A DNA stretch of 64,000 nt from an uncultured virus (IMG/VR IMGVR_UViG_3300034102_001074) (lineage: Duplodnaviria > Heunggongvirae > Uroviricota > Caudoviricetes), in the IMG/VR virus record IMGVR_UViG_3300034102_001074; one strand, given 5' to 3'. This document shows positions 1-64,000 of this stretch, in pieces (the first letter of the stretch is position 1; the number at the start of each line of letters is the position of its first letter). A program made the translations under genes and the position numbers. Below the pieces are notes generated by a model that was not told the origin of the DNA, did no database searches, and worked only from the letters and a program-made list of their open reading frames with translations.

Positions 1-1340
1 AACCCACGGTTTCTAAGATCTAAAATATAATTTTTTACATCCTTAAAGTCTACAGTTTTATCTGCAGTTGGTGTCCACCATCTAACAGCATCAACAACAA
101 CTAATGGGTTAATTACATCATAGTCATTAAATGTTGTAATCTTTACAAACTTTTCAACGTGAGCCAAAGCAACTGCACAGTGGTCATGCTTTTGTGCAAG
201 GTCAACGTGAATAAAATATTCTTTGTCATCGTCTGGTACAAACCACTCTGCAAATCTTCCGCTCTCATCTATTGCAAGTGATGGCTGATTAAAACATGCT
301 TCAATTTTTTCCTTTGATCTAAAGAATGCATCCACTGCATCTGGAGGCATACAGGCAAATCTTGACAAAGCATCTGTAGGGTTTGTGTAAAACTGAATCT
401 TAAAATCTTCTATTTTTCTTGTTGGATTTATTTCCCATGTTGGTCTGCGTAGGGCAAACACTTTAGGAAACTTGTAGGCACTAATGTGATCTTCTTCCCA
501 CTGAATAGTAAACTCGTTATTTGAATCTTCAACCTCTAGTGTTTCATCTAGCTTAAAGGTATGTTCACGAATAGTTGTTTCTTTGGCTGCAATCACTGCA
601 TCATACCTTTGCTGAATGTAGTCATTGCGATATCTTGGGAATGATAGCAAAACTACTTTGCCAAAATCTGGGAAACGAGAATCTACAGAGGCACGATACA
701 TATCGTAAATTGCCTGACCAGTTTTTGCTTGATCATGACCCGTTGTGTTATCAATGGCAAAGCCAGAGATCTCATCAAGAATTACACAAAGGACGTTGTA
801 CCCCTCCCAGGATTCTCTTTCAGAGTGTCCTGAGTGGCAAGTAATTCCCTTATCAAAACTTACCGAACCTGCAGTGTAAGAATACTTTCCTTGAAACCAA
901 GGAGACTTATCAATTCTATTTTTTAAACCCTTAAAGAAAACATTCTTTGCTTGCTCAGCATTAATAGCAATATTAAGAATATCGATAGAGTCGCCTGGAG
1001 GTTTTCCGTAATACTTTGCAGGATCCTTTAAACATAAAAGAAGATATACCATGTAAGAAACAGAAATGGTTGACATGTAGTCCTTACCAGAACCTTTACC
1101 AAGCTGCAATACTACTTCATTACAAGTTTGCTTTGATATCTTAGTTCCCTCTTCTTGACCAAAAACATTAATCAAAGTTTCTTTTTTATAAATTTGACTC
1201 ATTGCTTTAATTGCAGTGTACTGATAATCAGAAAGCGGTGGTAGACCAAGGTAATCTCTAGAGGTTACAAACTCTTCTAAATTTACTGGCTTCTCGTCAA
1301 ATTCATCTCCGCCAAGGAGATCAATCATATCTTCAAACAC
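1..1340 (-). CDS. terL: Terminase large subunit (3' end runs off the window)
   Basis: Not in the ORF track. Manual translation from GTG at 1340 (overlapping the TAG of the upstream gene) gives MFEDMIDLLGG..., with Walker A LGKGSGKD, Walker B VILDE and nuclease-domain HVDLAQKHD. Reads open to the window edge. Confidence 0.92.
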   Translation of the reverse strand, partial: MFEDMIDLLGGDEFDEKPVNLEEFVTSRDYLGLPPLSDYQYTAIKAMSQIYKKETLINVFGQEEGTKISKQTCNEVVLQLGKGSGKDYMSTISVSYMVYLLLCLKDPAKYYGKPPGDSIDILNIAINAEQAKNVFFKGLKNRIDKSPWFQGKYSYTAGSVSFDKGITCHSGHSERESWEGYNVLCVILDEISGFAIDNTTGHDQAKTGQAIYDMYRASVDSRFPDFGKVVLLSFPRYRNDYIQQRYDAVIAAKETTIREHTFKLDETLEVEDSNNEFTIQWEEDHISAYKFPKVFALRRPTWEINPTRKIEDFKIQFYTNPTDALSRFACMPPDAVDAFFRSKEKIEACFNQPSLAIDESGRFAEWFVPDDDKEYFIHVDLAQKHDHCAVALAHVEKFVKITTFNDYDVINPLVVVDAVRWWTPTADKTVDFKDVKNYILDLRNRG

Positions 1341-1858
1341 TAGAGTGCCTCTGCTTGTCCTGTTATCTTACTTAACCTTGAAGAAACTTGAGGCTTACAT
1401 TTTTCGCAAGACGAAACAACATCTCTAATAATCTCAACAAGCATCTGTTGCTTTTCTTCTGTTTCAATAATTTGTTCTGCTAGTTCGTTGTTGTCTAGCA
1501 CACCTGCTTTTTGTAGCATGTCCATTTGTTTTTGTTGAATATCAGCAATTAGTTTTAAGGCTGATGTTTTTTGTGGTAACTGTGCAGTAAGGTCTGCTTG
1601 CTCTACTACATCCCAGGCTTCTTTAATAAGCATTGAGTAGTGCTGATCTGCACCTGCAAGAGCTTCTCTGGCTCGCATTTGAATCTGTCTATCACTTTGA
1701 ATAACTGTACGCCACTCATTTAGGTACTCAGTTACTTGGGATCTTTTAAATCCAGTGATTGTAGCAATATCGTTAGGGTTTGTGTTTCCACGAAGGAACT
1801 CCTCAACAACCTTGTTGATTCTTTCCCAACGCTCTGCTAGCTCAATTTCCGCTGCCAT
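1340..1858 (-). CDS. Probable terminase small subunit (N-terminal HTH, helical)
   Basis: 172 aa directly upstream of terL and coupled to it; HTH-like NPNDIATITGFKRSQVTEYL followed by coiled-coil. Confidence 0.65.
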   Translation of the reverse strand: MAAEIELAERWERINKVVEEFLRGNTNPNDIATITGFKRSQVTEYLNEWRTVIQSDRQIQMRAREALAGADQHYSMLIKEAWDVVEQADLTAQLPQKTSALKLIADIQQKQMDMLQKAGVLDNNELAEQIIETEEKQQMLVEIIRDVVSSCEKCKPQVSSRLSKITGQAEAL

Positions 1859-2120
1859 TCTTCTTAATCCTTTTCTTCTTAGGTTTAATTATACCCTTTA
1901 AATCCCACAAATAAAAGGACCTATATCCAGTGGGACCAATAACATCAATCCATTCCATACCAGAATCGGTGTTCTTTACATACTTTTCAAACTTAAAGTC
2001 TCCACGAACATTCTTTATTTTAAGAGGTGTTCCTGGAACAATTAGGTCTTTGCCATGCTGGTGTTCAAACTTTACATCCCAGTTTGGATTATACTTAATT
2101 ACAGTTTTTGTTTTAGCCAT
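1842..2120 (-). CDS. Hypothetical protein (small beta-rich, basic C-terminus)
   Basis: 92-aa ORF overlapping both neighbours in a coupled operon. Confidence 0.7.
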   Translation of the reverse strand: MAKTKTVIKYNPNWDVKFEHQHGKDLIVPGTPLKIKNVRGDFKFEKYVKNTDSGMEWIDVIGPTGYRSFYLWDLKGIIKPKKKRIKKNGSGN

Positions 2121-2293
2121 TATCTATATCCGCCAGCAGTTGGAGCCCATACAGAAACATTTCCAAGAGTCCAACTCCTAGTAAGAACATTACCACATTT
2201 TTCACATTGCTGATGGTCTCTATCGTCAACTTTAACATTTGGTTTTTCAATAGAGTTATCACAGGTTACACAAGTGTATTCATAGGTGGGCAT
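2120..2293 (-). CDS. FmdB-like zinc-ribbon protein (57 aa)
   Basis: Not in the ORF track. MPTYEYTCVTCD...QCEKCG matches the MPxYEYxCxxC...CxxCG pattern; TAATG overlaps at both ends. Confidence 0.85.
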   Translation of the reverse strand: MPTYEYTCVTCDNSIEKPNVKVDDRDHQQCEKCGNVLTRSWTLGNVSVWAPTAGGYR

Positions 2294-2535
2294 TATCTTC
2301 CTTCCAGCCTATTAATTTCATCATTAATATAAAAGATTGCCTTTTGCAAATCTTCTATTTGTTTTTTGTCATCCTTAATTCCAGCTCTCCAAAGATACTT
2401 AAAAGCATTACCAATGTTAAAGTTTCTATGACGTGTAATTTGAATGCACTCAACTCCAGATGGATCAGTTGTGTAGTGTGCAGGATGATTTACTTGATCT
2501 ACCTCAATATGAAACTTATCCTCATACTCGTGCAT
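2293..2535 (-). CDS. DUF3310 family protein
   Basis: VNHPAHYT...ECI...FNIGNAFKYLWRAGIK...EDLQKAIFYI is the characteristic signature. Confidence 0.85.
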   Translation of the reverse strand: MHEYEDKFHIEVDQVNHPAHYTTDPSGVECIQITRHRNFNIGNAFKYLWRAGIKDDKKQIEDLQKAIFYINDEINRLEGR

Positions 2536-3204
2536 CTAATTTTCCATTCTTCTGTAAAGATCTTTTAAACCTTTTAGTGTACCAATATCCATGTATTCTC
2601 CGTCATTTCTAACTGCTTGAATATTAAACCTTGATGTTATCCACTCCTGAATTTGTTCTCCTGGATGGTTTCTACTTGGGTCTACATATCTTATCATATT
2701 TTTTCGGAAAAGTAAAGTGCCCCACAAATATTCATAGTCGCAATCATTTGTTTTATCTTTTGAAGCTACTACTTTATTGTCTCGTAAAGATACCTGACCA
2801 ACTCTTCCTCTAAGTTCTTCTGGACAATTCCAAACTCCTAAAACTAAGTCTGCGTTGTCTTGATTTTTCATAAGCTCTGAGTAAATGTTCTTTGTTGAAT
2901 TTAAGATATAAGTGTCAGGCATTCCAATAAGCACAGTGTCATTATAGTCGCCTATCATAAAATCAATTGCGTCAGACATGGTTGAGGGCTCTCTAACAAT
3001 AAGCTTTATGTTCATGTCCATGTTTTGAATAATTGGAACCCACTCAGGTCGTGTTGATACACGAACCTCATCACATACCTCAAGCATTTGATTTACATGC
3101 CACTGCAACAAACATCTATCATCACTAATAGGCAAACAAAATTTTGGTATTCCACCAATCCTAGATGCCTTTCCTGATGCAGGAAGAACTCCAACTGTAG
3201 GCAT
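2536..3204 (-). CDS. Sugar-phosphate nucleotidyltransferase (RmlA/NTP_transferase-like)
   Basis: N-terminal GVLPASGKASRIGGIPKFCLP, internal IGMPD and C-terminal YMDIGT motifs. Confidence 0.85.
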   Translation of the reverse strand: MPTVGVLPASGKASRIGGIPKFCLPISDDRCLLQWHVNQMLEVCDEVRVSTRPEWVPIIQNMDMNIKLIVREPSTMSDAIDFMIGDYNDTVLIGMPDTYILNSTKNIYSELMKNQDNADLVLGVWNCPEELRGRVGQVSLRDNKVVASKDKTNDCDYEYLWGTLLFRKNMIRYVDPSRNHPGEQIQEWITSRFNIQAVRNDGEYMDIGTLKGLKDLYRRMEN

Positions 3205-3962
3205 TACTCTTTCCAGTCTTTTGGATCAAACCCATCTTTATAGGATTGGTTTACTAGTGGGTCTGCCTTCCAAGCAATGTATCCTTCTTTGCGACCAGTA
3301 TCTCCCCAGTATAAATGCTGAACGTATCTATCAAGCAAGCACCTTGCCTTGTCTCCAGAAAAAGCAAAGAACCTATTTTCTTGTGCTAGTTTAGACTCAT
3401 TATACTCTGCTGCCTTTAATCTTAAGTCACCTTCGTGTGGTGGAAGCCCCATTGAGTTCATTAGGCTATCTGTAAACATTGCAACATCTGTATAGTAATG
3501 AACCATGTTAGGAATGCTCCAGTCCCCCAGCTTTACTCTTTCAACACATAAATCCATTGCATCTTTTAAGAATGGATGACCTGATCTTGCTGCAATAACT
3601 TGTGTTGCATACCAAGGTGTGTCTCCTTCAATATCAACTACCATTTCATATCCTTGTGGGAACCATCTAGAAATTTTACTAATACAGTTTGTATCTAAGT
3701 CTGCATAAACTCCACCATAAGCATGTAAGATTGCAAATCTCCAAAGTCCAGCTTTCATAACGCCCATTGGCATTTTCATGTAAGTGTCGTAAACCTCTGT
3801 GCTATATTCATATTTAAAGAAGTGTTCTCTATCTTCTGCACTCATATAGTTGTGCTCCCAAGAAGGATTTTGAGTCACCCAAGAGTTTATTCCTTCTAGT
3901 GCATATGCTGGTAAATCTTCTTTTTTACATTCATAGGTTTGCCAAATATTTTTTTCAATCAT
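3204..3962 (-). CDS. Glycosyltransferase, GT32/OCH1-like (DXD)
   Basis: IEKNIWQTY, SWVTQNPSWEH and WRFAILHAYGGVYADLD motifs. Start set at ATG 3962 (ATGA overlap with the upstream gene). Confidence 0.85.
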   Translation of the reverse strand: MIEKNIWQTYECKKEDLPAYALEGINSWVTQNPSWEHNYMSAEDREHFFKYEYSTEVYDTYMKMPMGVMKAGLWRFAILHAYGGVYADLDTNCISKISRWFPQGYEMVVDIEGDTPWYATQVIAARSGHPFLKDAMDLCVERVKLGDWSIPNMVHYYTDVAMFTDSLMNSMGLPPHEGDLRLKAAEYNESKLAQENRFFAFSGDKARCLLDRYVQHLYWGDTGRKEGYIAWKADPLVNQSYKDGFDPKDWKE

Positions 3963-4123
3963 CGTGACCACTTTCTTTGATTTCTAATTAGGTCAAACTC
4001 TACTAAATATCTATAGACTGTTTGATGACTAGTCTCACACTCTTTGGCAATTTCTTCAATAGTTTTTCTATCAATAATGTATCTTTTTGTAAGCCAGGTT
4101 TTTGACTGATAAAGTTTTTTCAT
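3959..4123 (-). CDS. Small HTH DNA-binding protein (54 aa)
   Basis: Not in the ORF track. MKKLYQSKTWLTKRYIIDRKTIEEIAKECETSHQTVYRYL...; ATGA overlaps at both ends. Confidence 0.8.
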   Translation of the reverse strand: MKKLYQSKTWLTKRYIIDRKTIEEIAKECETSHQTVYRYLVEFDLIRNQRKWSR

Positions 4124-4689
4124 GATCTCTCCGTAAGTTTATTATATGCGTAGTAGGCAATTCCAATAGCATCACCAGTGTCGTTATCTGTAACACTTAT
4201 GTTAAACTTATTATTAAAGTAGTCCATTGTTTTTTGCTTTCTATTCTCTCTTATTTTACCCTTATACCAACTATCAGTCTTGTCTGGAAACTGTAGTCTA
4301 ATGTTAGCCTTGTCTGCTTTAGTTGGATTATTGTTTCCAATAAAGGATTGCCATTGAATTGGAGCAACAGTAATTACTTTTGTTTCAGGTTTTAGTAGTG
4401 CTGCTAATGAAGCACCAACGATCATAGCAATCTTTAGTCCTGCATCTGCTGACCTAACCATAATTGCAGATTCAACTGCAACGTAATCTGGATCCACCAG
4501 TGACGCAATAGCTTCCGACTTTCTATGAGCATCTTTAACCTTATCATAAATGTCAGCACCTACAATTGGCATCTTGCCAAATTTTACTGGCTTATCATTT
4601 TCAAACAAACAAAATGCTAGTGAGGCAGTTGAAGCATCAATTCCTAAAACTTTATGAGCACTAGACTTTTTTAGTACTGCTAATGACAT
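4120..4689 (-). CDS. RuvC-like Holliday junction resolvase
   Basis: VLGIDAST, VAVES and DTGDAIGIA acidic catalytic motifs; start reassigned to MSLAVL at 4689. Confidence 0.85.
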   Translation of the reverse strand: MSLAVLKKSSAHKVLGIDASTASLAFCLFENDKPVKFGKMPIVGADIYDKVKDAHRKSEAIASLVDPDYVAVESAIMVRSADAGLKIAMIVGASLAALLKPETKVITVAPIQWQSFIGNNNPTKADKANIRLQFPDKTDSWYKGKIRENRKQKTMDYFNNKFNISVTDNDTGDAIGIAYYAYNKLTERS

Positions 4690-4951
4690 TTGACATTGCC
4701 TCCATCGCCAAGTATCTTTTATTTTTTTTGTTTTTAGAATCACATACTGAGCAAGTGTCATCAGAGTTGTATCTACTCAAAGTTGATCCGCAACCACAAA
4801 GTCTTTCAAGACCGTTTAGCCTTGCTTTTTTCTGGTAGTACTTTTCCATAATTCTTTTGTTTGTTGCAATGCGACAGCATTCTCCAGAACAATATTTTTG
4901 ATTATGAGTTTTTGCATCAAACTTTAAGTTGCATTCTTTACATACTTTCAT
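4661..4951 (-). CDS. Cys-rich zinc-binding protein
   Basis: CKEC...YCSGEC, CGCG and CSVC motifs. Confidence 0.7.
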   Translation of the reverse strand: MKVCKECNLKFDAKTHNQKYCSGECCRIATNKRIMEKYYQKKARLNGLERLCGCGSTLSRYNSDDTCSVCDSKNKKNKRYLAMEAMSNVISSTKKV

Positions 4952-5724
4952 GCTTGTCTAATTTCTAATGGGACAATTTTGTGTCTTCCGTCAGGCTTTT
5001 CAAAACAAACTTCTTTAACTGGACAATAGGTGCATGGAGCTTTGTCTCCCTTAAATGGACGCTTGATGTTTTTCTTTTCTTCCCAAGCAGCACGAACTTC
5101 TTTCATCCAGTCAAAGATATAGTCTACATAATCTAAGTTTTCTGGTGACATTACCATTGGAATTACAGTAATCTCGTGAGTGTTCTTGTTCTCATACAAA
5201 AAGAATCCTTCTTCCGCACCAGTTACCTTCATGTAAATAAGCAATTGAACTACATGGCTATCTGCACCAGTTGAAGTATCTTTTCTTAGAGTATATTGGT
5301 CATCTTTAATTGTTTTAATTTCTCCAACAATCTCTTCACCCTCAACATCTAAAATTAAATCTATAAAGCCACGAATTGGTGGGCTGTCTAGTTTAATCTC
5401 ACGCTCTGATTCTTTTAGATATCCAGTTTTTGCAATAACCTTTTCAAGCCTTGTGTGTGCATCTGTACCGTTATCCATTGCAGCAACGCCTTGAGCGTTA
5501 AACGTTTCTTTAAAATCTGCACCGTCAAAAGCAATTGACCAATATCTAGGACACTTACCGTGACCATATCCAACTGTTGATGGAGAGAAGGTAGTTTTCT
5601 TTCTATGAATATATCCAGTTTTTCCTTCTAGGTAAGCTTTTCCAATTGCAAGTCTAAACTTTTTTGCATCCAGTTTTGTGTTTCTTGGCTTCTTTGTTAA
5701 TGTTCCAATTAAGTTTCTAGCCAT
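4948..5724 (-). CDS. Cas4-like / PD-(D/E)xK exonuclease
   Basis: KCPR, GTDAH, GFID...GEIKT, QLLIY and C-terminal CTYCPVKEVC (split Fe-S cysteines). Confidence 0.85.
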   Translation of the reverse strand: MARNLIGTLTKKPRNTKLDAKKFRLAIGKAYLEGKTGYIHRKKTTFSPSTVGYGHGKCPRYWSIAFDGADFKETFNAQGVAAMDNGTDAHTRLEKVIAKTGYLKESEREIKLDSPPIRGFIDLILDVEGEEIVGEIKTIKDDQYTLRKDTSTGADSHVVQLLIYMKVTGAEEGFFLYENKNTHEITVIPMVMSPENLDYVDYIFDWMKEVRAAWEEKKNIKRPFKGDKAPCTYCPVKEVCFEKPDGRHKIVPLEIRQA

Positions 5725-6053
5725 TATGCACCAAGCCTTGCAATATATTTTAGAGAGTCTACAAGCTTGTCTAATGAGTCACGCATAGAGTAGTACACAT
5801 GCTTTTTAGTATTGTTAATACTTCCAGAAGGTCCCTTTTCTACAGTTGTATACCACGTTGCAAGCATTCCAAACTTTGCACTCATAGCCTGTAACTTGCT
5901 AATTAAAACAACTGCTTGAACAGATGGAATGTCTGGCTTCATCATAATCTTAACAACAATAGCCATTGCCTCATCAAGGTCTTTATCTTTCATAAACTCG
6001 TGAATATCATTAAACTCAGTTACCTGACTAATATAATCAAGGGTTGATTCCAT
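5724..6053 (-). CDS. Hypothetical helical protein in recombination cluster
   Basis: 109-aa ORF coupled to its neighbours. Confidence 0.7.
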   Translation of the reverse strand: MESTLDYISQVTEFNDIHEFMKDKDLDEAMAIVVKIMMKPDIPSVQAVVLISKLQAMSAKFGMLATWYTTVEKGPSGSINNTKKHVYYSMRDSLDKLVDSLKYIARLGA

Positions 6054-6342
6054 TTGCTCTCTCCATTAAATCTTCTAGCATTGCCCATTCAATGACTGCT
6101 AGTCTTATCTTTTGTGTTTCTCCAATTGCCAACAGCAATGCTGGAGACTTAGTATTATCAGTTCTTAGTGTGTCAGTTACAATCTTTGCCCAAACATCTT
6201 GGTTTAAAGTAAAACTTTTTCCTGCTTCTTTTACGTCAACAATGAACTCGTCAAGTGATCCGTCACCTTTTTGATATTGACCACGACCAGAATTTTTATG
6301 TGCCTTAGCACCAATTCTTTTTAGTTCACCACGTTCGCTCAC
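6037..6342 (-). CDS. Small PD-(D/E)xK nuclease (Hjc-like resolvase candidate)
   Basis: SE...NSGRG...KGD...FIVDVKE pattern. Confidence 0.65.
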   Translation of the reverse strand: MSERGELKRIGAKAHKNSGRGQYQKGDGSLDEFIVDVKEAGKSFTLNQDVWAKIVTDTLRTDNTKSPALLLAIGETQKIRLAVIEWAMLEDLMERANGINP

Positions 6343-6527
6343 AGTTTAATTTCGTTTCTGTGATTGCTAGAACAAACATAAACTATTACCAATTCATCTT
6401 CGTTGAGCTTTGCCTGTCTTAAATGCTCATCACAATCCTGACACATAAATGTTCCAAAAATTGTGTCTACGCCAATATCTGCTTGTCTTTCTGAAGACTT
6501 TATAAAATCTTCTGGGTTAATGCTCAT
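6339..6527 (-). CDS. Small zinc-ribbon hypothetical protein
   Basis: CQDC...CSSNH; coupled overlaps with both neighbours. Confidence 0.65.
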   Translation of the reverse strand: MSINPEDFIKSSERQADIGVDTIFGTFMCQDCDEHLRQAKLNEDELVIVYVCSSNHRNEIKL

Positions 6528-7525
6528 AACTTGCTGTATACCATGCTTTCTAAAGTATCAAATACTGCTGGATTTTCTTTTACATAGTCAATAACTTTTG
6601 CACGACCCTGCAATCTTTGATCCATAATAGTATACCAGGCTCCACCACGTTCGATAATGCCCATCATTTCTGCAATGTCAACAAGGTCAGCTACTTTGTC
6701 TACCCCCACAACATCTCCTTGGAAATAAAAGTCATAGGACCCACTAATGAATTGTGGTCCTGTTTTATTATAGTCAATTGTCCAGTTTACTGGACGACCA
6801 ACACGTTGTTCAATTAGCTTATCTCCAATGGCAATCTTGTCTTTAATAGAAGATGCCTCTGACTCAGATGACCATAGTTTAATAATTGTGCTTGAGAAAA
6901 ACTTGACAGCCATTCCACCAGTTGGAATATGGGTTGCATGCATTCCTCCAAAACTATTACGTTGCTGTGAAATTAAAACAAGCAATGTATTTTTATTTGC
7001 ATAGTTCATCATTTTTACTGCATGAGTCATGTCTTTTGCCTCTGCACCAATTTGCTTAGTGTTTTCAAGAGACTTTAATTCTTCACCATCTTTTTCAAAA
7101 TAGATTGCAGGGAGTAGTGCTGAAATAGAGTCTACAACAACAAGATCAACCCCTGCATTCATCAAGTCAACAACTACGTCTACCATGTCATTTACAGACT
7201 TTGCTGCAGAATAAATCAATTTACTTGAATCTACTCCAAGCTTTTCTGCCCACTCAGGTGAGTACGATGCTTCAGAATCAATCCAGGCACAGGTCTTTCC
7301 TTCTTTTTGTGCCTCACCAATCATCTGCAAACAGAAAGAAGATTTACCTGCAGACTTATTCCCCCAAACTAAAACTTGACGACCATAACCCAGTCCACCC
7401 TTAAGCCCAACATTCAAGCTTAAACTTGGAGTAGGCTGTTTTTCAGTTTCTACTTCTGTTGCTTGCTGCACACGCTTTCTTGTCTTTGGATCTAGCCTTG
7501 ATAAAATATCTTCCATTGTTGTCAT
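6524..7525 (-). CDS. recA: RecA/UvsX-like recombinase
   Basis: Walker A WGNKSAGKS, WIDSE, VVVDS, ISQQR, TGG..VKF and IERGGAWY. Start reassigned to MTTMED at 7525, after a GGAG RBS. Confidence 0.93.
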   Translation of the reverse strand: MTTMEDILSRLDPKTRKRVQQATEVETEKQPTPSLSLNVGLKGGLGYGRQVLVWGNKSAGKSSFCLQMIGEAQKEGKTCAWIDSEASYSPEWAEKLGVDSSKLIYSAAKSVNDMVDVVVDLMNAGVDLVVVDSISALLPAIYFEKDGEELKSLENTKQIGAEAKDMTHAVKMMNYANKNTLLVLISQQRNSFGGMHATHIPTGGMAVKFFSSTIIKLWSSESEASSIKDKIAIGDKLIEQRVGRPVNWTIDYNKTGPQFISGSYDFYFQGDVVGVDKVADLVDIAEMMGIIERGGAWYTIMDQRLQGRAKVIDYVKENPAVFDTLESMVYSKL

Positions 7526-7559
7526 TTTATATCTCCATCTTGTATAAGCATCTATTATA

Positions 7560-7904
7560 TCATCCCAATACGCCATGCATTTTTGGACGTTGGCTATTAA
7601 TAATTGTCTTCTTTGTAACTACATCCTCAAGAGAGTCTTTGGCTTCTCCAGCCATTACAAGACCCTGGTACAAGTCAACTACACGAATAATAATATCCGC
7701 TAGCTCTTCTACAACCTCTTGTTGTCCCTTTTGCTTTCTAAGTGCTTCCAAGACTTCTGTTGCTTCTGAGTGAATCATTGCAATTTGTTTTGCAAAGAAA
7801 ATAAATGGGTCTGCCTTTGGCTCTACATTTTCATACATGTAGTCCCAAAATCCTTTTTCTGTTGCATTGTGATGTACGCTTCTTGCTAAATTATCTAAGT
7901 TCAT
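7560..7904 (-). CDS. MazG-like NTP pyrophosphohydrolase
   Basis: IHSEATEVLEALRK...EELADIIIR...N..RP.MHG signature. Confidence 0.85.
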   Translation of the reverse strand: MNLDNLARSVHHNATEKGFWDYMYENVEPKADPFIFFAKQIAMIHSEATEVLEALRKQKGQQEVVEELADIIIRVVDLYQGLVMAGEAKDSLEDVVTKKTIINSQRPKMHGVLG

Positions 7905-10900
7905 ACTCTTTCAAATCCTTTCACAGTGACTGAGCCACTTGATGTTGTGTTTAATACTGGCTTACAAACGCCACCAGGTTTCATCCTAACTAGCGATTCT
8001 GCATATGCAGTTGGAAATACTACGACACTGTATAGTTCTTTATCTTCATCAGCAAGTACTACGTTTGCCATCTTATCTCCCTTTTTTGTTTTTCTTGGAG
8101 TAAAACTAATAACCATGTATTCTTTATCTCCAAGACTCAATGTTCTTGACATTAAATATTTAATAAAAGGATTTGATGTGTCCTTTAAATCTTCTGGTGT
8201 AGCAAAGGCACCAATTCTATTGTCTGCAATTAAAAAGATGTACATCTTTCCAGCTTCAATAGTAGTTTCTGATCTATCAAAAACTCCAACACTACCTGTC
8301 TTGTCTACAACTTCAATACGACTCCAGCCATCACCACGCTTAATAGCCTTTACCATTCCAATTACAAGGAAGCAACCTTCTTCTTCATATTCTTCAATTG
8401 GTCTTGTGTATGCTTCAATCCATCTAGGAATGTCAGTATGAAATTCTGGGATGTTAAGGTACTCATAAAAATTTTTATTTTCTTCTCCAGTACGTTGGTT
8501 ATCATTAAATGCTGCAGCACCAACCTTGTTTAGTGCATCTATTGCACGACTGTTAATACCAGAACCTTTTTTATTTGCATGCTCCATAAACTCTTCATAA
8601 GAATAGAAGGGTCTTTTATCAACAATCTTCTTGCTAATATTTTCAGAAATGTATTTAATATTTCCTAGACCAAACCTAATTGACTTTTCTTCTAGGGTAA
8701 AGTCTAAGTCTGATTCATTAATGTGAGGAAGTCTAATTTTAATTCCCATACGCTTAGCTTCAATTAGATAGTCTGTGCGAGTATCTTTATCTTTTTCATT
8801 CTTAAGCAAAGAATACATAAACTCATGTGGGTAGTAACGCTTAATCCATGCAGACCAATATGAAAGCATAGAGTACGCAACAGCGTGAGACTTGTTAAAA
8901 GAATACCCAGCATGAGCTTCAAAGTCGTGCCATAAAGACTCTGCTTGTTTTTCTGTAATGTGCTTTGAAGCACCCTTAACAAATTGATCCTTAAACTTAT
9001 CAAACTCTTTAGCATCTTTTTTCTTACCAATAATTTTACGAACCTTGTCTGCTTCTGCCATAGACATTCCACCCAAATGCACACAAGCAAGCATTACCTG
9101 TTCCTGATACAAGATACACCCATAAGTATCTTTTGTAAAATCTTTTACAATATCGTGCAAATATTTTACTGGCTTCTTACCTTTTTTGCGAGCAATATAT
9201 TCTGCACCAATTGTATTCATGGCACCTGGACGAACTAAAGCATTTGAGGCAGCAAGTTCATCAAAGTTGTACACACCCATTTTTACAAGCAGGTTTGTAT
9301 AGGGAGTTGTTTCTGCTTGAAATACACCCTTAGTAAATCCTGCAGTTAAGTCTGCATACACTTCTCTATCTGTTAAATCAATCTTTCTTAGATCTAGTTT
9401 AACTCCCTGTCGCTCTTCAATCATATCCATAGCATCATGGATTACAGTCAGTGTCTTTAGACCAAGTGCATCAATCTTAATTAGACCAATGTCTGCAGCC
9501 TGTTCCATATCTACTGCTACTACTTGAACACGATCATCTGATTGCGTATCCTTGCGAGTTTCCATTGGAGCATATTTTGAAATATTATCTTTAGCAGCAA
9601 CAATACCAGCAGCATGCATTCCTGTTCCACGAACACGCCCACGAAGCCTTTCTGCGTACTTGACTACTTCTGGATACTTCTGTCTAAACTCAGCAGTGGA
9701 TTTATCGCTAATAAAATCATCCCATGTTTCAACACCCTTAAGTGCCTTATTAACTTCGGGCAAAGGAATATGGAAAACACGAGCAACGTCTCTTACAACA
9801 CCCTTATCCTTAAAGGTTAGGAATGTAGCAATAGATGCAACGTGCTTGTATTGCTCAGCAAGGTAGTCCTTTACTTGACCACGCTTTCTATCTTCATAGT
9901 CAGTATCAATGTCTGGAAAGTCGTTACGCTCTGGATTAATAAATCGAAAGAACAGTAAACCAAATTTAATTGGATCAACTTCTGTAATTTCAAGTGCATA
10001 GCAAACTAGAGAACCTGCTGCAGAGCCACGACCAGGACCAACAAAGATATTGTTATTCTTTGACCAGCCAATCATATCTGATACAACAAGAAAGTAAGAA
10101 GAAAAGTTTTTAGACTTAATAATTTCAAGTTCTTCTTTGAGCCTATCCAAATAAACTTTGTCTTCTCCAAACCCACGCTTTATCAAACCCTCCATAGCTA
10201 ATCTTTCAAGCTCTGAGTTAGGGTCTTTGTGGTCAACTGGAAGTAGGTCTAGATTTTCTTTTAAGTCATAGGAGCCAACTTTAGAACTAATCTCCATAGA
10301 GTTTTCATAAAGATCATCCCTATCAATTCCTTGGTCAATCATTTTGTCACGAACAGTTTTATGATCCATTAAGAATATGTCTAGGTCCTTAAACGACATA
10401 AAGCGATCACCATATAGGTAGTCCAGTCTTTCAATTAAGTCTTTAATCTTTCTACTATCATCAAATGTCGCTTCCTTTAAAACCTTTGGGTGCGTTCCAA
10501 GAATAAGCATGATTTCTTCTGCAATCTTATCTTCTGGAGAAGCATAGTGACAGTCTAAAGTTACAGTACTTTTAACTCCCATATCATCTGCTAGTTTTAA
10601 CATCTGTAAATTAAGCTCTGCAGGATTATGTGGCTGGAGTTCCATGTAAAAGTTATCTTTAAATACTTGCTTGAACCAATCTGTATGTCGTTTTGCTGCA
10701 TCCATGTTGCCATTTTGAATTGCCTTAGCAATAATGCTATTCATACATCCAGACAAAACAATTAAATCTTTTGAGTTTTCTTGCAGCACTTCAAAGTCAA
10801 TACGGGGCTTACTAAAGAATCCGTCATTCCACCCAATCTCTGAAAGCTTTGACAGGTTCTGCAAACCATTTTCATTTTGTGCTAAAACAATTAAGTGATT

Positions 10901-11164
10901 GTAAATTTGATCCTCGTCTGCACGATCTTTTCTTGCTCTTTTGTCCAAACGATCTGTTGTAAAATATGCCTCTAATCCCAAAATAGGTTTTACAGAACTG
11001 TTCTTTGCAGCAACTAATAAATCTCTGTGACCACTTAAAGTACCATGATCAGTAATAGATATGGCACCCATACCAATCTCCTCTGCTCTTTTAAGCAGTT
11101 CTTCTGGAGAAGAGAAGCCGTCTAGTAGGCTGTAGTAAGAATGTGAATGATGATTGTGAAACAT
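7901..11164 (-). CDS. dnaE: DNA polymerase III alpha subunit (family C)
   Basis: PHP motifs HSHSYYSLLDG, ITDHG and GLEAY; GPGRGSAAGS, FPDIDTD, HAAG, KIDALGL, YQEQVM, YSFNKSHA; C-terminal OB folds. Confidence 0.97.
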   Translation of the reverse strand: MFHNHHSHSYYSLLDGFSSPEELLKRAEEIGMGAISITDHGTLSGHRDLLVAAKNSSVKPILGLEAYFTTDRLDKRARKDRADEDQIYNHLIVLAQNENGLQNLSKLSEIGWNDGFFSKPRIDFEVLQENSKDLIVLSGCMNSIIAKAIQNGNMDAAKRHTDWFKQVFKDNFYMELQPHNPAELNLQMLKLADDMGVKSTVTLDCHYASPEDKIAEEIMLILGTHPKVLKEATFDDSRKIKDLIERLDYLYGDRFMSFKDLDIFLMDHKTVRDKMIDQGIDRDDLYENSMEISSKVGSYDLKENLDLLPVDHKDPNSELERLAMEGLIKRGFGEDKVYLDRLKEELEIIKSKNFSSYFLVVSDMIGWSKNNNIFVGPGRGSAAGSLVCYALEITEVDPIKFGLLFFRFINPERNDFPDIDTDYEDRKRGQVKDYLAEQYKHVASIATFLTFKDKGVVRDVARVFHIPLPEVNKALKGVETWDDFISDKSTAEFRQKYPEVVKYAERLRGRVRGTGMHAAGIVAAKDNISKYAPMETRKDTQSDDRVQVVAVDMEQAADIGLIKIDALGLKTLTVIHDAMDMIEERQGVKLDLRKIDLTDREVYADLTAGFTKGVFQAETTPYTNLLVKMGVYNFDELAASNALVRPGAMNTIGAEYIARKKGKKPVKYLHDIVKDFTKDTYGCILYQEQVMLACVHLGGMSMAEADKVRKIIGKKKDAKEFDKFKDQFVKGASKHITEKQAESLWHDFEAHAGYSFNKSHAVAYSMLSYWSAWIKRYYPHEFMYSLLKNEKDKDTRTDYLIEAKRMGIKIRLPHINESDLDFTLEEKSIRFGLGNIKYISENISKKIVDKRPFYSYEEFMEHANKKGSGINSRAIDALNKVGAAAFNDNQRTGEENKNFYEYLNIPEFHTDIPRWIEAYTRPIEEYEEEGCFLVIGMVKAIKRGDGWSRIEVVDKTGSVGVFDRSETTIEAGKMYIFLIADNRIGAFATPEDLKDTSNPFIKYLMSRTLSLGDKEYMVISFTPRKTKKGDKMANVVLADEDKELYSVVVFPTAYAESLVRMKPGGVCKPVLNTTSSGSVTVKGFERV

Positions 11165-11180
11165 TTATCTCCAATAATAG

Positions 11181-11215
11181 TTGGGGGCAGTAAGATTATA
11201 TCCTACTGCCCCCAA
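11181..11215 (-). terminator. GC-rich hairpin (terminator or attenuator) between ssb and dnaE
   Basis: TTGGGGGCAGTA...TACTGCCCCCAA, a 12-bp inverted repeat; weak U-tract. Confidence 0.7.
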
Positions 11216-11225
11216 GTCTGTCAAA

Positions 11226-11882
11226 TTACCACTCAGAGGAGGTAGATACTGAATCGTCTGCATCTAGACCAGAGTAGAATGACTCTTGGTCTGCATACTT
11301 AACCGAACGAATTGCAGTTTTTTCTAATTCATATTGCTCAACAGATGACCAGTCAAATGCTGTTTCATCTACTACTAGTGGGAACAAGGCATAGCTTGTC
11401 TGCGTACCTGTACCTGAACGCTTTAAACGCCATGTAAGGTTACTGATAGCACCTGTATCACTTGCATATTCAATTAGTGTTTGTGTTGTTACTGACTTAG
11501 GACCAACGCCCTGTGACCAAATTGCGGTGTACTGTTCTCCAGTACCATCATCAACTAGTACGTTTGCATAAAGTCTTAGACGAGCTTTCCAGCCAGCCTT
11601 TGGATCTCTACGGTGCATTTCGCAACCATGACAGCGACCTTCTTCTTCCATGCTGCATACAGCCTTACGGCGATAGTCTTTTGGATTTGTGTGTTCTGCG
11701 ACTACAATTGCTAATCCACGAGATGTGTCATAGTTCTTTGAGTCTGGATCAACTTCGTTAACAAAACGAAGCTTGATTGATTGTCCATCTTCTAGCTTTA
11801 GCCATCGGGCTTTTGGACCGTCAGATCCCTTTGGCTTGTCAATGTGACTCTTGATTGCATCAAGACCCTGAATGATACCCAT
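11226..11882 (-). CDS. Single-stranded DNA-binding protein (gp32-like)
   Basis: WLKLEDGQSIKLRF, His/Cys zinc ligands, KRSGTGTQTSY and an acidic tail ending in W; lies between primase and polymerase. Confidence 0.8.
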   Translation of the reverse strand: MGIIQGLDAIKSHIDKPKGSDGPKARWLKLEDGQSIKLRFVNEVDPDSKNYDTSRGLAIVVAEHTNPKDYRRKAVCSMEEEGRCHGCEMHRRDPKAGWKARLRLYANVLVDDGTGEQYTAIWSQGVGPKSVTTQTLIEYASDTGAISNLTWRLKRSGTGTQTSYALFPLVVDETAFDWSSVEQYELEKTAIRSVKYADQESFYSGLDADDSVSTSSEW

Positions 11883-11932
11883 ATATTTCTCCTAATATTT
11901 GATTCTATAAGTGAATCTGTTGTTTTATTATA

Positions 11933-12883
11933 TCAGAGTTGTAGAGCAATGTCAAACTCTGATAGTATTTTGTACGAACTTAATATTTGTTCGTCTGTCA
12001 TATCTCCAATGTCTTTTACGCCATCTGGAAAACTCATATTTGATGTTGGAATAGATACGTTGCTTGAAATATTTTTTCTTAACGTGCTTCCTGCATCGTC
12101 TTGGTCCATTGCTAAAATTAATCTAGAAACATACTTGTTAATTAATTGTATTTGCATCTTGCCAAGATTTGCACCTAGCGTTGCTACTGCTGGAATTCCT
12201 AATTGCCACAACCTAATTGCATCAAAGGATGACTCTACAATTACAACCTCTTTATGTAAAACATTATTTAAGTTAAACAAGATCTTATTTCTTGGAGTTC
12301 CCGTAGAGTTTTTAAAGGTCTTTCCTTCAATTGATCTACCAACAAATCCAACACAGATTCCAGTGTTAGAATAAACTGGGACAGTAACCATGTCTTGTTT
12401 TTCAGAGTACCCTAGCTTAAAATTTTTGATTGAATCTAAATTAATTTTTCTTGATTCAAAATATTCTATTGCACGAGTATTTTCTAGTAGTGTGGAGTGA
12501 AGTCTTTCAATTGTGTTTAAATCAAATTCAACAAACTCTGGTTTTTCTTCTACTGCTTTATCAATTACATCTACAAAGTCTATAGATTTTTCTGCAGCAG
12601 AAATAACACGCATTGCTTCAAAGTAGTTTCTTGATGTTGTACGCATAATTAAATCTAATAGCGTTCCGTTTTCCCCACAAGAAAAACAGATGAACAATCC
12701 TTTTTCTTTATCTACTTCACATGCTGGAGTGTGTACGTTGTAATGAAATGGGCAGTATACAAGAAAGTGAGTGTCTAACTCAGTTCCTATTGAGATTCCG
12801 CAGACTTTGACAATTTCTCTAATCTGGTCTTGCTGGTATGAATCGCTGGTATAAGCCTGTTTCCTAAAACTCCCTTGTAACAC
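11933..12883 (-). CDS. DNA primase (CHC2 zinc finger + TOPRIM)
   Basis: CPFH...CFSC, IVESSFDA, ATLG, MDQDDAG and KDIGD. Confidence 0.92.
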   Translation of the reverse strand: MLQGSFRKQAYTSDSYQQDQIREIVKVCGISIGTELDTHFLVYCPFHYNVHTPACEVDKEKGLFICFSCGENGTLLDLIMRTTSRNYFEAMRVISAAEKSIDFVDVIDKAVEEKPEFVEFDLNTIERLHSTLLENTRAIEYFESRKINLDSIKNFKLGYSEKQDMVTVPVYSNTGICVGFVGRSIEGKTFKNSTGTPRNKILFNLNNVLHKEVVIVESSFDAIRLWQLGIPAVATLGANLGKMQIQLINKYVSRLILAMDQDDAGSTLRKNISSNVSIPTSNMSFPDGVKDIGDMTDEQILSSYKILSEFDIALQL

Positions 12884-13122
12884 TTTGCCTTAGCCTTTCC
12901 TACATAAATTCCGTAACGAGTTATTTTAAAATCAAACGATGTTCCATTATACGACAAAGAGAAGACACTTTCAAGTTCCAGGTGTGGAACATATCCTCTT
13001 TCCTTCATATAATGGTCTAACAGTATGTCATATTCTTTTCTTAGACGCATAGTATCTGACTCATCTGCGATGTTACCATCTAGAGAAAAGTCTTTAATTT
13101 TCTTGTGTCCAACGAAATCCAT
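12787..13122 (-). CDS. Hypothetical protein
   Basis: 111 aa, preceded by a TATAAT-N6-ATG leaderless promoter. Confidence 0.7.
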   Translation of the reverse strand: MDFVGHKKIKDFSLDGNIADESDTMRLRKEYDILLDHYMKERGYVPHLELESVFSLSYNGTSFDFKITRYGIYVGKAKAKCYKGVLGNRLIPAIHTSKTRLEKLSKSAESQ

Positions 13123-13136
13123 ACCTCAATTATAGA

Positions 13137-14372
13137 TTAGGTTGAGTCATCACTTGGGTCATATACTTCTGAAAACTTTCCTTTATCAAAGTCTGCTACC
13201 ATTACGAAGTCTCCCAAAAATCCATGACGATTTTTTCTAAACGCCACTTCAAGAGCATCGCTATTTGCTTTACGACCCATTGCAAGAACCCAGTCAGCAT
13301 CGTAAGCAATTTGTCGTGACCAAGCCACCTGACCAAGCTGTGGTACAGACTCCAAATCTGAGGCATCATCGGGCGTAGCAGAGGCGATTGCAACAACTGG
13401 TATCTGTTCTGAGATAGCCAATAATTTAAGCTCTCTAGATAGATTCTTTATTTTAACAGTCTCATTTTGAGAAGATCCAGAATTGTCTGTCATAAGTTGT
13501 AAGTAATCAATAAATACAATGTCTGGCTTATACTGGTCAATCTTGGCTCTTACAACATTTGGATTTACTTCGCTTCCACCGTCATTAGAGATAATCTTAA
13601 ATGGTGGTTTGCCTTCTAAGTTTTCTTTTGCCCAAGCCTTAAACTCATCTTGATTTACACGACCAGAACTTAAGGCACGATGTGACCATTTACCATCTCC
13701 AATAATTGCAAAAATTCTATTACGAACTTCCTGCTCTGTCATTTCTAAAGAAAGGATCATTGGGGTGCGACCATTCTTCCAAGCCTGAACAGCAAAATAA
13801 AGTGCTAACCAAGACTTACCAATTGCAGGATACGCAAGAAGAACTCCAAGTTGTCCCTTAGAAATTCCCATTGGAAGACAAACATCAAATGATGCAATGT
13901 TAGATCGAATACCTACATCACCATTCATTGCTGCTTCTCTTTGTTTATCAAAGTATGCGATAGCATCATCAACATCTGTTACATCAATGTCTCTTACCTT
14001 TGCAGTAATTCTTGATAGAGAAGAAATATCTGAGTTAAGAGAAGACAGTGCCTTATTAGACTCATTGTCTTGTAAAAGTTGTGCAGCCTTCTTTACAGTT
14101 GATCTAAGAGATTCGTCAAGAAAGGTTTCCTTCAATCTATTAACGTGATAAATCGTTGGTCCAGAATCATTAGACGGTTCAAAGTCTCTAAACCTAGTTG
14201 CAATAAGATTCTTGTCTGGAATTTGACGAGTCTCGTTATAGTATTCTTTTATAAAGTCCCAAACATCTGACGTGCTTTTAAGCATTGAGTCAATGTTGTT
14301 TTCAAATAGCACATGAATATCTTTATTCTTGCAAGCAGCTGTAATAACATCTACTTCCTCACGCATTCCCAT
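13137..14372 (-). CDS. dnaB: DnaB-like replicative helicase
   Basis: Walker A AYPAIGKS, LSLEM, FIDYLQLM, SRELKLLA, DADWVL and KNRHG. Confidence 0.93.
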   Translation of the reverse strand: MGMREEVDVITAACKNKDIHVLFENNIDSMLKSTSDVWDFIKEYYNETRQIPDKNLIATRFRDFEPSNDSGPTIYHVNRLKETFLDESLRSTVKKAAQLLQDNESNKALSSLNSDISSLSRITAKVRDIDVTDVDDAIAYFDKQREAAMNGDVGIRSNIASFDVCLPMGISKGQLGVLLAYPAIGKSWLALYFAVQAWKNGRTPMILSLEMTEQEVRNRIFAIIGDGKWSHRALSSGRVNQDEFKAWAKENLEGKPPFKIISNDGGSEVNPNVVRAKIDQYKPDIVFIDYLQLMTDNSGSSQNETVKIKNLSRELKLLAISEQIPVVAIASATPDDASDLESVPQLGQVAWSRQIAYDADWVLAMGRKANSDALEVAFRKNRHGFLGDFVMVADFDKGKFSEVYDPSDDST

Positions 14373-14694
14373 TTAGATACTCCTCACGCAATTTTGCTGT
14401 TTCTTTTCTACGCTCTAGTCTTAGGCGTTCGTCACGTTCTTTTTCTTTTAAAGTTGAAATAATGGTGTCTACATTGTTGTAAAACCAAGCAAGGGGATGA
14501 CCCTCTTTCTGTAAAGTAAAGTAGTATTCTAAAGCCTTGTCTATTTGGTCCAACTGGTAATCTTCAATAATTGAAACCGCTGCCCATTTTTCTTTGTACT
14601 TGTTTATGTTTGGCTTTATGTTATATTTCTTTTCATACAACTTTGCATAGTTGTTTAAGAAAATATATGCTAGCTTTGCTTTATCCGCTGTCAC
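14359..14694 (-). CDS. Hypothetical protein upstream of helicase
   Basis: 111-aa coupled ORF. Confidence 0.7.
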   Translation of the reverse strand: MTADKAKLAYIFLNNYAKLYEKKYNIKPNINKYKEKWAAVSIIEDYQLDQIDKALEYYFTLQKEGHPLAWFYNNVDTIISTLKEKERDERLRLERRKETAKLREEYLNGNA

Positions 14695-14903
14695 TTTTTA
14701 AGGTCCTGCTCTATCTCTTGAACCTTTTCCATTAATTTATTTTCTACAAAAGAGTATACCCTGTTCATGGCTGAATCAACGTTGCCATCTGTATCTCTTA
14801 CAAAGTCTTCTACACCTAATTCAACATGTACGCTTTCGTAGTTTCCTAAGTTTCTAACAAACTTTAGGTTAACTCTAACCGTTGTTGTTTCCTTTTGACT
14901 CAT
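14691..14903 (-). CDS. Hypothetical protein
   Basis: RNLGNYESVHVE motif; start reassigned to MSQKE after a GGGAG RBS. Confidence 0.7.
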   Translation of the reverse strand: MSQKETTTVRVNLKFVRNLGNYESVHVELGVEDFVRDTDGNVDSAMNRVYSFVENKLMEKVQEIEQDLKK

Positions 14904-15186
14904 TACTGTCTCCCTGGCTACTTGTAAAACCAATCATACCATATCTTGACGATTTGTCAAAATCCTTTTCTTCCGAAAGAAATCTAGAAAGTGTTAGCCA
15001 ACCTTCAACTGCATTAATTAAAGAGTCTACATCTTTCTTTTTTGTTGCAATTTTTGATGCCTGTGCTAATGTTTCTGCTGCACCAATCAATGCAGTATCT
15101 TCTGAAAGCTCAGAACCAATAAACTTTTCTAGTTCTGTCATTTTTATTTTTTTATGTCTAGCCACTAGAACTCCTCTGCTTTCCAA
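14875..15186 (-). CDS. Hypothetical protein
   Basis: ORF fills the operon; start position uncertain. Confidence 0.55.
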   Translation of the reverse strand: MESRGVLVARHKKIKMTELEKFIGSELSEDTALIGAAETLAQASKIATKKKDVDSLINAVEGWLTLSRFLSEEKDFDKSSRYGMIGFTSSQGDSNESKGNNNG

Positions 15187-15665
15187 ATAGGAACATAGGT
15201 TCCATCTTCTTTTCTTACATATAGCATTTGCCTAAGATTTAATTTTGCTTCTAGTTCTTCACGACTTGGAACCCTTGAAGATATTATCATGCCGTCTTTT
15301 CTGGGTCTGCCTATGTGAACTCCAGCAAAATATTCTCTAAACTCAAATATATTTTCTGTAGAAAAATAATATGTAGACTTATTGTTTGACCATATCAGTT
15401 TTGGTTTTGAAACAAGACCGTTCTTCATAGCAAACCTAAGTCTATCTGGATGCCTATTTAAAGATCTTGAAACTTCGCCTATTCTATAACAAGGTTTTTT
15501 AAATTCTTTATAATCATGATAAGAAAATGTTGCTTGAGTTTTTGTTTCCATATTAAACAAATAAACAATACCTTTTGGTCTATCTATTCTAACAACATGG
15601 TGCACGTCACCATTTATAAAGCACTTTTTCTTAACAGGCTTTATTGTCCCATTGACGAGTACCAT
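15165..15665 (-). CDS. Putative DNA-binding protein (MerR-like HTH)
   Basis: YRIGEVSRSLNRHPDRLR resembles a MerR HTH; contains a GRPRK AT-hook-like motif. Confidence 0.6.
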   Translation of the reverse strand: MVLVNGTIKPVKKKCFINGDVHHVVRIDRPKGIVYLFNMETKTQATFSYHDYKEFKKPCYRIGEVSRSLNRHPDRLRFAMKNGLVSKPKLIWSNNKSTYYFSTENIFEFREYFAGVHIGRPRKDGMIISSRVPSREELEAKLNLRQMLYVRKEDGTYVPIWKAEEF

Positions 15666-15832
15666 TTAAATTTCTTTTCCTTTTCTAAAAGCCACAAAGG
15701 AAATGTGCCATAATTTGCAGGGTTGTTAAATATCCATCTTTTCCCACAGGAAAAACAAAACATTTCAATGTGAGAGTCAGTAGTAAATACTCTATCTACT
15801 AAGACTCTACCACTGCATACCTTACACCACAT
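15641..15832 (-). CDS. Small zinc-ribbon protein
   Basis: CKVC...CFSCG; leaderless promoter upstream. Confidence 0.7.
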   Translation of the reverse strand: MWCKVCSGRVLVDRVFTTDSHIEMFCFSCGKRWIFNNPANYGTFPLWLLEKEKKFKWYSSMGQ

Positions 15833-15852
15833 TATTAAATTATAGCCTAAAG

Positions 15853-16662
15853 TTATACCTTAAAGAACTTACCATCTACTATACAAGAGTAGTCAGGAGA
15901 GACGTGTACTAGCTGAATATGAGGGTAGTTTCCATTTTCAATATGTGCAATTGCAAAAGCTTTTTGCCAGTTATGATTATTTGTATACATCATTCCTGTA
16001 GACTTTTCATCACACATATGACCAATTTCGTATCCACGCAAAGTTTCTCCTAGTCCACCGTTTCTTAACTCATAGGTGTTAAAGTAAACACCTGCACGAT
16101 GAGAGTGACCACGAATAAGAGATACCCCAAAGTTATCTACATCTTTACGAACAGACTCTCCTGCATTTTGCGAAATGGCATTTCCATGATGAACATGGAT
16201 ATCTCCAAAGCGATGAGCAGGTGGCTGATTATAATAAATATAATCGTAACCAAGGCTGTCTAAATTCCATAGTGCCTCTGGAGTTGTTGCCTCTACATAT
16301 TCTGGAAGCTTTTTATCAATGTATTCAAATACACGAATGTCATGGTTTCCAAGTGCTGAAAACAACTGTGCATTTTTTGCTATTTTTCGTGTCTTGGTAT
16401 AAAAGTCTCTTGCTAGTTTTGCTTCATGTCGCATAAGGGGCATAATTGCATTTCCGTTATCATCCTTGTGCATCTTTAAAAACTCTGCTGAGCGACCTTC
16501 TGTGTACTTGCTATAGCAAGCCTGATCATCAGTGTCACCTAGATAATCAACTACGTCTGGCTTAAACCATCTCATGACCTTAAACCATAGCTCAATCATC
16601 TTATCATCTTGATATGGGAATTGCTGGTCTGATGACAGCATCCACTTCAAATCGTTTGTCAT
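15853..16662 (-). CDS. Calcineurin-like metallophosphoesterase
   Basis: SD, LGDTDD, LGNHD, HHG and GHSH motifs. Confidence 0.88.
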   Translation of the reverse strand: MTNDLKWMLSSDQQFPYQDDKMIELWFKVMRWFKPDVVDYLGDTDDQACYSKYTEGRSAEFLKMHKDDNGNAIMPLMRHEAKLARDFYTKTRKIAKNAQLFSALGNHDIRVFEYIDKKLPEYVEATTPEALWNLDSLGYDYIYYNQPPAHRFGDIHVHHGNAISQNAGESVRKDVDNFGVSLIRGHSHRAGVYFNTYELRNGGLGETLRGYEIGHMCDEKSTGMMYTNNHNWQKAFAIAHIENGNYPHIQLVHVSPDYSCIVDGKFFKV

Positions 16663-16713
16663 TAAAAACTTTCTGTTTGGGCATAGATATGGCTATGCTT
16701 GTATTAATAAAAA

Positions 16714-16742
16714 AGTATATCACTTTAATATACGGATGTCAA
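16714..16742 (-). promoter_or_regulatory. Sigma70/SigA consensus promoter heading the replication block
   Basis: Minus strand reads TTGACA-17 nt-TATACT, with an extended -10 TG. Confidence 0.85.
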
Positions 16743-16750
16743 GTATCTGA

Positions 16751-17203
16751 CTATTTCTTTTTTCCAATTGCAATATAGTTTACTGTAACTGTTTTGTCAG
16801 CGGTAAATAGGTCTCTATCATTTACTAACATTACTGTCATTTTAAATGATGCTGCTCTAATATTTGAAACAGAAACAGATGCTCTTGCTGGTCTACCAGT
16901 TGAATCCGAAAAGGTTGGAGTCGCAACAATAAAAACATTGTTATCAGCAAACGGTATAGAGAAGTTAACGTTTCCTTCTACTAATGCCTGTGAAGCTGCA
17001 GCTTGAGTTTGAAATGATCCAGTTTGAACTTGAATAGGAGTGTTACCTGCAAGACCTGGACCATAAAATTCAACCACTCTTTGTGCTGCTTGGCTAGATG
17101 ATGATGAGCTAGAATTAGAATTTTTTAATTCATTAATTTCTGCAACTAGTTGATTTAGCCATTCTGTTGTAATTGGCATTCCATCGCTAAGTCTAGTTGC
17201 CAT
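16751..17203 (-). CDS. Tail-associated protein with H-type-lectin/gp53-like C-terminal domain
   Basis: VQTG...VNFSIPF...VATP...VNYIAIG pattern; last gene of the tail cluster. Confidence 0.6.
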   Translation of the reverse strand: MATRLSDGMPITTEWLNQLVAEINELKNSNSSSSSSSQAAQRVVEFYGPGLAGNTPIQVQTGSFQTQAAASQALVEGNVNFSIPFADNNVFIVATPTFSDSTGRPARASVSVSNIRAASFKMTVMLVNDRDLFTADKTVTVNYIAIGKKK

Positions 17204-17360
17204 TGCTTTCACCCTTTAGAGAAGCAATCTCTGCATCTTTTCCAGCAAGTGCTTCTGTTGCCTGTGCCTTAAGTACAGCCATCTGTGTTTCATACTGGCT
17301 TGTAATTTGACCAATACGATTTTGTAGTTCTTGAACTACTAGTTCTAAAGTTGTTGACAT
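17193..17360 (-). CDS. Small coiled-coil protein (55 aa)
   Basis: Not in the ORF track. MSTTLELVVQELQNRIGQITSQYE...; AAGGAG RBS and TGCTATAAT upstream. Confidence 0.8.
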   Translation of the reverse strand: MSTTLELVVQELQNRIGQITSQYETQMAVLKAQATEALAGKDAEIASLKGESNGN

Positions 17361-17400
17361 TATGTCTCCTTATGTTTGACTTCTATTATAGCACTAAGTA

Positions 17401-19455
17401 CTATTTATTTCCAGTTATACTCATTGCTATGGCACTTGTTATTGTGTAGGCTTCCTGAAGAGACCATTCAACAATCAATCTTCCATCATCAAAGTTTGCA
17501 ACTGATCCTGTTCCAGTAAAAATTACAGAGTTTACATTTGATAATTTTAAGTAATCATAATAGGCTTTAGAAACAAAGCTTTTTGTTCCAACCCCAGCAA
17601 CTGTTGTAGTATTAAAGAAATAAATTAAACTTGGGTCTGTAGTTCCAATGTGGATAGTTATACCTTTTGAAGTAGAAGTATCTTTGTAGAACCTAAAGGT
17701 TGCAGCATCAAGTCTTGCTGCTGCTGGAAGATCTGTTGAGCTTGTAATTGGAGTATAGAATACACCAAAGTATTGTTTAGTTGTTGTTTCTACTACAGTG
17801 TAGTCTACTCTTTCTGTTACATATCTTCCAGGTGTTCCAGGAACATATTCTCTTCTTGCAGGAACCCATCTTCTAGGTCTTGTATTGGTCCAGTATCCAG
17901 GAACAGTTATCCAATATCCTGGTCTTCCTGGCTGCCAAACTCTCATAAGTCTACTCTTAACTACGTTTGCGGAAGAAACAGTTACTCCTACGCCAGCCTT
18001 AGTGGTTGAGTAAGTACTCCATGTATCATTAGAAAAAGATCTTCCATCATAAGGATCGAAGTATGAAACAGTAGTTCTAAGCCTTGTAGATTCTGTAGAG
18101 GTGTAATTTTTATCTGTTTGTGCCACCCATCTTTTTCCAGTTTCTGCTGCCCTGCCTGTTGAAACTGAAATTTCATTTGAGTAGGCACTTGATGCCTCAT
18201 AAATTGTTCCAGCAGCACCCCTTGCCCTAATCCTAATTTTATAATCTGTTTCATCTGCAAGATTTACTATATATTCAATTCTGTTTGCATCTGCTATAGT
18301 TGTTGTTGCTATTGCTATATCATCACTAAACGTTCCGTATGCTCCACCTTCGATTTGAATAAAGTATCTATCTGCATTTACAACGTCTGTCCACTGTAAC
18401 TTAACACTGTTGTGGTCAGTAGATACGCCCTTTAAGGATATGTTTCCAAGAGTTGGTGGAGTAGATACAAAATTTATAGAGTTTGATGCACTAGATTGCT
18501 GTGCCGTTGCTGGATCATTGTCTGGTGCTATGGTTAAAATATTATTTTTTGCCACAACATAATAGGCATAGTCTAGTCCTGATGAATCTGGAAGTGGCGT
18601 GTAGGTTTCTTCCATTCCACCACTTGGAGTAACATTGGCATGTAGAACAAAAGATCCCGTTCTATTCCTATAAATATCGTATGAAGTTGCTCTTCTATCT
18701 TTTGTCCATGCAATTGTTATTGTTCCTGCTGTTTCATTTTTAAACTTAACAGTTACTACTGGTGCATCTGGAACTTTAATTGGAGTTGCTCTAGTTAATT
18801 GAGAAGAAGATATTCCTGGATTGTTTGATGCGTCAAGAGAGTTTACAAAAAACTTATAGTTTGCTTCTCTATTAGTTGATATAGTTTTTGTATTCTTTTT
18901 ATAAATAGTAAAAGATAGTCCAGAAGCAGTGGTAAAAGTCCAATCAGTATACAAGGTTAACTTTGTATTGCTTTCAATAGACTTTACTTTTCCAATATAT
19001 GTGGGTGTTCCGCCAATAGTTGCAAACAATATTTCATCCACAACTATTTGTGAAGTAAAACTTGTTCCTGTTCCTGTTACAATTGAAGACAATATATTTA
19101 ATGCTATTGTTCCAGTTCCAGTTAAAGTAACTTTGTTTTGAGACGATAAGAACTGAAAATCATTTGTTTGTTGAGTTACTACTGGATCTAAATATGTTCC
19201 TTGCGGGGTTTCAGATACAAATACTGAATATGTTTCTGCTGTAGCATTTGGATCCCATTCAAGTACTACCTCATCTGCAGTTTTGCTTTTAATTTTAAAG
19301 TTTTGAATTGTATTTAATGCTGGAGAAAATACTTCTTTCCATTGTCCATTTACTTTTGCATAGGCAGACTTTACTTGCTTCCACTCACCATTTATTTTTG
19401 TGTATCCTGTTGAAATGGGAGTCCATTTATCTTTTACTCCAATGTATCCAGCCAT
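17401..19455 (-). CDS. Minor tail protein with fibronectin type III-like domains
   Basis: Repeated W..P..A..Y...Y.(F/Y).V.A FN3-like patterns; N-terminal YTKINGEWKQV/YAKVNGQWKEV repeats. Confidence 0.7.
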   Translation of the reverse strand: MAGYIGVKDKWTPISTGYTKINGEWKQVKSAYAKVNGQWKEVFSPALNTIQNFKIKSKTADEVVLEWDPNATAETYSVFVSETPQGTYLDPVVTQQTNDFQFLSSQNKVTLTGTGTIALNILSSIVTGTGTSFTSQIVVDEILFATIGGTPTYIGKVKSIESNTKLTLYTDWTFTTASGLSFTIYKKNTKTISTNREANYKFFVNSLDASNNPGISSSQLTRATPIKVPDAPVVTVKFKNETAGTITIAWTKDRRATSYDIYRNRTGSFVLHANVTPSGGMEETYTPLPDSSGLDYAYYVVAKNNILTIAPDNDPATAQQSSASNSINFVSTPPTLGNISLKGVSTDHNSVKLQWTDVVNADRYFIQIEGGAYGTFSDDIAIATTTIADANRIEYIVNLADETDYKIRIRARGAAGTIYEASSAYSNEISVSTGRAAETGKRWVAQTDKNYTSTESTRLRTTVSYFDPYDGRSFSNDTWSTYSTTKAGVGVTVSSANVVKSRLMRVWQPGRPGYWITVPGYWTNTRPRRWVPARREYVPGTPGRYVTERVDYTVVETTTKQYFGVFYTPITSSTDLPAAARLDAATFRFYKDTSTSKGITIHIGTTDPSLIYFFNTTTVAGVGTKSFVSKAYYDYLKLSNVNSVIFTGTGSVANFDDGRLIVEWSLQEAYTITSAIAMSITGNK

Positions 19456-19829
19456 TATTGATACACGAACCAAATATCACCATCTAGTCCATCTGTACTA
19501 AGTGGTGCTCTCTGAGAAATTGTTGTTCTTCTAAATGCAGAAACAAGAGTATTTATTGAATTAGCTTTATCAACAGCACTAACTATAGTTGAGCTGGCTG
19601 AGGATATATCTAACCATGTAGGCTGTTTCCATTCAACAGTAAGTCCGTTATTTGTTAGATAGTATCCTGAATTATTTGAACTAATAGATAAACTATTTGT
19701 AAGACCTGATGCATCATTTATAACAACGCCAGGACTTTCAAAGCTTAGAATTTTAAAAGGCTCTTGGCTTGTAATACTTGAAGTTCTAAGAGGAGTTTTA
19801 AATGAATGAATAATTTTGTCTGCAGACAT
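19455..19829 (-). CDS. Tail fibre-associated protein
   Basis: C-terminal APLSTDGLDGDIWF motif typical of tail-fibre genes. Confidence 0.6.
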   Translation of the reverse strand: MSADKIIHSFKTPLRTSSITSQEPFKILSFESPGVVINDASGLTNSLSISSNNSGYYLTNNGLTVEWKQPTWLDISSASSTIVSAVDKANSINTLVSAFRRTTISQRAPLSTDGLDGDIWFVYQ

Positions 19830-19838
19830 TTTTGCTCC

Positions 19839-22800
19839 TTATGCTTGGGATTCAGTCCACGAAAGCTTTGCGTTAATAAACTTGGAACCAGATGTTTCTA
19901 GGTTTGTTGCAACAATTGTTAAAACATCTGGACCATTAGGGAATCCTGGAGTTGAAATACTTCCATTTCCACTAAGAATAGATGTTCCAAGCTCTCGTGT
20001 TGAACCAAGGTTATATGTAGAAATTCCATATCCACTTCCTGAATTTTCTGTGTAGAAAGAGAATATGTTGTCTCCTCCAGTAATAGTTGCTGCCGTTCCA
20101 TGATACAAAACTTGAGCTAAAGATCCAGAGCCTACAGAAGTATATTCCCAGCTATCTGGATATGTTAGTGTTGATGATCCATTTGCTGAACTCCATCCAG
20201 AATCACTAATTGTAGATGGATTTAAAAACCCTTCTATAAGGAATCTACCATTTGCAGATGTTTGAATTTCTCTTAAAATTAATTGCATTGTATTAATAAC
20301 GTCTCTCTTGCCAAAGTTTCTAGCAATTCCATTATCAACAGATGGTGCTATTCTAATACTTAGTAGGGCATTTGATGCACCTGCAGCAACTGAAAGTCCT
20401 GCACCTCTCATTCTAGCATTAAGCTGGAAAGCTTTATCTTCGTCAAATGTTCCGTCCATGATTACGGAAGATCCCCAGTGGCTTAGAGAAGGGGCACAGG
20501 TTTGTGTAATTACTTGAACTGAAACCTGACCATCTGTTCCAGTTCCATTTTGAATAGATGAGTCTGGGCTAAACGATACTGTGTTGGCAGTTCCCTGCAA
20601 AGCAATTGTTGAAGATATGCTGTATCCAACAGTTGCAATTGTATTCGTAGAGGTATATCCGTAAGGAACATTTGTTCCGTTTGAATCTTTATTTGGAGAG
20701 TCTGGAACTTCCCATGTCTTTCCATTAAACACACTTGAAATTGTTAAGCTTTGTCCATCTGCAGCAGGATTTGCAGCACCACCAAGCTCTAGAGATGTTG
20801 CAACTCTTCCAAGTTTTGTTCCATCTGCAGCAAAGATAACATTTCCTTGCTGAATACCAGCAGTATTAAAGTTTGTACTTGCTCCTGCAAACAGCTTCAT
20901 CCTATCTGTATAGGCTCCAGAACTATATGTTCCGTTTCTAAACGATCCTACCCCAACACTTCCTTGGCTAGTAATAAACTGAGTTACTCTTCTTTGAATT
21001 GTAATTGGATATCCGCCAACCTTAGCATTATACGATCCAACTGCTGTATAAGAAACAATTTCAGTATTTGTCTTATCACTAATCAAAAGGTAGCCAATAA
21101 TATCTGTTGAGTTTCCAGATGGTGCAGTAGTTCTCCAACCTTCAATATCTTTTACATACATTACGGTCTGACTAGAATTTAAAGGTGTTCCAGGAACATC
21201 TGCTGCTGTTGGGTTACTTGTTTGTGCCAATGGAGTTCCTGGAGAAGAGACTAAAACAGTTGTTGGACCAAAGTTAGAAACTTCGTATCTAGCAGGAAGG
21301 TTTCCAGAACGCATATAGGACTGACTATTTAAATTGTTATTTGGAATTCTATGACAATAAACAATATCTCCGTTTGTTGCTCTTAATCCATAGCGAATAA
21401 ATCCAGAGCCATACCAAGAATAATCAATATAAAGCATCTGCATTTTTGTTGGGTCAATAATATATCCAGAAGGTCCTGTTCCATCTAGTCTGTCAATGTT
21501 AAATTCATTTTGTGGAATTCTAACTTCTTGGACTTTGTATACCTTTACATTTCCTCCAACAGTTTGTCCTCTATAGGCTGGAGAAATATGCATGGTTGTG
21601 TCGCTATCAATATTTACAACTCTATAGGTCATGCCTTTAATTACAATGTTTTGGTTTTTCTCTATTTGCTTTAGAAATAGCGTTGAAGTTCCAGTCACAA
21701 TAGAGCTGTCTTTAGTTACAGATACTGTTCCAAAAATTGGTTTATTAGAAAATCTTCTACAAGCAAACAGCTTTTGACCATCATATTCAAAGTACATTCC
21801 GTTTTGATCATTGAATAAACCAAGTCTTGTTGAAGATCCTGCCCAATTTGTTACAGTAACAAGAGCATTGTCTCCACTTGGATTTCTGTTTGTAGTGCTA
21901 ATTGCTGTTGGAATTGTAGTTTCAAAGCTAAAAGTATTTTCATCAACAATGCCAGTTACTAAAAAGCTTCCATTGTATGGGTTTGCATCAGTTCCAACAA
22001 CTTGCACACCACTAATTGTTACTCTAGCATTTTCCTGAAGACCGTGATCCTGTACGGTTTTAACGACAATTGTAGCATCTCCAACAGTTGTGTTTGAATA
22101 AATTTCAGTAATGTCATAGCTTGGAGTTAACTTAGTACCTGTAGAAAATTGAATTGCCTTTCCTGACTGATATCTAAATGTTCTTCTTGACTGTCTTACC
22201 TGCTGAACATTTACAACGTTGTTTCCAGTTGCTAAAAGTACTCCACCATTATATGCCGTGTGTTGAACATAGGCATCTGGCTTACAGTAAAGCTTTGATC
22301 CAGAGACTGTTGCTGCTGGAGAAATATTTGTTACGGTATCTCCAGTTACGGTAAAGTTAAAGATTTTTGGAGTTGGTGTGGCAGATACTACCCAAGATCC
22401 GTTTAAGAATGTGTTAGTAGTTGCACCATTAATAAGAATTGGAGTTCCTGGAATTAATCCATGTGGATTTGGAGTTGTTACGGTTGCAACGGATCCTGCA
22501 ACTTCAACCGTAAAGGAAGAAGACCCTGGAACATTTGCTCCATCAAATAAGTCTCCACCATAAATGCTAGTAAGGTTGCTGTCTTTAATTGAATCATTTC
22601 CAACACGACCATTTGCAAGATATGTAAACATTTTATTTACATCAACTGTTGGAGTTCCATTAGTAAATGTTGTAATTGCTGATCCTGCAATTGAAGTTGC
22701 TACCATAAATGAATTAGCTAAAACTGTCTTAACATAGTAAACAGTACTTGTTGATACGCCAGAAGTGCTTGCAGCACTAAATCTAATTGGTTGGTTTGCT

Positions 22801-23477
22801 GAAAGTCCGTGAGCATTTGCGGTAAACACACCAGCAGAAACACCTGTAATTGACGGTGCAGCTGGCTTTGTTACAATAAACGTTCCTTCGGCTGCATCAT
22901 TTGTTGTTTCTTGAATACTAACAACGCTGTTTGAAACAAGACCATGATCTGATTCAGTCAATACATATACTCTTGACTTTCTTGCAGTTGTAGTTCCGTC
23001 TCCAACAATATCTGCTACAGCTAAAGAGTTTCCGCCAGTACCCTTTGAAAAGAAAGATGGGTAATTGGCTACCAAGGAAACAGTTTCCCATTTAGAAGGT
23101 TGGGTTCCGTATTCAAAATCTGTGTCAATTAAAGACTGTGGGTTTGCAACACGCATCTTACCAACAGCATCAACTAGCAAGTCTGACGGTGTAATTTTTT
23201 CATCGTACTCTTCATAAACAATTTGAAGCTTGTCTTTAGAGTCCATTTCATTACAGTTGTAATTTAATACAATTGTTGTTGTTGAAGAAGATGCTGATCC
23301 TGCAACGGTGTAAGATGTGGCATTTAAGTCTGGGTCTGAAAAATTATAAATTACCTGATTTGTTGTTACGTTTGTAATCAACATTAGGCTTTCTCTTTGA
23401 ATTACTCTTGGGAGAATAATTTTATCCTCAGAAGGTATGAAAGTATAATACGTTTCCTGCATTACCTTTTTAGCCAT
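19839..23477 (-). CDS. Large virion/tail fibre protein (1212 aa)
   Basis: T/S/G-rich beta protein with several HGL repeats; lies in the tail cluster. Confidence 0.75.
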   Translation of the reverse strand: MAKKVMQETYYTFIPSEDKIILPRVIQRESLMLITNVTTNQVIYNFSDPDLNATSYTVAGSASSSTTTIVLNYNCNEMDSKDKLQIVYEEYDEKITPSDLLVDAVGKMRVANPQSLIDTDFEYGTQPSKWETVSLVANYPSFFSKGTGGNSLAVADIVGDGTTTARKSRVYVLTESDHGLVSNSVVSIQETTNDAAEGTFIVTKPAAPSITGVSAGVFTANAHGLSANQPIRFSAASTSGVSTSTVYYVKTVLANSFMVATSIAGSAITTFTNGTPTVDVNKMFTYLANGRVGNDSIKDSNLTSIYGGDLFDGANVPGSSSFTVEVAGSVATVTTPNPHGLIPGTPILINGATTNTFLNGSWVVSATPTPKIFNFTVTGDTVTNISPAATVSGSKLYCKPDAYVQHTAYNGGVLLATGNNVVNVQQVRQSRRTFRYQSGKAIQFSTGTKLTPSYDITEIYSNTTVGDATIVVKTVQDHGLQENARVTISGVQVVGTDANPYNGSFLVTGIVDENTFSFETTIPTAISTTNRNPSGDNALVTVTNWAGSSTRLGLFNDQNGMYFEYDGQKLFACRRFSNKPIFGTVSVTKDSSIVTGTSTLFLKQIEKNQNIVIKGMTYRVVNIDSDTTMHISPAYRGQTVGGNVKVYKVQEVRIPQNEFNIDRLDGTGPSGYIIDPTKMQMLYIDYSWYGSGFIRYGLRATNGDIVYCHRIPNNNLNSQSYMRSGNLPARYEVSNFGPTTVLVSSPGTPLAQTSNPTAADVPGTPLNSSQTVMYVKDIEGWRTTAPSGNSTDIIGYLLISDKTNTEIVSYTAVGSYNAKVGGYPITIQRRVTQFITSQGSVGVGSFRNGTYSSGAYTDRMKLFAGASTNFNTAGIQQGNVIFAADGTKLGRVATSLELGGAANPAADGQSLTISSVFNGKTWEVPDSPNKDSNGTNVPYGYTSTNTIATVGYSISSTIALQGTANTVSFSPDSSIQNGTGTDGQVSVQVITQTCAPSLSHWGSSVIMDGTFDEDKAFQLNARMRGAGLSVAAGASNALLSIRIAPSVDNGIARNFGKRDVINTMQLILREIQTSANGRFLIEGFLNPSTISDSGWSSANGSSTLTYPDSWEYTSVGSGSLAQVLYHGTAATITGGDNIFSFYTENSGSGYGISTYNLGSTRELGTSILSGNGSISTPGFPNGPDVLTIVATNLETSGSKFINAKLSWTESQA

Positions 23478-23488
23478 TTATTTCCACC

Positions 23489-26400
23489 TTATCCTAATGC
23501 TACATCCGCTGCTTTGAACGGATATATCCTTGCTGTTTTATTTTTTACTGGTCCTGGAAAAACTCTTACATTAATAGTTGATCCAAGTGGAGGGGATTCA
23601 GAAAACTTTATTCTTCCTTCTGTGTCCAGTGTAAATCCTCTGTAGGATAAAAGACCAGACTGCCAGACATATTCTTTGTTTTGAATAAATCCTGACTGAA
23701 TTACTCCATTTAATGAAACTACTAGGTTTAATGGGTTTTTAACAGTTACGTCTTTGTAGTTATACTTGGGCGTAAATGTGTTTCTTCTACCATTAAAAGA
23801 ACTAGAAAAATCATCTAGCTCAATTATATCAGAATAAAATCCAATTACCTCTCCTGTAACTTCTAAATCTTTAACTTTTAGCTTATTTCCGTATGGATCA
23901 ATAGTAATTGGAGCTACGTCTGGCTTTGAGGCTCCAATCCAAAGGGAATAGTTTTTGTCAAAGCTTATAATTTTTCCACTAGGGAAAGAATATGCAACTA
24001 CTCCAGGATCTATAGATGTTGGTAGCTTGTCTGGGAACACTGCCTGATAAGTAAATTGATTAGATGCTGGAACATCTATAATTTCAAATTCTCCAACAAA
24101 ATCGTCTGATAGGTACGAGGTTTCTCTGAACCCTGTAACAGTTACTGTTTTTCCAACCACAAAGTTATGATTTGTACTGGTAGTAATTGTTACTTTATTA
24201 TCTGTTGCAGACAAACTTGATACAACGTAAGAGGTGTAGGTTCTAGAAAAAGCTGCTGCTGTTGGACTTGGTTCTGGAGTCTTAGGAGCATAGTTTAAAT
24301 ATCCATCTCCATACAACACAATTCCTGTTGCATCTTCTTTATCTTCTACAATATTTCTATCATTATCAACAAATCCAATAATTGGAAAGTACCCATCGTT
24401 CAATGGTTCAAAAAGTTTGTTATATTCTGTGCTTGTTGAATCTACTGGAATATTTGATAGGTAGAGGTTTTCTCCAGTTACCATGTTTAGCAAAGAAAGT
24501 TTGGTTGAGTTTGTAGGATAAATATAAACGTTATAAAAATATTCTCCAGGATTTGCTGTATCTTCAGAATAAGTTGTTTCAATTTTAGATATTTCAATAG
24601 CCGTACTATTTTCTTCTCCAACAAAAGTTGTAAGGTATGAAGAATTTTTAACATATGTTTTTGGCAAGTAGGTTGGAGTAACATATGTAACAGACCCACC
24701 ATTAATAAATCCACCAATTTCATCAACGGTTCCGTCACCATTAGAGTCTGAGTTTTCTCCAAGTATTGGACCTGGAACAGAATCTGTAAGTAGTTCATAG
24801 GTGTTTTCTGTTGTTCTTGGTAAAACTCTAGCTCCAAATGTAGCAAAGCCAGAAGTTTCTGAATCCTCAATAGAAAATATTGGTAGGCTTAATACAAGGG
24901 AAGCACCTGAAGCAGAGTATGTAACTGCTGGAGCAAAAGTGTTATCTGAATAATCTGTTAACACATTTTGTTTTTGTGCAGTAATGGTTACGCTTGTAGT
25001 TGTTACTGTTTTAACATAGTAGGTTGTATTTGACAATATTCCAGTCAAAAAGGATCCAGAGTCTGCAAGGAATATTTCGTCAAATCTAATTTCGTCCCCA
25101 ACTTGATATTTTGTATCTGCTAAATCTATTGGGATTGCTGTAAGATTTGTTCCAGCTAAACTAATTTTTTCTGGATTTTCAATGTCTGTGTAGAACTGAG
25201 TCCTAATTATTGTTTCAAATTTATAAGCATAAAAATTTTGATCTTTAATAAAAATAGTAATATTTGGATTTTCATATAAGGATAATTCTGTATCACTTAT
25301 AACACTATCAACGTTTCCAACAAAATATCTTCTTGTGCCTTCAACAACATATATTGAATATCCTCGTCTAAGTTCTTGGGTAAACTTGGTTCCACTACCA
25401 GTTACAATCTTGGTTCTTTGATTTGCTGTAATTTTACCAGTTACTGTTGGAAGACTACTTACTAGTTTTCCAACTCTAATTGGTGCACTTTGAGTAATAT
25501 TTTCAATTGGGTTTGAATGAAATCCAGATTGCAGATAAGCCGTAGCATTTGATGTTCCAGAAAAAAGACCTCCAGAGCCAGCAACCCAACCAAAATCATT
25601 TCCACCAATTTGTGCAGAGTTTGCAAATACATCAGAACCACGGATTCTAGATCCGATAATTTCTGTAGAAGATATTGTTGCATTAGACATTAAAGGTGCT
25701 GTAAGAGTTAGCTTATTGTCATACCATCTTAGATAGTGTGTTGCGTCTCCAATTTTAAATCCATTTGTTGTGGAGTACCAATAATTATTTGCATCTAGTC
25801 TTATACCAACACCACCAAGACCATATCCGTTTGCTGTGCTAGGAGAAGATAACGGGTCATGGTATCCGACACCCATTGCATTTGTAACTAGAGGAACTGG
25901 AGTAAGTGCACTAGACTCAATGTATCCTCTTAGGATACCGTTAATTTTAAGAACTGAACCTGTAGGGTTCCAGCTAAGACCAGAACCAAGAGAAAACTTT
26001 CCAGTTCCTTCTGCATAAAATGGAGCAGACTCAAACCCACCAGTTCCAATTTGAATGTTTGTTAGTGCATCTGTAGTTCCACCAGTTAGCTTAATCTTAT
26101 TTGTTCCAGTACCAATATTTACTGTATTTGTAAATGTTCCACCAGTAGCATTAATAATTGCATTTACATTTAAATCAGTTCCGTCCCAGTAAATATATTT
26201 ATCTGCAGATCCAACTCTAAACTTTCCTTCATCGTTTTTATTCCAGTATTGAAACTCATCAACAATTATAGACTCTGCTTCTAGGGATCCACTAATGCTT
26301 ACGTCTCCGTTTTTAAATACTTTGAATACGTTTCCAAATTGAACAACAGCATCTTCTGGATTTACAACATAGTCTGGGTTCTTTAAGAAGTATTTATCTC

Positions 26401-27307
26401 CCCATGGATTGCTACTACTATCAGTTCCTCCAGCTTTAATAACGCCCTCTGCAATTATCCAACCGTCTTCTCCACCAAGATATCCAGTGTCTGCTTTAAT
26501 ATCTCCAGTTACAGAAAATAAATCTACGTCTGGATTCCAAGAAATTCCTTTAAATACTTCGTCAACTATGCCTCCAGCTTTAAATGTTCCATCTGCATAC
26601 CAGTAATTGTTTGCATCAACCCTAATTCCATCATCGCCATCTACTGAGACATTTGCACCAAGCCTCATGTCTCCACCATTAATGGTTACATATCCTTCAA
26701 AATTTCCTGCTGTTGCATCAATTATTCCACGAACATGCAAGTTGTTAAAGATTGCATTTCCTTCGCCACTAATAATCCACCCTTTAGATCCAACTGCTCT
26801 TTGTGACCAATTTTCTTTTGCTGCATACACCTTATTGCTTGGAAAACCATTAGAGTCTAAGGTTGTATTTACAGTATATGTTTTTGATTCTCCAGTTGGT
26901 AAAATATAGTCTATAAAAACTTTAGTTGGCTGACCTTCTAGTGGATGACCAGGACTATAAACAAAAGATTTACTTAAATCTATTTCTCCAGATTCATCAT
27001 TAACGGCTAGAGACCCTCCGTAATAATTTCCATCATCTATTCTTATTTGTGTTACAAGTCTTAAATCCTCAGAACCATATTCATCTGTAACTAAAAAATA
27101 TTGACCAATCTCTAAATTAAACTTTCCATTAACAGAGTCATATAGATAAATTTCTTCAGCATACTTTGGAATATTTCCGTTAAAATTTCTAGACGCAATA
27201 TTGTCATTTAGCATCCTTAAAGTATCTGCATTTGGATCATAGAATCCATACATTGCAGATACTGGACCAGTTGGTGGAAATACCGTAGTTGTACTATTTC
27301 TAGGCAT
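23489..27307 (-). CDS. Large tail/tail-fibre protein (~1270 aa)
   Basis: Gly-rich beta repeats (DANNYWY twice); start reassigned to MPRNST. Confidence 0.75.
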   Translation of the reverse strand: MPRNSTTTVFPPTGPVSAMYGFYDPNADTLRMLNDNIASRNFNGNIPKYAEEIYLYDSVNGKFNLEIGQYFLVTDEYGSEDLRLVTQIRIDDGNYYGGSLAVNDESGEIDLSKSFVYSPGHPLEGQPTKVFIDYILPTGESKTYTVNTTLDSNGFPSNKVYAAKENWSQRAVGSKGWIISGEGNAIFNNLHVRGIIDATAGNFEGYVTINGGDMRLGANVSVDGDDGIRVDANNYWYADGTFKAGGIVDEVFKGISWNPDVDLFSVTGDIKADTGYLGGEDGWIIAEGVIKAGGTDSSSNPWGDKYFLKNPDYVVNPEDAVVQFGNVFKVFKNGDVSISGSLEAESIIVDEFQYWNKNDEGKFRVGSADKYIYWDGTDLNVNAIINATGGTFTNTVNIGTGTNKIKLTGGTTDALTNIQIGTGGFESAPFYAEGTGKFSLGSGLSWNPTGSVLKINGILRGYIESSALTPVPLVTNAMGVGYHDPLSSPSTANGYGLGGVGIRLDANNYWYSTTNGFKIGDATHYLRWYDNKLTLTAPLMSNATISSTEIIGSRIRGSDVFANSAQIGGNDFGWVAGSGGLFSGTSNATAYLQSGFHSNPIENITQSAPIRVGKLVSSLPTVTGKITANQRTKIVTGSGTKFTQELRRGYSIYVVEGTRRYFVGNVDSVISDTELSLYENPNITIFIKDQNFYAYKFETIIRTQFYTDIENPEKISLAGTNLTAIPIDLADTKYQVGDEIRFDEIFLADSGSFLTGILSNTTYYVKTVTTTSVTITAQKQNVLTDYSDNTFAPAVTYSASGASLVLSLPIFSIEDSETSGFATFGARVLPRTTENTYELLTDSVPGPILGENSDSNGDGTVDEIGGFINGGSVTYVTPTYLPKTYVKNSSYLTTFVGEENSTAIEISKIETTYSEDTANPGEYFYNVYIYPTNSTKLSLLNMVTGENLYLSNIPVDSTSTEYNKLFEPLNDGYFPIIGFVDNDRNIVEDKEDATGIVLYGDGYLNYAPKTPEPSPTAAAFSRTYTSYVVSSLSATDNKVTITTSTNHNFVVGKTVTVTGFRETSYLSDDFVGEFEIIDVPASNQFTYQAVFPDKLPTSIDPGVVAYSFPSGKIISFDKNYSLWIGASKPDVAPITIDPYGNKLKVKDLEVTGEVIGFYSDIIELDDFSSSFNGRRNTFTPKYNYKDVTVKNPLNLVVSLNGVIQSGFIQNKEYVWQSGLLSYRGFTLDTEGRIKFSESPPLGSTINVRVFPGPVKNKTARIYPFKAADVALG

Positions 27308-28505
27308 TAGCGAATGCCGCCTCTTTGGACCAAATAATTGCTTCGGGATCTGAAACTCTTGGCTCTGAGTTTTCGCTCTGCAACCATCCACCTTCCCAGT
27401 TTCCAGTTACAGTATTTTTCTTATATCTTGCAATAGTAAAATAATATTTTTTAGAGGTATTGTCGTAATCTACTACTTGAGTAGCTTCATTAAATACAGC
27501 CCTATTTACATTTAAGAAAGTTTTATTTAAACTTACTCCATCTTTTCTTGCATTTCCATTTCCATCATAGTCATAAATCTCTTGCATCATGGCTGCGTTG
27601 CTTAACTGAATTGGATTATTAATTGCAACAAAACTAGAATGATCTGGATTGTGCCAAGTTCCTCTTGTTAAATTTTTATAAGCAAAAACTGGAATATCAA
27701 CAACTCCTCCAGGAATATTTCTAATTAATGGAAATCTTTCTGGTAAAGAAATTGTTACATTAAATTCCTTATAAGTTCCTGTTGGTGTTCTTGAGCTTGC
27801 ATCGGTGTGTCCTGTATAAACAGTTCCAGTAGCAGCATTTGGTTGGTTGGTTCGTGTTTTTAAAGCTCTTCCGTCAAGAAAGAACTGAAACCATCTATTG
27901 CTAGAACTGTCTGGTCTTTGATTTGACTTAGTTCCAACCTTTGAGTAAATGTGTCTATTGTGTCCTGCTCTTCCAGAACACCAATCGTTAGCAGTTAAAG
28001 CTCTTGTATTAACTTTATATACACCGTCAGCAGCTAAAACTATGGAGGTTACTGTAGAGCTAGCAACTGTATCTATATAAGTAGATTTTTTATCAATGAC
28101 TCTGTAGTCAAAAGTGTCATAATAAGCATGATTATTTACATAGTCAGATATTCCAGAAACCCTAATTATGTCTCCTTTTCCAACCCTAGAAGAAAAATTA
28201 GATCCAGAACAAAAAAATCTATAATTTCTTTCATCGTCTACGGCTGACCAATTAGTTATTGTAAACGTGTCTGCTCTTGCATTTATTGCATTTGTTACAA
28301 TTGGATTTAAAGAATATCCTCTATCAACAGGTATTTCATTTACTCCAATAGGAGTATAGGCAGAAATTAAATCTGGTGCCGTTGGAGCAACAAACTCAAT
28401 TGATGGCAATTTAATTGGGTCAGTAGAGTTAGATAGGGCAGTTATAACCATTCTATATCTTGTTCCAGGAATTAAACCTCTGACGTATCCAGTAAGATCT
28501 GCCAT
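27300..28505 (-). CDS. Minor tail protein
   Basis: Position in the tail cluster; start MADLT. Confidence 0.6.
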   Translation of the reverse strand: MADLTGYVRGLIPGTRYRMVITALSNSTDPIKLPSIEFVAPTAPDLISAYTPIGVNEIPVDRGYSLNPIVTNAINARADTFTITNWSAVDDERNYRFFCSGSNFSSRVGKGDIIRVSGISDYVNNHAYYDTFDYRVIDKKSTYIDTVASSTVTSIVLAADGVYKVNTRALTANDWCSGRAGHNRHIYSKVGTKSNQRPDSSSNRWFQFFLDGRALKTRTNQPNAATGTVYTGHTDASSRTPTGTYKEFNVTISLPERFPLIRNIPGGVVDIPVFAYKNLTRGTWHNPDHSSFVAINNPIQLSNAAMMQEIYDYDGNGNARKDGVSLNKTFLNVNRAVFNEATQVVDYDNTSKKYYFTIARYKKNTVTGNWEGGWLQSENSEPRVSDPEAIIWSKEAAFANA

Positions 28506-28506
28506 T

Positions 28507-29505
28507 TTAAACCGCCTTATTAAACCCAAAACTTAAGTAATATTCAATGTCTAGGGACTCTGAGGCAGATTTAGTAATTACATTTTCACTACCAAGAACA
28601 GTTCTAGATACCATTCCATATGTTGTATCTACATTTAAATTATCATTAATTCTAATTGCATCAATAATTACATCTGCAACTTCGGCTTTAATTTCTATAG
28701 CATTTATGTTTCCCCATCCAAGTGTGCTAGGTCCAAATCTACTAAAAGCACTTCTTAAAATATCCTTAAATCCATAAGTATGTCCAGAGGCTGCAGTAAA
28801 TTCATATGAAAAATAATTTGCATCATTATATAAAAACTTTAAAATAATTTTTGGAGTCTCTGTATTTTTTTTAGAATAAGCAATTGATATAAAGTCTTCA
28901 ATGTTAAATGCATTTTGACCAGAAGATGTAAACTGATCAAAGTTTTTATTTATTCTTAATGTTTGATCCTTTTTTAAATATAGTGCGGTTGAGCCAACTC
29001 TAAATCCTCCAGTAAAGCCAGTTGGTGAGGTAGAAACATATCCAGATGTTTCAACAGGGTTTCCAGAAACAGGACCAATTGGCTGTCCATTATTTAACCA
29101 ACCATCTGTTGACGTTCCAGATACCAAAGAAAGTTCTGAAAAAGCTCTTTCTTCATCTGGATTGCTTGGAAATATTCCAAGTTCATAAATTGTAAAGGCA
29201 TCAGCACTAGATGGGATAGTTCCTCTAAAAACCATAGCATCGTAGTTTCCACTATTGTCTAAGAATGCTAAGCGAACTGGAATGCTGCTTACAGAAAATC
29301 CAAGTCTAGTATCTGGGATAAGACCATTACTATCTGCAGTCTGATTTGCTGTTGAAGAAATGCCAACCTGAATGTTTCCACCAATACTTGGTATTAAACC
29401 CATCAAAGCTTTTAAAACAATTGAACGACCAGCAACTGTCATTTGATTTTCTTTTTCTGCTACTAATTTTCCATCTTTATAAATTCTGTAAATTCCCTGC
29501 ATCAT
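28507..29505 (-). CDS. Minor tail/baseplate protein
   Basis: N(Q)MT..G...ELGIF...K...ESLDIEY pattern seen in tail proteins; leaderless promoter places the start at 29505. Confidence 0.65.
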   Translation of the reverse strand: MMQGIYRIYKDGKLVAEKENQMTVAGRSIVLKALMGLIPSIGGNIQVGISSTANQTADSNGLIPDTRLGFSVSSIPVRLAFLDNSGNYDAMVFRGTIPSSADAFTIYELGIFPSNPDEERAFSELSLVSGTSTDGWLNNGQPIGPVSGNPVETSGYVSTSPTGFTGGFRVGSTALYLKKDQTLRINKNFDQFTSSGQNAFNIEDFISIAYSKKNTETPKIILKFLYNDANYFSYEFTAASGHTYGFKDILRSAFSRFGPSTLGWGNINAIEIKAEVADVIIDAIRINDNLNVDTTYGMVSRTVLGSENVITKSASESLDIEYYLSFGFNKAV

Positions 29506-29522
29506 AAACAAATTATACCACT

Positions 29523-30275
29523 TTAACTGACATTATAGCATTCTATTCTGTATACAACATCGTATCCAAAGCCTTGTAGCTCTGGAAGTTTTAGCTCTAA
29601 ATCATATACGGATGCTCCGCCTTGTATTCTTGGCATACCTCCTTGAAAATTTAAATTTTCCTTTTTTATTCCAAATTTAGCAAGTTTTGTACCAGAAGGA
29701 ACTAGGTCTCCAATTTGATTTGCAACTAGATTAATTACATCATTTAACCTATCTCTAATTTGAAGCTCTGTAAGTTCTACCTCTGACCTTGACCTAATTA
29801 TGTTGGAAACAACTGCAGTTGATCTTTGAGAGGCATCATCTGACTCAAGCATGTAGGATGCAATCCTATTAATGCTTGTAAAGTTATATGCAAATAAAAG
29901 ACCTTCAGCACTTGAAATTAATCCTAGCGTAAGCCTTTCAATTTCTTTAATATATGCTTCTTGAATGTTAGGAGTTATTGCTTGACCAGAGCCAAGAGGT
30001 ATTTGTATCTGAGATACAGGAACGTTTGGTCTTGGATCTACTTTATCTTTCTTGTTCTTATCTCCACTGCCACCTTTTCCACCTTTTCCACCTTTGCCAC
30101 CTTTAACATTTAAAGTTGAACTTGGGTCAAATCCAGGATAGACGTATGCTGGCTTCCTATCTTCTCTTGCATTTGCTCTATTTGGGTCAGGTCGGTTTCC
30201 AAGCCTTTTATTTTCTCTTGCTGTTTCAGCATCGATCTTTTTTTTCTTTTTTAATGAATCTGCATATTCTCCCAT
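29523..30275 (-). CDS. Hypothetical virion protein with basic, GGK-repeat N-terminus
   Basis: 250 aa; GGKGGKGGKGG encoded by a 9-bp tandem repeat near 30070-30104. Confidence 0.65.
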   Translation of the reverse strand: MGEYADSLKKKKKIDAETARENKRLGNRPDPNRANAREDRKPAYVYPGFDPSSTLNVKGGKGGKGGKGGSGDKNKKDKVDPRPNVPVSQIQIPLGSGQAITPNIQEAYIKEIERLTLGLISSAEGLLFAYNFTSINRIASYMLESDDASQRSTAVVSNIIRSRSEVELTELQIRDRLNDVINLVANQIGDLVPSGTKLAKFGIKKENLNFQGGMPRIQGGASVYDLELKLPELQGFGYDVVYRIECYNVS

Positions 30276-30276
30276 A

Positions 30277-33200
30277 TTACAACATCTCTCTTAACTCAAC
30301 CGACATAGAAATATCGTCTGGTGTAGCGGTGTAGTTTATTCTAGATAAAATATATGTTTTATCTCCATCTTGTTCCACGCAATATCCTCTAGACTTATAA
30401 AATACCTTTACTTTATCTCCAAGTTGAAGTAGTGGGTTTGGAAAAATCTCAGCCGTAATAACAACTTTTTCTTTTGATGCTTTTTTGGCTACCCAATTTG
30501 CTAGCTTTTTAGCCATGTTAATTCCAGATATATATGTTCCAGAAATATTGTAAGACTGCTCACCATAGAGTTTCCTATTAATTTCTAGCTCTTGATTTTT
30601 TCTTTCTTCAATATCTAATGAATTAATATAGTCATCAATTCTTACTTCTCCTCCACCTAACTTGTCTAAAAGAATTCCACTTATATATACTGGTACAGAA
30701 CTTCCAGAGTCAATTCTTACCGTTGCACCTGCAGTACAATAAATCCAAAACTCTCCTCCAAATGAAGTATACTTAAAGTCTTTAACCAAATAATCTGGAA
30801 TAATTCTACCAAGTTCTATTAATTGAGCAGAAAATGTTGGATACTGAAATCTTGCTTCAATTTTTCTTGCTTCTCTAACCAAGCAGCCAAAGTCATCATA
30901 GAATAAAGGATAGTTTCCTCCACCGTATGCATCGCTTACAGAAGATGTAATTACTCCACGATCAATTGCTTGATCGAAAGAATACGGAACTGGGGCAGAA
31001 AGGATTGGGTGATTTATTCCAATGTCTACACCTTCTACTGTTGCGATTGCATAAAAGTATTCAAAAATTGCTGCGGAGTCATCTCTAACAAACATAGATA
31101 CATCTTGTCTTGGAGGAATATACCCTGCTTCTCCAACTTTAGCATCGTCAATTGCAGTAAACACTAATATGTCTTCAAAATAAACGTCAAAGGCTCTGTA
31201 AGATGTTGACTCGTATGTAACTATATCTAAACTAAATGTTGTTCTCCATCCATCAGAGTCTGACAAGGCAGTATAAGCTGGAAGAACTCCTTCTTCTCCA
31301 AATTTTGCAGCATTAACTCTAGCAAATCCAACGCCAAGCAATGTTGGTGTTCTATCACTACCTGTAACTTTATAAAATTTAATATTGTTACTTTCTGGCT
31401 TATCTGCTTCAAATGCATCTCCAGAAGTAGAAACTTCAAGGAAGTATCCGTTTGTTCCACTTGTGGTTGAAGAATTGTAAAGACCTATTCCAGCAAAAGT
31501 TGAATTAGAAGATGACTCAAGTATTCTCATTTTTGCACCAACTCTTGTTGGATTAAATCCTGCTGACTGTTTAAATCCTGTTAAAAATTGTTGACCTGCA
31601 TCTCTAATAATAATTTGATCACTTGGTGGTAAATTTAGCGTTGAAGAAGATGTAGCATTAGACGGTGGTCCAATTAACTTTGCATAGCCAGCATTACTAG
31701 AAATATACTGATTCACTGAAGAGTCTCCAGTTGAAACTTTTTGTTGAGTAAGTAAATTTAAAGTTGCAGAAATTGTTGTTGGCTGGCTTGAAGAATACAG
31801 CTTTGTTGCAAATGCATTCCACGAAACGGCATTACCAACAGATGCAACATGTTCAGAAACTCTTGTATCATTAAATCCTCTACCAGTTCTTGAAACTGTA
31901 TATTTATATTTTTCATTAGTAAGTCCTGGGTCTGAAACCACAGACATTTCTAAGTCAACAATAAGTCCAACTGGAATAAAGTCTGCTCCTGATGGTGCCT
32001 TTAAAATATCTGTTAATTTTTCTTCTTCTGAAAAATAAATAATCAGGTCTGTTGAATACCCTCTTCTTGAAACCTTGTATAAAACTCCATTAAATTTAAC
32101 CGTTTCGTCATCAATCACAACGTAGCCGTTATACTTTCTGTGGAAAGAAGATGTTAAAGTATCTTCTGCCATAAAAATTGTCAAGTCTTTCTTTTGATTT
32201 TCAGTAAGACTGGCATAGGCTTCTCTTATTGCTTGAAGTTCTGTGTCTGCCTCATATTGAATTTTTGTACCACTACTACTAAAATAACTTAATCCATTCG
32301 AGCCACCCAAGTTTCTTTGTAGTGATCCAACACCCAAATATGAATCTAAGTCTGTATTGGCTGGCTGCCAAACAATATGAGGAACAAAGGATAAATTTCT
32401 ATTTAAATTTACTTCACTAAATCCAGTCAATTTAGTAACATTGGTAATATCTGTTTCGTCTCCTCTTTGCAGTGCTTCTTTTACTAAATTAAGTGGCTTT
32501 TTTTCTATACCAAGATGATCATAAGCTACTTCACCTGAAGTAATTGGTGGAATTATTGAATCTTCAAAACTTTCAATATTACTTATGTATTTGTTGTTTA
32601 AATAGGCATATTCTGCGTCTCCAGAAGATAACTCTCCAATGTCTCCGACAAGCCAATAGTCATGTAGGTTTGTTTTATTTGCTACAGCCTCTTTTGTCAT
32701 TGCAATTAAATTATTAAAACTATCAAAAAATATTGATAGTTGTGTAGACTTAGCAATTTCATTTAACACTTCTGCAACTGATTGTTCTTTTCTGCATCTA
32801 AAAAAGTCAAGGGATATGTCTTCATAATCATACTCTTCCCCTTCTTTACTTTTATAGAATCCAAACTTATTATATCCAGCATTATCTAAAACAATTTTAA
32901 TAATTGCAGATACTTTAATTCCATCTCTTGATGCTAAAAGCATGTCTGGGGCTGGCTTATCTTTTAAGAAACGCATTGAATCTTCTAGTGAAACAGAAAC
33001 TTTCCAGTTTGACTCTTCGTCCCAAGACTCTACATACAGTACTTTAACTGGAACATATTTAGTTGTAGGTCCAGAAGTTATAGCATTTAATATTGTAAAT
33101 TTTACGTTTGGCTTTAATATGTCATCTAATATAGAGTTCATGTTTTTATTGCTAATTAAATTATCTTCATTAAATAGCTCTATTGATCCAGTTGAAGAAA

Positions 33201-34494
33201 CAATAGATCCAACTGGTAGTCCAAGAGAAGCATCTCCAATAGTAGTATCAACAGAAAATGATTCTGTATATCCAGTAAAATCAACTACTAGTCTTGGGGA
33301 AATTTCAATAATATCTAAAGTTGCACCTTCTTTTGACATTGTTTGTGCAGAAAATCTAACTGCAGTAATTAGCTCAACGTCTAGACCAGTTATTCCATCA
33401 TTTGGAATATTAAAAGATGTTAGTGCATTTTCTTCTTCAACTGCACCTGCTAAAGACCATGACATTGATCCACTGACTTTTTTACCAGTTATTCTAACTA
33501 TGCCATCAGATAGCGATGGTGTGTCTACAAACTTAATACTTGCAGCAGCAAGGTTTCCAGTGAGGTTTTTATCTAGCACAACAAGACCATCTTGTTTTAC
33601 TTCTGCTACATAAGTTTCTGTTGGAACATTTGTTGTTGACCCAACCTGTACAACTCTCATTCCAACATAGATTCCTGAACTGTCTGTTAGTGTTATGTTT
33701 TTTGAACCACTTGTTCCAGTAACTGTTTTAGTTTTAGCCACCGCAAGACGAGTGTCATCATCTTCTGAATAGATTGTTGACCAAGTTGTTGATCCAGATT
33801 TTAAAACCTGAATAGTAAAATTTTTAGCATATCCATTTACAGTTTGAGTTTTAATAGTAATCTTGTTTGTTTTTAAGGGTCCTTTCTCAACTACATCATA
33901 AACAATAAATGCATTATTTCCTTTCATTTTAAAATCTGATCCAGATTTTCCAATAAGTTCATGAGTAATAGCTGGTGTATTTTCATTAGCAACTGCAGAG
34001 TTTGGCTTACAGTATCTAAAAGAATTCCAATACTTAAATCCTTGACTATCTGAAAGAGGGTATAGCCTTACTGGAGATTGTAAAACATTATAAGATTTTA
34101 CTGTTTTTGAATCTTCAATAATTATTGAAGATGTTTGAGATCCAATTCCATAAATAATTCCAGGATCAGGTCTGTCTGCTTCAACTACATTATATAGACT
34201 ACAAAGCTTTTTAACAGTCTTTTCTTCTCTTGATATAGATGAGTCATCTACTCTTACTACAGTATAAAACCCTCCGTTATCCCATCCACCTACATCTGTT
34301 GTAACAAATGTTTTTGAGTATGTTGGGTCGTTAGATCCACTTGACTTAGCATCAATATATACTGGATATGATCCAACATAGTTAATTTTATAATATGAGT
34401 TATGGTTCCATTCTGCTAAAATTTTATGTTTTGAAGATATTGTAGATTCGTTTTTATAAATTGAATCGATTGCTGTTAGTCCTGTAGTTAGCAT
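30277..34494 (-). CDS. Tail tip/baseplate hub-like protein (1405 aa)
   Basis: Second gene after the tape measure; C-terminal FPNPLLQLGDKV hub-type motif. Confidence 0.75.
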   Translation of the reverse strand: MLTTGLTAIDSIYKNESTISSKHKILAEWNHNSYYKINYVGSYPVYIDAKSSGSNDPTYSKTFVTTDVGGWDNGGFYTVVRVDDSSISREEKTVKKLCSLYNVVEADRPDPGIIYGIGSQTSSIIIEDSKTVKSYNVLQSPVRLYPLSDSQGFKYWNSFRYCKPNSAVANENTPAITHELIGKSGSDFKMKGNNAFIVYDVVEKGPLKTNKITIKTQTVNGYAKNFTIQVLKSGSTTWSTIYSEDDDTRLAVAKTKTVTGTSGSKNITLTDSSGIYVGMRVVQVGSTTNVPTETYVAEVKQDGLVVLDKNLTGNLAAASIKFVDTPSLSDGIVRITGKKVSGSMSWSLAGAVEEENALTSFNIPNDGITGLDVELITAVRFSAQTMSKEGATLDIIEISPRLVVDFTGYTESFSVDTTIGDASLGLPVGSIVSSTGSIELFNEDNLISNKNMNSILDDILKPNVKFTILNAITSGPTTKYVPVKVLYVESWDEESNWKVSVSLEDSMRFLKDKPAPDMLLASRDGIKVSAIIKIVLDNAGYNKFGFYKSKEGEEYDYEDISLDFFRCRKEQSVAEVLNEIAKSTQLSIFFDSFNNLIAMTKEAVANKTNLHDYWLVGDIGELSSGDAEYAYLNNKYISNIESFEDSIIPPITSGEVAYDHLGIEKKPLNLVKEALQRGDETDITNVTKLTGFSEVNLNRNLSFVPHIVWQPANTDLDSYLGVGSLQRNLGGSNGLSYFSSSGTKIQYEADTELQAIREAYASLTENQKKDLTIFMAEDTLTSSFHRKYNGYVVIDDETVKFNGVLYKVSRRGYSTDLIIYFSEEEKLTDILKAPSGADFIPVGLIVDLEMSVVSDPGLTNEKYKYTVSRTGRGFNDTRVSEHVASVGNAVSWNAFATKLYSSSQPTTISATLNLLTQQKVSTGDSSVNQYISSNAGYAKLIGPPSNATSSSTLNLPPSDQIIIRDAGQQFLTGFKQSAGFNPTRVGAKMRILESSSNSTFAGIGLYNSSTTSGTNGYFLEVSTSGDAFEADKPESNNIKFYKVTGSDRTPTLLGVGFARVNAAKFGEEGVLPAYTALSDSDGWRTTFSLDIVTYESTSYRAFDVYFEDILVFTAIDDAKVGEAGYIPPRQDVSMFVRDDSAAIFEYFYAIATVEGVDIGINHPILSAPVPYSFDQAIDRGVITSSVSDAYGGGNYPLFYDDFGCLVREARKIEARFQYPTFSAQLIELGRIIPDYLVKDFKYTSFGGEFWIYCTAGATVRIDSGSSVPVYISGILLDKLGGGEVRIDDYINSLDIEERKNQELEINRKLYGEQSYNISGTYISGINMAKKLANWVAKKASKEKVVITAEIFPNPLLQLGDKVKVFYKSRGYCVEQDGDKTYILSRINYTATPDDISMSVELREML

Positions 34495-35045
34495 TAGACT
34501 TCCACCAAGCTAATAGACACATCCCATAAATCATTATGTTGCCCTCTTTTTACAATAGAAAAATCAAAATCGTCAAAGAAAACATTGTACTTTTCAACAT
34601 TAGTTACTGAGTTTCCTGTCACTGATGCGTCATATACTAATAGCATCCAAAAATCTGAAAAGTTTGCTTCGTACCAAGCTTTAATGTCTTGACCAGCACC
34701 AAAACCATCTGAAGTAATTTTATTTGAAAGACCATCTGAAACTGCTGGAGTTGGTCTTGTTTTTCTAGAAGGAAGAGATTCCCAAGAAGTACTAAAGGTC
34801 ATCTTGTCTGCAATATGAACAGAACGCATTGTTCCATCAATCATTCTTCTCTTAGACTCAAGTCTTTGTGGTACTACTGATAAAGAAGACCTATTGTCGT
34901 CAGTTAAATATAGCACTTGTCCAGAACCAAAGTCCCATAATCCGTTTGGAACACCACTAGTTAATTGTGCAACTGGGTTAGATGTAGAAAATATAATCAA
35001 TGATGGCTTTGAGTATGCTCTACTTAATAGTGCTGGATCTGCCAT
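34494..35045 (-). CDS. Distal tail protein-like
   Basis: Directly downstream of the tape measure; RMIDGTMR...W..LP...WDVSISLVEV. Confidence 0.65.
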   Translation of the reverse strand: MADPALLSRAYSKPSLIIFSTSNPVAQLTSGVPNGLWDFGSGQVLYLTDDNRSSLSVVPQRLESKRRMIDGTMRSVHIADKMTFSTSWESLPSRKTRPTPAVSDGLSNKITSDGFGAGQDIKAWYEANFSDFWMLLVYDASVTGNSVTNVEKYNVFFDDFDFSIVKRGQHNDLWDVSISLVEV

Positions 35046-38000
35046 TAGCTACTCCTCCCAAAACTTCTTCTATCTTCTTCTCTGCTAATAGCAGTAACAA
35101 TTTTTTGTGCAATCTTATTTGGATCCATTGAAGGACCAGATGCATCAACGCTAATGTTGTAGGTGTTACTGCTAGATACCATTGTACCACTATCTATTGG
35201 AGAAATGCCAGATATTGATGGCATACCAAACTTTAACTCTGCAATTCCATCTTTTAATTGTTGAGTAAGCGGTTTTGTTAATACAATTTCTCCCTTGTGA
35301 AGATTAGCAAGACCATCTGACATTGTTTCTCCACCAATTCTCATTCCTGGAGGATTTTCTCCATTCTTAAGGGCAGACCATTCAAAGTGCAAGTGTGGAC
35401 CAGTTGAGTTTCCTGAGTTTCCAGAGTATCCAATTAGATCTCCAGCACTTACGGATCCATCTTTTCCAAATTCATTTAGGTGAGCGTATAAAGACTCTGT
35501 TCCGTCCGAATGTTTAATTGTTACAAATCTTCCAAAAGAAGAATTTCCTCTATTTCTTTGACTTGCAGTTCCTGAAGCCATTGCATACACTGGAGTTCCT
35601 GTTGGAGTTTTATAGTCAATAGCTGTTGCGTATCTTGCACTATGCTGTTTTCCACTTGGATATAAACCTCTTGCACTAATTGGAAAAGCTTGTCTAAGAA
35701 TTTTTGCAACTGCTCCAAGTTTTTCTGGAATAGATGATGGAAGACCAGATCCTCCACCGTCATTATTTTCTGGCTCCTCATTAATGCTTTCTGAAGCTTT
35801 TTGAACAAGTGCATTTGCTATTGTTGTTGCACCAATTCTTTGCCCCATAGATCCAGTTATTGCTCCAGCTGAAGCAATTGCAACTCCTCCAACACGATCC
35901 CCATTATTAATTTTATCTAAAGTTCCCTTGCCAATTCTTTTTACAGAATCTGCCTTAACCACATATTCTCCATTTGAAAGACGTGCTGGAATAGAGTCCG
36001 AAGTTGAAGTTCCTGGACCAGAAACATAGCCACCATCTGCATAGGTTCCAGTTCCATCTTTTGCTGCTGGATTATTTTTTCCTGCTTTAGGCAAACTATT
36101 TTCAATTAACTCTTTTAAGCTTGTAGGATCTAAATCAAATTCTTTAGCTGCTGCATCTATTTGTTGATTAAATACTCCAGAAAATCCACTAGTAAATCCT
36201 TCTGCAAGCCCCTTCATAATTGCTTGAGACTCTGCTGGCATGTTTGAAGCAACAGTAGTTATAGCTGTAGCATATTCAGAAAGGTCTTTTCCAAGTTTTT
36301 CTCCAACTGGTGTATTTATAAAATCTTCTAGAGCAGATTTTGCTGAGTTAAACTTATTTAGCTCGTCAGCCTTGTTTTTTTGAATTTGAATAGATTCTTT
36401 ATTTAATGCCTCCATTCTATTGTCGTGACGCTCAGATTCCTTATCCATTAGCTCCTGGTTAGCATCTAATTGATCTTGTAGTGTTTGAGTTTCAGCATCT
36501 GCTTTTTCTTTAATACTATCAATAGTTTTTTCAATATCAGTAACTCTTGCGTCAGTAAGGTCTTCAATTTTTTTAATTTCACTTTGTTGAGCATTTTCTT
36601 GTGCAGAACTTGCCATTTCATCTCTTGCTTGAAGGAAACCAATAACATCTCCACTAGCCAATGCATTAAGACCTCCAAGTGCAGTTTGTCCCTGACTAGC
36701 TAAGAAAGAAGATTCTTCTTTTTGTGATTCAAGAGCCTTTAAGTATTTTTCTGAGCTTTCTTCAATAGCATCTATTTCTTTTTCTTTTGATTTTATTTGC
36801 TCGTCTGCAGCTCTTTGAATTCCTTTAATTTCTTTTTGAATAGCCTTATTTCTTTTTTCCATATTTTTTTGGAAATTTTTAGTTCTTTCATTTTCTGATT
36901 CTTGTGCAGATTCATTATTTGCAATCAATTGATCGTAGTAGGCTGTTCTTGTCTGGATTTCAGCATCGATCACACTTATTGCTTCTTGGACGTTAGAATT
37001 AATTTCAATATCGATTCTTTTTTGTGTTTCTACTGCAGCAATTTGTTGTTGTAGACCAAATGCTTCATCTTTTGAGTTCTTTAAATCTGCAATCAACTGA
37101 GTTAAATCAATGTTCATAGCTTCTGCTTGTAAAAGCAGCATTTGATTTTTTATTCCTTCTGCTTCAGAGTCAGCTGACACCAATGCATCTTTTAATGTTA
37201 AAACAAATTTTGAATCGTCTGCATATCCAAGCTCTTTAGCTTTATCTAAATTAGCTTGCTGCAAGGCTTGTGTTGTTTTTCCTATATTAGTTCCTGTTTC
37301 TTCTGCATTTGCATAAACCTGGTCTACTGTTGTTGAAAGCATATTAAAACCTTTAATTACATCTGGAGATGTAAGTGCTGCATTTAATGCCCCAGTTATT
37401 TGACCAGTTAAGTTTTTAAAATCTTCTTCTCCAGATAGTTTTGTCATTTCTGGCTGTGGTGCCACAGGTATTGGTATTGGTTGTTCCCCAAGAGGAAGGG
37501 TATTAGCGTCATTAAGCAGTGCGTTCTGAACTGCGGTTTTGCTTGAAACTTGCATAAACAAATTATCAATATTTAAAGTTACAGCTTCTTCAACTAGCTT
37601 TGTAGCATTAATTTCTGTTGCTCTTTGATCTACATTTCCATTTTTATCTAAAACTGTTGCAGAATCCATTTGTCCTTGAATTGATCTTAAGGAATCCATT
37701 TTTCCACTTGCTTGAGCAAGAACTGCAAGAATTTGTTGAGCTTGATCTGCGGTAAATCCTTGCTGCAACATTCTTCCATATTGACCAAGATAAATTGCTG
37801 CAGGATCTTCAGAATTTTTTAATTGCTCAACAATCTTTTGATTTTCTTCTTGCTGTAAAACTGTTTCTTTAAGTGCTGGATCAACTGCTGCAGCAGATGC
37901 TCCCTTTGAGAATCCCATTTCTTTTGCAAGTTTAATATTTTCTTGCATTGCTGCATTAACGGATTTTAGTTCAATACCAAAATATTGTGCTGCGTTTGTT

Positions 38001-41000
38001 TGACTTGCGTACAGTGCTTCTCCTGCTTTACGAGCATTAATAAGAGACTGTTGATACTTGTTATATGCAACTGTTAGAACGGCAAGACCTGCCATAATTC
38101 CAATTGTCAGAGGTCCTCCAATTGCAAGAGCACCTAATGCACCTCTTGCAAGCATTCCACCCTTACCAGCACCAAGTGCTTTGTTTGCCAATCCACCCAT
38201 AACTCTTCCAGCACCAGCTTTTTCTTTTTGTGCTGCAAAAGCTCTATTTTCAATTCCCTTTTTATCAAATTTTCCGTCTAAACTTCCACCACTAATTCCA
38301 TACCCAACACCAGTTCTAAGAGCTTTTGCTTTTCCACTAATTCCCATTCCTCCACCACTAATTCCACGAACCTGCATAATAGTGGTTAATACAGAAAGAG
38401 CAGTCATTGCTGTCATTATTGTATTTGTAAATTTAGATAATGCTTCATTAGTTCCAGTAATTGCAGGAAGCATAAATGCTCCAGTCATTGCTAGACCACC
38501 AATTGCACCTGCTTTGTGACCCATTGCAGCTTTTCTTTGAGCCTTAATATCGGTTCCATCATTTATACCATTTTCAGCAAGCTCAACAAATTTTCTATCT
38601 GCTACTGTTTCTGTGCTATCTATTACTACACTTCTTCCACCACGCTGATGCTTTCCTACAGACTTTTTAGTAGCAGGTCTTCCAGTTTTTGCGTCTACTG
38701 CTTTTGGTGAAGATGGGCTTTTACCCTTTGCAGTTCCTGTAAACGCTTCATCATATCTTGGATCGTTCTTTCCAACAATTCCCTTTTTTGGAGAATATAC
38801 TGGCTCAGTGCCATTTAATGCATTTGTTGCTCTGATCCAGTCTAAAGTTTTTGTTCCAGACAAAGAGCCATTAGACTCTAAAATTGCTAATGCTGATAAG
38901 AATCTTTCTCTTCCCTTTCCTGATGTTGGATGATTTCCAGAAAGAATTGATTTAATTTGACCAGGTGTTGCTCCAGCCTCTCTCAATGCAGATTCAAAAG
39001 CTGAAGTATTTGGTCCACCTCTTGTAAGGTATTCAAAAGCTAGGTTTTCTGCTTGTGGCATCCAGGAAAGATTTTTAGGTCTCCAAACCTTGTACTCTTC
39101 TCCATCTTTTCCAATTATTGTTTCTTTTGATAAATGAGCAGCTTCAACTCTAGAAAGTTTTTCAATTTCAGAATCGCTAAATCCTTTTGCTTGCAATCTT
39201 TCTCTGATTGCTGTTTCCATTGAGTTTATTTGTTTTTGTTGCTCAGCTCTAATCTTTGCAATTTCAGATGGTCTGCCAGTTCCAGTTAAAGATCTTCCTG
39301 GTCTTCTTGTAAGTCTTCCTTCTCTATTTGCTAATTTTGGAAGTTTTTTACCAAGATCTGATAATAGATCGTCTGTAATAACATCTCTTCTGCCTAATCC
39401 AGTTCCTGTTTTTAATTTTTCTGTTAAGGCTTGTACGACAATCTTTGCATCATCTTTATTGTCAATACGGCTAAGTGTATTAGTTATCCAGTCATCAATT
39501 GATGCTTGGCTTCCAGGCATTACATTTGATGCAACAAGTTTTTCAAGTGCTTTATATCCAGGAACTTTTCCGCCTTCAATAAGCTTTATAAATCCACCGT
39601 TTGAATAAGCCCATGGCATTCCACCAGTTCCAACCGCATGACCTTTTTGTCTAGCTTTTTCTACAGCTTCTGCTTGCTTCTTTGCAAGTGCTGCAGCGGT
39701 TGGAGACTTAGCAATAGTAGGGCTTAATCCAGTATGATGTGCATGAAGTGATTTCCAATCAATATTTCTTGCCTCTTCTAAGTCAGTGACAATTCTTTCA
39801 TACATCTTTCTTTCTTGTGGAGTAAGATCTGGTAAATTATCAATTGCACCTCTTGTTCTTCCCATAGCATCATCAATTTTTGCCATAAACATATCTTCAT
39901 ATTGTTGTGGAGACATTGATCTTGCAATATCACCAGTTGATTCAGCAAACCATTTTTTAGCTCCACCCTTTTTAGCAAGAAAATTAATTAGTGCTTGCTC
40001 TGATACTGGAACCTGATCTCCGCCAACTGTTCTTGGTTGCGATGCTCTATTTGCAACAAATGCTGCACCCACATCTGAAACTACATTTCCATGTAAGTTG
40101 TCTGGCTGAAGATCACTGTCTCTTCTGATAATAGATGCTAATGCTTGAGCAGCAAAATCTTCTGGGTCAACCTTACCGCTTGATTTAGCAAATGCTTCGT
40201 CATAAGGAGACCTTACAGCAAACATTAGTTCTCCAGTTTGAGGATGTGCAATTTTTATAACTTCTTGATCTGGAGTCTTTAATCCAAAGATATCTCTTGT
40301 TAGCTGTGCTCCTCTTGCTTCTGCAAGTGCAGAGTCTGAGTCAGTGTGACCCTTTACAACGTATCTCTTTCCATTAATTTCATAGACACCATTTACTCCT
40401 GGAATTGCGGAGCTAAATCCTCCCATACGATCAACTCTGGTGCCGATAGGTGTAACTTCCATTGAAGCAAATCTTCCAGTTCTTGCTTCTTGGTCTGAAT
40501 TCTTTAAAAGACCTCTAACATTTCCAATTTTTTCTGAAAATTTTTCTGGCATACCAAGAAATAGAGGTTTGCCTCCACCACGAATAAGTCCAATTGGTCC
40601 ACCGTTCTGGAATCTAGGTGCTTGTTTAAAATTAATATGTTCTAGTAATGGACCAAACTTTTCTGTAGCTTTTTTATTTACAACAAATTCTCCAGGCTCA
40701 AGAAGTGCAGGTACCTTATCTCCATTTCCACTTCCAGGAACATAAGGCTGACCTCCCATTGCAAGTTTGGCTTTCTTTCCTTTGCCTTTTGCTGCTCTAC
40801 CAGGTGTTGTTCCTGGCATAAATAATTGATTACTTAATGTAACTTCTTCTCTTAAATTTGCAAGGTACGCTTCCATGGTTAGATTTAATTTGTCAAGAGA
40901 TGATCTTTGATTATTATAAGCACTTGAAAGTACATCTGATGCTTTAGATGCTGCAAGTTGCGTGTCGTCTAATACTTCAAATTTTTCTGTTCTTAGTCCT

Positions 41001-42754
41001 GCAAGTGCAGCACCAAGTTTAGTAATAGACATTGCAGTCTTAGTTATGTATCCTACAAAGTTTGCAAATACACCAACAAGCATAATGATAGGTCCAGCAA
41101 TTAAAGTAAATCCAGTGGCAACCTTTAAAAAGCTTTTAACTGGACCAGGAAGACCCTTTGAGTATTCAACTAAAGTATTAATAAGGTTTGCTGTTTTTTC
41201 AATAAAAGGTATTACGGAGTTTGTTAGTGCTTCTCCAACAGGAAGCAAGGATGCCTTAATTGCCTCCATAGATCTTTGAAAACGCATAGCAGATGATTCT
41301 GTAAGGGTTCTAATTTCAGAATTTGCAATTGTTGCAAGGTCTTGTGATGAAGCAGACATAAGTTTTAGTACTTCTACGGTTTGAGATCCAGATGCATTTA
41401 AATTGTCAAAAAGTGCAGAAATTCTTGCAAACTGATACTTACCAAAAAGCTGTTCAATAATTTGTGCCTTAGCAAACGAGTCAAGTCCAGCAAGTGCTTC
41501 TTGAAAAGCCATAATAGTTGGCATGAGCTTTCCCTTGTTTGCTTTTACAATCCCGTCAAGGTCAATTCCGTATTGTTTTGCAGTTTCTGATGCTTGTCTT
41601 GTTGGATTGATAAGGGAGGCGAGACCAGACTTAATTGCGTTTGCACCTTCAGCAGCGTTCACGCCTCCCTCTTTCATTGCCACGAGAAGGACTGCAAGAT
41701 CTTTAACATCTCCACCAAGAGAATTAATAACTGGACCAACACGAGGAATTGCTTCAGTTAAATCTTGGAGTGATGCAGATGTTTGGTTTTCTACAGCGTT
41801 AAGAAAGTTAATTGACTCTGCAAGTTCTGTTGTACTCATGTTAAAAGCACCTTGAAGTGCGAGGGTTGCCTTCATTGCTTCTTGTCTGTCAACTTCACCA
41901 AGTACGGCTAGTCTGGTTGTCTGTGCAACTGAGTCAAGTAATTTTTGTCCTTCTAAACCTGTTGCAGCTAAATCTGCTGCAAGACCTGCGGTTTCTTTTG
42001 CAGCAATGCCATACTTTCCAGCAAAATCTTTTGATAGTTGCTCTACTTGAGCTCTCATTGAATTTGTTGCTTGCTGGTTTGCTGATACAAGATCTGATCC
42101 ATAAACTTTAGCAAATCTTGTAAGTTCTTTATCTACTTCTCTAAATGTTTTAGATACAGTTGAGCCAAAAATTGTTAACGGAACTGTAAGACCAACAGTA
42201 AGCTGACGACCAGCCCACTGAGTATTTTTACCCCAGTTAATAAGCTGTGTTGCACCATCACTTACAAGTTTGTTAAAGATAGAGAATTGTTTTTGGCTAA
42301 TAGCCATTTTTGTATTAATGTCAGAGGTATCAATTGTAAGAGGGGTTATCAACATTCCTTGCTGACGACCCTTTTGGTTTTGTCCCATTCCAACAAGTTG
42401 AGATTGTGCTCTTCTTACTTCATCTTCAGCAAGCCTTCTAGCCATACTATTCTTTTTATAGGCTTGTGCTGCTTCTTTGTAGTATTGACGAAGCGTTAAT
42501 TGGTTTCTTTGAAGAGCTTTTCCAAATCTTTCTACGTCACTTGTAAGGTCAACAATTTGAGCATTAAAGCCACCAATATTTCCAAGGCTGGACATGAAAG
42601 AACCTGCACGAGCATTTCTTACCTTATTGGCTTCATTATCAAGAGACTTGAAAGCAGCATTAAGTACAGTAATGTCTTTTACAAGAGATCTGATTTGTGT
42701 TTGGGCAGGACCAAAGTTTGCATCATAACTAAATTGAGACCTAACGTCTGACAC
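35045..42754 (-). CDS. Tape measure protein (2569 aa) with internal kinase-like domain and C-terminal M23 peptidase
   Basis: Follows the tail chaperones; TP901-type TMP core, long coiled coils and hydrophobic segments; M23 motifs AIDY...YAHL...STGPHLHFE. Confidence 0.93.
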   Translation of the reverse strand: MSDVRSQFSYDANFGPAQTQIRSLVKDITVLNAAFKSLDNEANKVRNARAGSFMSSLGNIGGFNAQIVDLTSDVERFGKALQRNQLTLRQYYKEAAQAYKKNSMARRLAEDEVRRAQSQLVGMGQNQKGRQQGMLITPLTIDTSDINTKMAISQKQFSIFNKLVSDGATQLINWGKNTQWAGRQLTVGLTVPLTIFGSTVSKTFREVDKELTRFAKVYGSDLVSANQQATNSMRAQVEQLSKDFAGKYGIAAKETAGLAADLAATGLEGQKLLDSVAQTTRLAVLGEVDRQEAMKATLALQGAFNMSTTELAESINFLNAVENQTSASLQDLTEAIPRVGPVINSLGGDVKDLAVLLVAMKEGGVNAAEGANAIKSGLASLINPTRQASETAKQYGIDLDGIVKANKGKLMPTIMAFQEALAGLDSFAKAQIIEQLFGKYQFARISALFDNLNASGSQTVEVLKLMSASSQDLATIANSEIRTLTESSAMRFQRSMEAIKASLLPVGEALTNSVIPFIEKTANLINTLVEYSKGLPGPVKSFLKVATGFTLIAGPIIMLVGVFANFVGYITKTAMSITKLGAALAGLRTEKFEVLDDTQLAASKASDVLSSAYNNQRSSLDKLNLTMEAYLANLREEVTLSNQLFMPGTTPGRAAKGKGKKAKLAMGGQPYVPGSGNGDKVPALLEPGEFVVNKKATEKFGPLLEHINFKQAPRFQNGGPIGLIRGGGKPLFLGMPEKFSEKIGNVRGLLKNSDQEARTGRFASMEVTPIGTRVDRMGGFSSAIPGVNGVYEINGKRYVVKGHTDSDSALAEARGAQLTRDIFGLKTPDQEVIKIAHPQTGELMFAVRSPYDEAFAKSSGKVDPEDFAAQALASIIRRDSDLQPDNLHGNVVSDVGAAFVANRASQPRTVGGDQVPVSEQALINFLAKKGGAKKWFAESTGDIARSMSPQQYEDMFMAKIDDAMGRTRGAIDNLPDLTPQERKMYERIVTDLEEARNIDWKSLHAHHTGLSPTIAKSPTAAALAKKQAEAVEKARQKGHAVGTGGMPWAYSNGGFIKLIEGGKVPGYKALEKLVASNVMPGSQASIDDWITNTLSRIDNKDDAKIVVQALTEKLKTGTGLGRRDVITDDLLSDLGKKLPKLANREGRLTRRPGRSLTGTGRPSEIAKIRAEQQKQINSMETAIRERLQAKGFSDSEIEKLSRVEAAHLSKETIIGKDGEEYKVWRPKNLSWMPQAENLAFEYLTRGGPNTSAFESALREAGATPGQIKSILSGNHPTSGKGRERFLSALAILESNGSLSGTKTLDWIRATNALNGTEPVYSPKKGIVGKNDPRYDEAFTGTAKGKSPSSPKAVDAKTGRPATKKSVGKHQRGGRSVVIDSTETVADRKFVELAENGINDGTDIKAQRKAAMGHKAGAIGGLAMTGAFMLPAITGTNEALSKFTNTIMTAMTALSVLTTIMQVRGISGGGMGISGKAKALRTGVGYGISGGSLDGKFDKKGIENRAFAAQKEKAGAGRVMGGLANKALGAGKGGMLARGALGALAIGGPLTIGIMAGLAVLTVAYNKYQQSLINARKAGEALYASQTNAAQYFGIELKSVNAAMQENIKLAKEMGFSKGASAAAVDPALKETVLQQEENQKIVEQLKNSEDPAAIYLGQYGRMLQQGFTADQAQQILAVLAQASGKMDSLRSIQGQMDSATVLDKNGNVDQRATEINATKLVEEAVTLNIDNLFMQVSSKTAVQNALLNDANTLPLGEQPIPIPVAPQPEMTKLSGEEDFKNLTGQITGALNAALTSPDVIKGFNMLSTTVDQVYANAEETGTNIGKTTQALQQANLDKAKELGYADDSKFVLTLKDALVSADSEAEGIKNQMLLLQAEAMNIDLTQLIADLKNSKDEAFGLQQQIAAVETQKRIDIEINSNVQEAISVIDAEIQTRTAYYDQLIANNESAQESENERTKNFQKNMEKRNKAIQKEIKGIQRAADEQIKSKEKEIDAIEESSEKYLKALESQKEESSFLASQGQTALGGLNALASGDVIGFLQARDEMASSAQENAQQSEIKKIEDLTDARVTDIEKTIDSIKEKADAETQTLQDQLDANQELMDKESERHDNRMEALNKESIQIQKNKADELNKFNSAKSALEDFINTPVGEKLGKDLSEYATAITTVASNMPAESQAIMKGLAEGFTSGFSGVFNQQIDAAAKEFDLDPTSLKELIENSLPKAGKNNPAAKDGTGTYADGGYVSGPGTSTSDSIPARLSNGEYVVKADSVKRIGKGTLDKINNGDRVGGVAIASAGAITGSMGQRIGATTIANALVQKASESINEEPENNDGGGSGLPSSIPEKLGAVAKILRQAFPISARGLYPSGKQHSARYATAIDYKTPTGTPVYAMASGTASQRNRGNSSFGRFVTIKHSDGTESLYAHLNEFGKDGSVSAGDLIGYSGNSGNSTGPHLHFEWSALKNGENPPGMRIGGETMSDGLANLHKGEIVLTKPLTQQLKDGIAELKFGMPSISGISPIDSGTMVSSSNTYNISVDASGPSMDPNKIAQKIVTAISREEDRRSFGRSS

Positions 42755-43134
42755 TAACTTTCACCTATCAATGAGTATGACATTCCAACGTCTGAGGTAA
42801 AACCATATTTCATGGCTCTTGCTGCCTCATCGCTACCTGTCAATTTCTTCATTGCCCTCGCTTGAATTTCTTGGTAAGATACTGGAGCATCACTTCCAGA
42901 ACTTCCAGAAGAACTTTCGTCAAGTTTAACTCCCTGCAATGCAGCAAAAAACTTTTGACTTCGTTCGTCTTTCTTATAAATAGCCTCAAGTGTTGCCACA
43001 AGTTCAGGCATAGAAAGAGAACTTTCTAGTTCTTCATAATCCTTCCAGTGACCTAAAAGGAAAACTTCTGATTCTAGAGCAGCTAGGTCTAGTTCTGACC
43101 AACTAGTTCCTGAGCTGCTGCTAGCAGGTTTGGG
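42754..43134 (-). CDS. Tail assembly chaperone, -1 frame extension (gpGT-like C-terminal part)
   Basis: The frame of ORF 42754..43011 stays open upstream to the slippery heptamer C CCA AAC (43128-43134). Confidence 0.8.
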   Translation of the reverse strand, partial: PKPASSSSGTSWSELDLAALESEVFLLGHWKDYEELESSLSMPELVATLEAIYKKDERSQKFFAALQGVKLDESSSGSSGSDAPVSYQEIQARAMKKLTGSDEAARAMKYGFTSDVGMSYSLIGES

Positions 43135-43424
43135 TCGTTCAACCTAATGTCTGCTGCTACCTCTAGAATTTTATACATTGTCTGAAGGTCCAAAGCATCT
43201 TCTAGCTTTTCTGGATCATCTGCCAATACTGGATGGTACTGCTTAAATGCAATCTTTGTGCATTCTAGCAAAACACTAAGAAATTCATCTTCTGTTTCTG
43301 CTGAAGTTGCAGTTGCCCATACCTTCATTACTTCTCTTAAGTTTTTAATATTTAATGGTTTGATTGTTACTTCGGTACCGTCTAGTAATTCTAGGTCAAT
43401 ACTTTCATAAATTTTTGTTGCCAC
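43089..43424 (-). CDS. Tail assembly chaperone (gpG-like)
   Basis: Between major tail and tape measure genes; GGAGG RBS with GTG start. Confidence 0.85.
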   Translation of the reverse strand: MATKIYESIDLELLDGTEVTIKPLNIKNLREVMKVWATATSAETEDEFLSVLLECTKIAFKQYHPVLADDPEKLEDALDLQTMYKILEVAADIRLNDPNLLAAAQELVGQN

Positions 43425-43480
43425 AATTTCCTCCTGTGTGATTCCTTTTAATTATATAGTATTTCTCATACAAATGGAAT

Positions 43481-43504
43481 AAGGTGGGTCCTAAGACCCA
43501 CCTT
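43481..43504 (-). terminator. Intrinsic terminator after major tail gene
   Basis: AAGGTGGGTC-ctaa-GACCCACCTT, a perfect 10-bp stem. Confidence 0.8.
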
Positions 43505-43528
43505 AAACCTATTAAATTATAACTTAGG

Positions 43529-44233
43529 TTAAACCTGACCGTATACACGGTCAATTACCTTACCATAAGTCTGATTGCCATCAGGGGCATTGTACTCTGA
43601 TTCAGAGGCAGGGAGAAGACGGAAAGATACAGGGAATACTGTAGCTTCATTTCTTCTAATACCAACTGTAACAGTTTCCATGGAAAGGGCTCGGTATCCA
43701 ACGTAAAGACGCTCTACCTTCTTTCCAGCTGAAATACCACCTGCTGCGACCTTTGAATCTGGTCCAGGACCAACTACAAGAACTGATCTTTCTACTGGGG
43801 AGTATCCAAGAGCACCACCATTTAGGAAGACTGTTTCTTGAGCACCGTTTATGTTAGCAGATCCACCTGTTTTATCACCGTCTTTGCCACCAATGGTAAC
43901 AAGAAAGTTTTCTAGAGTTGCTTCTGTGAATGTTGTGTTCAACATAACACGCTGACCTTGCTTGAAGATCTTTGCTACGTCAAGAAGCTGATCTACCTGT
44001 ACTTCACCGTAATCTGGTTCAAAGGACATTTCTGCACCTTCTGAAGTATAGCCAACGTGTCTCCACTTTGTATCATCAACCTTGGAAGGATCTGTGAAAG
44101 TATTTCCATTTACATCCGAAGCCAATGTGTTTGGTGACTTTGCGATATCTGTTTCGTCATAGATTACGCCAGCATCTTTACCAATGTAAAGGACACCAGC
44201 ACCTACGATAATATTTTTTGCACTATAAGACAT
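43529..44233 (-). CDS. Major tail protein
   Basis: NIIVGAG.LY, VGYTSEG, VDQLLD and EATLEN motifs; strong GGAGGTG RBS; downstream terminator. Confidence 0.88.
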   Translation of the reverse strand: MSYSAKNIIVGAGVLYIGKDAGVIYDETDIAKSPNTLASDVNGNTFTDPSKVDDTKWRHVGYTSEGAEMSFEPDYGEVQVDQLLDVAKIFKQGQRVMLNTTFTEATLENFLVTIGGKDGDKTGGSANINGAQETVFLNGGALGYSPVERSVLVVGPGPDSKVAAGGISAGKKVERLYVGYRALSMETVTVGIRRNEATVFPVSFRLLPASESEYNAPDGNQTYGKVIDRVYGQV

Positions 44234-44313
44234 TTATTTATTTACACCTCCTGCCAAAATAAATTTTTTTAGCTTTTCAGCGTTTCCTCAAGATAATAGT
44301 ACCATGATCATAC

Positions 44314-44874
44314 TTATGATTTAGTGTACTCATATGTAAGGATAAGGCTGGAAATTTTTCTGTCATCTTCTGCTCTGTCCCCAAGAAAGTCTAAATCTGG
44401 ACTTTCCTGATCTGCTCTAATATACTTAAATCTAATGTTATTGCTAGCTTGTGATGAATTGTTAATTGCTTGGGCAGATTCGTCAAATTTCTTTACTAAG
44501 TCAAAAATGTAGTTTTTTACATACTGAATATTGGCAATATCCTGTTGTTGTTCGGAGCTTGTTACAAAATAGAAGATAGTTTGTGCTTTTTCAAGTGCCC
44601 ACATTGTTCCTTTTATTGGGGGATAAATTGTGTCGTAAATGATGTAGGTAGATGGATACAGTGTATTTGGATTTGCTACTCTAAGGTCAGCAACCATTTG
44701 GTCCATGCTTTTTCCAGCTTCTAAGAATAATATTCTTGAACCGTCAGTAATCCCGTTAGGAAGTGAGGTATTAAATGCTTTTACGTTCCAAACACCATGT
44801 ATTTCTTGGGTTCCAGCAATTGCCTTGTTGTAAAGATATTTATTAATAATATGAATTGGAAGCTCTAATGCCAT
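44314..44874 (-). CDS. Probable tail terminator/completion protein
   Basis: Assigned by position just before the major tail gene. Confidence 0.5.
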   Translation of the reverse strand: MALELPIHIINKYLYNKAIAGTQEIHGVWNVKAFNTSLPNGITDGSRILFLEAGKSMDQMVADLRVANPNTLYPSTYIIYDTIYPPIKGTMWALEKAQTIFYFVTSSEQQQDIANIQYVKNYIFDLVKKFDESAQAINNSSQASNNIRFKYIRADQESPDLDFLGDRAEDDRKISSLILTYEYTKS

Positions 44875-45599
44875 TACCTTGACCTCTTAGAAATTTTTCC
44901 TGCAGATGCTGCTGCTTGCATAGCCATACCTGAAATTGTACCACTAGAAATCTTACGAAGTACTAGTTTTGTTTCTGATAATATTGCTCTTTCTATTCTT
45001 TCATAAAATCCAAGATCAATAAGCACATCATTTGCCCTAGATGACATAAATTGATTAAAGGTTTCAGTAAAGGAGTTTTGTACTGCTACGCCTCCAGGAT
45101 TTGCAACATAGCTTTGCTTTGAAAACACAAGCTCTCCGTCAACCTCAAATACTAGGGACTTTGCTCTTTTTGGAGTAATTGTTACTGGAGTTCCAGACTC
45201 CATAATGAATGCTTTAGATTTAAAGACTTGACCGCTTTCACCAGGAATTTTTGATGGCAAAAAAGTATATTGTAAAACTGCTTTATTTTTATCAGAAGTT
45301 ACGTTTGACTTAAATAGTCTTGCTCTTGGATCTCCAGATTGACCAGGCTCATATATGTGATGATATTTAGTTGGATTTACTCTTGCTAAGTGATCTATAT
45401 AAGACTCAAAATACTTGGATATGTGTCGTAGCCCATACTCTTGTATTCTTACCTTTTCTTCATTAGAAAGTCTATTTATTAACTCTGCTTGAAAGTGTGC
45501 AGTTGCTGCAATTTTTTGAGGCAGCTCTCCAGTTCTAATAGATTTAAACTTTGTTTTTTTTGTTAATGAAGCAATTTTTGTGGAATCAATTCTAGACAT
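44874..45599 (-). CDS. Neck/tail completion protein
   Basis: Position; FIMESG.PV.I.PK.AKSLVF motif. Confidence 0.55.
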   Translation of the reverse strand: MSRIDSTKIASLTKKTKFKSIRTGELPQKIAATAHFQAELINRLSNEEKVRIQEYGLRHISKYFESYIDHLARVNPTKYHHIYEPGQSGDPRARLFKSNVTSDKNKAVLQYTFLPSKIPGESGQVFKSKAFIMESGTPVTITPKRAKSLVFEVDGELVFSKQSYVANPGGVAVQNSFTETFNQFMSSRANDVLIDLGFYERIERAILSETKLVLRKISSGTISGMAMQAAASAGKISKRSR

Positions 45600-46034
45600 T
45601 TAAACTCCATTTAACTTTTGAACTTCTGGTCTCATTAAAATTGTTTCATATTCAACAATGTGTCCACGATGATCTGCTATTGGGGTGCTTCCACGAGGCT
45701 CAAATATGGTTGAACCATTAACTCCAGTTGAAGGACTTTCTTTCCAAATAACAAGACCATCAGAGTTTTTAATGTTTGCTACTTTTACTGTAGAGTCTAA
45801 AGTTACTCCAGCCCTTACTTTTACTAAACTATTTGTTACTTTTAAAAACTCATCAATATTTACTGTGGTTGAGTTATCTCCAAGACCAGCCCTAACAATT
45901 CCTCTTGCAAGACACGGAATAGTTTGATTAAAAACCCAAGTTCTTGTAATAGATCCAGTAGTTGAGTTTTGTGAAATAGATGCTACATAAATGTCTGCGG
46001 TCATTGTATATGCTGATTTAGCGACACATGTCAT
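45600..46034 (-). CDS. Head closure/stopper-like protein
   Basis: Position after the adaptor; beta-rich, 144 aa. Confidence 0.55.
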   Translation of the reverse strand: MTCVAKSAYTMTADIYVASISQNSTTGSITRTWVFNQTIPCLARGIVRAGLGDNSTTVNIDEFLKVTNSLVKVRAGVTLDSTVKVANIKNSDGLVIWKESPSTGVNGSTIFEPRGSTPIADHRGHIVEYETILMRPEVQKLNGV

Positions 46035-46952
46035 TTAAATCACCAGCATATTAAAGTTCTTGTAAGGTGCAATTAATGAGTCAACTGCTAGGTTTCCAGT
46101 TCCAGAATAAATGTTTGGATTGTACTCTAAATCAAATGCATCGTTCTTTACAGACTTTAGTCCCGTATTTCTATAATTCCAGTCTCCACAACGCATATCT
46201 TCTACAAGCATAATGGTTGCTTCTTTAATTGCAAGAGGTACAAATTTCCATCCATATTCTCCACGAACTGTATAAAGACTGTTTTTTTCAAATCCACGCT
46301 CATTAGCAAGAACTGTTGGTTCTGCCCACTCAAATAAGTTGGCTCCTTCTTCAATGACTTTTAGTCTTGTTTTGCTTTCTGCAATTGCAACTGGTCTAAA
46401 AAATAGATTAATTGCAGGATCTTCTGTGGAATCAAAAACAACTTGGTCATCCTTTACTACCTTATCAAACGACTCAGTTCTTTTTCTTAGATCTAGAACA
46501 TCACTTCCTTGACCATATGCCTGGATTGATTCATAGGTAAATCCAAACTGATCACTAACTTTAGAGTCAATGATAAATCTAGCTCTTCTCTCTAAGGCTT
46601 CTAATTGTGTTTCTTGACCAGTTATACCAAGTGCAGCCTGAATGTCTGTTACAGTTGCGTATGGTCTCACCAAAGAGGCATATAGTGTATCTTCTGTAAA
46701 AGAAGCTTGGTCAATCACCTGAAGATTAAGTTGAATTTTTCTATTGTATTTTACAACATCATATGGTAGTGTGATATGGAATGGCTGGTAGGCAACTGGG
46801 GTAGTTACAGCAGTTTTCTTTTCTGCTTCATCCGCAATTAAATAAACTCCAAGAGATGTATCATAAACATCATAAATTAAGCTATCTGTTCCAGCAGGGG
46901 CTCTATATTCAATTACTAAAGCGTCTCCGTCACTAGTTAAATATTCTTTCAT
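46035..46952 (-). CDS. Head-tail adaptor protein
   Basis: YATVTD...ARFIID...YGWKFVPLAIKEA...TGNLAVDSLIAPY adaptor pattern. Confidence 0.75.
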   Translation of the reverse strand: MKEYLTSDGDALVIEYRAPAGTDSLIYDVYDTSLGVYLIADEAEKKTAVTTPVAYQPFHITLPYDVVKYNRKIQLNLQVIDQASFTEDTLYASLVRPYATVTDIQAALGITGQETQLEALERRARFIIDSKVSDQFGFTYESIQAYGQGSDVLDLRKRTESFDKVVKDDQVVFDSTEDPAINLFFRPVAIAESKTRLKVIEEGANLFEWAEPTVLANERGFEKNSLYTVRGEYGWKFVPLAIKEATIMLVEDMRCGDWNYRNTGLKSVKNDAFDLEYNPNIYSGTGNLAVDSLIAPYKNFNMLVI

Positions 46953-47374
46953 TAATCAATACCATAAAAAGACTTAATCTCTTCAGTTGTAGCCTTTCTA
47001 ACTTCTCCTCTTGCTAAATTTAATATCTCTTCTGCCCTGCTTGCTGACATTACCTGAAATGGCTGCTCAAATGTAAATGTCACAATATTTGAAACATTTA
47101 GAGCACTTCTTGGGTGAACCATCTTTAAAACAACATCTCCTTGAGAGGATGTTTCTACTTTTTCTTTTGTTTCTACTTTAATTTCTGCTTCTTCTTTAAT
47201 TTCCGCTTCAACAAATGTAAAGTCTTTGTCTACTTTTTCTAGATAAGATTCCCAGGTATATCCTGATTCCTCAATAGCACCAAGGTAATCAACCTTTTTC
47301 TTTAAATCTTTAACATCAATATCTAGTACTTTACAAATTGCTTTAAGCTCAAGAACTGTTTTCTTTTCAAACAT
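46952..47374 (-). CDS. Hypothetical protein with N-terminal Rho-N/HeH-like motif
   Basis: KTVLELKAICKVLDI...KKVDYL. Confidence 0.6.
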   Translation of the reverse strand: MFEKKTVLELKAICKVLDIDVKDLKKKVDYLGAIEESGYTWESYLEKVDKDFTFVEAEIKEEAEIKVETKEKVETSSQGDVVLKMVHPRSALNVSNIVTFTFEQPFQVMSASRAEEILNLARGEVRKATTEEIKSFYGID

Positions 47375-47401
47375 GCGTCTGCCTCCACATTAATTATACT
47401 A

Positions 47402-47443
47402 CAAAAAAATAGAAGAAGGGCTACATTTCTGCAACCCTTCTTC
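47402..47443 (-). terminator. Intrinsic terminator after major capsid gene
   Basis: AGAAGAAGGG...CCCTTCTTCT stem followed on the minus strand by a T-run. Confidence 0.85.
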
Positions 47444-47459
47444 TTTGTGCTTAAGCTTA

Positions 47460-48518
47460 TTAAGCTGAAGGCTGACCAACTGCAATAGCTGATTTTTCTT
47501 CAAGTGCAACGCCCATACGAACGAATACTGTGTATTCCATAGTATCCTTCTTTGGCTTGAACTCACGATGTACAGTAACATCTCTCTGGAAGCCCCAAAT
47601 ACGGTTGCTTGGTACGGTTAGATCAACATAGTTGTCTGGGTACAAAGGAACTTCTAGTACTGGGAGTCCGAAGATTAGATACTGAGCACCTGCTGGTCCA
47701 CCAATCTGTGGTAGAACACCATCGATCACTCTCTGTGCAACAGCCTCTGGAACACCACCTGCTCCGATTTGACGGAGTTCAGCGATTAGTTCCTGAAGAT
47801 GCTTGCTGTTCATGTAGAACTTCAGATCCTGACGGCGAGCCTTGAACTTACGAGGCAAAGCATTGTAGATAGTCTCCAATGCTTCTAGTGTTAGCTTTGT
47901 TGAAGCACCATCATCAGTTTCAGGAGAAGTCTCCCAAATGTTGGTCATGGTTGCAGCAGCTGCTGCAGCTTCGTGGGCACCTGCATAGTTTGTGTCAAGT
48001 GTCTGACGGATAAATCCTGCAAGGGTATTATTGTAAGTACCATTGCCAGATGATCCTGGACGACCATTGATTGCAATATCCTCAAGATCGTTACCGAACT
48101 GAGTTGCCATCAAACGTACAACGTGATCTTCTAGCTGCTGACCTTCAATGTTATCCTCTAGGGATTCTGTTGAAAGTTCGTAGTCTAGACGGAACTTGGT
48201 TGTTGTTAATTCAATCTTTGTGAATGCTGGGGCAGCGTTTGAACCTGTATCCTCAGCTTGTGTTGCCTTAGCAACAAGACGTGAACCAACACGAACCTTA
48301 TCGAGTTCCATTGTATTACCACGCATAACTACTCTACGACCATCATTGGCGAGAACCATCTCGTCAAAGATATAGTCGATAAATTGTGCTGACTGTGCTG
48401 GGTTTAGTACACCACCGTTGTCACCTGTATTTCCCTGTGCCGTCATAGCACCTGGAGATTCAAGTGGGGAGAGAACTGTACCGCTAGCAGCAGCCTTTTC
48501 TAAAATATTATCACTCAT
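47460..48518 (-). CDS. Major capsid protein (HK97 fold)
   Basis: GGVLNP.Q..FID, ELSTESLEDNIEG, FGNDLED.AING; strong RBS; downstream terminator. Confidence 0.92.
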   Translation of the reverse strand: MSDNILEKAAASGTVLSPLESPGAMTAQGNTGDNGGVLNPAQSAQFIDYIFDEMVLANDGRRVVMRGNTMELDKVRVGSRLVAKATQAEDTGSNAAPAFTKIELTTTKFRLDYELSTESLEDNIEGQQLEDHVVRLMATQFGNDLEDIAINGRPGSSGNGTYNNTLAGFIRQTLDTNYAGAHEAAAAAATMTNIWETSPETDDGASTKLTLEALETIYNALPRKFKARRQDLKFYMNSKHLQELIAELRQIGAGGVPEAVAQRVIDGVLPQIGGPAGAQYLIFGLPVLEVPLYPDNYVDLTVPSNRIWGFQRDVTVHREFKPKKDTMEYTVFVRMGVALEEKSAIAVGQPSA

Positions 48519-48541
48519 TTTTTATTTTTCACCACCTTTTC

Positions 48542-50308
48542 TTAGTTAATATATTCTGCGGAACCGAGGAAACGCCCGCCCCACATTGATTTCTTCAATG
48601 TGGAATTATTCTCTGGAGCATTTTCTAATTCTCCAGACTTCTTTACTGCTGTGTCTGACTCAACTGCGTCCACACGATTAATAATCTGTGAAATGGTTTC
48701 TTGAACCTCAGCTAGAGTCTTTGACAGCTCTTCTTGCTTTGTTGCAAAAGAACTTGTTACGTCTGCAACACTCTTTGCAACAGCATTTACAGATTCTGCA
48801 CTTTTAGCTGTACCTTCCGATACAGTCGCAGAAATAAAATCTTTGATTTCGTCCAATGCTTTTACCAAGTCAACCACTTCACCGTTATTTTCGGTGGAAG
48901 CGTCAGAGGCAACCTCATCTGACTTTTCTACAGATTCTTCTGCAGGAGCTTCTTCAACAGGAGCTTCTTCAGTTACTGTTTCTTCAATTGCAGGAGCTTC
49001 TTCAGTTTCTACAACATCTTCTGCACCTTCAACTACTTCGTCTACTTCAACAACTTCTTCAGTTGTTACTTCTTCATTTTCAGCCACGATAACACCTCCT
49101 TCATTATTTTTGGTGGCAACTGACTCAATTTGGCTATCTGTTCCAATTGCCTTATCTACTGTCTCTTCAGACAGCAATTCTTTTGTAGGAATTCCAAAGA
49201 ATTTTTTTACCTTTGCATTCCAAGCTCTTAAAGTTTTCATTTTATGTCCAACCTTTGTTTCCGTTGGTTTCCACGAATTTCCTTCTTTTCTATAAACAGT
49301 AATAACAACTGCAGGATCTTCTGGAGTTCCAGTTACCGTTACAGACGAGTTAGGTACATTAATTTTACCATTAGTTACTACTCTTGTTACCTTACCACGA
49401 GCAGTTCCGCCAGATGATCCCCACTGAACAAAATCTCCAGTTGAAAATGAAGCCTTAGACATTTCTTTTTTCTTCTTATCCTTGTAGCTTTTTTCATCTT
49501 CATCGTCTTCTAAGTCTGACTTAAATTTTCTATTTTGATTTGGGTACTTATTTGCAGTTTCTTCATTAGTAATTACATTTCCCTTACTAAGGTGTAAATC
49601 TAATGCTTTTGAAATTGCAACAGATAGTTCTTCTCCATCTACTGTTTCTACCCATCCAATTGATTCTAATGTCTTGTTGCACAAAGCACAATCCTTAGAT
49701 TCTGCTTCTCCTGTAAAGGCAACTCCATCATTTTCACACCAAAATACGTTATCAATTTGTGATTTGGAAAACATTCCCTCTGCAACACTATTGTTTTTTT
49801 GAATCGAAAAAATATTTGCTAATTGATTTGCTGGAGAATCTACAAGTGATAGTTCTACTAAATCATAGTCTTTAATTACTCTAACGGTTCCTTCCATTTC
49901 TGGATCATATACACTATCGGAATCATTAACTGCTCCGCCAATAGAAAATCCAGTAAGAGTTCCGTCTAATACCATTTCCCAAATATCTGATGCACCTTTT
50001 GAAATATAAGTGTCTACAAATACTCCGCTATATTGCTTATTTGTTAATTGATCAAAAAATGTTTCTGTTCTAAAGTTTACAACTTTTCCAGCAGGAATTG
50101 GCTGGTGCATAAGGCGAACATTACCTCTAAAATTTTCAAATGCTTTTTGGGATGCCTCAGCAGAGACACGATCACCCTGTCTGTCAATATTATCAAGCGT
50201 TGCAAAGCCAGAGACTATTCTCTTCTCAACATCAACTTTTGAAATAGGCATTGTCAGCGTTATCTGCTGACCATTAGTAGATAATGAAGCCTTTTGTAAA
50301 TCTACCAT
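48542..50308 (-). CDS. Prohead protease fused to a Tudor-like domain and acidic scaffold
   Basis: RIVSGFA...DRQGD, MHQ, GFSIGG and ELSLVDSPAN (HK97-type protease); E-rich C-terminal half. Confidence 0.9.
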   Translation of the reverse strand: MVDLQKASLSTNGQQITLTMPISKVDVEKRIVSGFATLDNIDRQGDRVSAEASQKAFENFRGNVRLMHQPIPAGKVVNFRTETFFDQLTNKQYSGVFVDTYISKGASDIWEMVLDGTLTGFSIGGAVNDSDSVYDPEMEGTVRVIKDYDLVELSLVDSPANQLANIFSIQKNNSVAEGMFSKSQIDNVFWCENDGVAFTGEAESKDCALCNKTLESIGWVETVDGEELSVAISKALDLHLSKGNVITNEETANKYPNQNRKFKSDLEDDEDEKSYKDKKKKEMSKASFSTGDFVQWGSSGGTARGKVTRVVTNGKINVPNSSVTVTGTPEDPAVVITVYRKEGNSWKPTETKVGHKMKTLRAWNAKVKKFFGIPTKELLSEETVDKAIGTDSQIESVATKNNEGGVIVAENEEVTTEEVVEVDEVVEGAEDVVETEEAPAIEETVTEEAPVEEAPAEESVEKSDEVASDASTENNGEVVDLVKALDEIKDFISATVSEGTAKSAESVNAVAKSVADVTSSFATKQEELSKTLAEVQETISQIINRVDAVESDTAVKKSGELENAPENNSTLKKSMWGGRFLGSAEYIN

Positions 50309-50349
50309 AGCATTTTAATTATATAACACTTTTGTTATTATAGTGTTAT

Positions 50350-51912
50350 TTATTGTTGCTGTCTTCCTTCACCTTGAGTAGCTCTTGCACCAGTTCCAGA
50401 ATCTGCAGCATTATTTTGTCTTTCCTGATCTCTTCTTCTGTTTCCAGTTGCTCTTGCTGTTTGATCTGCTGCTTGTTGTGGCTTTAAGTCTACTGGCTCA
50501 TCTCCACCAGTAATTGGAGGAAGTCCAAGTCTTGGTCTAACTTCATTTGGCATTACAACCTGCATTCTAAGGTATCTTTCGTCAATCTTTGATTGTGTAT
50601 CTTCGTCAGTAAGGGTTAGTTCCTTAAAATGAAGCTTAAACATGTCAGTTTTTTCAGCAATAATTCTATTAATTTTCTTTTCTAGAATGTCCTGCTGTGG
50701 TCTACACACCTGTTCTTTAAATGTTCTATCTGATTCACGGGCATTTGCAAGAGAAATGTTTTCTGCTGATCCAATTTTAGAAATTGGAGTTCTGTGAGCC
50801 ATAAGAATTTCTTCACGATTTGCTCTTCTGTAGTTGTTAAATGAAGAATCTTGGATGCCATTTTCAATTGCTTCCATTTTCATTTCTACTTTATTTACAC
50901 CATCGTCAGCAGGTAGCGGTACGACCACTGTTCTGTGGTTTTGACCACGCATGTTATTTTGCATAAATTCAAATAGTTTTTGCTCTGCTTCTGGGGTAAA
51001 CTTTGCACCCTTTAGCCAGAAAATATATCTAGGAACTGCTTTGTTTTCAAAGTATTCTAAATTATACTTTGATGCAAATTCGTTTCCAGCCATTGCATTT
51101 TTAGCAGTTACAATTGGTGGAATTCCGTAATAAGTATTAGTTGGAGTGTATTCCTTTAGGTGAATAATTTCGTTTGGACGAGGATCTGCACCAACTGGAT
51201 TTGGCTGACTTACATCCTGAAAGTTTCTAAAGAATACTGCTTTACCATTTACGATCTGAACAAATCCATCACGAAGTCTTCTAATACGCATTGTTGCTGC
51301 TGGAATGTGACCAATGTATCCAATTTCTCCAGCAGAAGTTCTACCAATTTCTAGGTATCCATTTCCAGTAGCTTCTTTGTCAATGTATGCTTTCATCAAA
51401 GTAGCAGTAAATGTATCATCATCATTGCGAGACTCAATCCATTCTGTTACCTCTAACTTGACTCTTTCCATTTTTCTTCTTGCACGAGCAAGTTGATCCA
51501 TATCTGTCATTTCTTCAAATCTTTGTTGAACCTGCAAGGTTTCTTGAAGTTCGTATCCAAGACCAACAATGTTAGAAACTTTTGCCTGAATAGCAGCATA
51601 GTTTGCAGAAGATACTTCAAAAATCTTTGCTAACGAAGACAAATTGTATGGAGGTTCAATTACATCAAATAGACCATATCCATACTTGTCTGGAATCATT
51701 TGCTTAGATGATGCACCTTGACCACTTAACTCATTGTTGTCTGCTTTTTCTAATCTACGCTTTGCGGATCTGCGAAAATTGTGACTAAGACCAGAAAGAG
51801 AAAGAATTTCATCCCCAGACTTTTTAAATTCATCTGATCCAGTCCAAGGGGAATCTGCCTTAGGTGTTGAAAAAAGCTTTACTCCACTTACTTCTCTATT
51901 ATTTTCTTCCAT
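50350..51912 (-). CDS. Portal protein
   Basis: TGNGYLEI.R, EIIHLK, YYGIP, YFENKAVP and NEVR..LGLPP motifs; start reassigned to MEENN. Confidence 0.92.
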   Translation of the reverse strand: MEENNREVSGVKLFSTPKADSPWTGSDEFKKSGDEILSLSGLSHNFRRSAKRRLEKADNNELSGQGASSKQMIPDKYGYGLFDVIEPPYNLSSLAKIFEVSSANYAAIQAKVSNIVGLGYELQETLQVQQRFEEMTDMDQLARARRKMERVKLEVTEWIESRNDDDTFTATLMKAYIDKEATGNGYLEIGRTSAGEIGYIGHIPAATMRIRRLRDGFVQIVNGKAVFFRNFQDVSQPNPVGADPRPNEIIHLKEYTPTNTYYGIPPIVTAKNAMAGNEFASKYNLEYFENKAVPRYIFWLKGAKFTPEAEQKLFEFMQNNMRGQNHRTVVVPLPADDGVNKVEMKMEAIENGIQDSSFNNYRRANREEILMAHRTPISKIGSAENISLANARESDRTFKEQVCRPQQDILEKKINRIIAEKTDMFKLHFKELTLTDEDTQSKIDERYLRMQVVMPNEVRPRLGLPPITGGDEPVDLKPQQAADQTARATGNRRRDQERQNNAADSGTGARATQGEGRQQQ

Positions 51913-52231
51913 TGCTAAACAACTCTCTCCAGTTTTCTGTATCGCCATAAGGTGTCAATCCTTCAGCCATTCTTTCAATATCTTCTCTAGCCTGTGTATC
52001 TGTTGCTCTGCCAACTCCAGGCATAAATTTTGCAGTTCCTTCTGGCTTACCCCAATATGCTGCAGCATCTGCAAGTGCTTTCATTTTTGAAATATCATAC
52101 TGGATGGATGGGACATTTAGAGTATTGCCATCATTGTCCATAAATGGTTCTCCATTTGGCAGGACCCATACATAAATTCCAAGAGATGACTTGCTTTCTA
52201 CAACACTTAGCTTGTTATTTGATTTTGACAT
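51899..52231 (-). CDS. Hypothetical protein upstream of portal
   Basis: 110 aa with a leaderless promoter. Confidence 0.7.
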   Translation of the reverse strand: MSKSNNKLSVVESKSSLGIYVWVLPNGEPFMDNDGNTLNVPSIQYDISKMKALADAAAYWGKPEGTAKFMPGVGRATDTQAREDIERMAEGLTPYGDTENWRELFSNGRK

Positions 52232-52255
52232 ACCACAATGATACCATAATCAAAG

Positions 52256-55200
52256 CTAGAATGGAGGCATTCTTGTAGATGCAAATGGTACAGCGGAAGA
52301 TTTATAATGAATTACCTTTTTTTGAGCAATAGTTGTTGTGTAATTATTTAAACTATCTCTCATAAAATAATAACCCCTATTGTCCGATCCTCCAGACACA
52401 TATACCACCTGGTTATTTGAAGGATTTGTTGATTTAGTAACATATATATAATCATCTGTGATGGACGTTACTGTATATATTCCATTATCTGCACTATTTG
52501 TTCCTTGATTTTTAAGCAAAATTACAGTTCCTACTATTAATTGAAATCCGTCCATTCTTTTTAAATCTCCAATTCCATTAATAGATATTCTATAAGCTGA
52601 TCCAGAAACTGGAACAACTGAATATATCATAGTCGAAGCAACATTTATTAATAAATTAGAAAATGAAGACTGTGATCCTATGGGCTGAAAAGTTCCTAGT
52701 GTAGATTTATAGTCTGAATCATTAATATACATAGCAACCTGAGATGCAGATCCATACCCTCTTCTTTCTGTAAAAACACTAAATGCATTGCTATAAATTC
52801 TTTTTACACTATTTGCATTTGGTCTTCCGCTTGTAATTAAAAGATTATCTAGTTGCCAAGGACTTCCACCAAATCCAAATAACAAAGGGTTAGTGTTTGA
52901 TAAAGATTGACCATCATTAAATACAATTGCATAATGATTCCAAATATTAATATTATATGTTTTTGCAGAGTCGTAAAGATCTCCATTAATATATAATTTT
53001 GCAACTCCTGTTGATGGATCTAGTATGCCACTAGCTCTAGTTGACCATTTAACTTCTGTAGTACCGTATTTTAATAAATTAAAATCAGTTACTTCAGACC
53101 TTGCTCTTCCAGCAAACATAATTGAATAAACTGTGCCAGACTCATTTGTTGGGGTTATGGTTAGTGGTAAACTTATATAGTTTGATCTTTCAAGCACACC
53201 AGTTCCAGTTTTTCCAACCATGACTCCAGTAGTAAATGATCTGTATAAATCTGTTTTTCCTTTAATTTCAGGAATGCTTTTAAATGGCAATTGAGAAGAT
53301 GATATTTCCTGAGAATACAGTCTTGGATTTGCACCTCTACTATCAGTATTGATCTCTAAATATTTCAAAGAACCGTCTGTTTTTGTTTCGTAAGAATATA
53401 TTCTTAAATAATTTAAAACTCCAGGATATCTTTCATTATCAAAAGATCTTAGAGTTCCTTTAACATTAAAATATAATTCGCTAACTTTTGGTGGACTGGA
53501 AGAAAATACTGGAACATGCAAATATCTAATATCTATTGCATTTGCTTCTGTAATAACATCTGTTGTTACACCGTTTACTGTTTTTTCAACAGAGTATTTA
53601 ACTTCTGCAACATTAGATCCAACCTCTGCTGCAATTGGAAATCTTAAATCGTTTACTGAAGAGTTTAAAAATTCTGTAGGAACTAAATCTGCAAGAGAAA
53701 ATCCAAATTCAAAAGTTCCATTTACTGCAACACCAAATCTTTCTTCTGATTTAATTGGATATGCTTGATAAAGCAAAGACTTATATCTATCTGGATAGTC
53801 AGCAATGTCCGTTATTCCAGTTAAGTCTTCTTCATGAATATCTATTTGCCAAAGCTTTCCGTCAAATCTTTTTGTTTGAGACAAAGAAATTCCTGGAGGA
53901 ACTGTTTCATTGAAAAATACTGGTGCTGTTCCAATTCTAATATATCCATCTTGAAGTGGAAATATGCTTATAGAAGAAGACGTAGTTGTATTAATTCCAG
54001 TAGAAGAATCTTTTATTCCAATCTTAATTTTTCCATCGGAAATAACATACAGGGAAATAGTAAAAGTGTTTCCTTGTAAAATAAAGTTACCACCAGAAAC
54101 TCCTCCTATCATTTGTGTCTCTGCTGCTCCATTTATAGACTGCTTTAGATTAATAACGCTTCCAGTTATTGTTGCAGATATTGAGCTATTTGAAGATTTT
54201 GACCCAATATAAAATAGTTGCTGCTGATTGCTTCCATGTCCAGTAGAAGGTATAGAAAATTTAAAAGATATTCCAGAAGTTTTACTGTTTGTTATTTTTT
54301 CATAGTTTGGTATTTCTACATAAGAATAGGCATTGTTTGGAAACTGTATAAAATCAATAGAGGATTCTGTTCCAAACATATCTGACTTTGTTACATTTTG
54401 TGTAGATGATAAATATATATCTACTTTTGGTTGAGGCTTTGTAACTAGATTGTTATTTGAAAACTCTAGTCTTTCGTAAACTGTTGATGGGTTCCATGTT
54501 GTAGAAGAAAAATAGTCTAATTTTTTTGATGGAATAGTAGATTGCATAACTAAGTCGTAAGCGGTTCCACCAAAATTTGAAGCAAGAGTTTTATTTATTG
54601 TATGACCAAGACCATAAACATAATGTCTTTTACATGCATCAAGGGATAATTGATAGTCATAAAGTGCTACTGTGTCATAAGATACAGATAGAAATGCTGG
54701 TGCTGTTGAAGTTAGTGGGGCTGGAAATTTAAATTCAAATTTTTTATCTGACTCTCCAGATGGTTTTGACAAAAACAAGTCTTTTTCAATTACAACTTTT
54801 CTTCCAGGTTTTCCATTTACAACAATCTGAATTGATGTTGGGCTGTACAAACATACAACATGAAGAGGAGTATTAAAGTTTTCAATATGTATTTCTGAAT
54901 CATAATAAGGCTTTCCATAGTCTCCAACTCTAAAAACTAAATATTCAAAGTTTTTAACATATACCCCAGTTGAAGAATTTCCAAAATTTGTATTTTCTCC
55001 TTTAAGTCTTACTACTGTAGATTCTCCAAATAATATAGATTCATCTGATCTATCAAAATCTTTTGGCAACTCTAAATTCATCCAAAACTCCAATGAACAT
55101 GATTTTGATTGTGAGGATGGTGAAAAAAACTCTAAAGATGGAACGTCAAATAACGTGTTGCTTGTAGCATAATCAGAGCTCCAAGGACCATTATTTGTAA

Positions 55201-55381
55201 TGCTTGTTACACCAGAATAAGTAATTGGTATTTTGCCTTTAAAAAACTTTCCAGTTTTATATGACCCATTATTGGCTGATCCAGAAAAAGAATCTGCAAG
55301 AACAGAATTTGTTGAATCTGGCTCATCTAAAGCCCAAACAACTTTTGGATTATCTACTAAAATAAGACTGGAATAAGACAT
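52256..55381 (-). CDS. Large virion protein with ConA/LamG-like domains (1041 aa)
   Basis: ILVDNP..VWALDE, SLEFW, HVVCLY...IVVNG and WNHYAIVF; C-terminal ILLKNQ...DNGIY tail-fibre motif. Confidence 0.7.
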   Translation of the reverse strand: MSYSSLILVDNPKVVWALDEPDSTNSVLADSFSGSANNGSYKTGKFFKGKIPITYSGVTSITNNGPWSSDYATSNTLFDVPSLEFFSPSSQSKSCSLEFWMNLELPKDFDRSDESILFGESTVVRLKGENTNFGNSSTGVYVKNFEYLVFRVGDYGKPYYDSEIHIENFNTPLHVVCLYSPTSIQIVVNGKPGRKVVIEKDLFLSKPSGESDKKFEFKFPAPLTSTAPAFLSVSYDTVALYDYQLSLDACKRHYVYGLGHTINKTLASNFGGTAYDLVMQSTIPSKKLDYFSSTTWNPSTVYERLEFSNNNLVTKPQPKVDIYLSSTQNVTKSDMFGTESSIDFIQFPNNAYSYVEIPNYEKITNSKTSGISFKFSIPSTGHGSNQQQLFYIGSKSSNSSISATITGSVINLKQSINGAAETQMIGGVSGGNFILQGNTFTISLYVISDGKIKIGIKDSSTGINTTTSSSISIFPLQDGYIRIGTAPVFFNETVPPGISLSQTKRFDGKLWQIDIHEEDLTGITDIADYPDRYKSLLYQAYPIKSEERFGVAVNGTFEFGFSLADLVPTEFLNSSVNDLRFPIAAEVGSNVAEVKYSVEKTVNGVTTDVITEANAIDIRYLHVPVFSSSPPKVSELYFNVKGTLRSFDNERYPGVLNYLRIYSYETKTDGSLKYLEINTDSRGANPRLYSQEISSSQLPFKSIPEIKGKTDLYRSFTTGVMVGKTGTGVLERSNYISLPLTITPTNESGTVYSIMFAGRARSEVTDFNLLKYGTTEVKWSTRASGILDPSTGVAKLYINGDLYDSAKTYNINIWNHYAIVFNDGQSLSNTNPLLFGFGGSPWQLDNLLITSGRPNANSVKRIYSNAFSVFTERRGYGSASQVAMYINDSDYKSTLGTFQPIGSQSSFSNLLINVASTMIYSVVPVSGSAYRISINGIGDLKRMDGFQLIVGTVILLKNQGTNSADNGIYTVTSITDDYIYVTKSTNPSNNQVVYVSGGSDNRGYYFMRDSLNNYTTTIAQKKVIHYKSSAVPFASTRMPPF

Positions 55382-55397
55382 GGGTACCTCTTATACA

Positions 55398-57341
55398 TTA
55401 TACAGTTTTAGCGGTACCAAAATCACTTATATCACAAGCACCTGCAACACATGCAAGATCCTGAACACTAGTAGTTCCGTCAAATGTTTCATAGATTTCA
55501 AGCCACTTCCAATCAAGGTCTGCAGGAGTTTCAGAAACTAGTGCTTCATATTCTTCCTTTGTGCATTCTTGATATGGTGCTTGCTGATAAGTATGCTCTG
55601 AATAAGGTAAGAAAGATACGCCAGACATTTCATCAATATGGTCATATACCCAAGCACCTACTGCCATCCATTCACTTTCTTTAACAGAAACAGTAATAGA
55701 AGGCTTATGCTCTGCCCAATGTCTTTGGTAGGTAAGCCAGATATCTAAATGCTGTACGGCAGTTAAATCTTGACGAAGTGTTGCACCTTCTGGTGCAGCA
55801 ATAGGAAATGAAAATACCATAGTGTCGTTTGGCTTCATTACATCTGGCTCATGCTTAATTCCCATATCTACTAAAAATGATGTAATTGGGTCTTTCATAT
55901 CTCCACGAATTGTTCGTGTGTAATATTGAGAGTGCCATGGATGCATACCTGAAGATGCATTTACTAATTGAGAAACTGTGCCAGATGGCTTAACGCATGT
56001 AATTGCTGCTGCCTGGTTTACTCCAATTTCTTTAGCCCACTTTGCATTAACTTTAACTGCATGTTCACGCATTTCATCAAGCCACTTAGAAAGCTCTTCT
56101 ACGCCTCTAGAACCATTCAGGACAGGATGAGATAGCTGACCTGTTAGTGAGACACCAAGTAAACTTTCTTCTTCTGAGTTCTTCTGCCAGATTTTTCTTA
56201 GGTACTTAAATCTAGTAAATGAGGATTGAACGGTTCCAAGAATAGTTGCCAATTCAACCTTGTCTTTTAGTTCCTCAAGAGTGTCTGTATCACGAACAAT
56301 AACTTCTGTAAGGTTACAGAACTGGTAAGGGCGTAGAATAATCTCAGAACATGGGTTTGTTCCAAAGTCTACAGTATGATCTCTACGACCATTCTTTTCT
56401 GCAACATTTTGTGCTGCTGCACGACTAAAGATTCCACGCTCTCCTGACTTTGAGTCATATAATGCTTTCCACTCATCCATAAATACTTCCATGGTTGGAC
56501 GAGTTCCATAAACTGCAGAATTATTTGCAAGAGCTCTTTGACCTGAATATTCCCACCATGAACCAGACTTTGCTGCTGCCATATTTCTATCTTCTAGGTC
56601 TGAAAGTGAAATCATTGCTGACCTACGAACTCCACCAACAACTACGACTTCTGCAATCTTACACATTAAGTCATGTGCCTCTAGTGGTGTAAGCTTTCTA
56701 CCTGCTGCACCCTTAACAATTGCAATGGAAAACTTAAACAAACGATCTAATGGATCTGGACCAGATGCACGACCACCAAAAGTCTTAAGACGAGCACCTG
56801 CAGGACGAACCTGAGACATGTCCCAAGATGGAATTTGACCCTGCCATAAAAGTGCAAGAAGTTCTTTTAATGATCTAGCCCATCCTGCTTTGGAATCTTC
56901 TACAACAATAGTGGTATCTGTTTTTTCAAAATGTTCGGAAATTTCTGGCAACTGATTTACATAACGTGACTCTACTGAGTATCCAACACCAGTTCCACAC
57001 ATAAGAATATACATAGCTTCATCAAAAGATCGGAGAGAATCTACTGGAAGATAAGAGCAGTTGTAGAGGCATGTGCTATCACGATCTAAGGCAGGTCCTG
57101 CAGTCATTAAGCCTCTCATGGATGGCATTACCCTAGTTGTTAAAATAGCCTCTGAAATTTGTTTCTTAATCTTGTCAGACATAGAATATCCATTGTGCTT
57201 TTCCAATGCCTCGAACATGTATGTGGTATAACGACTTACTGTTTCGTCCCAGTTCTCTCTACGATTCTCTGCTTCCATCCATCGTGCATATCGTGTTTTG
57301 TGAATTACCTGCTGATAAGCGGTGGGTAAAACATAAGTCAT
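55398..57341 (-). CDS. nrdJ: Class II (adenosylcobalamin-dependent) ribonucleotide reductase
   Basis: PSMR, YNCS, GTGVG, VVGGVRRSA, TNPCSEI, FCNLTE, CVKPSGT and a C-terminal CVAGAC; no small subunit gene nearby. Confidence 0.93.
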   Translation of the reverse strand: MTYVLPTAYQQVIHKTRYARWMEAENRRENWDETVSRYTTYMFEALEKHNGYSMSDKIKKQISEAILTTRVMPSMRGLMTAGPALDRDSTCLYNCSYLPVDSLRSFDEAMYILMCGTGVGYSVESRYVNQLPEISEHFEKTDTTIVVEDSKAGWARSLKELLALLWQGQIPSWDMSQVRPAGARLKTFGGRASGPDPLDRLFKFSIAIVKGAAGRKLTPLEAHDLMCKIAEVVVVGGVRRSAMISLSDLEDRNMAAAKSGSWWEYSGQRALANNSAVYGTRPTMEVFMDEWKALYDSKSGERGIFSRAAAQNVAEKNGRRDHTVDFGTNPCSEIILRPYQFCNLTEVIVRDTDTLEELKDKVELATILGTVQSSFTRFKYLRKIWQKNSEEESLLGVSLTGQLSHPVLNGSRGVEELSKWLDEMREHAVKVNAKWAKEIGVNQAAAITCVKPSGTVSQLVNASSGMHPWHSQYYTRTIRGDMKDPITSFLVDMGIKHEPDVMKPNDTMVFSFPIAAPEGATLRQDLTAVQHLDIWLTYQRHWAEHKPSITVSVKESEWMAVGAWVYDHIDEMSGVSFLPYSEHTYQQAPYQECTKEEYEALVSETPADLDWKWLEIYETFDGTTSVQDLACVAGACDISDFGTAKTV

Positions 57342-57450
57342 TAAAATCATCTCCGTTTAAAAAATATTTGATTCGCTGAATAGCGAGTACCTCTATTCTA
57401 CACCATATTGGTCACAGTTCCAAAATCGGGGTGTGTGATAAGATTAAGTC

Positions 57451-57678
57451 ATGATAACAATACAAGAATTACATATTTACAATAAATTACAATCAGCTGG
57501 TGTAGTTGCAAAAATTAAATGTCCAGGAAATCCAGATCATATGTATATGCTTCCTTGGTTTACAGAATCAGAAGAACCAGTATTTAAGTGCATAGCTTGT
57601 AATACAATATTACATTTAGGTAACGATTTAATAAAAAAGATTAAATTCCTAGTCAGTGAACTAGGAAGTAGTGTATAA
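57451..57678 (+). CDS. Small zinc-binding protein
   Basis: CP...H...CIAC; leaderless TGATAAGAT-N6-ATG promoter; divergent from nrdJ. Confidence 0.75.
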   Translation: MITIQELHIYNKLQSAGVVAKIKCPGNPDHMYMLPWFTESEEPVFKCIACNTILHLGNDLIKKIKFLVSELGSSV

Positions 57679-57757
57679 TTGTTATTTATATAATATAGAT
57701 AGTTTTAAAGTATTATTATATTAATAATATAATTTATATTAATTATATAATTATATA

Positions 57758-58099
57758 TTAGGAAGCAGACGAAACATCTGCAGTAACTAAAATTGGACCA
57801 GTTAAAATTGTAGTCTTATTAGTTCCATTTGTCATTTCAACATCATAGACATAACTTTTATTTGGAACTAGATTTGCAGATTCAGTTGAAGGCAAAGTAA
57901 CTTTGATAACTCCACCAAGCAAACTTTCTTTTGTAACTGTAAGTGTTGCAGCTACTGTAGTCTTACCTTTTTCTTTTATCTGAGCAATAAAAGTTGAACT
58001 AGTAATATTTAAGAAAGTTGTCGATCCAGTTTTCAGTGTCATTTGAAAAGCAAAGGTATCTCCACGGTAAATCTTAAATGATTTAAAGCCTGGAAGCAT
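57758..58099 (-). CDS. BppU-N-like virion protein
   Basis: IYRGDTF...G.I.VTL...YVYDVEM...ILTG.I.V pattern. Confidence 0.7.
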   Translation of the reverse strand: MLPGFKSFKIYRGDTFAFQMTLKTGSTTFLNITSSTFIAQIKEKGKTTVAATLTVTKESLLGGVIKVTLPSTESANLVPNKSYVYDVEMTNGTNKTTILTGPILVTADVSSAS

Positions 58100-59649
58100 T
58101 AGCCAACAACTACCGTCTTAAGATCTGTAATCGAACTATTTGTTGTTACGGTTACGGTGTTTGCATCTGTAACTACGATTGCAGCATCTACCTGAGCACC
58201 TGCAAGCCAGCATTGTACTGTTACGTCTGAAGTTGCAAGACCATGTGTGATGGTATGTGTTGTTCCAGTTGTTGTTGTAACATACTTTCTAGCAATTGCA
58301 ATTTCTGAACCAGCAATACCTGCACTCCACTTGTCACTTGTTTCATTCCAAATAAGTGATGCATTTGTAGAATTTCCTCGCTCAACTTCAAGACCTGCAT
58401 TCAAAGAAGGAGTTCCAGTTACATTTGAATTAAGTAAGAACAAGTTATCTTCAACATTAATTGTTGAAGTTGAAACTGAATTAATTGCACCAGTAACGTC
58501 AAGGTCTCCAGTTACTGTAAGAGTTCCTCCAATTGTTACATCATTTGGGAGACCAATTGTGATAGCTCCTGTGTATGGACCAGATCCAGTACCTGCTGAC
58601 ACTTCAATTTCATTTGTAGTTCCAGCAATACTTGTTACACCAGAGTTAGTTAGGGTAATAGTGTCTGTTCCTGCATTTGTGGTTACTGTTAATCCAGTAC
58701 TTCCAGCAATTGTTAATGTGTCAGTATTAGAATCTGCGACAACGCTATCCTGACCAGATACAGCAATTGTCTTAAAGATATTTTGATCAGAACCCTTGTC
58801 TGCGTTTGTAATTGTTACATCGCCAGTAGCCTGGTCAATTGTTATTCCTGTTCCTGCAACAATTTCTGTTACACCAGTGTTAGTAAACGCTAGTGTTCCA
58901 GCACCACCTGTATTATCTGTATAGGCTACAGAAATTCCAGAGTGTGTTGCAGTTGTTATTAGATTTGCAGCAGTATCTTCAACGGCTTCACGGAAATCTG
59001 AAATTGTTGTAGAAGCGTGAGTATGAGTATCATTTCCAACTGTTGCTTCAAAACTTACGTTTCCAAGATTTGTTACAGTTCCGCTACCAGTTACATCTCC
59101 AGTAAGAGTAATTGAGAAATCTGCTACGTCAAAGTCAAGGGTATTATCGGAATCATCATAGGATACTGAAATTCCACTTTCGGTATTTGATGTTACCATT
59201 CCTCCAACTGCGTCAGCAACTGCTTCATTAAAGTCTGAAATTTTTGTTGATTCAAGGCTAGGAATGTCTGCAGCTACAAGTGATCTAAATGTTGGAATAG
59301 CTGCTGTTGAGCCAGAACCTGGACCAGCAAGAACAGTGTTAACTGCTGCTGTGTTCCATTCAAATGCTAGTGTTCCTGAAGCGTTAGCAGGAGATCCTGA
59401 TACTGTAAATAGGTCTGGGGCATCTAGAGAGATAGAAATTGTTGGAACGTCATCGGTATAAGCGATTGTCTTCCATGCAGTTCCATTGTAAAGTCTTAGA
59501 TGATTCTGATCACCACCTGAGCCAGTAAAGTAAATAATACGACCAGAAGTTAGGTCGGAGCTTGGATTTGTTGAAAAATCCTCAAAGATAAATCTTTTTG
59601 CCTTGTTTAATCCAAGGTCTAAATCAACTGTAAACAGTCTTGATGCCAT
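58099..59649 (-). CDS. Fibre-like virion structural protein
   Basis: Repeats such as DFNEAVADA/DFREAVEDT, SGISV.Y.D and GVT.I.AG; AGLEVERG...WNETSDKW. Confidence 0.7.
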   Translation of the reverse strand: MASRLFTVDLDLGLNKAKRFIFEDFSTNPSSDLTSGRIIYFTGSGGDQNHLRLYNGTAWKTIAYTDDVPTISISLDAPDLFTVSGSPANASGTLAFEWNTAAVNTVLAGPGSGSTAAIPTFRSLVAADIPSLESTKISDFNEAVADAVGGMVTSNTESGISVSYDDSDNTLDFDVADFSITLTGDVTGSGTVTNLGNVSFEATVGNDTHTHASTTISDFREAVEDTAANLITTATHSGISVAYTDNTGGAGTLAFTNTGVTEIVAGTGITIDQATGDVTITNADKGSDQNIFKTIAVSGQDSVVADSNTDTLTIAGSTGLTVTTNAGTDTITLTNSGVTSIAGTTNEIEVSAGTGSGPYTGAITIGLPNDVTIGGTLTVTGDLDVTGAINSVSTSTINVEDNLFLLNSNVTGTPSLNAGLEVERGNSTNASLIWNETSDKWSAGIAGSEIAIARKYVTTTTGTTHTITHGLATSDVTVQCWLAGAQVDAAIVVTDANTVTVTTNSSITDLKTVVVG

Positions 59650-59681
59650 GATAATCAGTTTTCCCTATTGAAGTAACAGGG

Positions 59682-60143
59682 CTAAGTTAGATACGCTGTA
59701 CCGCTTGAAGCACTGTTCATTACAATTTTAACAGTATTACTGTTCAAATACACTAAGTCAGTTTCAAGAATTCTACTTGCATTGTCTAGGACAGTAACAT
59801 TTGGATAAAAGTTTAAATTATGGTTAATTGTCCATTCATTAGAAATAGAGGTTTGGGTGTGGACATGTCTAACATGATTTACTGGATTTGAGCCAATATC
59901 TGGATAGTCAATTACCACCACTCCAGTCTTTCCATTAACTGAAGTTACTGCACTAATAGCCTCAACTACGGAAAGCTCAACATTAAAGTTTTCTTGTGAG
60001 GCAACCACATTAGCCTGACCAGTTTCAAAGTCATATGTGGTGGTTGATCCAACAGTACTAATTCCATCATTAATTACTGGAGCTAAAATTAGGGATGCAA
60101 GAAGATTATCTTCTTCTACTATGATGGATGTAATATCAGACAT
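59682..60143 (-). CDS. Virion fibre-associated protein
   Basis: VTSVNGKTG and WTINHNLNFYPNVTV motifs. Confidence 0.65.
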   Translation of the reverse strand: MSDITSIIVEEDNLLASLILAPVINDGISTVGSTTTYDFETGQANVVASQENFNVELSVVEAISAVTSVNGKTGVVVIDYPDIGSNPVNHVRHVHTQTSISNEWTINHNLNFYPNVTVLDNASRILETDLVYLNSNTVKIVMNSASSGTAYLT

Positions 60144-60150
60144 ACCACGA

Positions 60151-61092
60151 TTATAGCATTAAACGAGCTTCAACAGAATCTAAATGGTCCCTTACTACCT
60201 TTTCCCATTTCCACTCTTTGTGAACATCTAGTGCTCTTTTAGACTGAAGCTCTAATATGCTTTCGATATTTTTTTCAGTGTGTTGCATAAGAGTAGCAAA
60301 ATGGTTTAGGTCAGGTCTAAACATTTTTCCAGGATGTATTAGTTGCCAAGGATTATATACAAGTTCAGAATTAATAATTAGTTCTGGACAGTGACGCTTA
60401 TAGTCGCACCATCCATCTGTCATAACTACTGGCATACCTGTGGCTAGTGCTTGTAGTGGCATAAGACCAAAGCCTTCTCCCCAAGAAGGATAAAGTAGGG
60501 CGTGGTGCTGACCAACAAAGCTAGCAAGTTCTGAATAGGTAACGGTATCTACAACAACATTAATGTTTGGCTCATTAATTTCAAATTCACATGCAGAGTA
60601 AGCTTTAACAGTTAGCTCTACATCTTTTCTTCCAGCGTATAGTTCAAGAAATGTATTAATTGTTTCTGGTAAATTTTTTCTGTAAGCGGGATGACCCATA
60701 TGAAGAAATTTTATTTTGTCATCTACTTTTCTTTCAATAGGAGCCCAGGTATCATCAATGCCATGGGGAAACACATAAATTTCTTTGTCTGTAAACTTAC
60801 TAAATATTTCTTTGCAGAATTGATTAGGTACCCACATTTCATCAAGGTGAGAAATGTACTCTTCCCACATAGGCTGAAGCTCGGTAGACTCCCAGGCTGT
60901 GTATCCAATTTTGTAGGAATCTTTTCCATGAAACTTATAGAATTGGGGATGGCTAAAAGTAACCTCAACTGGGTTTTCTCTTTCAATTAAAAGACTGTGG
61001 CTTGTCTTACCAATATTGGTAATTATCTTATGTGTGGCATAGCCATACCCAGTCTTGATATTGCCATCGCAATTATTAAAACCAAACTTCAA
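60151..61092 (-). CDS. Glycosyltransferase family 4 (GT-B)
   Basis: TGYG, YTAWES, RKN and PSWGEGFGLMPLQALATGMPV. Confidence 0.9.
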   Translation of the reverse strand: MKFGFNNCDGNIKTGYGYATHKIITNIGKTSHSLLIERENPVEVTFSHPQFYKFHGKDSYKIGYTAWESTELQPMWEEYISHLDEMWVPNQFCKEIFSKFTDKEIYVFPHGIDDTWAPIERKVDDKIKFLHMGHPAYRKNLPETINTFLELYAGRKDVELTVKAYSACEFEINEPNINVVVDTVTYSELASFVGQHHALLYPSWGEGFGLMPLQALATGMPVVMTDGWCDYKRHCPELIINSELVYNPWQLIHPGKMFRPDLNHFATLMQHTEKNIESILELQSKRALDVHKEWKWEKVVRDHLDSVEARLML

Positions 61093-61106
61093 GACTTTAC
61101 TTTCTG

Positions 61107-61406
61107 TTAGTTGCGTTCTAGTTTATCTAAACGCTCTTCAATACGACCAACGGCATCTTTAATGGATGTACCGTGGTTTGGTCTCATTTCAAAAGATATG
61201 CAAGCAATTTCTTCTTCCATAAATCTTAGTCTTTCTTGCATTCCAGGACGACCATCAAATCCTGGTCTTGGCTCTTCACCAAAGTAATCATCTAGGAAGT
61301 GTATAAATCTTTTTACAAGCTTTGTAACTTTATATAGTCCAACACCAATAACTCCAATTGCAGTTATTGTTGCAGCAATGGTCATCAACCATTCATTTGG
61401 AGTCAT
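61107..61406 (-). CDS. Membrane protein (one TM segment + coiled coil), possibly a lysis module
   Basis: N-terminal hydrophobic helix; PNHGTSIKDAVGRIE motif; next to the holin-like gene. Confidence 0.65.
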   Translation of the reverse strand: MTPNEWLMTIAATITAIGVIGVGLYKVTKLVKRFIHFLDDYFGEEPRPGFDGRPGMQERLRFMEEEIACISFEMRPNHGTSIKDAVGRIEERLDKLERN

Positions 61407-61428
61407 CGTCTATACACTTCCACAAAGA

Positions 61429-61770
61429 CTACTTTGAAGTAGTCTTCTTTGCTGTAGATTTTTTAGCAGGTGCCTTAGTTGCCTTTTTTGCAGGTGCAGC
61501 TGGTGCACTTGCAGTTTTTGCTTTTGGGGCTTGCTTTACTACCATTTCTGCAATATCAACTGCTTGCTTGGCTAGTGATTCTGGGGTTGCAGTCTTACCG
61601 AATGCAATATCGTTCTTATTCATGTAGCGAATTGCTACTGGTGCAAATGCTGCGACTAGAGCAGATAAATAACTCTGCCATTCAGTAACACCTGCTAAGT
61701 ACAATGCAATTGCTGCTGCCAGGAATGCTCTTCCGTATGACTGTAGCATTGCCATCTGTGACTTTGACAT
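61429..61770 (-). CDS. Holin-like protein with Ala/Lys/Pro-rich tail
   Basis: SYGRAFLAAAIALY..G and a second hydrophobic helix ending P..IRY.N..D.AFG; start at 61770 after GGAG. Confidence 0.6.
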   Translation of the reverse strand: MSKSQMAMLQSYGRAFLAAAIALYLAGVTEWQSYLSALVAAFAPVAIRYMNKNDIAFGKTATPESLAKQAVDIAEMVVKQAPKAKTASAPAAPAKKATKAPAKKSTAKKTTSK

Positions 61771-61888
61771 ATATTTCTCCAATGTTATTCCCGTTTGGGA
61801 TTGTACTTATCATTATACAGCAAAAAAAAATAAAATTTCGGCGGTGGCGTTCGGCGAAAAGAGAACAAAACCCAACTCCCTATATAAC

Positions 61889-61918
61889 TTGACACAAGAT
61901 AAAAAGAGTTGCTATAAT
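61889..61918 (+). promoter_or_regulatory. Consensus sigma70/SigA promoter
   Basis: TTGACA-18 nt-TATAAT with extended -10 TG, upstream of 61945. Confidence 0.85.
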
Positions 61919-61944
61919 AGGTAACTACGAACAAAGGATTATAT

Positions 61945-62190
61945 ATGTCAGAAGAACAAATTGACACAGAAGTAAAGAATATGAATGATAATCTAGGAAC
62001 TATCCTATATATCATGTTAGGTCGAATTTATGATCTTCTGGTACTAATTGCTGATAGTCAAGATAAAGGTGAAGATGTATTAAAGCTTATGGAATTACAT
62101 CGTCAAGGTAATATTATGTCACCTCTACCTGCATTGAATGTACCAGATTTTGAATCAGAAGAAAAGTCTTCCACATCCCCCGAAAAATAA
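61945..62190 (+). CDS. Hypothetical protein (81 aa)
   Basis: Consensus promoter and AAAGGA RBS upstream. Confidence 0.8.
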   Translation: MSEEQIDTEVKNMNDNLGTILYIMLGRIYDLLVLIADSQDKGEDVLKLMELHRQGNIMSPLPALNVPDFESEEKSSTSPEK

Positions 62191-62269
62191 AATTGTAAAA
62201 ATAAAATGAGCAGTTTTATGTCTTTACTCAGGACACTTACCCATCCCAAGGTAAACCTATAGCTTTTAG

Positions 62270-62677
62270 CTACTTGATAGAGATAGCTTTTGGCTTTTTC
62301 TCTTCAGGGATATTCCTTGTAATTATAATGGATAAAATACCATCATTTAGTTTTGCATCCGAGACTTCCATATATTCTGCTAAAGCAAATGTTCTTTTGA
62401 ACTTACGCCCTGCAATTCCTTTATGGATATATTCATCATTTGTTTCTGGAAGTTCTCCATCTACCGTCACACAGCAATCTTCTTCAGTAATAGTTAGATT
62501 TGACTTGTTGTATCCAGCTACTGCCAATTCAATAACGAAGTTGTCTTCACCGATTTTTTTAACGTTATATGGAGGAAAGCTAGCTGCATTTGTTTTTGCT
62601 AAAGTTTCTAGCTTTGGGAAAAAACTTTCCCATCCGATCATGTATGGGTCATTTGCCCACGTTGTTGTATATTTCAT
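62270..62677 (-). CDS. Small heat shock protein (Hsp20/IbpA-like)
   Basis: FPPYNV, IELAVAGY, YIHKGIA.R.F.R.F.LA, A.LNDGIL.I and PEEKKP..I.I. Confidence 0.95.
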   Translation of the reverse strand: MKYTTTWANDPYMIGWESFFPKLETLAKTNAASFPPYNVKKIGEDNFVIELAVAGYNKSNLTITEEDCCVTVDGELPETNDEYIHKGIAGRKFKRTFALAEYMEVSDAKLNDGILSIIITRNIPEEKKPKAISIK

Positions 62678-62727
62678 TTTTTGCTCCTTTTAAGCGAGTT
62701 AAATTCACACCCCATAAGGCAATGTGT
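62678..62727 (-). promoter_or_regulatory. ROSE-like RNA thermometer in hsp20 5' UTR
   Basis: mRNA CUCGCU-UAAA-AGGAG: the UCGCU motif pairs with the SD, leaving a bulged G; TATAAT at 62734-62739. Confidence 0.7.
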
Positions 62728-62810
62728 ATACATATTATACCCTAGATTGTATCCAATATATTATTGTTATACAAACGTTATCTGTTTGTTACCATTTTGT
62801 TATATATTAA

Positions 62811-62826
62811 TGTGATGTAGGTCACA
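62811..62826. promoter_or_regulatory. CRP/GlxR-type palindromic site
   Basis: TGTGA-tgtagg-TCACA, a perfect TGTGA-N6-TCACA match. Confidence 0.6.
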
Positions 62827-62976
62827 TATATATAATCCTATAAAATGTGAATGCAATTTTATATTTTAGATCTGCAGCTAGACCCATTTTCACCAAAATG
62901 TGAATGAGATTTTTATTTGTATGATGCCGAATTTTCAAAAAAGCTTTCAAAAAACATAGTGAGCACATACGAGAAC

Positions 62977-63016
62977 AAAAAAAATCACTAGACATTTAAT
63001 CTAGTGAAATTTTTTT
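62977..63016. terminator. Bidirectional intrinsic terminator
   Basis: A-run, TCACTAGA-7 nt-TCTAGTGA, T-run. Confidence 0.75.
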
Positions 63017-63055
63017 AAGCATAATGCCTAATTATTTTTGAAGCATAATGCGGTT

Positions 63056-63130
63056 TTAGAAATTATCTATGCTTGCTAGGTATGCACCAATCATAATTAG
63101 TACCATAATGAATCCAAATAGTAATTCCAT
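63056..63130 (-). CDS. Putative micro membrane peptide (24 aa)
   Basis: MELLFGFIMVLIMIGAYLASIDNF; GAGGGG RBS. Confidence 0.5.
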   Translation of the reverse strand: MELLFGFIMVLIMIGAYLASIDNF

Positions 63131-63133
63131 TGA

Positions 63134-63322
63134 CTACCCCTCGATTGCTTCGATAACTATTGCACCAATGGCAGATAGTAAACCAATGGCAACGGTTACT
63201 ATCATTACATTGACAGACATTCCATTTAGTCCAATGACTAATAATTGTAATTCAAGTAGCAGGGCAGGTAATGAGAATACCGCAACGCCTAGCAATACAT
63301 CACGCAAGTGAAACAAAAACAT
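63134..63322 (-). CDS. Small two-TM membrane protein
   Basis: 62 aa, hydrophobic; GAGG RBS within the upstream gene end. Confidence 0.65.
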   Translation of the reverse strand: MFLFHLRDVLLGVAVFSLPALLLELQLLVIGLNGMSVNVMIVTVAIGLLSAIGAIVIEAIEG

Positions 63323-63324
63323 AA

Positions 63325-63435
63325 TTAGTCCTCACACATAATGCAGATAGAGGATTCAATTTCAAACGGTGCTAACTTGTCACCGCACACTAGGCAGGTT
63401 GCCTTAGTGATTTGTTCTAATGCTAATTCATTCAT
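63325..63435 (-). CDS. Tiny zinc-finger protein (36 aa)
   Basis: MNELALEQITKATCLVCGDKLAPFEIESSICIMCED; GAAAGG RBS and a TGTC-box promoter upstream. Confidence 0.7.
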   Translation of the reverse strand: MNELALEQITKATCLVCGDKLAPFEIESSICIMCED

Positions 63436-63467
63436 TTGATTTAGCCTTTCTTGTTGTTGTTAGTTTT

Positions 63468-63490
63468 AACTTACCATAGGGGTCTGACAA
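63468..63490 (-). promoter_or_regulatory. TGTC-box promoter, copy 1
   Basis: TTGTCAG-acccct-ATGG-TAAGTT on the minus strand. Confidence 0.65.
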
Positions 63491-63505
63491 TTTTTGGGTG
63501 GGTGC

Positions 63506-63592
63506 TTATTGGTTGATGATGAACCAACCAACAAACACGCTGTACAATGCAACTATTGCTAGTCCGATTGCATCTAATGTTGTAATTTCCAT
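63506..63592 (-). CDS. Putative micro membrane peptide (28 aa)
   Basis: MEITTLDAIGLAIVALYSVFVGWFIINQ; strong GAGGAGGT RBS. Confidence 0.65.
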   Translation of the reverse strand: MEITTLDAIGLAIVALYSVFVGWFIINQ

Positions 63593-63620
63593 TTCTTACC
63601 TCCTCTTATCTAATAGTCTA

Positions 63621-63643
63621 AACCTAACACACCCCACCGACAA
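63621..63643 (-). promoter_or_regulatory. TGTC-box promoter, copy 2
   Basis: TTGTCGG-tggggtg-TGT-TAGGTT on the minus strand. Confidence 0.65.
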
Positions 63644-63688
63644 TTTCTGCCAAATAGGGCGTGTTGTAGGTAAACATTTGGTGAACAA

Positions 63689-63908
63689 TAATCCACAGCC
63701 TTATCCACACGTTATCCACAATCCACAGGTTATCCACAGGTACTTATCCACAAGTTATCCCCAAGCTGTGGATAAAAAAATCCGCCGACCCGTTTTCCAC
63801 AGGTTATCCACAGGCTTACGATTATGATTAAAAACACAGTGAAAATTCACAGGATATCCACAGGTTATACACATGTTATCCACAGAGTTATACACAGGCT
63901 GTTGATAA
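63689..63908. repeat. DnaA-box array (oriC-like)
   Basis: TTATCCACA at 63701, 63712, 63730, 63744, 63804 and 63876, and reversed at 63767; TTWTNCACA variants at 63793, 63865 and 63888; one-mismatch copies at 63689, 63755, 63854 and 63900. Confidence 0.9.
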
Positions 63909-63965
63909 GTTGTGAATTATTGTTTACCTAATGTTCATCTAAGACATACCCTAAAATGGGCAAAA

Positions 63966-63988
63966 CTGTCAGACCCCCCTGCTAAGAT
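63966..63988 (+). promoter_or_regulatory. TGTC-box promoter, copy 3 (rightward)
   Basis: CTGTCAG-acccccc-TGC-TAAGAT on the plus strand. Confidence 0.65.
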
Positions 63989-64000
63989 GAAATCATAAAG

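Follow-up and report, generated by a model that had tools for sequence, protein, structure and literature searches.

The window analyzed here is a 64,000-nucleotide stretch from an uncultured lake virus, and it carries 14 DnaA boxes at 63689-63908, between two back-to-back early promoter motifs. PHROGs searches on the 59 open reading frames of the window identified terminase, resolvases, a Cas4-like exonuclease, a RecA-like protein, a DnaE-type polymerase, SSB, primase, DnaB, tail, head and portal proteins, ribonucleotide reductase and Hsp20. No replication initiator family was found among these 59 frames, in agreement with the preliminary description, which had listed DnaB, primase, SSB and DnaE and no recognisable initiator.

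By its capsid, the phage is related to the Streptomyces BE/BK phages, which makes it a candidate Stanwilliamsviridae-like actinophage, with 38-42% identity to these best matches and 35-36% to Rhodococcus phages. At the DNA level, cultured phages share only short stretches with the query (16 records), each covering less than 7% of it and falling mostly on box runs. All 20 runs containing the region are lake or freshwater samples, WhiB is encoded in four of the five related records, and the host is therefore probably a freshwater actinobacterium. A host search via Hsp20 returned two loci, both non-actinobacterial.

The features of the locus, and one gene elsewhere in the window, are as follows.

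63134-63322, 63325-63435 and 63506-63592, minus strand: small leftward ORFs of 62, 36 and 28 aa, respectively, below the leftward promoters
63468..63489, minus strand: another PafBC-type promoter motif directed leftward, the second, with no associated boxes
63621..63642, minus strand: leftward PafBC-type promoter motif, TGTCGG-N10-TA-N3-T
63655-63697 and 63911-63953: 43-bp inverted repeat (79%), two opposed copies of one promoter-upstream module
63670..63686, minus strand: 11-bp direct repeat (GTTCAC..GTTTAC) between the boxes and the leftward promoter, candidate OmpR/PhoB-family site
63689..63763, plus strand: left run, six boxes with at most one mismatch (63689, 63701, 63712, 63730, 63744, 63755) and a two-mismatch box at 63719
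63767..63775, minus strand: perfect inverted box ending the left run, 3 bp from box 63755
63784..63813, plus strand: cassette-start motif with a tandem box pair (63793, 63804), matching the start of a downstream module of the related locus L004 at 29 of 30 bases
63854..63896, plus strand: right run, four boxes at 11, 11 and 12 bp (63854, 63865, 63876, 63888)
63900..63919, minus strand: two inverted boxes, 63900 (one mismatch) and 63911 (two mismatches to TTATCCACA, one to TTWTNCACA)
63922..63938, plus strand: mirror 11-bp direct repeat (GTTTAC..GTTCAT) between the boxes and the rightward promoter
63967..63988, plus strand: rightward PafBC-type promoter motif, TGTCAG-N10-TA-N3-T, the first of 16 that head early cassettes beyond the window
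14359..14694, minus strand: 111-aa gene overlapping the dnaB start, possible helicase loader with a weak match to SPP1 G39P

Seven perfect copies of TTATCCACA occur in the 64-kb window, all of them at 63701-63884 (184 bp), six on the plus strand and one on the minus strand (63767), whereas shuffled windows contain a mean of 0.84 and a maximum of 3 (100 shuffles). Three further exact matches to TTWTNCACA (63793, 63865, 63888) bring the exact total to ten, and four copies carry one mismatch to TTATCCACA (63689, 63755, 63854 and, inverted, 63900). Beyond these 14, two-mismatch copies lie at 63719 on the plus strand and 63911 on the minus strand. Our recount thus reproduces the inventory first reported (seven perfect copies with one inverted, three TTWTNCACA matches and four one-mismatch copies).

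Spacing is 11 bp in 63701/63712, 63744/63755 and 63793/63804, and 11, 11 and 12 bp along 63854/63865/63876/63888. The long runs are each closed by an inverted box 3 bp away (63767 and 63900), as had been noted before. The earlier suggestion that the boxes share one helical face holds within the runs, at 11-12 bp, but not between them, where gaps of 18, 14, 26 and 50 bp intervene. A coding role for the array was set aside, the 109-aa ORF that covers it being without a PHROG match.

Several independent copies establish that the array belongs to the phage. Viral locus L003, possibly from the same source as the window, matches positions 52001-64000 at 99.99% and continues for 8 kb with small-gene cassettes, a tRNA and a DUF932 gene. 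A 420-nt contig of run X1 crosses the array without any difference, and metagenome loci L398 and L400 contain the same 14-box array; of 13 metagenome matches to the hub flank, nine were dropped as chance matches. A diverged copy with 13 boxes is present in L390, which is about 92% identical over 3.8 kb. The L003 continuation, the X1 contig and the L398 and L400 arrays exclude a chimera with a bacterial oriC, and the same evidence, together with the diverged ortholog in L390, excludes assembly slippage. The objection that the contig might be chimeric at this point is thereby answered.

The boxes also bear the marks of selection. In L390, substitutions relative to the array affect 3 of the 126 positions in boxes, in each case position 5, and 10 of the 94 positions in spacers (Fisher p 0.018). 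The ten inner boxes are conserved too, under the same selection as the outer ones. Near promoters, 325 box contexts were compared; 185 have a perfect box and 140 a box with one mismatch, with 89 of the 140 variants at positions 3 or 5. The DnaA consensus is TT(A/T)TNCACA, in which positions 3 and 5 are free (bioRxiv 10.1101/866236). A search that detected DnaA domain IV in 12 of 14 control genomes found none in the five related records, three of them at least 90% complete. The boxes are likely read by a host protein, namely DnaA, because the variants follow its consensus and DnaA domain IV is absent from all five records. This part of the preliminary description is now well supported, also by the L390 substitutions.

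A phage-encoded protein could instead read the sites, which would then be mere lookalikes of DnaA boxes. The phage does encode small unknown proteins and a weak MerR-like helix-turn-helix protein that might serve such a role. We consider this highly improbable, as the tolerated positions are those of the DnaA consensus, domain IV is lacking as described above, and the same 9-mer is found in unrelated phages.

The array occupies the gap between motifs 63642(-) and 63967(+). These motifs have the layout of PafBC-dependent promoters, tGTCgg(N10)tA(N3)T, including their spacing (PMC8635444), and are predicted to act as promoters. Across 20 kb of the early arm, TGTC[AG]G-N10-TA-N3-T, with A or G allowed at position 5, matches 18 times against 0.42 by chance, 16 times rightward and twice leftward. 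The phage copies are mostly TGTCAG, with A at position 5 in 91%, and their recognition by host PafBC is predicted; DnaA boxes do not belong to the motif as described (PMC8635444). No WYL domain was found in the five related records. A sigma-70 scan gave 7 sites against 10.4 expected by chance, none of them flanking the array. The placement of the array at a promoter divergence, as first described, stands, the divergent promoters being TGTC[AG]G motifs and not sites of the sigma-70 consensus.

Between boxes and promoter, each half of the hub has an 11-bp direct repeat. Its best unit, the first of 63670..63686, equals GTTCACC, the core of the S. coelicolor PHO box (PMC4415409), which makes the repeat a candidate OmpR/PhoB-family site. 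The module order is the same on both sides: boxes at -55/-56 and -67, the direct repeat at -44/-45, and the promoter motif. Accordingly, the first two boxes of the left run lie 55 and 67 bp upstream of the leftward motif, and inverted boxes 63900 and 63911 lie 67 and 56 bp upstream of the rightward one.

The geometry extends across the clade, and it constitutes the main feature that the preliminary description had not included: box position, orientation and helical phase are tied to PafBC-type early promoters. We assembled 158 loci (32 + 46 + 80), with loci L046-L166 and cultured-phage loci left out, giving 799 promoter regions and 550 after dereplication. In these 550 regions, sense-strand TGTGGATAA boxes, directed away from the promoter, are most frequent at -67 and -56/-55, with 76 in the -75..-51 bin, 43 in -100..-76 and 6-16 per farther 25-bp bin. 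Boxes in the opposite orientation, pointing to the promoter, peak at -90 to -110 (73 in -100..-76 and 43 in -125..-101). Reversed-letter controls are flat, with 17 and 21 occurrences against 210 and 222 real boxes. The outer boxes of the window, at -55/-67 and -56/-67, thus occupy the commonest offsets among the 550 regions.

Phasing is strongest at a period of 11 (R 0.57, n=135), and the pattern persists in 150 loci chosen by promoter pattern alone, with R 0.43 in 444 regions at 80% dereplication and 0.50 in 340 regions at 60%. The regions counted are related by descent, so that p-values are not independent and the statistics overstate independence. The offset of the nearest box varies with the kind of site that lies between it and the promoter: of 34 promoters with a box at -52..-58, 19 have the direct repeat, against 10 of 455 without a near box, and a CRP-type site is present in 14 of 19 promoters whose nearest box is at -71..-80. 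The 50 bp closest to the promoter contain only 15 of 432 boxes, a distribution more in line with activation than with occlusion. DnaA is evidently not needed for this promoter type, since 356 of the 550 regions have no box at all and, here, 14 of the other 15 rightward promoters are without one; those 15 have a single one-mismatch box in total.

The tie of the boxes in position, orientation and phase to PafBC-type promoters points to transcription control. We give about an even chance to the reading that the array is a host-DnaA platform controlling the first early transcription, and not a copy of the host replication origin. The array would serve as a docking platform for host DnaA inside a control hub of the early region, each half of which may be regarded as one module of DnaA boxes, OmpR/PhoB-type direct repeat and PafBC-type promoter. 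DnaA occupying the sites one and two helical turns upstream of this repeat would modulate, and most likely stimulate, the first leftward and rightward early transcripts. Early expression would then depend on the availability of DnaA, as in a growing host, and on PafBC, which is activated by single-stranded DNA. The ten inner boxes, arranged head-to-tail at 11-12 bp and closed by inverted boxes, may raise cooperative loading of DnaA; any withdrawal of DnaA from the origin of the host would then be secondary and would increase as phage copies accumulate. What the sequences show directly is the boxes, the pattern of conservation and selection on them, and their geometry to the promoter motif; binding by DnaA and PafBC, promoter activity of the motif and the sign of the effect are deduced.

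A functional parallel is phage lambda, in which host DnaA stimulates the early promoter pR, a route linked to origin activation and replication (PMC7466680); the corresponding action here is predicted from sequence. Lambda differs in being a temperate coliphage with its own initiator O and a sigma-70 promoter, and a dense array of perfect boxes is not mentioned in the account consulted. Several observations weigh against a platform for early transcription, beside the many promoters of this type that have no box. Activation would need no more than two boxes per promoter, whereas conservation extends to the ten inner ones; at three distant syntenic loci, the number of promoter-linked boxes is 0-1; and the box pairs of cultured relatives stand in a gene-free gap that has no PafBC-type motif.

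The array could alternatively be a host-DnaA-dependent replication origin, or early transcription stimulated by DnaA could open an origin close by, in a coupling like that of lambda. It resembles bacterial oriC regions with a basal unwinding system in having about 14 boxes in about 220 bp, 11-bp head-to-tail runs and two arms (PMC8287927, PMC5742627). It also sits at the divergence of two transcription arms in a window whose ORFs include no initiator family, and the tie of DnaA to origin activation at lambda pR (PMC7466680) and the box pairs that cultured BE/BK phages keep in a gene-free gap of 1.1-1.5 kb lend this view some weight. In contrast to oriC, however, the array has no conserved trios and no AT-rich element, nearly all of its boxes are near-consensus, and what closes each of the long runs is an inverted box and not unwindable DNA. 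The chromosomal context of dnaA, dnaN and gidA is absent, the array being flanked by phage promoters and, on both sides, phage genes.

DnaA-trios were searched on both strands, under the rule of at least three trios within 16 bp of a box (PMC8287927, section 13). Strict trios were found in none of the 325 box contexts on either strand, and loose trios numbered 43 and 44 against 74 and 80 in shuffles, which is below chance. A short AT-rich tract after the tandem pair 63793/63804 passes a loose NAN rule, but 4 of the 10 spacer changes in L390 fall there, so that it is not conserved, and it derives from the usual spacer of the promoter module. No AT-rich unwinding element adjoins the array, which at 60% AT is less AT-rich than the window (64%), and the weakest 40-mer of the hub, which overlaps boxes as well as the direct repeat, ranks no higher than the top 5.7%. 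By a wide margin, the least stable 40-mer in the window is 57717-57756, which consists entirely of A/T, follows a 75-aa plus-strand ORF 6 kb from the array, and could be an unwinding site or a terminator region.

A skew inflection, which had been considered a possible sign of an origin at this point, is not seen in a weak test: along the long arm of G002, G003 and G011, three near-complete relatives, skew at fourfold sites tracks the coding strand and does not switch. Two small bins in G002 are an exception, and recombination-driven or rolling-circle replication could hide a switch. The hub, moreover, has been rebuilt freely among relatives, with 0-14 boxes, and the phage encodes RecA-like, Cas4-like and resolvase genes and possibly its own loader.

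The loader candidate is the 111-aa gene at the dnaB start, which may be the helicase loader of the phage. Its model has four helices (pLDDT 82), and the best meaningful structure match is SPP1 G39P (Z 6.2, rmsd 2.8, 66 of 67 residues), tied with unrelated helical domains. Foldseek returned no match at E 0.001; language-model neighbours are Phg_2220_C (0.92) and T4 gp59 (0.88), and six homologs only were found. Three genes upstream of it lies the gene for the weak MerR-like helix-turn-helix protein (15165-15665), a match below the Pfam cut-off.

Taken together, a role as replication origin appears quite unlikely. The preliminary description had offered an origin or a DnaA sponge as alternatives; its DnaA boxes stand, and its origin is weakened by the lack of trios, AT-rich element and skew switch and by the possible loader.

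How boxes are distributed among relatives bears on the number of sites. The 62-aa ORF (63134-63322) has relatives in 46 viral loci, and hubs at the 46 syntenic loci contain 0-14 boxes, the array described here being the densest and the next highest having 8. In 19 of the 22 dereplicated loci for which 4 kb could be viewed, there are five or more promoter-linked boxes, mostly in 3-5 small clusters, and only three loci exceed ten, most relatives having 5-10; the three distant syntenic loci mentioned above fall at 0-1. In the first 4 kb, close relatives have 14 boxes here (one cluster), 8+4+2 in L168, 6+5+4 in L209 and 6+4+1 in L202. These totals of 14, 14, 15 and 11 hint that box number matters, favouring loading or titration beside a promoter role. 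Relative to L004, 0.8 kb with two downstream modules is absent here, and hub segment 63784..63813 is the 29/30-base copy of the start of one L004 module that is missing at the syntenic place. Boxes that are distributed over three to four promoters in relatives are concentrated at a single hub in this lineage, which makes DnaA titration a fair second role.

Titration might even be the main job of the array, binding or inactivating host DnaA in the manner of datA or the B. subtilis clusters and so stopping host initiation. Nucleotides and clamps would be freed, and the promoter linkage would reflect how the boxes arose. The selection on inner boxes equal to that on outer ones is in keeping with this, as are the similar box totals of close relatives despite different placement and the copying of a module start into the hub while the L004 downstream modules are missing. 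A second, unrelated arrangement of 12 boxes in 250 bp was also found in L406, a 79-kb viral contig (region around a match at 4698-5019), where it lies, separately built, behind ten same-direction promoter motifs. At datA, head-to-tail boxes support ATP-DnaA oligomers (PMC5742627). A sink, however, needs no fixed offset, orientation or phase to a promoter, most relatives fall short of such numbers of linked boxes, and 14 boxes per genome would have an effect only once the phage had replicated many times. When a B. subtilis cluster was placed on a multicopy plasmid, it bound DnaA and left over-initiation uncorrected (PMC3245932). We regard titration as the main function as rather unlikely.

The known non-origin clusters differ from the array in several respects. 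In E. coli, datA (same-direction boxes) and DARS (one opposed) act on the nucleotide state of DnaA, but they need IHF/Fis sites and exact spacings and are not expected in that form in Actinobacteria (PMC5742627). The B. subtilis clusters (sda, ywlC, yydA) are likewise intergenic groups of high-affinity boxes upstream of genes, and they both alter expression of their neighbours and restrain initiation; by this analogy, a promoter role and a sink can coexist (PMC3245932). Those clusters are chromosomal and serve the cell, whereas the boxes here belong to a lytic-type phage and stand in a divergent hub at fixed offsets to PafBC-type promoters.

Phage precedents for clustered boxes in an early non-coding region come from T5-like phages, whose terminal repeat has eight boxes at its inner end, paired with 3 bp between partners, where anchoring or pausing of DNA by DnaA is itself a hypothesis (bioRxiv 10.1101/866236). 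The two systems share conserved, phage-borne boxes, the 3-bp spacing and the same tolerated variants, and the function in T5 is putative. T5 has up to eight boxes in four separate pairs inside long inverted repeats, in contrast to 14 in one promoter-phased array here, and phage and host are unrelated.

By analogy, the hub might be an entry signal at the inner edge of a long terminal repeat, with DnaA anchoring or pausing the entering DNA. Early promoters span 10.9 kb here, close to the 11,214-bp repeat of the cultured phage Wofford, which contains that phage's early cassettes and a DUF932 gene 48% identical to the one here. Among the contig pieces listed, mean depth is greater right than left of the hub in two of three DNA runs (22 vs 12 in X1, 29 vs 20 in X2 and 8 vs 8 in X13), but contig depth is no copy number and the early cassettes are common to co-occurring relatives. 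Wofford itself has no cluster at the inner repeat edge, its pair lying about 70 bp outside the other edge, and promoter phasing would be left unexplained. The comparison weakly suggests that the hub lies at the inner edge of a terminal repeat, and we consider an entry signal very unlikely as an account of the array.

In a composite of these views, the hub would be a gate with several inputs, placed where an 11-kb terminal repeat has its inner edge. The first transcripts would require PafBC, an OmpR/PhoB-type nutrient regulator and ATP-DnaA together, with host PafBC switched on by single-stranded DNA during entry, while the closed 14-box array captures DnaA and blocks host re-initiation. If true, this would be a protein-free takeover of the host initiator with an outline common to T5; we judge the full combination unlikely.

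Ten cultured-phage records were scanned for perfect boxes. In Circinus, TunaTartare, Comrade, Wofford and Mildred21, an inverted pair or small box cluster lies in the 1.1-1.5 kb gene-free gap, a candidate region for an origin or for control; in Microbacterium phage A3Wally, three boxes stand between two early genes. Across these six box stretches, there is a single PafBC-type motif, and no perfect-box pair was found in Weasels2, Dorin, Peregrin or Tomas. The TTATCCACA pairs in the conserved gap of BE/BK phages are at L385 (Circinus 118999-119286), L386, L387, L045 (Wofford 121713-121733) and L388, and three BK phages have a further box 190-255 bp beyond the pair. In A3Wally (L374, 13739-13771), the three boxes are phased and lie upstream of an early gene, in a stretch that occurs twice (second copy 192972-192992). 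A box pair in G011 (99080-99110, L372) lies beyond the far end of the early arm, like that of Wofford.

Lytic phages with their own replisome are usually regarded as independent of the host initiator. In the literature searched, which included few subscription papers, neither DnaA boxes in actinophage promoters nor a virulent phage that titrates DnaA came to light; the T5 box pairs and lambda pR were the only phage precedents found there, and two phage genome papers give only origin predictions of the Ori-Finder type. The array, real and conserved, thus appears to be a variant of DnaA-box clusters without report in actinophages, with a predicted function. Selected DnaA boxes in phase with promoters of the DNA-damage type, in widespread lake phages, suggest that these phages read the host cell cycle before commitment, and this group perhaps stalls host replication with DNA alone. 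The hub offers a 370-bp test piece with natural variants, and cultured Streptomyces and Microbacterium phages with box pairs make the role of phage DnaA boxes, including those of T5, testable.

Further elements were observed in the early arm and its surroundings. An AT-rich gap upstream of the Hsp20 gene contains a palindrome at 62811-62826, which we take to be a perfect CRP/GlxR-type site, and a triple 11-bp direct repeat at 62766-62803. Rfam searches of L003 9500-20243 identified only a tRNA, the gene for which lies in the early arm (L003 17214-17287). After the rightward hub promoter, L003 12050-12110 forms a short leader with repeated AGCCTAGCAAATAA, common to many co-occurring phage contigs, one of them in an RNA run. 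RNA runs contain 5-6% of the words of the region, and the contigs of one such run are scraps only. In box-free cassettes, the promoter motif is preceded by a different element that also recurs (CCGAC..., GTCAAGTTACGACAC, CACGG/TGAAA), at L003 13430-13500, 14130-14200, 16230-16300 and similar spacers.

Box clusters also occur apart from this promoter type. A scan for tandem perfect boxes identified at least 121 loci labelled as viral; among the matches listed, 13 have the promoter motif, and loci without it reach 12 boxes in 250 bp. Four viral contigs (L070, L146, L160 and L162) have 10-12 boxes in 250 bp without a PafBC-type motif.
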